Below are positions 1 to 32,000 of a stretch of 32,000 nt of DNA, one piece after another. A model generated the notes under the pieces. That model was given only the letters and a program-made list of their open reading frames with translations. It was not told the DNA's origin and ran no database searches. Made by a program: the position numbers and the translations under genes. The DNA lies in contig JBJLBP010000001.1 of the NCBI GenBank assembly GCA_045568075.1, positions 1 through 32,000 on the forward strand, given 5' to 3'. The first letter of the stretch is position 1; each line of letters opens with the position of its first letter. Source of the stretch: Candidatus Thalassarchaeaceae archaeon (GTDB lineage Archaea; Thermoplasmatota; Poseidoniia; Poseidoniales; Thalassarchaeaceae).

Positions 1-54
1 GCGATTACAGATTTCACTCCAATTCCTTGATACAATCCGAATCAAAGGGTACCC
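1..54 (+). repeat. Copy A of a 54-bp exact direct repeat (copy B = 24329-24382). Nt 1-30 read ...AITDFTPIP-stop, the 3' end of a second LLM-oxidoreductase-like gene running off the left edge.
   Basis: Base-by-base comparison gives 54/54 identical. Identity stops right after GGGTACCC. The upstream extent is invisible at the window edge. Confidence 0.9.
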
Positions 55-97
55 ATCAGCTCAGGGGTAATCGTATCGGCCCCCCATGCGATTGCCC

Positions 98-676
98 TCA
101 ATTTTGATCCAAATCTTGGAGATACGCGTCGTATTGGACTTGGACGTCTTCTGCGACTATTGGTTCATTTATTCCAACCACCCAAGAGCGTGCTACTCCA
201 TCTAGATCAACGATTAGATATGATGGAAAACCGGGGATATCTTCTCTGTCAAACGTCTCTTCGATGTAATCTCTGGTGGCTTGACCATGAAGAACTGAAT
301 GGCTGTTGTTACTATACTCAGACCAGTTCATTGCGTCTTCCTGAGATGCAATCGTAGTCCCTTCTGCATTATCCCTGAGAAGTTCAACAAAACTGACGGT
401 GTACCTATCGTCGAGACCCCTCATTGACTGCAACAATTCCTCTGTCCGATTAGCTTCATCATTGCATATACCGCACCAATCAGCAGCATTGAACAAAATC
501 ACTAACATCGTCCCTCGGAACTCAGAGAGGGTGACATTCTCACCGTGTTGGTTGGGTGCGGTTAAGTCCGGAATTGGATCAACAGTATCCAGTTCCTCTG
601 AACTATCATCGCCAACGCAACCTGACAAAGGCGATAGAAGGATAAGTAGCATCATCATTGGTGCTATGATACGCAT
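98..676 (-). CDS. Thioredoxin-fold thiol:disulfide oxidoreductase lipoprotein (TlpA/ResA/AhpC-TSA-like)
   Basis: 192-aa ORF with ATG start. Signal peptide ends in lipobox LSGC. WCGIC (CxxC) redox motif sits in a Trx-like context. Confidence 0.75.
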   Translation of the reverse strand: MRIIAPMMMLLILLSPLSGCVGDDSSEELDTVDPIPDLTAPNQHGENVTLSEFRGTMLVILFNAADWCGICNDEANRTEELLQSMRGLDDRYTVSFVELLRDNAEGTTIASQEDAMNWSEYSNNSHSVLHGQATRDYIEETFDREDIPGFPSYLIVDLDGVARSWVVGINEPIVAEDVQVQYDAYLQDLDQN

Positions 677-825
677 GGATTGGTCGAAAACGTAGAATAT
701 TATGAATCTGTGTACGGATTAAGTGTTTTATGAGTAAATTAATCGGTTTCTGCATAGACCGATGCGATTGAGGTGGATGAATCAATGGGCTATCAATGGG
801 CCATTTCAGAGAATACCCTCTCCGC

Positions 826-1128
826 TCACTCTTCGTTTCCGAAGTTGAGCCAGAATTCATTGATTGCACTCGGATTCCGTATTACCATCTGCCCTACGTA
901 TAGCAGGTAAGCAGCTAGTGGAAGGTATAGCCCGAGTATCGTTGGATGGGGTCCAATCGTGAACAATGGAAGTGAGTAAGCAATCATCGGCATCAGAAGC
1001 CATGGAATCGGACCTCGATTCTTTGCAAAAATCATGACAGGATAACCCAAACCGCAACCGAGAAGGAAAAGACCAACGAAGGTCAACGTAATGTCCATCA
1101 GTTGCTCAGATGGGCGTCGGGATTTCAA
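826..1128 (-). CDS. Small polytopic membrane protein, function unknown
   Basis: 100-aa ORF with 3 hydrophobic helices. TTG start at 1128 overlaps the stop of the upstream permease; an alternative ATG is at 1098. No recognisable motif. Confidence 0.45.
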   Translation of the reverse strand: MKSRRPSEQLMDITLTFVGLFLLGCGLGYPVMIFAKNRGPIPWLLMPMIAYSLPLFTIGPHPTILGLYLPLAAYLLYVGQMVIRNPSAINEFWLNFGNEE

Positions 1129-2111
1129 TGCTGGCTAGATTTCTCAAGAGGCTGGGCTGGCGGTGCGAGGAAGATCAGTGCAATTCCGCTGCCAACAATC
1201 AGCAAGCCGCCCGCCCAATCAGACAGCGCCAGCGCCTCATCGAACAGGAAGAATCCGTAGGCGGTGGCAACGATTACCGTGAGGTAAGAGAAAGCGCTGA
1301 CCCAAGCAGCGTTGGCTTTGTGGTAAGCCATCGTTATCCCAACCTGACCTCCTCCTGCTCCGATACCAATTCCGACCAAAGCCGCGATTGTATTAGTTTC
1401 AAGAGTGAACAAAGCCGGAGCTGCCTGAACAATCGAACCGGCTACGGAAAATGCCGCGAACCAGAAAACTACTGAAGCAGCAGAATCGGTCTTTCGCAGC
1501 TCGCGCACGTAGATGTAAGCTAGCGCTGCGAAAAAGCCCGAGCCGAGCGCTAGTAATGCGTCCGGCTCGACTCCACTCAAATTTGGAGAGACGATGAGAA
1601 CGATACCACCGAATGCGGTGATAACGAGTGCCGCAACTGCTGGTGAGACTTTTTCGGCGATTATGCGACCGGAGAGCAGTGCAACGAATAGTGGGGCTGT
1701 ATACTGCAATGTCACGGCTTGTCCAATCGGAATCCGAGCCAGCGCCGAGAAATACAAAATCATCGCAGTCAGGCCAACCGCACAACGTAGAAACATTGTC
1801 TTGGGGTCGTTCATCTTCAATGAAATTCCTCGACTCGCAGCGAAGACAGCGACTGCGAATGCAATCACTGCTGAGCGAACCAGAATCACAACCCAGACAT
1901 CGACACCATCGAGTCCACTGGTGTACTTCACGAGGGCGTTCATCGTCCCGAAACAGATACTGCCGAAGATCATCCACAACACAGCGGCATTGGGCGAATC
2001 CGCTCCGATCTCCGATTCATTTTCAGATTCAACAAATGAACTCAGATCAGGCCCCTCGCCACTTGCCTCAGCAATATCGGCGAGACTTCGCCCGAGCCCG
2101 CGCTTAGCCAA
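1125..2111 (-). CDS. EamA/DMT-family permease with an about 45-aa N-terminal extension carrying a ParB-like peptide (AKRGLGRSLADI)
   Basis: 328-aa ORF, about 10 Gly/Ala-rich TM helices typical of EamA transporters. The ORF begins at TTG 2111, immediately after and in frame with the parA TGA. Alternative starts at codons 44-47 (GTG/TTG/ATG) would delete the extension. Confidence 0.8.
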   Translation of the reverse strand: MAKRGLGRSLADIAEASGEGPDLSSFVESENESEIGADSPNAAVLWMIFGSICFGTMNALVKYTSGLDGVDVWVVILVRSAVIAFAVAVFAASRGISLKMNDPKTMFLRCAVGLTAMILYFSALARIPIGQAVTLQYTAPLFVALLSGRIIAEKVSPAVAALVITAFGGIVLIVSPNLSGVEPDALLALGSGFFAALAYIYVRELRKTDSAASVVFWFAAFSVAGSIVQAAPALFTLETNTIAALVGIGIGAGGGQVGITMAYHKANAAWVSAFSYLTVIVATAYGFFLFDEALALSDWAGGLLIVGSGIALIFLAPPAQPLEKSSQH

Positions 2112-3065
2112 TCAGAGCAGCCCCCAGCGAGCCTCGAGTACGCTTGCCACTTCCTGGTAGTCCTGGCCGCCGTTGCTCTTGGGGTCGTGGAGGTGAATGG
2201 GGATGCCGTGGCTTGGGGCCTCAGCCAGTTTGATATTACGCCGTACAGAGGGTTCGATGACGAGTTCTGGGAAGGCTTCCTTGACCTCTGCTGCAACCTG
2301 TTGATTGAGCAAGGTTGGAGCGTGCATAGTGAGCATCACACCGTCCACACCGAGCCGCGGGTTGAGGAGGCCTCGGACCTCGCGGATCGTACCTGCAAGC
2401 ATGGCGAGTCCTTCGAGTGCAAAATACTCGGTCTGGACTGGGATTACTATGCCGTCACTGGCTACCAGTGCGTTGATTGTGACGAGTCCGAGGGATGGTG
2501 GTGTGTCGATGATGACGAGGTCATAATGAGGTAAGAGTGGAGCTAATGCTTCGGTTAATCGGCGCTCTCTGCCAAGTTGTCTGAGCATCTCCTGTTCTAG
2601 ACCGACGAGGGTTCGATCGCCGACGATAATGTGGACATTGTCGACTGCTGTCGCGTGACGGCTGTCGACCGCACATTCTGGGTTCAGCATGAGGTCACGC
2701 GTAGTAGTTCGTACTCGGGATTTGTCGACGCCGAGTCCGGTTGCACAATTTCCTTGAGAGTCGGCGTCGATGACGAGGACTCGGTGACCGCGAAGAGCAA
2801 TCTGAGCTGCGATATTGATGACGCTCGTGGTCTTACCAACTCCACCTTTCTGATTGATTACAGTCACTACACGTGCTCGACCTTCAGGTGTTTCTGGACC
2901 CCTTGGAAGGTCGAGTGGTTGCCTCGCGCGGGCGGTACTGATTTCATCAACCGCGTCGAGTGAGGGTAATCCACGGTCCTCCTCAACCTCAACGAAATCA
3001 GCATCGATGATGAGCGGAGCAGCGCCCACTTCGGGCAATTCGTCCCGCTCTTCATCGAGTGTCAT
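2112..3065 (-). CDS. parA: ParA/Soj-family partition ATPase with an acidic about 65-aa N-terminal extension
   Basis: Deviant Walker A NQKGGVGKTT, IDADSQGN, DLVIIDTPPSLG, and Soj-like length and C-terminus. ATG start at 3065. Confidence 0.9.
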   Translation of the reverse strand: MTLDEERDELPEVGAAPLIIDADFVEVEEDRGLPSLDAVDEISTARARQPLDLPRGPETPEGRARVVTVINQKGGVGKTTSVINIAAQIALRGHRVLVIDADSQGNCATGLGVDKSRVRTTTRDLMLNPECAVDSRHATAVDNVHIIVGDRTLVGLEQEMLRQLGRERRLTEALAPLLPHYDLVIIDTPPSLGLVTINALVASDGIVIPVQTEYFALEGLAMLAGTIREVRGLLNPRLGVDGVMLTMHAPTLLNQQVAAEVKEAFPELVIEPSVRRNIKLAEAPSHGIPIHLHDPKSNGGQDYQEVASVLEARWGLL

Positions 3066-3164
3066 ACGAGCGCCTGCGGCGCTCGAGGGCGTGTTGAATG
3101 TGCCGCCAGTTTTGAGTTGGCTCAGTAGCGTTCCAAAGCCCTGGCCGGCTCGCCGCCCAACGAA

Positions 3165-5429
3165 TCAGTTAGGCGCCCAATAATGGAACCAACCAAGCAT
3201 CTGAGCGTTCTCTGCATCCATCGCGAAAGTCACAGTATGTTCGCGATTATTGCTATCGGTCCAAGTCTTATCTGCACCAACACTGACTGCACCTTGGCCG
3301 ATACTGACCGGAACGATGTCGAAGATATCATTCTCCTCGGTCACAGTAAGCCGATATCCATACTCGACATCGTCCGCCCACTCGCCCGATCCATCGTTGA
3401 TATATTGGCTCAAAACGGGGTATCGAGAGCTTGTCAGAAGTCTAGACTCGAGAGCCTGCATGGTCAAAGTATCAGGGATTGCGTTGCGATTCCATTGCAC
3501 TGACCCATCGTCCATATCTTCGTCATCGATGAGTACGCAACCTCCGTCTCGCTCGCGTACAACGGTCCAACCTGCTCGCTCATCCTCAGTCACCCAGGAC
3601 ATGTTCCACTGCGATGTTCCAGAGACTAGGACTGTCGAGGCCTTCCAGACATATCCACCGGCCTCGATGGCGGTGGCCACACCGCTCGATGAGTAATTGG
3701 CCACCGTACATTCCAGCGCCGATTCAAGATCCCAGTCACGTTGCTGGCTCTCATCAGGCATTGCTACTCCCCAAGAACGCTGGGCGCTGGTTCCGGGCCG
3801 GTCTTCACCAGGCCCGGGCTTGCTTGTGTAATCCGCCAACCAATCGATTGCGCGCTCGCCGTTATCATTGCTCGTCGCGCGCATCGAGAAAGAAATCGTC
3901 ACCCTTCCATCAGGTAGAGCCGCATCGGAGAGCGAGGATTCAATCAGTCCGCACTCGCTCGATTTCTGACTTTTGTCGAGTACGATACTCGCATCTTGCT
4001 GCACTGGCCACGGCACGCTGCTCTTGACTAGCAAATCCAAGTTGAGGTGCCCATTGCAGGCATCAAATTCAGGATGCGACATCGAGATCGGATAGACGAG
4101 ACCATGGACTCCGTCATTGATCTCTTCACCAACAGACCAAGACCACTCATCACCATCAGCCGAGGTTGAACCGGAGGTCAGTGAGGCATCGCCAAAGAAT
4201 TCGTGCAAATCTAGAGGTGTCAAGGGAAGCAAAACGTAGGAAGTGGCAACTCCTAATCCCGAAATCGAATCGAGCCCAAAGGTCGTCGCTTCAAGATTCG
4301 TAGCGCGGTTATCGACATCGCGAATCGTCAAGTCTGTGCTCGTTCGAATCAGCTGCTTATCGCCGATATCTGTCCAAGTCAGCGTCGTCATATCGACGTT
4401 ATTATCCTCAAGAATCCAACCTGTATTACCGCATTCGTCGGTACTTCTCCAAGTCTTTCCATCGAGGTCAATATTCATCGAATGAGTAAGGACTTTTTCA
4501 GCGGCGAGATGACTTCTACCATAAGCGTCCAAAGCGCTTACTGCGCCGATGTATTGTTGGTCTGAGGGGTGGATAATTTCACTTGATGAACCCCCCCGAA
4601 TACTGATACTTCCAGAGCCTGAAGTGATGTCTGCTGTGAGCTCGCCGCAGGCATCATCGAGTGCTCCTCCTGCGGCGTTTCGGAATATCGCAACCATGTC
4701 GTCACCCTCTACCTGGATGCTCGAGGTTCCGATGTTGAATTGCATGCTGTCTCCATAATGGAGGCTTCGCGCTTCGAAGGATGAGTCCTGTTGCAGGAAC
4801 AGGGCGAAGCCGATGGCACCGATAATTAGTGCAACAATAGTGACGGCGCCGATGACCTTCGGTGAGAGCTCAATCGAAGATAGGCTTGGGATGGTGATGG
4901 TGATCGATGCCTCTGAATCGACTTCAGGCACGATTTCGTCAGCGACGAGAGTCGTCGCTCCCTCTTCGGCTAGAACACCGTCAGTCCAAGGGTCATCATC
5001 CTCTTCTTCGAGGATAAGCGCGGGAGTCTCTTCCTCGAGGATGATTGTATCGACCACATCAGGCTCGACTGCAAGGACTTCCTCAGGCGCGGGTGGTTCT
5101 TCGATTTCGGCCTCTATGATATCGGCTTCGAAGACCTCGGCCTCGAGCACATCGGGTTCTGAATCCTCGTCGATTGCCGGCTCGGAATCAGGTATTCCAC
5201 CGCCGCCGGCTTCGACTCGAGCCAACAGACGATCTATCGCGTCGCCCCTTCCTTCGTCAGAAGTTGGTAATTTCTTACTTGGCTCGGCAATCGGAGAAGA
5301 ACTCTCCTCGCCGAGCAATCGGTCGATCAGTTCGGTCTTATTCCCCGATACGAAGAGTCCGTTCTCCTTGCAGAGTTCCCGCAGTTCGGATACCTTCATC
5401 GCCGATAGTGAATCACGGTCCAGACACAT
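3165..5429 (-). CDS. SAP-domain single-pass membrane protein with a large extracytoplasmic domain, function unknown
   Basis: 754-aa ORF. The N-terminus MKVSELRELCKENGLFVSGNKTELIDRLLG fits the SAP / Rho_N-like helix-extended-helix DNA-binding motif. An about 150-aa acidic linker, one TM helix (VIGAVTIVALIIGAIGFALFL) and an about 540-aa domain with no recognised motif follow. Confidence 0.7.
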   Translation of the reverse strand: MCLDRDSLSAMKVSELRELCKENGLFVSGNKTELIDRLLGEESSSPIAEPSKKLPTSDEGRGDAIDRLLARVEAGGGGIPDSEPAIDEDSEPDVLEAEVFEADIIEAEIEEPPAPEEVLAVEPDVVDTIILEEETPALILEEEDDDPWTDGVLAEEGATTLVADEIVPEVDSEASITITIPSLSSIELSPKVIGAVTIVALIIGAIGFALFLQQDSSFEARSLHYGDSMQFNIGTSSIQVEGDDMVAIFRNAAGGALDDACGELTADITSGSGSISIRGGSSSEIIHPSDQQYIGAVSALDAYGRSHLAAEKVLTHSMNIDLDGKTWRSTDECGNTGWILEDNNVDMTTLTWTDIGDKQLIRTSTDLTIRDVDNRATNLEATTFGLDSISGLGVATSYVLLPLTPLDLHEFFGDASLTSGSTSADGDEWSWSVGEEINDGVHGLVYPISMSHPEFDACNGHLNLDLLVKSSVPWPVQQDASIVLDKSQKSSECGLIESSLSDAALPDGRVTISFSMRATSNDNGERAIDWLADYTSKPGPGEDRPGTSAQRSWGVAMPDESQQRDWDLESALECTVANYSSSGVATAIEAGGYVWKASTVLVSGTSQWNMSWVTEDERAGWTVVRERDGGCVLIDDEDMDDGSVQWNRNAIPDTLTMQALESRLLTSSRYPVLSQYINDGSGEWADDVEYGYRLTVTEENDIFDIVPVSIGQGAVSVGADKTWTDSNNREHTVTFAMDAENAQMLGWFHYWAPN

Positions 5430-5642
5430 CCCTCCTGCTCATCGAACGCTCGGCAGTCTCGCGGCGGGGCTTTCAACCCCTTCGGCGTTCCGCTTTGCGG
5501 AACGCGGATACGCACGCGTGCGAGAGACCGCCGAAACCGTCTGAAACACTGCGATTAGGGGGATTCTGGAGCGGAGAAGTTGATGATGCAGAATCAAGGT
5601 CCAGCCGTCAGACTCAAGAACGGTTGGCGGTCGGCCGCAGAT

Positions 5643-6596
5643 ATGGACCCACGCTTGGTCATCCTCTCACGCGGCCCGAGGTTGTACTCGACGCGACGTC
5701 TCGCCGAGGAGGCGGAGAAGGCTGGTTGGGCAGTACGGATTCTCGACCCATTGTCTCTGACTGTGGTTGTCGATGAGAAGGGAGGTCGCATCTTCCACCG
5801 CGGCTGGCCAGTCGAGTGCGAAGCAGTGATTCCACGAATCGGATATTCGATCACGCGCCGCGGTGTCGCCATAGTCAGACAATTCGAGCAGATGGGAGTA
5901 ATCATCCTCAATCCATCTCTTTCGATTCAACAAAGCCGAGACAAGTTGCTTGCCAGCCAATTGATGGCCGACGCGGGCGTTCCAATTCCAGTCACTGCGC
6001 ACGTGGCTTCCATCGAGGACACCGACCGCGCCATCGCGCGCGCTGGTGGTGTACCTTGCGTGGTCAAGGCTACAGAAGGCACGCAGGGTTCGGGTGTCTT
6101 CCTTGTCGATAATCACCAGCAGGCTCACCAACTCGTGCAACAGATGCTCGAGCGAGGAATGCGCCCGTTGGTTCAGACCTATATCGAGGAATCACACGGT
6201 CAGGATATTCGAGTTTTCGTGGTCGGTGGTAAGGTAACCGCCGCTATGCGACGCCGTGCTTCCGGTAGTGAATTCCGCTCTAATTTCCATTTGGGAGGTC
6301 GCGTCGAGCGCGTCCATCTCAGTGAGCTACACAAATCTGTCGCGCTCGCTGCAGCCAATATTCTAGGAATGGATATCGCGGGTGTAGACATGCTTGAATC
6401 CCGCGATGGTCCTCTCGTCCTCGAAGTCAACTCAAGTCCAGGACTCGAGGGTATCGAGGGCGCCTCGGGCGTCAATGTCGCAGCAGCCGTAGCCCAGCAC
6501 CTCGACGCGCGCCTATCTGCAGTCCGCGAACAAAGCCGCGCTGAGGCGCAGTTGCCCGATGATACAGCGCCGGACAACACTCTGCTAACAGAGTGA
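5643..6596 (+). CDS. rimK: RimK-family ATP-grasp alpha-L-glutamate ligase
   Basis: The N-terminus RLVILSRGPRLYSTRRLAEEA matches RimK N-termini. ATP-grasp motifs are present (VVKATEGTQGSGV, DIAGVDMLES...LEVNSSPG). I chose the ATG at 5643; the ORF track starts at 5580. Confidence 0.85.
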   Translation: MDPRLVILSRGPRLYSTRRLAEEAEKAGWAVRILDPLSLTVVVDEKGGRIFHRGWPVECEAVIPRIGYSITRRGVAIVRQFEQMGVIILNPSLSIQQSRDKLLASQLMADAGVPIPVTAHVASIEDTDRAIARAGGVPCVVKATEGTQGSGVFLVDNHQQAHQLVQQMLERGMRPLVQTYIEESHGQDIRVFVVGGKVTAAMRRRASGSEFRSNFHLGGRVERVHLSELHKSVALAAANILGMDIAGVDMLESRDGPLVLEVNSSPGLEGIEGASGVNVAAAVAQHLDARLSAVREQSRAEAQLPDDTAPDNTLLTE

Positions 6597-6810
6597 AATC
6601 GACTCAAATCCAAGTTTTTGGAACTTCAGAGTCGAGCCGTATGGCTCCATCAAAAATCGCCCATACGGCGATTCCAAGCACGCCCACAAACCGGAGCCGA
6701 ACGGCTCGCAGCATCAGAAGCATTCAAGTCGGGATAGACCCACTTGGGTTCGCCCGTATGGGCAGGGATGCACCCGTCGTTCGCGACGGAGAGAGGCGAG
6801 GGAACGCGAT

Positions 6811-7917
6811 ATGGAAAGTGATGATGGAGGGTTTGCTGGCCGAGAGGCTAGGCAGGGGCGGTTCGATACTTCCTCCATTCAATCGGTTCTTCCCACACGC
6901 TTGATCCGCTTAGCCGCACTTCCTTGGTTCGAATGCTGGACCGGACAATTGCGCGCTGAGAAGAAATCGCAACATACGATTCGCGCTTACACGGTGGCAG
7001 CGCGCGGGTTTTCGACAACTGCGCTACCGGATGAGGATGAAATTGATTGGAATGAAGCTCAAACGATTCCTGTCCGTATTTTCTATGAGCGCGCTGATCC
7101 TTCCTTCGGTCGCATCGATTCTTGGTTGAACGGGCTTGGTGAGATGCGACCGGCTACGATTAACGCTAGAATTGCAGCCGTTTCTCATCTGATGAAATGG
7201 CTTGGACATTCAATTCCAGAGTGGGTGCAGAGGCCGGCGCGCAGGCGCCCTCTACCGCGACCTTTGGGCCGGTCAGAGGTGCTCAAAGTGCGCTCCGCGG
7301 CTCTGAGAATGGAAGACCCGTTAGCTCATCCTGTAGTCACTACAATGCTAGACACTGGCTTGCGGGTCTCCGAATTATGCAATCTCGACCTCGACGATGT
7401 CGATCACGATGACCTGTCTGCTTTGGTGATTGGAGGCAAGGGTGAGAAGGATCGGACTGTGCTCTTCACGAAGTCTACTACTGAGGCTATTATGGCTTGG
7501 AATCCAATTCGTGCTCTTCGTTCGAATCTCATCGATGACGAGGATTCCGAGCGATCGCTATTCTTGTCGAGTCGCGGTCGAAGAATCAATCCGCGCTCGA
7601 TTCAGAAATTGATTGATAGATTGGCCGATGAGGCTGATATCCCGCGCTCTCGTTTGTCTCCCCACACTCTACGCCACACATTTGCTACCGGTTTACTGGA
7701 GCGTGGGGCTGATTTGGTGACTATTCAGCGCTTATTGGGTCACGCTAGCATCGCTACTACTCGCGTGTATCTGGAGATTAGTGACCAGACGCTGCGAGAG
7801 ATCTACCACAGGGCACAGCGTCTGCCGGAATTGGCCGAGTTTGAGGTTGATTCCACAGTCGAGAATGAATTGGAAAGCGAATTAATCGAAGCACCACCTA
7901 CAATTCGCCAAGATTGA
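6811..7917 (+). CDS. xerA: Tyrosine recombinase, XerC/XerD/XerA-like
   Basis: The C-terminal catalytic region reads LSPHTLRHTFATGLLERGADLVTIQRLLGHASIATTRVYLE (R..HxxR..Y), with a SAM-like N-domain. The symbol rests on the archaeal context only. Confidence 0.8.
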   Translation: MESDDGGFAGREARQGRFDTSSIQSVLPTRLIRLAALPWFECWTGQLRAEKKSQHTIRAYTVAARGFSTTALPDEDEIDWNEAQTIPVRIFYERADPSFGRIDSWLNGLGEMRPATINARIAAVSHLMKWLGHSIPEWVQRPARRRPLPRPLGRSEVLKVRSAALRMEDPLAHPVVTTMLDTGLRVSELCNLDLDDVDHDDLSALVIGGKGEKDRTVLFTKSTTEAIMAWNPIRALRSNLIDDEDSERSLFLSSRGRRINPRSIQKLIDRLADEADIPRSRLSPHTLRHTFATGLLERGADLVTIQRLLGHASIATTRVYLEISDQTLREIYHRAQRLPELAEFEVDSTVENELESELIEAPPTIRQD

Positions 7918-7943
7918 AGATTTACTTCTTAGCTGGATTTTTC

Positions 7944-8150
7944 TTATTCTGTGCGCTTATCGACCGCTTCTGGCCCTTGCCATTCGCGGTCGGCAGACAC
8001 CATATTTCCAGAATGCCCCGACACTGGGCAAGGTTTGCCTGCTCGGCATCGCGAGCAATTGTCCTTCGGTGGGATCTCGACGACTTTCGTCAGTCGCCCA
8101 TACTTCCGGCGCGGCACGCGAGGCTGTTCGCGCCGGCGGGACTTGAGCAT
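7944..8150 (-). CDS. Candidate small basic Cys-containing protein (possible zinc ribbon); very uncertain
   Basis: 68 codons from the ATG at 8150: MLKSRRREQPRVPRRKYGRLTKVVEIPPKDNCSRCRAGKPCPVSGH... The region is open in several frames. This frame has the most protein-like codons and ends in an AT-rich stretch. Confidence 0.25.
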   Translation of the reverse strand: MLKSRRREQPRVPRRKYGRLTKVVEIPPKDNCSRCRAGKPCPVSGHSGNMVSADREWQGPEAVDKRTE

Positions 8151-8197
8151 TCTCACATGCGCGCAAGATTCAACGGGGAGTCTGCAGAGCGTCGGGT

Positions 8198-9055
8198 GTG
8201 GAGCCGAACGACGAGGCAGAGCCAACGGGCACCATCGGCCTCGACCCGAACATCACTATTCTGTGGGCTCAGGTCCGCGAAGGACAGCCACAGATGTCAA
8301 TAGATGTCGAAGGGCGACTTCGCCCAGCCGGTATCAAAGGCAATTCGACAGTCTATATTGGCGATGTAGCCCGAGCAGCACTACGCTCTCTTGGACCGGC
8401 AGATCCACCGCTTTTCGTTGCACTTCCAGCCTATGACGAACAACGCTGGCTGTTCTCAACGGATGCGGGCGATGTCTCAATGCGCCTGCGCTCAGAATCA
8501 TACTGGGGATTCGGATTGATCGCCCGCTGCTTCCTCAACCGCATCGAACTCACAGGCCCTCTCGCGCTCCGCGCCCGTATCGTCCACGATATCGCAGCAA
8601 GCCTCGGACGCAATCCATGGGAACCGGCATGGTCAGCCCGCTTCACCAAGGTCACTGGGGCTGAATCCTCAGAGCATCGTGCTGCTTGGGAGGGGTTGAT
8701 TGATCACGCGCGCTCGGACATGAATGAGGAAATCACCACTCTGTCCGAGCGAATCGCCAGCCTGAGAGGTACCGAGAATATCGATGGAATTCTAGATGAG
8801 GCTGTCCAGAGTTTGGATGAGGCGCGTGCTGCATTAGCAGATCACAACGCGCCGGCGGTCGAGCGAGCGCTCGGTCGAGCAACCCAAGCGCTCGTCGAAG
8901 CCGACCCGACGACCGAAGTCCGCTCATCCGAGTCGGCAGCAACACGAATGGGAGTCATGACCTGGTGGGATGAGCGAGGAAAACAAGAGGAAGTAGAGGC
9001 TTCGCACCTTCTCGAAGATGAGGTTCCACTGGTCGATTTGACCGAAGAAGAATGA
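8198..9055 (+). CDS. Hypothetical protein with a predicted helical/coiled C-terminal half and an acidic tail
   Basis: 285-aa ORF (GTG start; an internal ATG gives MSIDVEG...). No recognised motif. Ends ...EDEVPLVDLTEEE. Confidence 0.55.
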   Translation: MEPNDEAEPTGTIGLDPNITILWAQVREGQPQMSIDVEGRLRPAGIKGNSTVYIGDVARAALRSLGPADPPLFVALPAYDEQRWLFSTDAGDVSMRLRSESYWGFGLIARCFLNRIELTGPLALRARIVHDIAASLGRNPWEPAWSARFTKVTGAESSEHRAAWEGLIDHARSDMNEEITTLSERIASLRGTENIDGILDEAVQSLDEARAALADHNAPAVERALGRATQALVEADPTTEVRSSESAATRMGVMTWWDERGKQEEVEASHLLEDEVPLVDLTEEE

Positions 9056-9253
9056 TCAGACAATTCCCGAAAGAACGTCGCCCATCCATGACCAAACGCC
9101 ATGCTGCTGGAGATAAATTGCCAACGAAAACACCACGCAGACAGTATAGACCAAGCCCTTGCTGATCTGGATGGCATCCTCCGACTCCTCGTCGAAGTAG
9201 CGAATTAGACCAGCAGCCTGCTGAATCCCACTGCCCTTCTTGTCCTTAGCCAT
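9056..9253 (-). CDS. secG: Preprotein translocase subunit Sec61-beta (archaeal SecG)
   Basis: 65 aa. MAKDKKGSGIQQAAGLIRYFDEE followed by a single C-terminal TM helix is the hallmark archaeal Sec-beta pattern (SAGLIRYxDE). Confidence 0.8.
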   Translation of the reverse strand: MAKDKKGSGIQQAAGLIRYFDEESEDAIQISKGLVYTVCVVFSLAIYLQQHGVWSWMGDVLSGIV

Positions 9254-9345
9254 CGGGCCGTCGCACCTGCCTGCACTATATCAACGCGGCGAAGGTAAGG
9301 GAAAGTGCTGCATTCAACTGAAAGTGACTACTGAGCGGCGATTAT

Positions 9346-9708
9346 TCATGGGTCGAGCGTTTCGATGAGGACACAGCCTCCGTCGAGTTCGACGATTCGC
9401 GACGCTGCGTCCATCGCAGCGTCGATGCCAGCAGTCATGAGAATCTCACGACGGCTACCGGCAGACGATTGGAAAACCAATCGATGTGAGAGTGTTCCGA
9501 GGACATCTCGGTCGACCACTTGCCAAATCCACTCATCACGGTCGACCGTGATTAGCGCTTCAACTGGTGCGAGCGGCCCCTGCTCATGTCCATTCTGACG
9601 GGCCCGCTCGACAAGCCCGACGAGTTTGCGAGTCGCCTCTCTTTGGTCGGTTCGATTCGGTGTAGTTGGATTTCTCGCGATTCTTCTTCTCAGTCCAGTC
9701 ATGTGCAT
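9346..9708 (-). CDS. Hypothetical protein
   Basis: 120-aa ORF with ATG starts at 9708 and 9702. Basic N-terminus, no recognised motif. Confidence 0.45.
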   Translation of the reverse strand: MHMTGLRRRIARNPTTPNRTDQREATRKLVGLVERARQNGHEQGPLAPVEALITVDRDEWIWQVVDRDVLGTLSHRLVFQSSAGSRREILMTAGIDAAMDAASRIVELDGGCVLIETLDP

Positions 9709-9828
9709 CCCATGCGACTTACGCCGCGGCTCGTGAGCGCTGAGTTGGAGGTTTAACCGTTTACGATTCTGTTCGCTTCGGCGAGGCGAATTAGGAGGGC
9801 TGATTCTCTCGCGGGAGCCAATCGCTTG

Positions 9829-11523
9829 ATGTTCAAGTGGTGGGACGGATGGCCTGTGCGAGAGGAGGTCGATTGGGCCGTGGCTGCGCGCAGCAGCCTG
9901 CTGTTGAAGGCGGTCAGCTGCTGGCGCTCTGATGCTGATTCGTGGTTTGCGAACGCGTATGAGAGATTGCCTGAAACCGTACGCGTCAACCCATTATCTG
10001 ATGATTCCGAGTGGGTTGAAGATTGGCTGAAATCGGTTGATTGCAAGCCTATTGATTGGTTCAAAGGGCCAGGCTCCGCATGGCAGATGCCCTTCGAAAG
10101 AGGACGAGCCGAAGGGGATGTCAAGTCGATTCTAGCCGCCCTCCACGAGACCGGGCGCTTGACTCGTCAAGAGGCGGTCTCGATGTTACCAGTGCTGGCG
10201 CTTGATCCACAACCGGGTGAAGTCATCCTCGACATGTGCGCCAGTCCCGGTTCTAAGACAACTCAGATTGCAGAACACCTCGGCGACTCTGGAGTCGTCA
10301 TCGCTAACGAAGTCGTCCGAGGAAGAGTGAATCTCCTCGTCTCGAATATGCAACGACACCGCTCGCGCTCAGGAGTTGTAGTCAATCACGATGCGCGACA
10401 CTTTCCGAATCTTCCAGAAGATGGCTATGACCGCATCCTCGTTGACGCTCCCTGCACGGGAACTGGAACGACACGAAAGAATCCGGATGTCTGGTCGCGT
10501 TGGAAGCCGAATGGCGGCCGCTCGATGCAGAAATTGCAAATCGACATCCTCAGCCGAGCGGCCCGCTTGGTCAAACCCGGTGGGAGGATAGTCTACTCCA
10601 CATGTTCGCTCGACCCAATCGAGAACGAGGCTGTGGTTGCCGAAGTTCTGCGTAATTATCCCTCACTCAGCCTCTCTATGGCCCAGGATGCGATTCCTGA
10701 TCTAACCGCTTCACCTGGAATGAACGAATGGCCAGCCCTATCTGATGACTGTTCAATCGTTCAAGATACTGAACAGAGCGAAACTTTCGCTCCGCCCACC
10801 GAATCTGACATCGCCGCCGCCCTACCAAAGTGCATGCGCGTGTGGAATGAACAGTCGGGCGGCGGCGGCTTCTTCCTCGCAATCCTTGAGAAATCAGCCG
10901 ACGCACCATCCCGCAGAGCAGCCGAGGTCGAGGAAACTCTCAGCGAAGAAAAGGCACCGCGCGACCACGACGGAGTCCCGCGACCGATTTCAGAGGCACA
11001 GAGTGAGATGCTAACCGACGAATGGGGAGCGATCCCTGAAGATCTCTGGTCGCGCGGCAAGAAGATCCTCTGGTCAACTCCACAAGCCCACTCAATTTGG
11101 GCTTCTGAGCGCGGCCGTAGAGGCGGAAGGACCCGAATTCCCGGTGGTCGCTGGCGACCTCTCAAGGTCGCGAGCCTCGGACTTGAGGTCGCCCACCTGC
11201 GCCGCGGTGAGTTCGAGCGAGTCGTCGGCGCAGCCGCATCACGCATCGCCGGAATCGCTGATTCCGGCCATACAAAAGTCCCTTCAGAAACCATTGACAA
11301 ACTACTCTCAGGGGAGCAGCCGGAGCCGTTTGACGTAAACTCGGAACTAGCCGAATTCAGAGGCAATCACCTTCTCGTTGACGACTCCGACGGCATGGCC
11401 ATCCCTGTCTGGATAGGTGGCCGTACCAGCCTCATGCTGCGTACCAGTGAACTGGTCATCCTGAGAGCTATTCGGGGTGTTGAGCCACTTGAGGAAAGCC
11501 AACAAACTAACGAAGAAGAATGA
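9829..11523 (+). CDS. NOL1/NOP2/Sun-family RNA (cytosine-C5)-methyltransferase (RsmB/RsmF/aTrm4-like) with a long C-terminal extension
   Basis: SAM motif DMCASPGSKTT and catalytic Cys motifs DAPCTGTGTTRKNPD and YSTCSLDPIENE. ATG at 9829, one codon after the TTG at 9826. Confidence 0.85.
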   Translation: MFKWWDGWPVREEVDWAVAARSSLLLKAVSCWRSDADSWFANAYERLPETVRVNPLSDDSEWVEDWLKSVDCKPIDWFKGPGSAWQMPFERGRAEGDVKSILAALHETGRLTRQEAVSMLPVLALDPQPGEVILDMCASPGSKTTQIAEHLGDSGVVIANEVVRGRVNLLVSNMQRHRSRSGVVVNHDARHFPNLPEDGYDRILVDAPCTGTGTTRKNPDVWSRWKPNGGRSMQKLQIDILSRAARLVKPGGRIVYSTCSLDPIENEAVVAEVLRNYPSLSLSMAQDAIPDLTASPGMNEWPALSDDCSIVQDTEQSETFAPPTESDIAAALPKCMRVWNEQSGGGGFFLAILEKSADAPSRRAAEVEETLSEEKAPRDHDGVPRPISEAQSEMLTDEWGAIPEDLWSRGKKILWSTPQAHSIWASERGRRGGRTRIPGGRWRPLKVASLGLEVAHLRRGEFERVVGAAASRIAGIADSGHTKVPSETIDKLLSGEQPEPFDVNSELAEFRGNHLLVDDSDGMAIPVWIGGRTSLMLRTSELVILRAIRGVEPLEESQQTNEEE

Positions 11524-11605
11524 ACATCTGTTCACTAGGGTGACGAAATACGAGGTGAATGTTCAATAGCCGTAGGTGCCGGGGCTTTTCTCCCGAGGCC
11601 GAATC

Positions 11606-12055
11606 ATGCTCGACAATACCGACCGCAACATCATCCAGGTGCTGGAAAAGGACGCACGTACCTCCTTGCGCCGCATCGCCGAAGAGGTGGGGGTATCACT
11701 GGGAACTGTGAGTAACCGTGTCAAAAAACTCGAGGAAGCTGGAATCATCAAGGAATATCGCGTGATACTCGATGCCGACAAGGTAGGATGGGGCCTCAAC
11801 GTCGTCATCGGCCTTCGCATCCAGAAGGGCCGCCTTATCGAAATCCAAGAGAAAATCGCACGCGACCCTCGCGTTTACGGCGTTTACGACGTGACCGGAG
11901 ATTTCGATTCGATGATTATCGCTCGAGCTCGCGACCGCAGTGACCTCGACGACCTTTCGAAGAACGTCTTGTCCATGGATGGCGTCGCTCGTTCTGTGAC
12001 CCATCTAGTTCTCAATACTGTGAAAGAGAAACCTACCTCATTCCCGAGCGAATGA
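11606..12055 (+). CDS. Lrp/AsnC-family transcriptional regulator
   Basis: MLDNTDRNIIQVLEKDARTSLRRIAEEVGVSLGTVSNRVKKLEEAGII forms the HTH, followed by a RAM-like C-domain. ATG at 11606. Confidence 0.85.
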   Translation: MLDNTDRNIIQVLEKDARTSLRRIAEEVGVSLGTVSNRVKKLEEAGIIKEYRVILDADKVGWGLNVVIGLRIQKGRLIEIQEKIARDPRVYGVYDVTGDFDSMIIARARDRSDLDDLSKNVLSMDGVARSVTHLVLNTVKEKPTSFPSE

Positions 12056-12058
12056 ACT

Positions 12059-12568
12059 TCATTCCTCTTCCAGATACGCTCTGATTAAGGGTATCAGAGA
12101 AGGCGCATAGGGAGCGATTGATTCAACGGTCCTGCCCTCTGGTTTCATTGCTTTGAGGAGGATTATTCTGAGATCTTCATCAATTTGGACATCCAATGCC
12201 TGGAGGCGATTGCGTAGCGCTGTTTGGAGACGACCGCCTGTGCGATCCCAATCCATCAACAAGATTAGTGGTGGACCGCCATCGACAGTATTTCTCGTAC
12301 CATATTTGTCGTAGAGATAAGCGACTAATCGCGAGCGATCCCAACCTCGATTCATTCGCTCGACCGGCCCCTCGAAACCTAGTGCTCTCAGGGCCGCCTC
12401 ATCCCTCAGCCCCTCTACTATAATCGGACATCCTGCCCCTCCGTCGATGGGGTTTCTATTGCGCCGCTGGCAATCTGCAAACGCTCTGGCGGCGCGATCG
12501 AAACGAGCCACTCTGTCGGCAGGTCCCGCCAGATTGTTTCGCTCTTCACCCCAGTCGCTGGCTCCCAT
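12059..12568 (-). CDS. Small Toprim-domain protein (archaeal UPF0292-like)
   Basis: IIVEGLRDEAALRALG and LLMDWDRTGG are Toprim E and DxD motifs. The start overlaps the upstream stop as TAATG. Confidence 0.7.
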   Translation of the reverse strand: MGASDWGEERNNLAGPADRVARFDRAARAFADCQRRNRNPIDGGAGCPIIVEGLRDEAALRALGFEGPVERMNRGWDRSRLVAYLYDKYGTRNTVDGGPPLILLMDWDRTGGRLQTALRNRLQALDVQIDEDLRIILLKAMKPEGRTVESIAPYAPSLIPLIRAYLEEE

Positions 12569-12870
12569 TATTCACCCTCCTCCAGTGCCTTCAGAAAATC
12601 GACATGATCTCCGACGATTGCAATCGTCTTGCGTCGATTCGTTGCTCCAGCCTCGACGCTAACTTGACTCGACTTCACACCGAGGCTGGCGGCCAAGATT
12701 TCAAGCAATTCAGTATTGGCCGCACCATCCACCGGCGGCGAGCGTACAGCCACCTTCAATCGCCCTCTCCACGGTTCAAATCCAACCACGCCAGCCTTCT
12801 TTGAACCCGGTTGCACATCGACCTCAACCAAGGTCTTGTGACCCGATAACCTGACCCATTCAGGCGTCAT
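12568..12870 (-). CDS. DUF167 / YggU-family protein
   Basis: VEVDVQPGSKKAGVVG...LKVAVRSPPVDGAANTELLEILAASLGV is the typical DUF167 pattern. I chose the ATG at 12870; the TTG at 12879 is also possible. Confidence 0.75.
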   Translation of the reverse strand: MTPEWVRLSGHKTLVEVDVQPGSKKAGVVGFEPWRGRLKVAVRSPPVDGAANTELLEILAASLGVKSSQVSVEAGATNRRKTIAIVGDHVDFLKALEEGE

Positions 12871-12936
12871 CCGAACCAACTCTGTGAACTAGGATGTTTG
12901 AAGTCCTTTCCGACTACGTCGGAGCATGTCTTATGA

Positions 12937-13713
12937 TTGTCAATACCTCAAACTTATGAGGGTCATTCGCACGCGCTCTTAATGGAGATAGCGATGGGTC
13001 TCATCACACCTCTATTCGATGACCTTTGGAATGAGTATGTGGTCTGGTCCGCTCTTGTCGGGATATTCACATTCGGTTGGTTGTATCACCACTCATACTG
13101 GTATCGCTCTGAGGAGGGTGAAAGCCCCAATATCGATAATTTGCAAGTCGGTGTTTTTCCGAAGGAATACGACAATCTCAAGCTCGAAATTACCTGGATT
13201 GTTGTGCCCTTCATACTCATCGTCTACCTCACTTTCATCTCCTGGGCTCCGCTCGACAACATCTGGTCCGCTGCGAATGCCGAGTCCGGATACTTTGGTG
13301 ACGAGTGCGCTGACGGCGAAACCTCGAATCTAATTTTCAATGAAGATTCGGGAATGTACGAAGCCGACTGCTACAATGTCATCGAAATCACTGGATATCA
13401 ATGGTACTGGGAGTTTGATTGCCTCAATCTCGAAGAAGATCTCTGCGCGGTCTCAACCACTCAAATCGAAGGGAGCGATCGGCCTTTACTATCTCTCAAA
13501 GACGACACGGCCTATTTTGCCATGATGACTTCGAACGATGTGACTCATGCTCCGTGGTTCGTATCATTCGGTATCAAGGAGGATGTGCAACCTGGTATGA
13601 TAACCAGTCAGTGGATTCTCGCTGACGATGTCGAGAACTTCTTGCTTCTTTGTACAGAATATTGTGGTGATGACCACGCTTACATGATTGCTGGAGTCAG
13701 CGTTCACGCTTGA
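12937..13713 (+). CDS. coxB: Heme-copper oxidase subunit II (CuA cupredoxin) with a Cys-containing insertion
   Basis: Two N-terminal TM helices, GYQWYWEF, and CuA ligands in DVTHAPW and CTEYCGDDHAYM. Start uncertain (TTG 12937, ATG 12982 or 12994). Confidence 0.85.
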   Translation: MSIPQTYEGHSHALLMEIAMGLITPLFDDLWNEYVVWSALVGIFTFGWLYHHSYWYRSEEGESPNIDNLQVGVFPKEYDNLKLEITWIVVPFILIVYLTFISWAPLDNIWSAANAESGYFGDECADGETSNLIFNEDSGMYEADCYNVIEITGYQWYWEFDCLNLEEDLCAVSTTQIEGSDRPLLSLKDDTAYFAMMTSNDVTHAPWFVSFGIKEDVQPGMITSQWILADDVENFLLLCTEYCGDDHAYMIAGVSVHA

Positions 13714-13725
13714 GGGGGAGTTTGA

Positions 13726-16038
13726 ATGAAGAGAAAGACATTGATTACGCGCAGCATGGTAGCATTGATTCTAATCTCAGTCGCAATGGTGGTTTCACCT
13801 GCGGTCAATTCCTTACCGACCGGTGTAGGTGGTACTGGAATTCAGACTAGCGGCTGTAATTGCCACGCAGCTGCACCAACTGCAACCATCGACGTTACAC
13901 TCGATGGTTTTCCAGATCAGTATAATGCGTCTGAGACTTACACCATCACCGTCTCATTCGAAGGTGGACCCCCCGAATCCGGAGTCAACTCCGGCGGATT
14001 CAACCTCTGGGCATCCGGTGGAGAATTCGCCGTTATCGATGCTACCGTGCAGTCGCGAGCGACTGCAGAGGTTACGCACACAGAAGTGGGTAATGACTAC
14101 CGAACTTGGACAATGGAATGGATCGCTCCAAGCCACGGTCGAAATGTCGACTTCATTCTTCACGTCAATTCGGTGAATGGAGACGGCTCGAATAGTGGAG
14201 ACTCGTGGAATCGCCTCGACCTCTCCGTCGCCGGCTCTCTTGGAGTCGGCTTGGATCCTGCTGACCCATTCACAGTACTGGCGACCCTGATTATCATCTC
14301 CGGTGTCCTTCTTGTCATCACAATTCTCTACGGATTCTACCGCACCAATCCGGACGCCTTCGATTGGGAACATCTCGGCCCATGGATTACCGAATGGTTG
14401 ACCAGCACCGACCACAAGAAGATTGGAACTCTTTACTTCGTCCAAGGTCTCTTCTTCCTCGGAATCGGCGGAATTCTAGCGATGATGATTCGCTTACAAC
14501 TCGCAGGGCCTGAAATGGGCTTCATCTCACAGGATCAATACAACCAATTCTTCACGCTGCACGGAACTACGATGATCTTCCTCGCCGCAATGCCGCTAAT
14601 CAACGGCTTTGCCAATTGGATTGTGCCACTGCAAATTGGCGCGCCTGACCTCGCTCTCCCGAGAATCAACGCTCTCTCATTCTGGCTGCAACCATTCGCT
14701 GCTTTGCTCATCTTCACTGGTGTCTTCTCCGGCCAAGGAGCCGATACCGGCTGGACCGGATATGCACCATACGTGGTCAGCGCAGGCGCGCACTCGGGCG
14801 TGACGATGTGGGTTGCTGGACAAATAATGCTGGTAGCATCATCGACGCTGACTGGAATCAATTTCCTGACCACGATGGCTGTCATGCGCGCCGAAGGGAT
14901 GGGTTGGATGCAGATGCCTCTGTTCACTTGGTCTATCCTTGTCGCAAATCTGATGCTCTTCCTCTCAATCCCTGCCTTCGGTATCGGTCTACTCCAAGTC
15001 TATCTTGATCGGACTATCTCGACGGCATTCTACGATATCGCCGCCGGCGGTGATCCATTACTGTGGAGTCACCTATTCTGGTACTTTGGTCACCCTGAGG
15101 TGTACGTGGTTATCGTGCCGGCCTTCGGCGTGATATCTGAGGTTCTTGCGACCTCGGCCCGCCGCTCAATTTTCGGATACCGTTCGATGGTCTATGCAAT
15201 GGCAGGAATTGGGATTGTCGCTTTCATCGTCTACGGCCACCACATGTTCACCTCTGGAATGTCTCCAAGCCTTCGATTCGTTACCATGCTCACAACCATG
15301 CTCGTCGCAGTTCCGACAGGAATCAAGATTTTCAATTGGCTGAAGACGATGCATGGAGGCTCGCTGGTCTATCGTACGCACACATTGTGGGCTCTAGGAT
15401 TCCTCGTGACATTCACTCTCGGTGGAATCTCTGGAATGTTCTTCCCATCGATTGCAATGGACACGCACCTACACGAGACTTACTTCGTTGTCGCCCACTT
15501 CCACTATGTGTTGGTCGGCGGAACCGTCTTCGGATTCTTCGCCGCAATTTACTACTGGTATCCGAAGATGACCGGACGAATGCTAGATGAGAGACTTGGA
15601 ACTCTCCACTTCTTGACCGCATTCGTCACTTACAACGGCATCTTCTGGCCAATGCACCGCCTCGGTGTCATTGGCATGCCGCGCCGAACTCACACTTACT
15701 TCATCACCACAGATGATTTCACCAATCTACCAGAATGGGCTGCAGACTGGAACCTATTCATCTCTGTCTGCGCCTTCTTGTTCTTCTTCTCGAACTTCAT
15801 TATGGTCTTCAATATGCTAATCAGCCTCGTGCGTGGGCAGAAGGCACCAGCTGATCCATGGGGTGGCTGGTCATTCGAGTGGATGACATCCTCGCCCCCT
15901 CCAACACCTTCCTTTGACTGGAACAACCTGCCAGTGCTGAAGGATGCCAATGAGCACATCGCACACGAACCGAGCACTATAGGAATCTGGTTCAACAAAT
16001 TGATGGTTCCTGAAGACGAGGAGGAGGTGAGCAATTGA
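13726..16038 (+). CDS. coxA: Heme-copper oxidase subunit I fused to an N-terminal extracytoplasmic domain plus an extra TM helix
   Basis: From about aa 213 the sequence is canonical: WLTSTDHKKIGTLY, FFTLHGTTMIF, WYFGHPEVYV, GHHMFT. Aa 1-210 hold a signal peptide, an about 150-aa Ser/Thr/Gly-rich domain with CNCH, and one TM helix. Confidence 0.95.
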   Translation: MKRKTLITRSMVALILISVAMVVSPAVNSLPTGVGGTGIQTSGCNCHAAAPTATIDVTLDGFPDQYNASETYTITVSFEGGPPESGVNSGGFNLWASGGEFAVIDATVQSRATAEVTHTEVGNDYRTWTMEWIAPSHGRNVDFILHVNSVNGDGSNSGDSWNRLDLSVAGSLGVGLDPADPFTVLATLIIISGVLLVITILYGFYRTNPDAFDWEHLGPWITEWLTSTDHKKIGTLYFVQGLFFLGIGGILAMMIRLQLAGPEMGFISQDQYNQFFTLHGTTMIFLAAMPLINGFANWIVPLQIGAPDLALPRINALSFWLQPFAALLIFTGVFSGQGADTGWTGYAPYVVSAGAHSGVTMWVAGQIMLVASSTLTGINFLTTMAVMRAEGMGWMQMPLFTWSILVANLMLFLSIPAFGIGLLQVYLDRTISTAFYDIAAGGDPLLWSHLFWYFGHPEVYVVIVPAFGVISEVLATSARRSIFGYRSMVYAMAGIGIVAFIVYGHHMFTSGMSPSLRFVTMLTTMLVAVPTGIKIFNWLKTMHGGSLVYRTHTLWALGFLVTFTLGGISGMFFPSIAMDTHLHETYFVVAHFHYVLVGGTVFGFFAAIYYWYPKMTGRMLDERLGTLHFLTAFVTYNGIFWPMHRLGVIGMPRRTHTYFITTDDFTNLPEWAADWNLFISVCAFLFFFSNFIMVFNMLISLVRGQKAPADPWGGWSFEWMTSSPPPTPSFDWNNLPVLKDANEHIAHEPSTIGIWFNKLMVPEDEEEVSN

Positions 16039-17102
16039 GCGGTTACGACGATGACCACCATGCTCCGCAGCCGTGGGGTCCACACGATTGGCACCACGGT
16101 GCTCCGCACAACTCGTACTCACCGCTCTTCCTGAGCATGGGTGTGGCAATCTTCCTCTTCGCCCTCGCGCAGGCCTGGTCATACGGAACTTACACTCCTG
16201 GCCACATTCCAACAATTCTTCTCGGCCTCGCGGTCGTTGGATTTTCGCTCATCATTTGGTGGAGGCAGGATTTCTCATTCGACGGCCACTACGAGCCGCT
16301 CTCAACCGGCGTTCCATTCCGCGGCATTCAGATACGCAAGGTGGCCGTCTGGGTCTTCCTAATGTCTGAAATGATGGTATTCACATCCCTTTTCAGCACC
16401 TACATGCGATACCGCCTCGGTATCGAGAACTGTGGCACTGTCTTCGAGCGTGGTCTGTTTGATCCCGTCACTAACCCAACAGGCTGGCAAGAGGGAGTCG
16501 CTGTCACTTGCTTCGAGCCAGCCAGTCACCTCATCGCTTCGAGCTGGTGGCACTTGGCTCCGGGAGCAATCAACACCTTCGCGTTGATTCTCTCGTCTTT
16601 CACAATCGTTCAAGCTCTACGCTACGCGAAGATGCCGGACCTCGATGAAGAGGTCCGCCGCAAGAAGGTCTACCGTTACCTCGGAAGCACATGGATTCTC
16701 GCAATTCTCTTCCTGACATTGAAGATGGTCGAGTGGTTCATCGGCTTCTACGTGCCTGAGATTTCCGCAATTGGACTCCATGAGCACGACATCGTCTCTC
16801 TTGTCAACGAAGGTTACACAATTAACGCCGATCACTACCAGCACCACTCCTACGTCGACGAAGCAACGGGAGCACACATGGTAGCCAACATTCAGGTGTC
16901 TGCTTCACTGTTCTATGTAACGACTGGAACTCACGGAGCGCACGTCGCGGGCGGAATCATCGGTCTGTCATACATGACTCTGAAAGCTTGGAAGGGGCTC
17001 TACACCCCTGCGAATGCGGTATCGATAGAGTACTTCGGTCTCTACTGGCACTTTGTCGATCTGGTCTGGGTTCTGGTGTTCCCATTCTTCTATCTATACT
17101 GA
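16035..17102 (+). CDS. coxC: Heme-copper oxidase subunit III, expanded (355 aa) with His-rich segments
   Basis: C-terminal FYVTTGTHGAHVAGGIIGL and YFGLYWHFVDLVWVLVFPFFYLY. TTG start overlaps the coxA stop (TTGA). Confidence 0.85.
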   Translation: MSGYDDDHHAPQPWGPHDWHHGAPHNSYSPLFLSMGVAIFLFALAQAWSYGTYTPGHIPTILLGLAVVGFSLIIWWRQDFSFDGHYEPLSTGVPFRGIQIRKVAVWVFLMSEMMVFTSLFSTYMRYRLGIENCGTVFERGLFDPVTNPTGWQEGVAVTCFEPASHLIASSWWHLAPGAINTFALILSSFTIVQALRYAKMPDLDEEVRRKKVYRYLGSTWILAILFLTLKMVEWFIGFYVPEISAIGLHEHDIVSLVNEGYTINADHYQHHSYVDEATGAHMVANIQVSASLFYVTTGTHGAHVAGGIIGLSYMTLKAWKGLYTPANAVSIEYFGLYWHFVDLVWVLVFPFFYLY

Positions 17103-17108
17103 GGTGAA

Positions 17109-17474
17109 ATGATGGCACATTACAAAATTCTAGGACAAGATCCCTACTGGATGAATTTCTTCGGTCTGATGTTTCTCACTTTAATCGAGGTTGCTGCTGT
17201 AGGATTGGACCTCTCGGACTTCGCTGCGGGTTACAATACGACTGAGAAGGTCGTGACACTCTGGATATTGACTCTAATTGCGATTCCAAAATTCATTATG
17301 ATCGCTGCAATTTTCATGCATCTTTACGGAGATGATGATTCGAAGATTTTGACGATGACTGCTCTGTTCCCGGCTTTCTTCATCATCATCATGGTGCTCT
17401 TTATCGGGCTGACTCATCCAGAAGCTGCAACTGGTCTGCCCGATTGGTGCCGACCCGGTAATTACGGCCTCTGA
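17109..17474 (+). CDS. Small oxidase subunit IV-like membrane protein (prokaryotic COX4 family)
   Basis: 121 aa, 3 TM helices, KFIMIAAIFMHL motif. Last gene of the cox operon. Confidence 0.6.
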   Translation: MMAHYKILGQDPYWMNFFGLMFLTLIEVAAVGLDLSDFAAGYNTTEKVVTLWILTLIAIPKFIMIAAIFMHLYGDDDSKILTMTALFPAFFIIIMVLFIGLTHPEAATGLPDWCRPGNYGL

Positions 17475-17529
17475 ATAGGCCGGTTCGACCGCATAGATTC
17501 ATCAAAAGCGGCCGCCACGGCCGCACACT

Positions 17530-17615
17530 GCAGACGTCGCTTAGCCTGGTATAGCGCCGGATTTGAAATCCGGTGTCCCTTGGACTCGGGAGTTCAAATC
17601 TCTCCGTCTGCGCCA
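17530..17615 (+). tRNA. tRNA-Ser (anticodon UGA), class II with a long variable arm, CCA encoded
   Basis: Hand fold: acceptor GCAGACG/CGTCTGC, anticodon stem CCGGA/TCCGG with loop TT-TGA-AA, variable stem GTCC/GGAC, T-loop TTCAAAT, 3' G-CCA. Confidence 0.9.
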
Positions 17616-17625
17616 CTCTCGCTCA

Positions 17626-17859
17626 TCACAGCTTGGTGCGGAAACCGAGTGCGCGGACTGCGCACCAGCCTATCCGTGACTCGAAAATCGAGAATGCACC
17701 CCCGGCGATTAGGCCAGCGGGTAACAGCCACAAGAATGACTGATTGATGTCAATGAGTAAAAACGAGGCGCCGATGAATAATCCTATTCCTAAGACAATA
17801 GTTCCCATACGACTACGGAAGCGCATTCCGCGTTGATCGATGTTACATGTAAATGCCAT
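17626..17859 (-). CDS. Small 2-TM protein, DUF2892 / YgaP-TM-like
   Basis: R-rich N-terminus, two TM helices, and a C-terminal GWCAVRALGFRT resembling the GxCPxYxLLG motif of DUF2892. Confidence 0.5.
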   Translation of the reverse strand: MAFTCNIDQRGMRFRSRMGTIVLGIGLFIGASFLLIDINQSFLWLLPAGLIAGGAFSIFESRIGWCAVRALGFRTKL

Positions 17860-17908
17860 CAAGCCGGTCGAAGGAGATATCAGTAATAAATCTCAGTTTA
17901 TTTCCTGA

Positions 17909-18941
17909 TTATTCATTTGGAATTTTGTTCGCGCCACGAACTATGAGTTGATTCGCATGAAATTCGAAGCTACAAGGCGTAGTCAGACAAGATTCGCCGT
18001 CTACAGTGACGAATAGAGTTGGATTATGAGTGGCATCTGCTGAAACATTTCCATTTGAATCAAGTGCTCCAATTTCAAACGTTTGGCAATCTTCCATGGT
18101 AATTTTATCCCACATTCCAACATGAGTGCCCTTTTCCAGCGGTCCCATGACCAATAGCATCTGTAATTTAGAAAGACCAAGGGCGATGAGTAATGTTGCA
18201 GAATCTCGCTTCGGGTGAATCCCTGGAGCAACTCGAAAACCACCACCAAAGGTTTCGCATTGACTTATGACGAACAATCCCTGCATATCGACAATATTTG
18301 CATCTGCGCCGTTGATTTTCATCCATGCTTTCTGGCTCTTCCAACCAAGAATTGCTCGAATTCCCAATGCTTTGTATTTTAGATGTCCACGTATCCACTT
18401 GAATTTGCCTTCTATTTTCATTCGATTAACACTTGAAGTCACACCACTATCTACCTCAAGGAATGACCATCGAACATGGTTACCTTGCTTATTTGGTTGG
18501 CCATTACAGGGGTGAGGTTTTGGAGTTGGGAAATTATCGTGATGAGGTGAAGGGAGGACCTTCACATCGCACACCACCCACCGTGTGATCGATGCCGTGA
18601 GCGAGAGTTTCGACTGCGCCTTCAATATCAAAAAGCGGTATCCCAACCGCACGCGCGAAGTCGTTTCCACTGCCCATAGGCAGAATACCCATCGTCCGAC
18701 CTGTTCCACGTAACGCACTTGCAACTTCATGGAAAGTACCATCTCCGCCTACTGCAACAATCATATTATGGTCGTCAGAGAGAAGTTTTGTTGCGATTTC
18801 GACAGCGTGTCCTGGTTCTTCGGTTTTGAATAAGTCAACCTCGAATCCAGCAGCTATGAGAGCTGTTTCAAAATCAGGCCATTGTTTGGCAGAAACTCCA
18901 TCACGAGCCTTTGGATTGAGGATGCACGCTATGCGAGGCAT
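17909..18941 (-). pseudogene. YegS/diacylglycerol-kinase-family lipid kinase split by a single frameshift near 18534-18600
   Basis: The N-terminal half (18534-18941, MPRIACILNPKA...IVAVGGDGTFHEV...LPMGSGNDFARA) and the C-terminal half (17909-about 18590, RWSFLEVDSG...FVTVDGE) lie in adjacent frames. Together they give one normal-length kinase. Confidence 0.7.
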
Positions 18942-19025
18942 GGATACCTGAGGATTGGATTCTGACTTGAATCCTCTCAGTGCGAGGAATGATGAGTGAT
19001 GCGAGGGTCGCGGTGTTTGGAAAGC

Positions 19026-20111
19026 ATGGAAGATGAGGCTGTATTCATGCGGCGAGCCATCGCGCTCGCCGAGCGCGGTCGCCATCGCGTAATGCCAAAT
19101 CCACTCGTTGGATGCGTACTGGTACGCGATGGAGAAGTGATTGCTGAGGGTTGGCACGACCATTTGGGTGGTTTACACGCCGAGCAGATGGCGATTGCTG
19201 ACGCGGAGGCAAAGGGCGTGCCGACACAGGGCTCGACAGCTTATGTCACACTTGAGCCCTGCAACCATTTCGGACGAACTCCACCATGTACTGAGGCTTT
19301 GCTCTGGGCAGGGGTGAAACGTGTAGTAATCGGCGCTGATGACCCTAATCCTACAGTTCGTGGCGATGGGGCCGAGGCGCTGCGAGCGGCGGGTGTTGAG
19401 GTCAAGAATGGGCTACTAGCCGAAGGATGCGCCGCTCAAATGAACGAATTCATGCATTGGTGCGAACATATGCAACCTGAGGTGTTGCTGAAGGCTGCAA
19501 TCGATGCAAATGGTAGAGTTGATTGTGACCCGAAGGAACCACCTCAGCGCTTTTCATCTCCTGAATCATTAGAAATTGTTCACGCAATGAGGGCTGATTC
19601 GATGGCGATTCTAGTTGGAGTTGACACGGTCGTTCGAGATGATCCGTCTCTGACAGTTCGTGGCCCTGACATTGGCCCACGTACACCCCCAACACGTGTT
19701 ATCGTTGATCCGAGTGGAAGAACACCAGCAGATAGCAAATTGCTTACCGATGGCGAGGCGCCTACACTTTTGATTCACGCCGAGCCATTCGATATTCCTC
19801 AATCTGACGCAGAACACGTTGAGCGTGCTGTACTAACTGCCGATGATGGTGAAATCCCAATCGCGCGCATACTTGCTTTCCTTGGCGACCGGGGAATTCA
19901 ATCGCTTCTCGTTGAAGGTGGCCCAAACACATGGAGGAGATTCTTGGCGGCTGGATTAGTAGACAGAGCTCACTTGTGTCAATCACCGGTCGAGTTGAGT
20001 GGGAATGGAACAGAATTTGCTGAATCTGAATTGAGTTCTGCTGGCTTGCAGCAATTCAGAGAAATAGAGGTCAGCGGAGATAGGATTAGCCATTGGAGGA
20101 GAGAGAATTAG
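19026..20111 (+). CDS. ribD: Bifunctional riboflavin biosynthesis protein RibD (pyrimidine deaminase + reductase)
   Basis: FMRRAIALAERG, HAEQMAI and TLEPCNHFGRTPPC form the CDA zinc motif. A C-terminal RibD_C-like reductase half follows. I chose the ATG at 19026; the ORF track starts at GTG 18996. Confidence 0.9.
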   Translation: MEDEAVFMRRAIALAERGRHRVMPNPLVGCVLVRDGEVIAEGWHDHLGGLHAEQMAIADAEAKGVPTQGSTAYVTLEPCNHFGRTPPCTEALLWAGVKRVVIGADDPNPTVRGDGAEALRAAGVEVKNGLLAEGCAAQMNEFMHWCEHMQPEVLLKAAIDANGRVDCDPKEPPQRFSSPESLEIVHAMRADSMAILVGVDTVVRDDPSLTVRGPDIGPRTPPTRVIVDPSGRTPADSKLLTDGEAPTLLIHAEPFDIPQSDAEHVERAVLTADDGEIPIARILAFLGDRGIQSLLVEGGPNTWRRFLAAGLVDRAHLCQSPVELSGNGTEFAESELSSAGLQQFREIEVSGDRISHWRREN

Positions 20112-20121
20112 CCAATCTTCT

Positions 20122-20373
20122 GTGACTGAGATTGAAGCGGAGCAGACTAGGTTGCAACGCTTTCTCGCAAATCCACTCGTCAAGTCGTTCATTGCCTACT
20201 CGATCTTTCGAGCCTTCTACGGAATGGGAATTCTGATTGTGACCTATTTCATTGCCACTAGCGAGAATAATCCATGGTGGTATTCACTAATTTTCCTAGC
20301 ATTCTCGATGGTATTCTCGAGACTACTTTTCCGCTGGATAAAGAAGGTGCGAGCTAAAGAAAAAACTGATTGA
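20122..20373 (+). CDS. Small 2-TM membrane protein, function unknown
   Basis: 83-aa ORF with a GTG start 10 nt after ribD. Two hydrophobic helices and a basic tail. AT-rich. Confidence 0.4.
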   Translation: MTEIEAEQTRLQRFLANPLVKSFIAYSIFRAFYGMGILIVTYFIATSENNPWWYSLIFLAFSMVFSRLLFRWIKKVRAKEKTD

Positions 20374-20772
20374 ATATTCTATTATTCGACCTACTTTGAG
20401 ACCTTTTTGTATTCTTTTTGAATTGAAAGATCTTCGACCCGTAAGAGGAAATGGACTGAGAAGATAATCACAAAACACTGTTTTATATCTCCTACGTCGA
20501 TTAGCCAATTTATGTCCTCACGAACAAGAGTGGCTTTAATCACCCTAATGGTGCTAGTTTCCGATTCTTCTCAAGTCATCCCTGACCATAATCATAGGAG
20601 GCGTTGTAATCAGCAATGAATGGAAGAGGCTTACTTGTGCTGGCTGCAAGAAACTTAGGAACTTAGTTTGGGACCCACAACACTTGCGTTGCTACGATTG
20701 TTTGCAAACTGAATAAAAGATACAAGACTACTATTCCGCAACGCTTGATACGCAGTCTGCTGCTGCCGATAC

Positions 20773-21717
20773 ATGACCCTGAACCCACCACGTGTAGTCG
20801 AATCCGCTCTGGATGCGATTGGCAATACCCCACTGATTAAGCTCAACCGCTTAGTTCCTGAAGGCAGTGCAGATGTCTATGTGAAACTCGAATCATTCAA
20901 CCCCACCGGCTCAAAGAAGGATCGAATGGCACTCGCCATGATCGAAGGTGCAGAAAAGCGCGGCGAACTACGTCCGGGAATGAGCGTCGTCGAATATTCG
21001 GGCGGTAGTACAGGAGCTGGATTGGCTCTTGTCTGTGCTGTGAAAGGTTACCATTTCCACATCATTTCTGCGGATTGCTTCGGTCGGGAGAAACTCGACA
21101 CAATGACCGCCTTTGGGGCTGAACTTGAGGTTCAGGAAACTCCTGATGGGAAAATCACCGGCGATGTCATCAAAGCGCTAATCGCCAGGGCGGCTGAATT
21201 GGCCGCGAATGAGAATTATTTCTTTACAGACCAAATCAACAATGACGACATTATCGATGGTTTCCGTAAGTTAGGAGAAGAGATCATCGCACAGATCGAT
21301 GGACCAGTGCATGCATTCTGCGATTCAGTTGGCACTGGTGGCTCAATTTGTGGTGTACAAGCGGCGATGCGCGAGGCCGGACAAGATACCAGAATCGTCG
21401 CTCTCGAGCCAACCTCGTCAGCTGTGCTGACGACTGGTGAAGGAGGACCACACAGTGTCGAAGGGATTGCTCTTGGATTCGTGCCGTCGCACCTCGCGGA
21501 TGAGCCATACGATGAGGTGCGAGCTATCGATGAGGGGGTCGCGCGCGAGACAGCATTGCGCTTGGCGCGCGAGGAGGGAATCTTCGCCGGCACTTCGAGC
21601 GGAATGAACGTAGCCGGCGCCCTAGAAGTCGCAGCAGAACTAGGTCCCGGCCACACCGTTGTCGCAATAGCCGTCGATTCCGGCCTCAAGTATCTCAGTG
21701 AAGGCCTCTATGACTGA
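20773..21717 (+). CDS. PLP-dependent cysteine synthase / CBS-family enzyme
   Basis: IGNTPLIKLNRL, NPTGSKKDRMALAMIEGAEKRG (PLP lysine), GGSTGAGLA and GTSSG. Fold-type II PLP pattern. Confidence 0.8.
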   Translation: MTLNPPRVVESALDAIGNTPLIKLNRLVPEGSADVYVKLESFNPTGSKKDRMALAMIEGAEKRGELRPGMSVVEYSGGSTGAGLALVCAVKGYHFHIISADCFGREKLDTMTAFGAELEVQETPDGKITGDVIKALIARAAELAANENYFFTDQINNDDIIDGFRKLGEEIIAQIDGPVHAFCDSVGTGGSICGVQAAMREAGQDTRIVALEPTSSAVLTTGEGGPHSVEGIALGFVPSHLADEPYDEVRAIDEGVARETALRLAREEGIFAGTSSGMNVAGALEVAAELGPGHTVVAIAVDSGLKYLSEGLYD

Positions 21718-21727
21718 GTTTGGGATC

Positions 21728-22114
21728 TTAATCATCATCGGATTCTGTCGGTATAAATTTCTCGAGGTTCTCGACTCTAGGCGTTGAAATACCCAGTAAT
21801 TTCCCAACGCCTGAGATGAAGAGAAGCAAGCCAAACAGGCCGATAAATCCCATAAAAACTAGCAAATGAAGGGAATCAAAGAACTCGTCGGAATCCCGCA
21901 GGTCAGTCACACCAAATCCGTCAGTATAGGTGAACAGCGCCGCACAGGCACCCATGATAATGAGGCCAAAAATGATGTAAACCGCAGACGGAGCTTCTTT
22001 TCCTTCGCCAAAATTAAACTCGAAACTCGCACTTCCAATAAGCGCCTTATTCTCGCGCTCAGGCTCATCATCTTCCGGGTGTTCGTCGAAGTCGTCCATT
22101 TCAGCCACTCTCAT
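21728..22114 (-). CDS. Membrane protein with acidic termini, function unknown
   Basis: 128-aa ORF with ATG start and two TM helices. No recognised motif. Confidence 0.4.
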   Translation of the reverse strand: MRVAEMDDFDEHPEDDEPERENKALIGSASFEFNFGEGKEAPSAVYIIFGLIIMGACAALFTYTDGFGVTDLRDSDEFFDSLHLLVFMGFIGLFGLLLFISGVGKLLGISTPRVENLEKFIPTESDDD

Positions 22115-22213
22115 TCATCCCCTCCTAAATGGTGCAGAAGAAGGCTCCGATGAATTAGATTTCAAATCGGCTAAACGGCTATAATCGATAGCCATGACGA
22201 GGAGTTGAATTTC

Positions 22214-22399
22214 ATGTCCCAAAACCATATTCTCGGTGTAGATTTGGAAATCTGGTTCGCGTTAGCTACTGCAGTATTTGTCATCGTTGTTTTCGCGCTT
22301 AGGGTTATTATTGGCATTTTCAGAGGCGAAAATGTTCTGGATGTGCTGGAAAAATCATTGGACGATGCGGTCGATTTTGATTACGACGATGATGACTGA
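22214..22399 (+). CDS. Small single-TM protein with a poly-acidic tail, function unknown
   Basis: ATG at 22214 (TTG at 22205 in the track). One TM helix, C-terminus DFDYDDDD. Confidence 0.35.
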   Translation: MSQNHILGVDLEIWFALATAVFVIVVFALRVIIGIFRGENVLDVLEKSLDDAVDFDYDDDD

Positions 22400-22450
22400 C
22401 TCCGAGAAGGGAATCCTAACTGAAGGTGCTTGGTTTGCAACTTATCTGAA

Positions 22451-22705
22451 TCAATTTGTCGCTGCTTTGGATTTCTTTCTGTTACGATTCCACTTCTTGA
22501 TACGAGGTAATTGCCACTTGATGATGCCCGTCCAGAAAACGATGCCAAGAACAACGGTCCCCATGATCATTGTGACCCAGGGTTGTCCGTCCCAATAGTC
22601 GATATTCCCCGTGAAGGTTATTGCACCAAAATATATTGAGAAACAAAACCCGAAGATTAGGTGAACCCAACGAAGAATGGTATTCCAATTCTTGGCCATC
22701 TTCAT
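22451..22705 (-). CDS. Small 2-TM membrane protein, function unknown
   Basis: 84-aa ORF. Its ATG overlaps the stop of the upstream 39-codon ORF (ATGA), suggesting translational coupling. Confidence 0.45.
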   Translation of the reverse strand: MKMAKNWNTILRWVHLIFGFCFSIYFGAITFTGNIDYWDGQPWVTMIMGTVVLGIVFWTGIIKWQLPRIKKWNRNRKKSKAATN

Positions 22706-22821
22706 TCGTCCTTGTTTTCGTTATCGTATTTCGCAAGTCTTTGTTCATATTCTTGTTTAGAAAGACCGTGCCAACCTTTGCACATTCCGGTCGGTGATCT
22801 CCCGCATCCACATTTCGTCAT
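22702..22821 (-). CDS. 39-aa Cys-rich peptide MTKCGCGRSPTGMCKGWHGLSKQEYEQRLAKYDNENKDE (below the ORF-track cutoff)
   Basis: Hand translation codon by codon. ATG start, TGA stop, 4-nt ATGA overlap with the downstream membrane-protein gene. Divergent from the HxlR gene. Confidence 0.4.
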   Translation of the reverse strand: MTKCGCGRSPTGMCKGWHGLSKQEYEQRLAKYDNENKDE

Positions 22822-22875
22822 GACTGTCGCATCTCACCTCAATACATGAAGCATCGAGTATCACACTCGAAGTCT

Positions 22876-22920
22876 AGTATCTTAGTCGATACTTGCAGAT
22901 TGATATAGAATCGATACTTG
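22876..22920. promoter_or_regulatory. Candidate operator/promoter: palindrome AGTATC-N6-GATACT plus a 10-mer TCGATACTTG repeated 25 bp apart, with an AT-rich TATA-like GATATAGA between them
   Basis: Seen at 22876-22893, 22886-22895 and 22911-22920. Lies 10-50 bp upstream of the HxlR ATG in a 107-bp divergent intergenic region. Confidence 0.3.
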
Positions 22921-22928
22921 GTATTCAT

Positions 22929-23285
22929 ATGCAACCAACACGAACAGTCGAGCAACCAATCTGCCTCAAGTCCGTCGCCCAAGAGACAATCATCCTACTA
23001 GGTAAATCACATGTCCTCGAAATATTGTACACTTTAAGCAAAAGAGACACCCCTATTCGTTTCAATGAATTGAAGCGCAGTATCAACATTACATCCACTA
23101 CTCTAAGTCGAAGATTAGAAGAATTAGTCGATGTTGGATTTCTAAATAGAGAAGTCTTTGCAGAAGTTCCACTAAGGGTTGAGTATTCTCAATCAGAAAA
23201 GGGGAAGGGATTAGGAAAGATACTATCTGATCTATTTAGTTGGATGAGTGAGAACCTTAATCACTCAGAAGAGAAGTCAAACTGA
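22929..23285 (+). CDS. HxlR-family winged-helix transcriptional regulator
   Basis: GKSHVLEILYTLSKRDTPIRFNELKRSINITSTTLSRRLEELVDVGFLNREV...RVEYSQSEKG. ATG at 22929. Confidence 0.8.
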   Translation: MQPTRTVEQPICLKSVAQETIILLGKSHVLEILYTLSKRDTPIRFNELKRSINITSTTLSRRLEELVDVGFLNREVFAEVPLRVEYSQSEKGKGLGKILSDLFSWMSENLNHSEEKSN

Positions 23286-23287
23286 GG

Positions 23288-24358
23288 GTGTTCAATTTGC
23301 AAAATGAAAAATCTATGTTTCAACTCGGATTGAACACTTTTGGTGATGTGACAAGAGGTGCGAATGGGGAATTTGAGGAGCATCATGTAGTCTTGAGAAA
23401 CGTAGTTGAAGAGGCGGTGCTTGCCGATAAATTAGGCTTGGATTTCTTTGGAGTTGGAGAGCATCATCGAGACGACTTTGCCGTCACTGCACCAGAGGTC
23501 GTTCTGGGTGCAATCGCCAGTAGAACTGAGAAAATTCGCCTGGGGACTGCAGTTACAGTACTGAATTCAGACGATCCGATTAGAGTCTACGAAAGATTCG
23601 CAACACTAGACGCGCTCTCAAATGGTAGAGCTGAAGTGATTCTGGGTCGTGGCTCCTTTACCGAATCCTTCCCTCTTTTTGGACATAGGATGGAAGATTA
23701 TGAAAGACTCTTTGAAGAGAATTTAGAAATTTTTTCTTTGCTCAGAAACGAAGATGAATTCGATTGGGAAGGAACAATTCGCAGCCCCCTCGTCAAGCAA
23801 CGAGTTTACCCGACCACTGAAAGAGGAAGTCTCAGATCTTGGATAGGTGTTGGAGGAAGTCCCGAATCTGTTGTTCGTGCGGCAAGACACGGAATCCCCC
23901 TCTGCCTTGCTATCATAGGAGGTGAACCATCTCGCTTCACACCCTTTGTCGATCTCTATCACAGAGCATTGACTCAGTTCGAACAACCTCGTCTGCCTAT
24001 TTCTGTACATAGTCCAGGTCACATTGCTGAGACAGACGAGCAAGCGAAAGAGGAGGTTTGGCCTCATTATCGAGAGTTGTTTGGTAGAATTGGTCGAGAG
24101 CGTGGTTGGCCACCAGTTACTTACGAGCAGTTTGAGTTTGGAATTGGTCCACACGGCTCGATGTACGTAGGGTCGCCTGAGACGGTAGCAGAGAAAATTA
24201 TTCGAAACTCAAAACTGTTACAGACATCTAGATTCGATCTGAAGTACAGCAATGGTGGTATGCCACATGATCAATTGATGAGTTCGATTGAGTTGTATGC
24301 TAAGGAAGTCGCTCCGATAGTTCGCGAAGCGATTACAGATTTCACTCCAATTCCTTGA
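23288..24358 (+). CDS. LLM-class (luciferase-like) flavin-dependent oxidoreductase
   Basis: LGLDFFGVGEHHRDDFAVTAPEVVLGAIASRTEKIRLGTAVTVL and DALSNGRAEVILGRGSF. The start may be the ATG at 23315. Confidence 0.85.
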   Translation: MFNLQNEKSMFQLGLNTFGDVTRGANGEFEEHHVVLRNVVEEAVLADKLGLDFFGVGEHHRDDFAVTAPEVVLGAIASRTEKIRLGTAVTVLNSDDPIRVYERFATLDALSNGRAEVILGRGSFTESFPLFGHRMEDYERLFEENLEIFSLLRNEDEFDWEGTIRSPLVKQRVYPTTERGSLRSWIGVGGSPESVVRAARHGIPLCLAIIGGEPSRFTPFVDLYHRALTQFEQPRLPISVHSPGHIAETDEQAKEEVWPHYRELFGRIGRERGWPPVTYEQFEFGIGPHGSMYVGSPETVAEKIIRNSKLLQTSRFDLKYSNGGMPHDQLMSSIELYAKEVAPIVREAITDFTPIP

Positions 24359-24382
24359 TACAATCCGAATCAAAGGGTACCC
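24329..24382 (+). repeat. Copy B of the 54-bp exact direct repeat (last 30 nt of the LLM gene plus 24 nt downstream)
   Basis: 54/54 identity with nt 1-54. Confidence 0.9.
24363..24382. repeat. Left arm of a 20-nt inverted repeat, ATCCGAATCAAAGGGTACCC
   Basis: Its reverse complement matches 24619-24638 at 19/20 positions. Confidence 0.9.
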
Positions 24383-24410
24383 TATGACTCGGTGATGAGT
24401 CAATGGGATT

Positions 24411-24572
24411 TCAAAGGGGTCTCTTGAAGTAGAATACCTTGAGTTTTCCCGCCTTTTTGCCTTTCGTTGAAACTAATTCCCAACCCTGACTTCCTAAATC
24501 ATTCAACATTTCAGTAATCTGGCTATACGATGCATCTGAATTTTCTACAATTCTATACTCCCACTGTGTCAT
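24411..24572 (-). CDS. DUF4177-like small protein, 53 aa (below the ORF-track cutoff)
   Basis: Hand translation gives MTQWEYRIVENSDASYSQITEMLNDLGSQGWELVSTKGKKAGKLKVFYFKRPL. The WEY...LNxLGxxGWELVS...FKRP pattern is typical of DUF4177. Confidence 0.6.
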   Translation of the reverse strand: MTQWEYRIVENSDASYSQITEMLNDLGSQGWELVSTKGKKAGKLKVFYFKRPL

Positions 24573-24618
24573 GAATCTGGATAGGGCTCAATAAGTTATG
24601 AAATTATTCCCTGCACAA

Positions 24619-24638
24619 GGGTACCCTTTGATTCAGAT
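24619..24638. repeat. Right arm of the inverted repeat, GGGTACCCTTTGATTCAGAT
   Basis: 19/20 complementary to 24363-24382. The two arms bracket 236 bp containing only the DUF4177 ORF. Confidence 0.9.
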
Positions 24639-24666
24639 TCTAAGTCTGACCGAGAGAGGAAAATAA

Positions 24667-24743
24667 TGGTGGGCGATACAGGATTCGAACCCATGTCCTA
24701 GCGTCCGAAGCGCCAGATGATATCCAGACTACACCAATCGCCC
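24667..24743 (-). tRNA. tRNA-Arg (anticodon UCG), CCA encoded
   Basis: Hand fold of the reverse complement: acceptor GGGCGAT/ATCGCCC, anticodon stem TGGCG/CGCTA with loop CT-TCG-GA, T-arm ATGGG-TTCGAAT-CCTGT, discriminator A then CCA. Confidence 0.85.
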
Positions 24744-24769
24744 AGCCGTTGACGACAGCCCACCCATTT

Positions 24770-26086
24770 TCAATGCGACGGGTGAGCGACAACCAACAAT
24801 CGAGCCAGTGAGCGATGGACCTTGACCGGTGCTGTAAGCACAACACGCCAACCACGCTCGAGCATATGATCTACAATCTTCGACCACGGTTTACCCATAA
24901 CCAGTGGGTCGGGTAACTCATCGGAATCTTCACTGAAAATCGCTGGATCGGTTGGTAATAGAGTGCATAGAGAGCCTGCATCATCGATCGTTAGAGCGGC
25001 CGAGCACGCCTTGAGGAAGAGTTGGTAGCCATCGTCAGATTTCCATGCATTGCGCCCATATGGAGGGTCAAATGCGAAGATGGAACCACTGACTCTACCC
25101 CAAACATCGGGAGTAAATTCAACGCCTATTTCTTGCACGTCCCAAGTCACCTCAGACTGCCCACTGAGTTCCTTAGATGCCCACTCTAGATTCTGTTTTG
25201 TGCCCTCGACCATGCGCGGGTCGAGGTCGCTTGCGAGTACTGTGAGATCCGTGAGCATCGCCTCGATAGCGATGCCGCCAGTGCCACAGAATGGGTCGAT
25301 GACAGTGGTCGGTTCGTTGTCGGTTCGGTGACCCAGTGAGATGAGGAGGCGGGCAAGACGGGGCTCGAGTGATACTGGTTGGAAGAAAGGGCGTTCCGTC
25401 GGTTGACGACCGCCCCATCCTACACGATTCCAATCAGTGGAGCGCAGACCCCAGACTATTGCAGGGGATGAGTTCGCTAGAGGGTCTGGGTGGTTTGAGG
25501 GGTCTTCTGGTCCAGCGAGAATCACAACTATCTCGTTCTCTGGAGATTCAAGGTCGACTGTGTGTTTGTTGTCGGCGATTAGGCGACCTGCTGCTTGAGC
25601 TATCGCAGACTTCGAGAAGCCTGCTAAGCCTGTTCCGAGACTTCTCGGGCGAATCGCGAATGTGCCTTCTGGCAGGTGAGCAGTGGCCCATTCAGCGATT
25701 TTTTTAGCAAGAGTCGAAGACTCGACGGGTGCGCTACTCTGTCCGTGGAGGAGAACATCGTCGAGTAATGCTGCTCTGGCCAATCTGACTGGTAAATTCG
25801 AGTTTTCTGATTCGGTGACGACAATGCGTGGATGGACGAAGGTGAAGGGGCCTGCGAGAGCCTCGGCTTCGGATCGAAACAGGGTTGGATGCCAACCGCT
25901 TCCAATCAGGGTCAATCTGCCGACCGATGCCTCGACTGACCCGCTCAACACGATTCCTCCATCGCTCCCGCGTTCGACTTCAACCCTAAAGGCCTCGACG
26001 CCTAGCACAGGCCTGCACGCGCGGGCGGCGGGTGTATCGGATAGGTGGAGGAGTCGTAATGGGCTGTAATCTGAGAGACTTGGCAA
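24770..26086 (-). CDS. THUMP-domain tRNA (guanine-N2)-methyltransferase (Trm14/Trm-G10-like)
   Basis: SAM motif VIDPFCGTGGIAIEA and catalytic FAFDPPYG, with an N-terminal THUMP-like region. The start is uncertain: the TTG at 26086 is only the longest-ORF start. Confidence 0.8.
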   Translation of the reverse strand: MPSLSDYSPLRLLHLSDTPAARACRPVLGVEAFRVEVERGSDGGIVLSGSVEASVGRLTLIGSGWHPTLFRSEAEALAGPFTFVHPRIVVTESENSNLPVRLARAALLDDVLLHGQSSAPVESSTLAKKIAEWATAHLPEGTFAIRPRSLGTGLAGFSKSAIAQAAGRLIADNKHTVDLESPENEIVVILAGPEDPSNHPDPLANSSPAIVWGLRSTDWNRVGWGGRQPTERPFFQPVSLEPRLARLLISLGHRTDNEPTTVIDPFCGTGGIAIEAMLTDLTVLASDLDPRMVEGTKQNLEWASKELSGQSEVTWDVQEIGVEFTPDVWGRVSGSIFAFDPPYGRNAWKSDDGYQLFLKACSAALTIDDAGSLCTLLPTDPAIFSEDSDELPDPLVMGKPWSKIVDHMLERGWRVVLTAPVKVHRSLARLLVVAHPSH

Positions 26087-27066
26087 CCGCGCATCCGCTC
26101 GAAATGAGTGAATTAGCTGGCCAACGAGTCGCGGTCGATGTCTTTCTCAATGCCTACCAATTCATCACCAGCCTAGTTGGCCAAGATGGCAAGCCTTTGT
26201 CCTTCAATGGACGTCCTGTGGCTCACCTGATGGGTTTTCTCGACCGAGCATCTTGGATGCTCGAACAGGGGATCGAACCAGTCTTCGTTTTCGACGGACG
26301 CCCGCACGAACTCAAACTCGATACTTTGGCTGGCCGCAAAGAGCGCAAAGTGGATGCTGTCTCCAAGTGGGAGGCGGCCGTCGAGATAGGTGACATGGCG
26401 CTAGCCAAGAAACTCGGACCTCAGACTGCTGAATATACCCGCGACATGGTCGCCGAAACCAAGCGATTGTTCGACTGTCTCGGCCTTGTTTGGGTCGAAG
26501 CTCCCATGGAAGCCGAAGGTGCAGGCGCTGTGCGTTGTGCCAATGGTGAGGTCGCAGCGGTAGCTAGTCAGGACTGGGACACGCTGCTATATGGCTCGCC
26601 AGTAATGATTCGTAATCTGACGAGCCACGGCCGACGCAAGTTCGGCCGACTAGTAACAGCTGAGAAAGTCGTCCTACAGGAATTACTCGACGAGCACGAA
26701 ATAACCCGAGAACAGCTCGTCGATCTCGCCATCATGATCGGTACCGATTTTCACCCCGGAATCCGTGGAATTGGCCCGAAGACCGGTCTCAAACTGATTC
26801 GGGAGCACGTTACAATGGAGGCCGTCGCCGAGGTCAAAGAATTCGATATGCCTGAGGATATCGAAACCATTCGCGGACTATTCCTCAATCATCCAATTCA
26901 TCCTGAGCCGCTAGCACAGGCCACCCGCGCGAACGAGACTGCCTTGCGCGAATTTTTGCAAGGCGAGTGCGGCTTCTCGGATCGTCGACTCGAACGAGCA
27001 CTCGAGCGGTTGGCCGCAGCCAACCACCTGAAATCTGACAATCAACCGACTCTATTCGATTTCTGA
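26059..27066 (+). CDS. fen: Flap endonuclease 1 (archaeal FEN-1)
   Basis: MGCNLRDL...LAGQRVAVDVFLNAYQF, GIEPVFVFDGRPHELK and H3TH GIRGIGPKTGLKLI. GGAGG lies about 10 nt upstream of the ATG at 26059. Confidence 0.9.
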   Translation: MGCNLRDLATAHPLEMSELAGQRVAVDVFLNAYQFITSLVGQDGKPLSFNGRPVAHLMGFLDRASWMLEQGIEPVFVFDGRPHELKLDTLAGRKERKVDAVSKWEAAVEIGDMALAKKLGPQTAEYTRDMVAETKRLFDCLGLVWVEAPMEAEGAGAVRCANGEVAAVASQDWDTLLYGSPVMIRNLTSHGRRKFGRLVTAEKVVLQELLDEHEITREQLVDLAIMIGTDFHPGIRGIGPKTGLKLIREHVTMEAVAEVKEFDMPEDIETIRGLFLNHPIHPEPLAQATRANETALREFLQGECGFSDRRLERALERLAAANHLKSDNQPTLFDF

Positions 27067-27624
27067 TCACTCAGAGCCCGATTCACCGGAGTCGCCATCT
27101 GCCGCACCATCAGATTGGCCCTCACCATCTGGATCGCCGTCTTCGTGACCCTCGCCATCGTCTTCTCCGACGAATCCAAGGTCAGAATCAGCGCAGTTGA
27201 TTCCGCCCATCATCTCTGCATAGAAAGTTCCGTCATAAGAGCAGTAGAAAATCCAACCTTCACCGATGTAACCCCAATCATCGTCGCCATCCTCACATGA
27301 ATCATCGACGTCGATGCAGAAGCAATCCTCTCCATCCGGGCAAACCGGGAATGTGCTCTCTTCAGCATCACACGAAATCCCACCCATAGCTTCGGCGTAG
27401 TCGGCGCCGTCGTTTGAGCAGTAGAATAATTCCGTCAGTCCCCAATAGCCCCAATCATCGTCTCCATCTTCGCAGTTTTCGTCGATATCGATGCAAGTAC
27501 AAGGCTCACCATCAGGGCAAATCGGTTGTTGCCCGTCTCTATCTTGGAAATCTTCGAGGGCATCCATACAACCAGCAGTCATCGATCCAAGCATCAGCAT
27601 TAGTGCTACCAATCTGACATCCAT
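27067..27624 (-). CDS. Acidic Cys-rich secreted lipoprotein with an internal tandem duplication, function unknown
   Basis: Start MDVRLVALMLMLGSMTAGC (signal plus lipobox-like TAGC). Two about 55-aa repeats CPDGExCxCIDxDxxCEDGDDDWGY...FYCSxDGxxYAExMGGIxC. D/E/G-rich tail. Confidence 0.6.
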   Translation of the reverse strand: MDVRLVALMLMLGSMTAGCMDALEDFQDRDGQQPICPDGEPCTCIDIDENCEDGDDDWGYWGLTELFYCSNDGADYAEAMGGISCDAEESTFPVCPDGEDCFCIDVDDSCEDGDDDWGYIGEGWIFYCSYDGTFYAEMMGGINCADSDLGFVGEDDGEGHEDGDPDGEGQSDGAADGDSGESGSE

Positions 27625-27806
27625 CGTAGAGAATCGATGAGGCTTCAACGATAAAGATTGACCACGCATCGGCCATATTTGACCCGAGAATACTGAATAC
27701 AACCCCGAAGGGGCGGTTCGCCCGGGGACTGAATCGCCCCCAGGGAACCTGTCACCGCGAATCAACGGACCGCGGGCCTGAGCAGTAATCGACCAGTGTT
27801 ACTGTA

Positions 27807-29424
27807 TCACAGTACGCTGCCGTCGTCTTCTTCCTCATCGAGGATTCCGTCGGCGTCATCGTCGTCATCGAGATGGTCTTCAATACCGTCATTGTCGTGG
27901 TCGAATTGACCAGTCAATGGGTTGCCATCATTCTGCTCGAACCAGTCGGAAAGTCCGTCGTTGTCGTCATCGGTGTCAGTCCTGTCGGTTAGACCATCGT
28001 TGTCGTGGTCGTACCTCCAGAGACCGATCGCGCCGTCGACCTCATCGACATCTAGGATGTCGTCGTTGTCGTCGTCGGGATCAACACCGTCATTCAGACC
28101 GTCGTTGTCGTGATCGCGTGAGTAATCCTCACCGTTCGGTCCAACGTCGTTCCAATTGTCGATGCCGTCATTGTCGATGTCGAAATCGATGTTATCGCGG
28201 ACGCCATCATTGTCGTGATCGTAGATGTCCGAGTTAGGGTCGCCGTCATTGACTTCCTCGCGGTCGTCGATTCCGTCGCCGTCATCGTCATCATCCTCAG
28301 CGTCATTGATGCCATCGTTGTCGTGGTCCTCAGGGAATTCATCCACATTGTCTGGGATGCCGTCCTGGTCATCATCGAAGTCCAGGTCGTCTGGGATACC
28401 ATCGCCATCGTTGTCGTTCTCGCCGTTCTGGTCTTGGTTGTCGAGCTGCTGGCTTTGCTGTTGGTCGGACTGCTGGCCCTGCTGACCCTGGTTATTATCC
28501 TGGGTCTGGCCTTGCTGCTGCTGGTTCTGTCCATTCTGGTTGTTACCGTTCTGGTCCTGTCCTTCCTGGTCGCCCTGCTGGCCGGATTGTTCTCCGCCTT
28601 GCTGCTGGCCTTGGCCGTTGTCTTGCTGGTTGGATTGTTCTCCACCTTCTTGACCGCTGCCTTGCTGACCGTCCTGACCGGACTGAGAGCCCTGGTCCTG
28701 ACCGTTGCCTTGCTGGCCGCCTTGACCTTGGCCTTGGTCGCCTTGACCTTGACCTTGGTCACCTTGACCTTGTCCTTGACCCTGACCTTGACCTTGGCCT
28801 TGACCTCTGGCCTTGACCTTGGCCTTGACCTTGGCCTTGACCTTGGCCTTGACCTTGGCCTTGACCTTGTCCTTGACCCTGGCCTTGACCTTGGCCTTGA
28901 CCTTCGCCGTCTTGATCGGAGTCTCCACCGCCGTCAGATCCGCCGTCGCCGGTTCCTTCTCCGTTGTCACCATAATCTGGGTCGTACGCATCAGGGATAC
29001 CGTCGCCATCCGAATCCGACATCGATCCGTTGTTAGGATCGTTCGGGAACGGATCGCTGGCGTCATTCTGCCCGTCACCATCGGTGTCAGCCGAGTTGGG
29101 GTTAGTTCCAGACGCGTACTCCTGAGAGTTCGTCAATCCGTCACCGTCAGGGTCCGCGTTAGCGTCACTGGCGGAATTCGGATCTAGTCCGTATCCAACT
29201 TCCCAACCGTCCGGCAGACCGTCGTTATCGGTGTCGGCGTTAGTGGGGTCCGTGCCTTCAGTTGTCTCCTCTGCGTTTGTCAGGCCGTCTCCGTCCCAAT
29301 CGGCTCCTCCGTCGGAGGGGTCGAGTGGATCGGAACCATCGGCTTGTACGCCGACGGAACCAGCCATCAACACTAGGAGCAACGCAATCAGCATGCTCGT
29401 ATTCTTTGTTTTCTGTATTTTCAT
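27807..29424 (-). pseudogene. Secreted, extremely acidic thrombospondin-type-3-like (DxDxDGxxDxxD) calcium-binding repeat protein, interrupted by a 1-nt frameshift inside its (GQ)n microsatellite
   Basis: Signal peptide MKIQKTKNTSMLIALLLVLMAGSVGVQA, at least 12 DxDxDG repeats and a central G/Q/N-rich region. ORFs 28759-29505 and 27807-29081 join into one frame if a single C near 28807 is removed. Confidence 0.75.
28720..28903. repeat. Coding microsatellite with 6/12-nt period (GGCCAAGGTCAA on the coding strand), encoding (GQ)n
   Basis: Read directly. CCTTGACCTTGG units are interrupted once by CCTCTGG at 28804-28810. Confidence 0.9.
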
Positions 29425-29451
29425 TTCTTTTTCACTTCCAAAAATAAGTTC

Positions 29452-29470
29452 AGAGAACCCGCCGTTCTCT
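29452..29470. other. Hairpin/palindrome AGAGAAC-CCGCC-GTTCTCT, 28-46 nt upstream of the TSP3-repeat gene ATG
   Basis: 7-bp perfect arms. It has a near-identical twin at 29669-29687. Confidence 0.4.
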
Positions 29471-29668
29471 CTTTCCAGTGAATGCTCGCGCTCATCCTCG
29501 CGCAAGACGATTCGTCCGGGAGTGAAGGATGCTGATTGGGAGCCGACTGAATATACTGTCCACGACCGATGAAAACGCTGTATTGCGCTCCATTTGCGGT
29601 TATTGTGGATCTGCTGTATTATTTCGTCTGCTCCTCCTCTTTACGCATCCAATCTCACGGGCTTTCAT

Positions 29669-29687
29669 AGGGAACCCACCGTTCCCT
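29669..29687. other. Hairpin/palindrome AGGGAAC-CCACC-GTTCCCT, twin of 29452-29470
   Basis: Same architecture with a paired A>G / T>C change that keeps the arms complementary. Confidence 0.4.
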
Positions 29688-29775
29688 CTAAATTACGAGT
29701 CACTGCTGGTCTATTTCAACAGTTCCCGAGTGTGATTGGGAACGAAATTGACTAAAAAAACGAATTTTACACAAT

Positions 29776-30138
29776 TCAGGGAGTCAAGGCGGCAAGCTCG
29801 GCCTTGAACTTCGTAGAAGTGAGGAAGTGAAGAACTGGAGTTGCAAGTGTTCCAAGGACGAGCACGCCGAGCAGAATATTCGACCACAACTCGATTCCGG
29901 TACCGAAGGTAAGGAAAAGCAACCATCCAGCACCAAGGAAAGCCCAGGGCCTGTAGCGGCGAGCGAAGAGAGCCGAGCGGGACTTGAGTAGCTCATCAGA
30001 GTAAAGCGAAGTGGTTTCACCTTCAGCGAGCATATCGTTCTCTGCGGCACAGCGGACACAGACCTGATAGCGAGGGCCATTCCCACTGACGAACTGAGAG
30101 TTCGGGTAGTTCTGAGTGCACATGCGACAGACTGGCAT
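29776..30138 (-). CDS. Zinc-ribbon (CxxC...CxxC) protein with a 2-TM C-terminal half, function unknown
   Basis: MPVCRMCTQ...YQVCVRCAAE followed by two hydrophobic helices. Preferred over the overlapping alternative frame 29784-30275, which is Ser/Arg/Ala-rich. Confidence 0.5.
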   Translation of the reverse strand: MPVCRMCTQNYPNSQFVSGNGPRYQVCVRCAAENDMLAEGETTSLYSDELLKSRSALFARRYRPWAFLGAGWLLFLTFGTGIELWSNILLGVLVLGTLATPVLHFLTSTKFKAELAALTP

Positions 30139-30171
30139 GGTCGTTCACTCACGCCACCCATCGTTGCTCCT

Positions 30172-32000
30172 TCAACGCTGCGGTTGCTCGGCTTGCTCGT
30201 TCTTACTGGTTGCGCTGCCGGAGGTGCGGGGTATTGCTTGAGTCGCGAGGAATAATCGGAGGAGTCCTTGTCCATCTGGGCTGCCTACTGATTCCGGATG
30301 GAACTGGACTCCGTCTATTGGCAGGCTCGTGTGAGTGATTCCCATGACGAGAGAGCCTGAGGCGTCCCAAGCATTCACCTTCAGCTGAGATTCATTTTCG
30401 ATTTTAGTGGAGTCTGGCTGTTCGAGGACGAGGGAATTGTAGCGCATTAGAACGGCGTCCTCGGGTGTATTCTGGTAGAGAGCGGAGCCGTCGTGGCGGA
30501 TTTTGGAGGGTGCGCCGTGGACGGCTCCGAGAGGAGATTCGATCAGATTCCATCCTGCTGCTCGGCCGAGAGCTTGGTGACCGAGGCACCAGCCGAGTAG
30601 AGGAATCGGTGATTCAGGATTGTCTCCTTCGCTCGGATTTACTCGATTGAGTCGCTCGGCGAGGGCTCGGCGGGCCAGCTCCATGCTTCGCGGTGATGCT
30701 TCAGGTCTAGACGGCCCTGGACCGAGAATGATGTGAGTCGGGCGATAGGTGGTGAGCCAATCATCGACCGCGGCTTCTGGATCTGTGTCTTGGGCAGGTC
30801 GGCCTTCGACGATTGTTACTTTGGCGCCGAGGCGGTGTAGCGACTCGGCGATATTATTGGTGAATGAATCAAGATTGTCGACAAGTAGGACATGGGCTTG
30901 GTTAGTCTCTTGCTCAGGTTTGAATTCGCTCGGACGAATTCTTCCGAGTACACCTTCTACCTCAGGCATAGGTAAGATTCCGACTTCGCGTTCCGGCAAT
31001 TCGCCGCTGCTGAATCCGGTTCGGAAGCCCCATGTTGCTTCTGTGACCGCCGCTGCCTTCCAACGAGCTTCCTCGACCTCGTCGGCGGGGTTGGAATCGA
31101 TGACCACTCCGCCGCCGGCCTGAACCGTCGCATGCCAATTATCCGGGCCACTGCGAGCCTCCATCGTGCGGATTAGAATGTTCCAATCAGCCTGACCCGC
31201 ACTTTGATTGAGGTGTCCTATCGAGCCGGTCCAAGCGCTTCGAGGGGCTTGTTCCAACTCGTCGATTGCTGACATTGTCACAACCTTTGGGCAGCCCGTG
31301 ATTGAGCCTCCTGGGAAAAGGGCTGAGAGTGCCTCACCTGCACTAGTCGACGAACTGAGTTGACCTTCTACGCCTGAGACGAGGTGCTGAACATTGGCTA
31401 GAGCCTCGATCCGGCAATCCGTCCAATGCACCGAGCCAGGCTCACAGACAGCGGACAAATCGTGGCGTTCAAGGTCGACTAGCATCAGATGCTCAGCCAT
31501 CTCCTTGGGTGAAGTAGCGAGTTCGGTACGCAGCGCAAGGTCAGCTGCATCATTGGCTCCTCGCGCGCGTGTTCCCTTGATTGGTCGCGTCGAAATAAGG
31601 CCCGAATCGAGTCTGAGCAATCTCTCAGGTGAGGCCGATGCTACCGCCCAGCCATGGTCAGCGACATTCATCCAAGAAGCGAAAGGAGCAGGATTCGAAC
31701 GAGTCATCCGCAGGAAAGCATCCCATGGCTGACCATGCATCTCTGATTGCCAGCGGCGGCCGTAATTCACCTGATACAGATGACCGCCGCGAATCGAGTC
31801 GCGAATCTGTTCGACCTTGCGAGCGTGTTCAGAATCACTCTCACTCTCAGGGACTCGCGGCTCGGGTCTACCTGGAATCTCAACAGGAGCAAACTCGGGT
31901 AACTCATCATCCAGCCAATCATGTCCTTCGAGCGCAATCAATCGCAATTCTCCGCTCTCGCGCTCTTCCACCCACCAAGCATCACAGCGCCATAGCACAC
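30172..32000 (-). CDS. Fused aminodeoxychorismate/anthranilate-synthase-type enzyme: chorismate-binding component I (PabB-like) N-terminal plus class-I glutamine amidotransferase C-terminal. The 5' end is at or beyond the window edge.
   Basis: SPERLLRL...TRPIKGTRARG and FPGGSITGCPKVVTMSAIDELE mark the chorismate-binding part. LLVDNLDSFTNN, LLGWCLGHQALG and VQFHPES mark the GATase triad. The ORF is open to nt 31998. Confidence 0.85.
   Translation of the reverse strand, partial: VLWRCDAWWVEERESGELRLIALEGHDWLDDELPEFAPVEIPGRPEPRVPESESDSEHARKVEQIRDSIRGGHLYQVNYGRRWQSEMHGQPWDAFLRMTRSNPAPFASWMNVADHGWAVASASPERLLRLDSGLISTRPIKGTRARGANDAADLALRTELATSPKEMAEHLMLVDLERHDLSAVCEPGSVHWTDCRIEALANVQHLVSGVEGQLSSSTSAGEALSALFPGGSITGCPKVVTMSAIDELEQAPRSAWTGSIGHLNQSAGQADWNILIRTMEARSGPDNWHATVQAGGGVVIDSNPADEVEEARWKAAAVTEATWGFRTGFSSGELPEREVGILPMPEVEGVLGRIRPSEFKPEQETNQAHVLLVDNLDSFTNNIAESLHRLGAKVTIVEGRPAQDTDPEAAVDDWLTTYRPTHIILGPGPSRPEASPRSMELARRALAERLNRVNPSEGDNPESPIPLLGWCLGHQALGRAAGWNLIESPLGAVHGAPSKIRHDGSALYQNTPEDAVLMRYNSLVLEQPDSTKIENESQLKVNAWDASGSLVMGITHTSLPIDGVQFHPESVGSPDGQGLLRLFLATQAIPRTSGSATSKNEQAEQPQR

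Follow-up and report, generated by a model that had tools for sequence, protein, structure and literature searches.

A ParB-type N-terminal peptide on an EamA/DMT permease points to a probable membrane-anchored ParA partner in Marine Group II archaea

The spatial organisation of bacterial and archaeal cells depends mainly on ParA/MinD ATPases, each defined by its partner. The locus analysed here derives from Marine Group II (Poseidoniales, Thalassarchaeaceae, MGIIb), the most abundant planktonic archaea of ocean surface waters (PMC6461757). The group has no cultured representative. In the window, the whole stretch of 32,000 nucleotides that was analysed, a Soj-type parA is followed by a permease gene, and its first codons were originally predicted to resemble the N-terminus of ParB and to lie where parB would start. 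The question raised by this arrangement is whether the peptide is the fossil of a replaced parB or a membrane-tethered partner of ParA. The features concerned are as follows.

3165..5429, minus strand: SAP-domain membrane protein of 754 aa, first gene of a conserved three-gene block (Pfam SAP, E 4.8e-11).
2112..3065, minus strand: parA, encoding a Soj-type (chromosomal-type) ParA ATPase of 317 aa (Pfam AAA_31, E 1.7e-52).
2112..2114, minus strand: TGA stop codon of parA, directly abutting the permease start (sequence and ORF list).
2109..2111, minus strand: TTG start codon of the permease (ORF list; starts of orthologues at the same position).
2070..2108, minus strand: motif 1, residues 2-14 (AKR-GLGRSL-ADIA), putative ParB-type ParA-binding motif (alignments and ParB match).
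2031..2054, minus strand: motif 2, residues 20-27 (GPDLSSFV) (conservation in alignments).
2001..2030, minus strand: variable acidic linker, residues 28-37 (alignment; AF2 pLDDT <50).
1125..2000, minus strand: EamA/DMT permease body, residues 38-328, with 10 predicted TM helices, and the stop codon (Pfam EamA, AF2).

The order SAP-domain membrane protein, Soj-type ParA, permease was found in 89 of 89 related loci analysed, and the SAP gene lies directly upstream of parA wherever related loci are long enough to show it. The SAP protein consists of an N-terminal SAP DNA-binding domain, an acidic linker, one TM helix and a large C-terminal domain; a ParB-like basic peptide is absent from its N-terminus, which is acidic. 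The original claim that the window lacks a ParB body was borne out: the Pfam scan of its 26 substantial ORFs detected neither a ParB/Srx nor a ParB-HTH domain, and no ParB was found among the called genes in the flanks of 91 related loci by Pfam. Two more distant EamA relatives (P0124 and P0126, ≤47% identity) have no tail and no adjacent parA.

The minus strand around the junction reads ...CTG CTC TGA(2114-2112) TTG(2111-2109) GCT AAG CGC GGG CTC GGG CGA AGT CTC GCC GAT ATT..., as described in the original prediction, and the two ORFs (2112..3065, 317 aa; 1125..2111, 328 aa) are contiguous and in frame. This layout had suggested that read-through of the TGA might yield a ParA-permease fusion protein, and abutting, in-frame ORFs occur in the window and in 18 of the 40 loci that were resolved automatically. 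In the other 22, however, the permease is out of frame, with an overlap of -4 or -1 nt or a gap of +1 nt; the parA stop varies as well (TAA 16, TAG 13, TGA 11), and the permease has a proper start codon (ATG 31, TTG 5, GTG 4), always four codons ahead of the motif. Since neither the frame nor the stop codon is constant among loci, the in-frame TGA is incidental, and read-through, extremely improbable on these comparative data, was ruled out. In all loci the permease start is found between -4 and +3 nt from where parA stops, and the conserved feature of the parA/eamA junction is tight coupling rather than the reading frame.

A start at codons 44-47 (GTG, TTG or ATG) had also been considered, by which the upstream 43 codons would become an untranslated spacer. 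The annotated TTG is a weak start codon, and gene callers place the starts of some orthologues downstream. One of these, P0006, had appeared to be a short homologue and turned out to have a miscalled start, its DNA encoding the full tail after TGA-GTG. Residues 5-8, 10, 21-26 and D38/P40 are invariant or nearly so, and the upstream residues are kept as amino acids while synonymous codons turn over. Initiation at codon 44 or later would drop the segment before TM1 in which D38, P40 and A43 are invariant, and most orthologues have an ATG four codons before the motif. On these comparative grounds a downstream start is practically out of the question and was ruled out.

The first residues of the permease are (M)AKRGLGRSLADI, and the tail reads M/L-AKRGLGRSLADIAEASGEGPDLSSFVESENESEIGADSPNAA before TM1 (VLWMIFG...), with GLGR / SLADIAEASGEGPDLSSFVESENESEIGADSPNAAVLW... 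as its predicted N-terminal tryptic peptide. A two-part tail, M-x-x-x-GLGRGL-x-x-(I/V), a spacer and (G)PDLSSF(V), was found in 57 of the 89 loci. Motif 1 always starts at residue 5 and follows the pattern (K/R)-x-GLGRGL-x-(E/D)-(I/V) in orthologues; the window has GLGRSL, with Ser at position 9, and most orthologues have GLGRGL. Alignment A1 (15 sequences) shows no variation at G5, L6, G7, R8 and L10, and the wider alignments A2 and A4 almost none; position 13 is aliphatic. P21, L23, S24 and F26 of motif 2 are likewise invariant or nearly so, giving a second motif that equals the first in conservation and has no counterpart in ParB. The two motifs always occur together (both in 57 loci, neither in 32), separated by a constant 9-10 residues. 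The linker that follows is 6-12 residues long (42 in one locus, with HTE repeats), and the linkers of the 57 tail-bearing loci together contain 118 D+E versus 30 K+R.

At the invariant tail residues all synonymous codons are used, e.g. six Leu codons and five Arg codons, and the motif persists in orthologues as distant as 55% overall identity (P0123). The fixed amino acids together with the free codons indicate that the tail is translated and under selection. In related loci the extension is conserved and selected at the protein level, the TGA is not conserved, and the tail itself was lost about five times.

The permease body matched Pfam EamA in two stretches (E 5.6e-19), the match beginning at residue 43, and AF2 with a 50-sequence alignment predicted 10 TM helices (pTM 0.72); these two EamA repeats and 10 helices place the protein in the EamA/DMT class, and orthologues are annotated as 'DMT family transporter' by their sources. 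The K/R-rich loops are loops 2, 4, 6 and 8, which puts the N-terminus of the permease in the cytoplasm. In the same model residues 1-37 had pLDDT <50 and remained undocked, with a short helix predicted at residues 10-16. The tail is predicted to be cytoplasmic and disordered, and its low-confidence, undocked state is expected of a motif that acts on another protein. The permease also resembles partners of ParA/MinD proteins in being adjacent to and co-oriented with the ATPase gene.

The likeness of the tail to ParB was scored by an HMM made from N-terminal sequences of genuine ParB proteins of Pseudomonas and Caulobacter. The window peptide scored 10.7 bits and the tail-bearing N-termini had a median of 10.7 (range 0.3-17.8), against 6.5 bits for the best control among 2,057 N-termini without the motif; only tail-bearing permeases scored above 6.5. 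The claimed resemblance was therefore upheld, with the motif conserved in orthologues. Real ParBs read KKRGLGRGLDALL or GRRGLGRGLSALL, and motif 1 agrees with ParB over seven consecutive residues (RGLGRGL). The ParB of H. pylori begins MAKNKVLGRG (PMC11229316), and that of M. xanthus contains L-G-R-G-L-x-x-L-I, in which L11, R13, L15, L18 and I19 are experimentally required (PMC12462528). The L6, R8, L10 and I/V/M13 residues of the tail are in register with L11/R13/L15/L18 of M. xanthus ParB, and the fourth hydrophobic ParB position (I19) varies, the tail having A, Y, S or T there. Like ParB-type N-terminal ParA-binding motifs, GLGR(S/G)L-x-x-I at residues 5-13 has a central R/K with aliphatic residues on either side. 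Real ParBs carry PF02195, PF17762 and PF23552; the ParB/Srx N-terminal (CTP-binding) domain PF02195 is absent from the 328-aa protein, in which Pfam finds EamA only, and the parS-binding HTH (PF17762) and the C-terminal dimerisation domain are absent from the permease and from all other scanned window ORFs.

The upstream ATPase also matched the CbiA, MipZ and ParA families of Pfam and has an acidic N-terminal extension of ~62 aa. Among solved structures it is closest to those of M. xanthus ParA (8RAY, E 5.8e-58), of T. thermophilus Soj (1WCV, E 6.1e-51) and of H. pylori Soj, confirming that the tail is encoded directly downstream of a Soj-type parA. A deviant Walker A motif with the signature lysine (QKGGVGKTT) and the ParA fold agree with ParA/Soj proteins (KGGxGK[T/S]T). 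K279 aligns with the DNA-binding R238 of M. xanthus (R189 of B. subtilis), and R or K occurs at this position in all orthologues. The pocket of M. xanthus ParA formed by L150/G151/L152/L192 corresponds to L192/G193/L194/L234 of the window protein and is conserved. Compared with M. xanthus ParA, the window protein differs at two positions of the pocket and in part of the site that binds Arg (V116 to Q158, L187 to E229, Y81 to R123 and D110 to T152).

L194, I197, L233, L234 and D294 do not vary among the 55 tail-bearing ParAs, and these positions are altered in 25 of the 31 ParAs from tail-less lineages, across all five loss clades; the tail-less L052, for example, has I194/V197/E294. Residue 194 changed seven times on tail-minus branches versus never on tail-plus branches, which make up 67% of the tree length. 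Taken over every ParA column, 31.6% of the changes fall on tail-minus branches, which is equal to the share of these branches in the tree length, so that the relaxation is specific to the pocket; there was no global acceleration of ParA evolution, and no ParA column other than pocket residue 194 and D294 combined zero tail-plus with at least three tail-minus changes. Fisher tests on pocket sets defined a priori were moderately significant (p = 0.043 and p = 0.018), and the substitutions seen in the pocket are conservative ones (L to I, I to V, L to F). The ParB-pocket residues of ParA thus co-vary with the presence of the tail, at moderate statistical strength, which lends indirect support to the proposed binding and stimulation of ParA. 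An artificial single chain of tail and ParA, modelled by AF2 without an alignment, had a mean pLDDT of 33.6.

Each loss removed both halves of the tail together and left ParA intact; the tail is missing in about a third of the lineages, in which the permease and the SAP protein are also kept intact. A deep clade, still labelled Thalassarchaeaceae in the last homologue search, has the tail in 0 of 119 protein clusters, and in clade A the tail is visibly decayed (MGELASRGTGHVAPNDSPR). Tail-less forms checked at the DNA level (e.g. P0004 in L005) are true deletions; a 299-302-aa form (P0029/P0034) was seen as protein only. Repeated loss of the tail with ParA, permease and SAP protein retained indicates that the tail is dispensable and that ParA has a tail-independent role.

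Such losses are also what a relic would leave behind. A bacterial parAB pair would have been acquired, a permease gene would have displaced parB with the first codons surviving, and the tail would now lack any ParA function, being kept, e.g., for membrane insertion or for the coupled start. The ParA is bacterial and Soj-like, the tail sits exactly at the would-be parB start, about five deletions or degradations of it cost neither ParA nor permease, and a deep clade is wholly tail-less. A neutral remnant would decay, however, as it did in clade A, whereas elsewhere, down to 55% identity, particular amino acids are retained although synonymous change is free, and spacing and N-terminal position are constant. 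The pocket residues of ParA are invariant only where the tail is present. Start-site coupling persists in tail-less lineages, which shows that coupling is independent of the tail and does not need it. We therefore regard a functionless fossil as an improbable description of the present state, although a parB remnant remains a plausible origin of the peptide; of the two readings first proposed, the membrane-tethered ParA partner fits best with the selection, the predicted cytoplasmic, disordered tail and the pocket co-variation.

The tail might alternatively be a linear motif for a different partner or for autoregulation of the transporter, its likeness to ParB being convergent or coincidental and motif 2 possibly forming the core that recruits PCNA or a division protein. 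Motif 2, as conserved as motif 1, has an L-x-x-F-hydrophobic spacing like that of PIP boxes or FtsZ C-terminal peptides, and the FEN1 encoded in the window ends in a PIP box (QPTLFDF) with the same L-x-x-F spacing. In the window ParA, R123 stands in place of Y81 at the site where M. xanthus ParA holds the arginine of ParB. Profile searches with the peptide retrieved no ParB: the tail profile (alignment A2) against all PDB sequences gave an unrelated Listeria protein as best match (E 0.043), the motif being too short for generic HMM statistics, and six tails scanned against NCBIfam with E values of up to 10 allowed returned nothing. A scan of viral contigs with motif 2 as the only pattern gave 16 pattern matches, none of them confirmed. 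Against a different partner stand the 7-residue ParB match at the correct N-terminal position beside a Soj-type parA, the co-variation of motif 1 with the ParB pocket of ParA and the AF2 model, in which the tail is left undocked from the transporter. This alternative is unlikely as a replacement for the ParA reading and is at the same time compatible with it, since motif 2 may add a second partner.

The reading preferred here is that the first ~27 residues of the permease are probably a cytoplasmic, disordered tail carrying a ParB-type ParA-interaction peptide, and that the permease is probably a membrane-tethered ParA partner. By this mechanism the Soj-type ParA, translationally coupled to the permease, would bind ATP, dimerise and sit on nucleoid DNA. 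Motif 1 (L6, R8, L10, I13) would insert as a short helix into the ParB pocket on the ParA dimer's edge, for which L192-G193-L194, I197 and L233-L234 are the candidate residues in the window protein. Like the ParB peptide, the tail may then promote hydrolysis of ATP and the release of ParA. Placed on the short acidic linker of a membrane protein, the peptide would form a short-lived bridge from nucleoid-bound ParA to the membrane, one that ATP hydrolysis uses up. The cellular role could be positioning or segregation of the nucleoid or, alternatively, positioning of the permease. With a SAP membrane protein whose DNA-binding domain is cytoplasmic, the three-gene block looks like a nucleoid-membrane coupling or positioning module without ParB-parS.

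A wider proposal, doubtful and offered tentatively, is that MGIIb segregates or positions its nucleoid by a ParB-less, parS-less module of three genes, in which a horizontally acquired Soj-type ParA coats the nucleoid and is reached by the two flanking membrane proteins: the SAP protein binds DNA directly, and the permease with its captured ParB activation peptide binds ParA and turns it over, while motif 2 may recruit a replication or division factor. Partition would then proceed by ATP-dependent nucleoid-membrane tethers and not by a centromere complex, and the module would represent a new class of ParA system in which the 'ParB' is a peptide on a transporter.

The pairing of ParA with a partner is a known theme; what is new here is a ParB-type peptide that has left the ParB body and sits on a polytopic membrane transporter. 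Like the ParA-binding peptide of ParB, the tail is extremely N-terminal and predicted to be disordered, has the core L-G-(R/K)-G-L-x-x-aliphatic preceded closely by basic residues, and follows a Soj-type parA directly; its cognate ParA has a conserved hydrophobic pocket. It differs in its carrier, a 10-TM DMT permease instead of a parS-binding ParB/Srx-HTH CTPase clamp, in the GPDLSSFV motif that follows and is absent from ParB, and in the variable fourth hydrophobic position. Juxtaposed pairs of ParB peptides stimulate ParA >tenfold better than single peptides (PMC12462528), and the clamp closure that juxtaposes two peptides, to which ParB owes its efficiency, has no obvious equivalent here.

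An archaeal precedent is HpaA/HpaB of Haloferax volcanii, in which a ParA of bacterial origin, closer to MipZ/McdA than to Soj, is followed with an overlap of a few nt by a non-ParB partner proposed to contact ParA via a short N-terminal helix; HpaB is a soluble RHH DNA-binding protein that binds the centromere of a secondary chromosome (bioRxiv 10.1101/2025.11.19.689047). Both systems are two-gene units of a bacterial-origin ParA and a non-ParB partner, but the candidate partner here is an integral membrane transporter and its peptide is ParB-like in sequence. The non-ParB partners PomX, McdB and TlpT/ParP of ParA/MinD proteins also have N-terminal activating peptides (PMC11407121, PMC10241942, PMC7993993). 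They share the same logic: a partner or cargo encoded beside the ATPase engages and stimulates it through a short, positively charged N-terminal peptide, and positioning results from turnover on the nucleoid. Their peptides are not ParB-like, however, and their cargos, in the literature found, are cytoplasmic assemblies, polar landmarks or DNA. Our literature search found no polytopic transporter with a ParA-activating peptide, no ParA partner of this kind and nothing on ParA/ParB in Poseidoniales. Noc of Bacillus subtilis, a ParB paralogue that recruits DNA to the membrane and whose N-terminus is reported to bind the membrane directly (PMC4331003), offers the same concept of a ParB-derived N-terminus that brings DNA and membrane together. 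Noc has a ParB body and binds DNA itself, whereas here the permease is the anchor and its N-terminus is proposed to bind ParA.

The sequence comparisons thus point to a membrane-anchored ParA partner of a kind not described before, at a locus encoding no ParB, and much of Marine Group II shares the arrangement. Should the peptide act in the proposed way, the ~10-residue ParB motif would be a portable module that can be moved onto unrelated proteins, the permease would be the first membrane-embedded ParA partner, and the locus would give an entry point to DNA organisation and segregation in these uncultured archaea. The natural losses of the tail, with the matching relaxation of the ParA pocket, constitute a ready-made comparative experiment.

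The ParA and permease genes in the window abut on the minus strand, and the original prediction had described the junction accurately. The genes that matter here are as follows.

1125..2111, minus strand: EamA/DMT permease ORF, 328 aa, with the Pfam EamA match from residue 43.
2111-2109, minus strand: permease start codon TTG, the codon right after the parA TGA.
2114-2112, minus strand: parA stop codon TGA, adjoining the permease start.
2112..3065, minus strand: parA ORF, 317 aa, a ParA-type P-loop ATPase (Pfam AAA_31, E 1.7e-52).
3165-5429, minus strand: SAP-domain membrane protein, 754 aa (Pfam SAP, E 4.8e-11).
5580-7917, plus strand: RimK-type ATP-grasp ligase and tyrosine recombinase, divergent from the SAP-parA-eamA block.

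The 43 residues before permease TM1 read M/L-AKRGLGRSLADIAEASGEGPDLSSFVESENESEIGADSPNAA in the window. Motif 1 (residues 2-14) was compared with the N-termini of characterized ParB proteins. The ParA-binding motif of M. xanthus ParB comprises residues 11-19, of which L11, L15, L18 and I19 are needed for binding, and the central R13, replaced by K in about half of chromosomal ParBs, is needed for ATPase stimulation; a 20-residue peptide suffices to stimulate ParA when DNA is present, and juxtaposed peptide pairs outperform isolated peptides more than tenfold (PMC12462528). The H. pylori ParB, with the N-terminus MAKNKVLGRG, contacts ParA via L7 and R9 (PMC11229316). Retrieved ParB N-termini were MAAKKRGLGRGLDALL (Pseudomonas) and ...EGRRGLGRGLSALL (Caulobacter). 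RGLGRGL is common to these and the archaeal tails, with L6, R8, L10 and I/V/M13 in matching register, and the fourth hydrophobic position of the ParB motif is variable in the tails. An HMM built from the Pseudomonas and Caulobacter N-termini scored the window N-terminus at 10.7 bits and the tail-bearing N-termini at 0.3-17.8 bits (median 10.7). The top score among 2,057 control N-termini, drawn both from the same loci and from tail-less EamA proteins, was 6.5 bits, which bears out the proposed likeness to ParB. Peptide searches against PDB and NCBIfam gave nothing significant, as expected with only about 10 informative residues. Unlike ParB, the permease has no Srx, HTH or dimerisation domain; the protein is a DMT permease bearing only the ParB activation motif, not a ParB.

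All permease homologues were marine, and those with names came from Thermoplasmatota, Methanobacteriota or Poseidoniales archaea. Scanning one genome per GTDB species yielded 80 loci, 79 of them titled Poseidoniales, Marine Group II, or unclassified Thermoplasmatota, Methanobacteriota or Euryarchaeota; the family and genus names given were Thalassarchaeaceae, Thalassarchaeum and MGIIb, and the locus closest to the window had 98% identity. The remaining locus, L032 (NZKZ01000064.1), has the whole archaeal SAP-ParA-permease block with its tail and lies in a MAG labelled Acidiferrobacter sp.; this contig is probably mis-binned MGIIb. Gene order was constant in all GTDB loci and in further metagenomic loci, with the tyrosine recombinase and RimK on one strand and the SAP-domain membrane protein, ParA and the permease, in that order, on the other. 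Wherever a locus extended far enough, the RimK/recombinase arrangement was kept. The window recombinase is XerA-like; recombinases of this type resolve chromosome dimers in other archaea, and a recombinase of the dimer-resolving type thus neighbours the ParA module. The permease is followed directly by a 100-aa hydrophobic ORF with no Pfam match (826-1128, minus strand), which begins with a 4-nt overlap at the permease stop; similar genes of 88-91 aa follow the permease in the related loci L005 and L006, and in more distant loci the next gene is on the opposite strand.

One N-terminal architecture was shared by 57 of 89 loci. It begins with the start codon, three residues (often K/R-rich) and GLGRGL-x-(E/D)-(I/V/M), followed after a spacer of 9-10 residues by motif 2 (residues 20-27 in the window, GPDLSSFV) with the consensus (G/A)P(D/N)LS(S/G)(F/Y)(V/I), and then by an acidic linker of 6-12 residues (42 in one locus) and an invariant D-S-P...A-V-x-W-M leading into TM1. 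The two motifs were inseparable, both being present in the 57 loci and neither in the remaining 32. Synonymous codons were used freely at the conserved sites (six Leu codons at L6/L10, five Arg codons at R8, both TCN and AGY at S24), indicating that selection acts on the protein and not on an RNA or DNA signal. Linkers of about 42 residues with HTEHTEHTE repeats were found in L006 (4833-5000) and L010 (30-260), both motifs being retained, so linker length is free. The window motif is GLGRSL, with Gly9 replaced by Ser (codon 9, 2085-2087, minus strand), a variant common to its closest relatives L007 and L009 and found independently in L042; together with deletion of the whole tail in the sister clade Thalassarchaeum O1, it may mean that constraint has relaxed in this region of the tree.

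In the permease it is loops 2, 4, 6 and 8 that are rich in K/R, a pattern that predicts a cytoplasmic N-terminus. AlphaFold2 with a 50-sequence alignment gave a 10-helix transporter (pTM 0.72), in which residues 1-37 had pLDDT <50 and formed a single short helix at 10-16, undocked from the transporter. Such modelled behaviour would be expected of a short linear motif acting on another protein.

Across loci the distance between parA stop and permease start was -4 to +3 nt: the genes overlapped (ATGA, GTGA or TAATG), abutted directly, or were separated by a +1 nt gap or a single spacer codon. The permease start was ATG in most loci, and TTG (window) or GTG (some relatives) at the identical position. 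A downstream permease start was rejected on comparative grounds, and the 'short' homologue P0006 proved to have a miscalled start. In the automatically resolved set, parA and the permease were out of frame in 22 of 40 loci, and the parA stop was TAA (16), TAG (13) or TGA (11). Because the in-frame layout is not conserved, the TGA read-through ParA-permease fusion raised in the original prediction was rejected; among the relatives it was the extension that proved widely conserved, not the TGA or the reading frame. The feature kept across loci is tight and probably translationally coupled expression. The R-W-G-L codons of the ParA C-terminus contribute a GGGG run some 10 nt ahead of the permease start; it may act as a Shine-Dalgarno site in coupled translation.

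The closest solved relatives of the window ParA were bacterial chromosomal ParAs, including M. xanthus 8RAY (E 5.8e-58), T. thermophilus Soj and H. pylori Soj. The HMMER alignment to 8RAY was ungapped (M. xanthus number = window number minus 42, checked on the D60A site), and the mapped ParB-binding pocket could be transferred.

Equivalents of M. xanthus ParA residues in the window ParA
L150-G151-L152 (contact loop): L192-G193-L194, conserved.
L192: L234, conserved.
L155: I197, conservative.
V116: Q158, differs.
L187: E229, differs.
R238 (DNA binding): K279, basic residue retained.
E82 (Arg site): D124, retained.
E117 (Arg site): E159, retained.
Y81 (Arg site): R123, differs.
D110 (Arg site): T152, differs.

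Two further ParA features were retained with or without the tail: a near-invariant C-terminal tip, R-W-G-L-(L/I) (2112-2126, minus strand), and an acidic N-terminal extension of about 62 aa with conserved APLIIDADFVEVE and PL(D/E)LP motifs (2880-3065, minus strand).

On a neighbour-joining tree built from the ParA and permease cores, i.e. the same proteins as tested, tail-bearing was the majority state and parsimony needed five changes; the tail is likely ancestral for most of the family.

Groups lacking the tail
Large clade with degenerate N-termini such as MGELASRGTGHVAPNDSPR.
Thalassarchaeum O1, sister to the window clade, with a clean deletion (TGA-GT-ATG-TCT...).
L068.
L043, L073 and L080.
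Deep clade (L087, L091), with the motif in 0 of 119 protein clusters.

All these groups keep ParA, permease and SAP protein intact, so the tail can be dispensed with and ParA has a role that does not depend on it. The losses served as a natural experiment. ParA residues L194, I197, L233, L234 and D294 were invariant in 55/55 tail-bearing loci, and this set was altered in 25/31 tail-less loci, with every loss clade represented. Residue 194 corresponds to M. xanthus L152, one of two contact residues called essential (PMC12462528); it changed on no tail-plus branch (67% of tree length) and seven times on tail-minus branches. With every ParA column taken together, tail-minus branches held 31.6% of the changes, equal to their share of branch length, indicating that relaxation is local to the pocket. 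Among 143 columns invariant in tail-plus loci, the 18 that varied in tail-minus loci held 3/7 direct pocket residues (Fisher p = 0.043) and 5/14 of a wider a-priori set (Fisher p = 0.018). The statistics are moderate and the substitutions conservative; the direction and location of this co-variation are nevertheless as a physical tail-pocket contact predicts. Three tail-less clades have independently replaced D294 (HLHDPKS; 2184-2186, minus strand) by N, K, Q or E. This residue lies outside the ParB pocket as published; being invariant, acidic and changed only after tail loss, and with Arg at the Y81 equivalent here, it is a candidate for contacting the tail arginine.

The permease thus carries a ParB-type motif on a disordered, predicted cytoplasmic tail, is coupled to a ParA of Soj type in which the ParB pocket is conserved, and has a tail that is under selection and co-varies with that pocket. 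That the tail is a mere fossil of parB is unlikely in view of this selection and co-variation. From sequence comparison, the best-supported reading, and a reasonably probable one, is a real ParA-tail interaction, with the permease as a membrane-tethered ParA partner. In such an interaction, ATP-bound ParA dimers on the nucleoid would engage the tail helix at their edge, after which hydrolysis would be stimulated and the contact released, giving transient nucleoid-membrane links consumed by ATP hydrolysis. Possible outputs would be nucleoid positioning or segregation, even permease distribution, or cell-cycle control of transport.

The SAP protein, directly upstream of parA in every related locus, starts with a SAP domain, continues through an acidic linker and a single TM helix, and ends in a C-terminal domain of about 530 aa without a Pfam match, presumably external. 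A membrane-anchored protein with this DNA-binding fold is unusual in itself in an archaeon. It and the permease flank parA, and both thus point a nucleoid-directed module into the cytoplasm. Motif 2 (2031-2054, minus strand) has an L-x-x-F-aliphatic spacing that resembles PIP boxes, and the window FEN1 C-terminus (~27043-27063, plus strand) ends in a PIP box, QPTLFDF, with the same L-x-x-F spacing; motif 2 also resembles FtsZ C-terminal peptides. Recruitment of a second partner by motif 2 is a possible role.

Among archaea the nearest precedent is Haloferax HpaAB, a bacterial-origin ParA with a non-ParB RHH protein using an N-terminal helix; PomX, McdB and TlpT likewise engage their ParA/MinD ATPases via an N-terminal peptide. 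No earlier description of a ParB-motif permease next to ParA was found in the literature searched. What is new is that the carrier is a polytopic transporter, that an archaeal peptide has ParB identity at the sequence level, that a second motif has been added, and that pairing with a SAP-domain membrane protein is conserved. A transferred parAB operon with parB displaced is a plausible origin. As originally claimed, no ParB body is encoded nearby: the Pfam scan of 26 substantial window ORFs found neither a ParB/Srx nor a ParB-HTH domain. Elsewhere the window holds housekeeping genes (cox operon, FEN1, RibD, RsmB, an Lrp/AsnC regulator and others). In the COX2-COX1-COX3 operon, the cytochrome oxidase subunit I ORF (13726-16038, plus strand; 770 aa) has its COX1 domain only from residue 232, and thus an N-terminal extension or fusion of about 230 aa.
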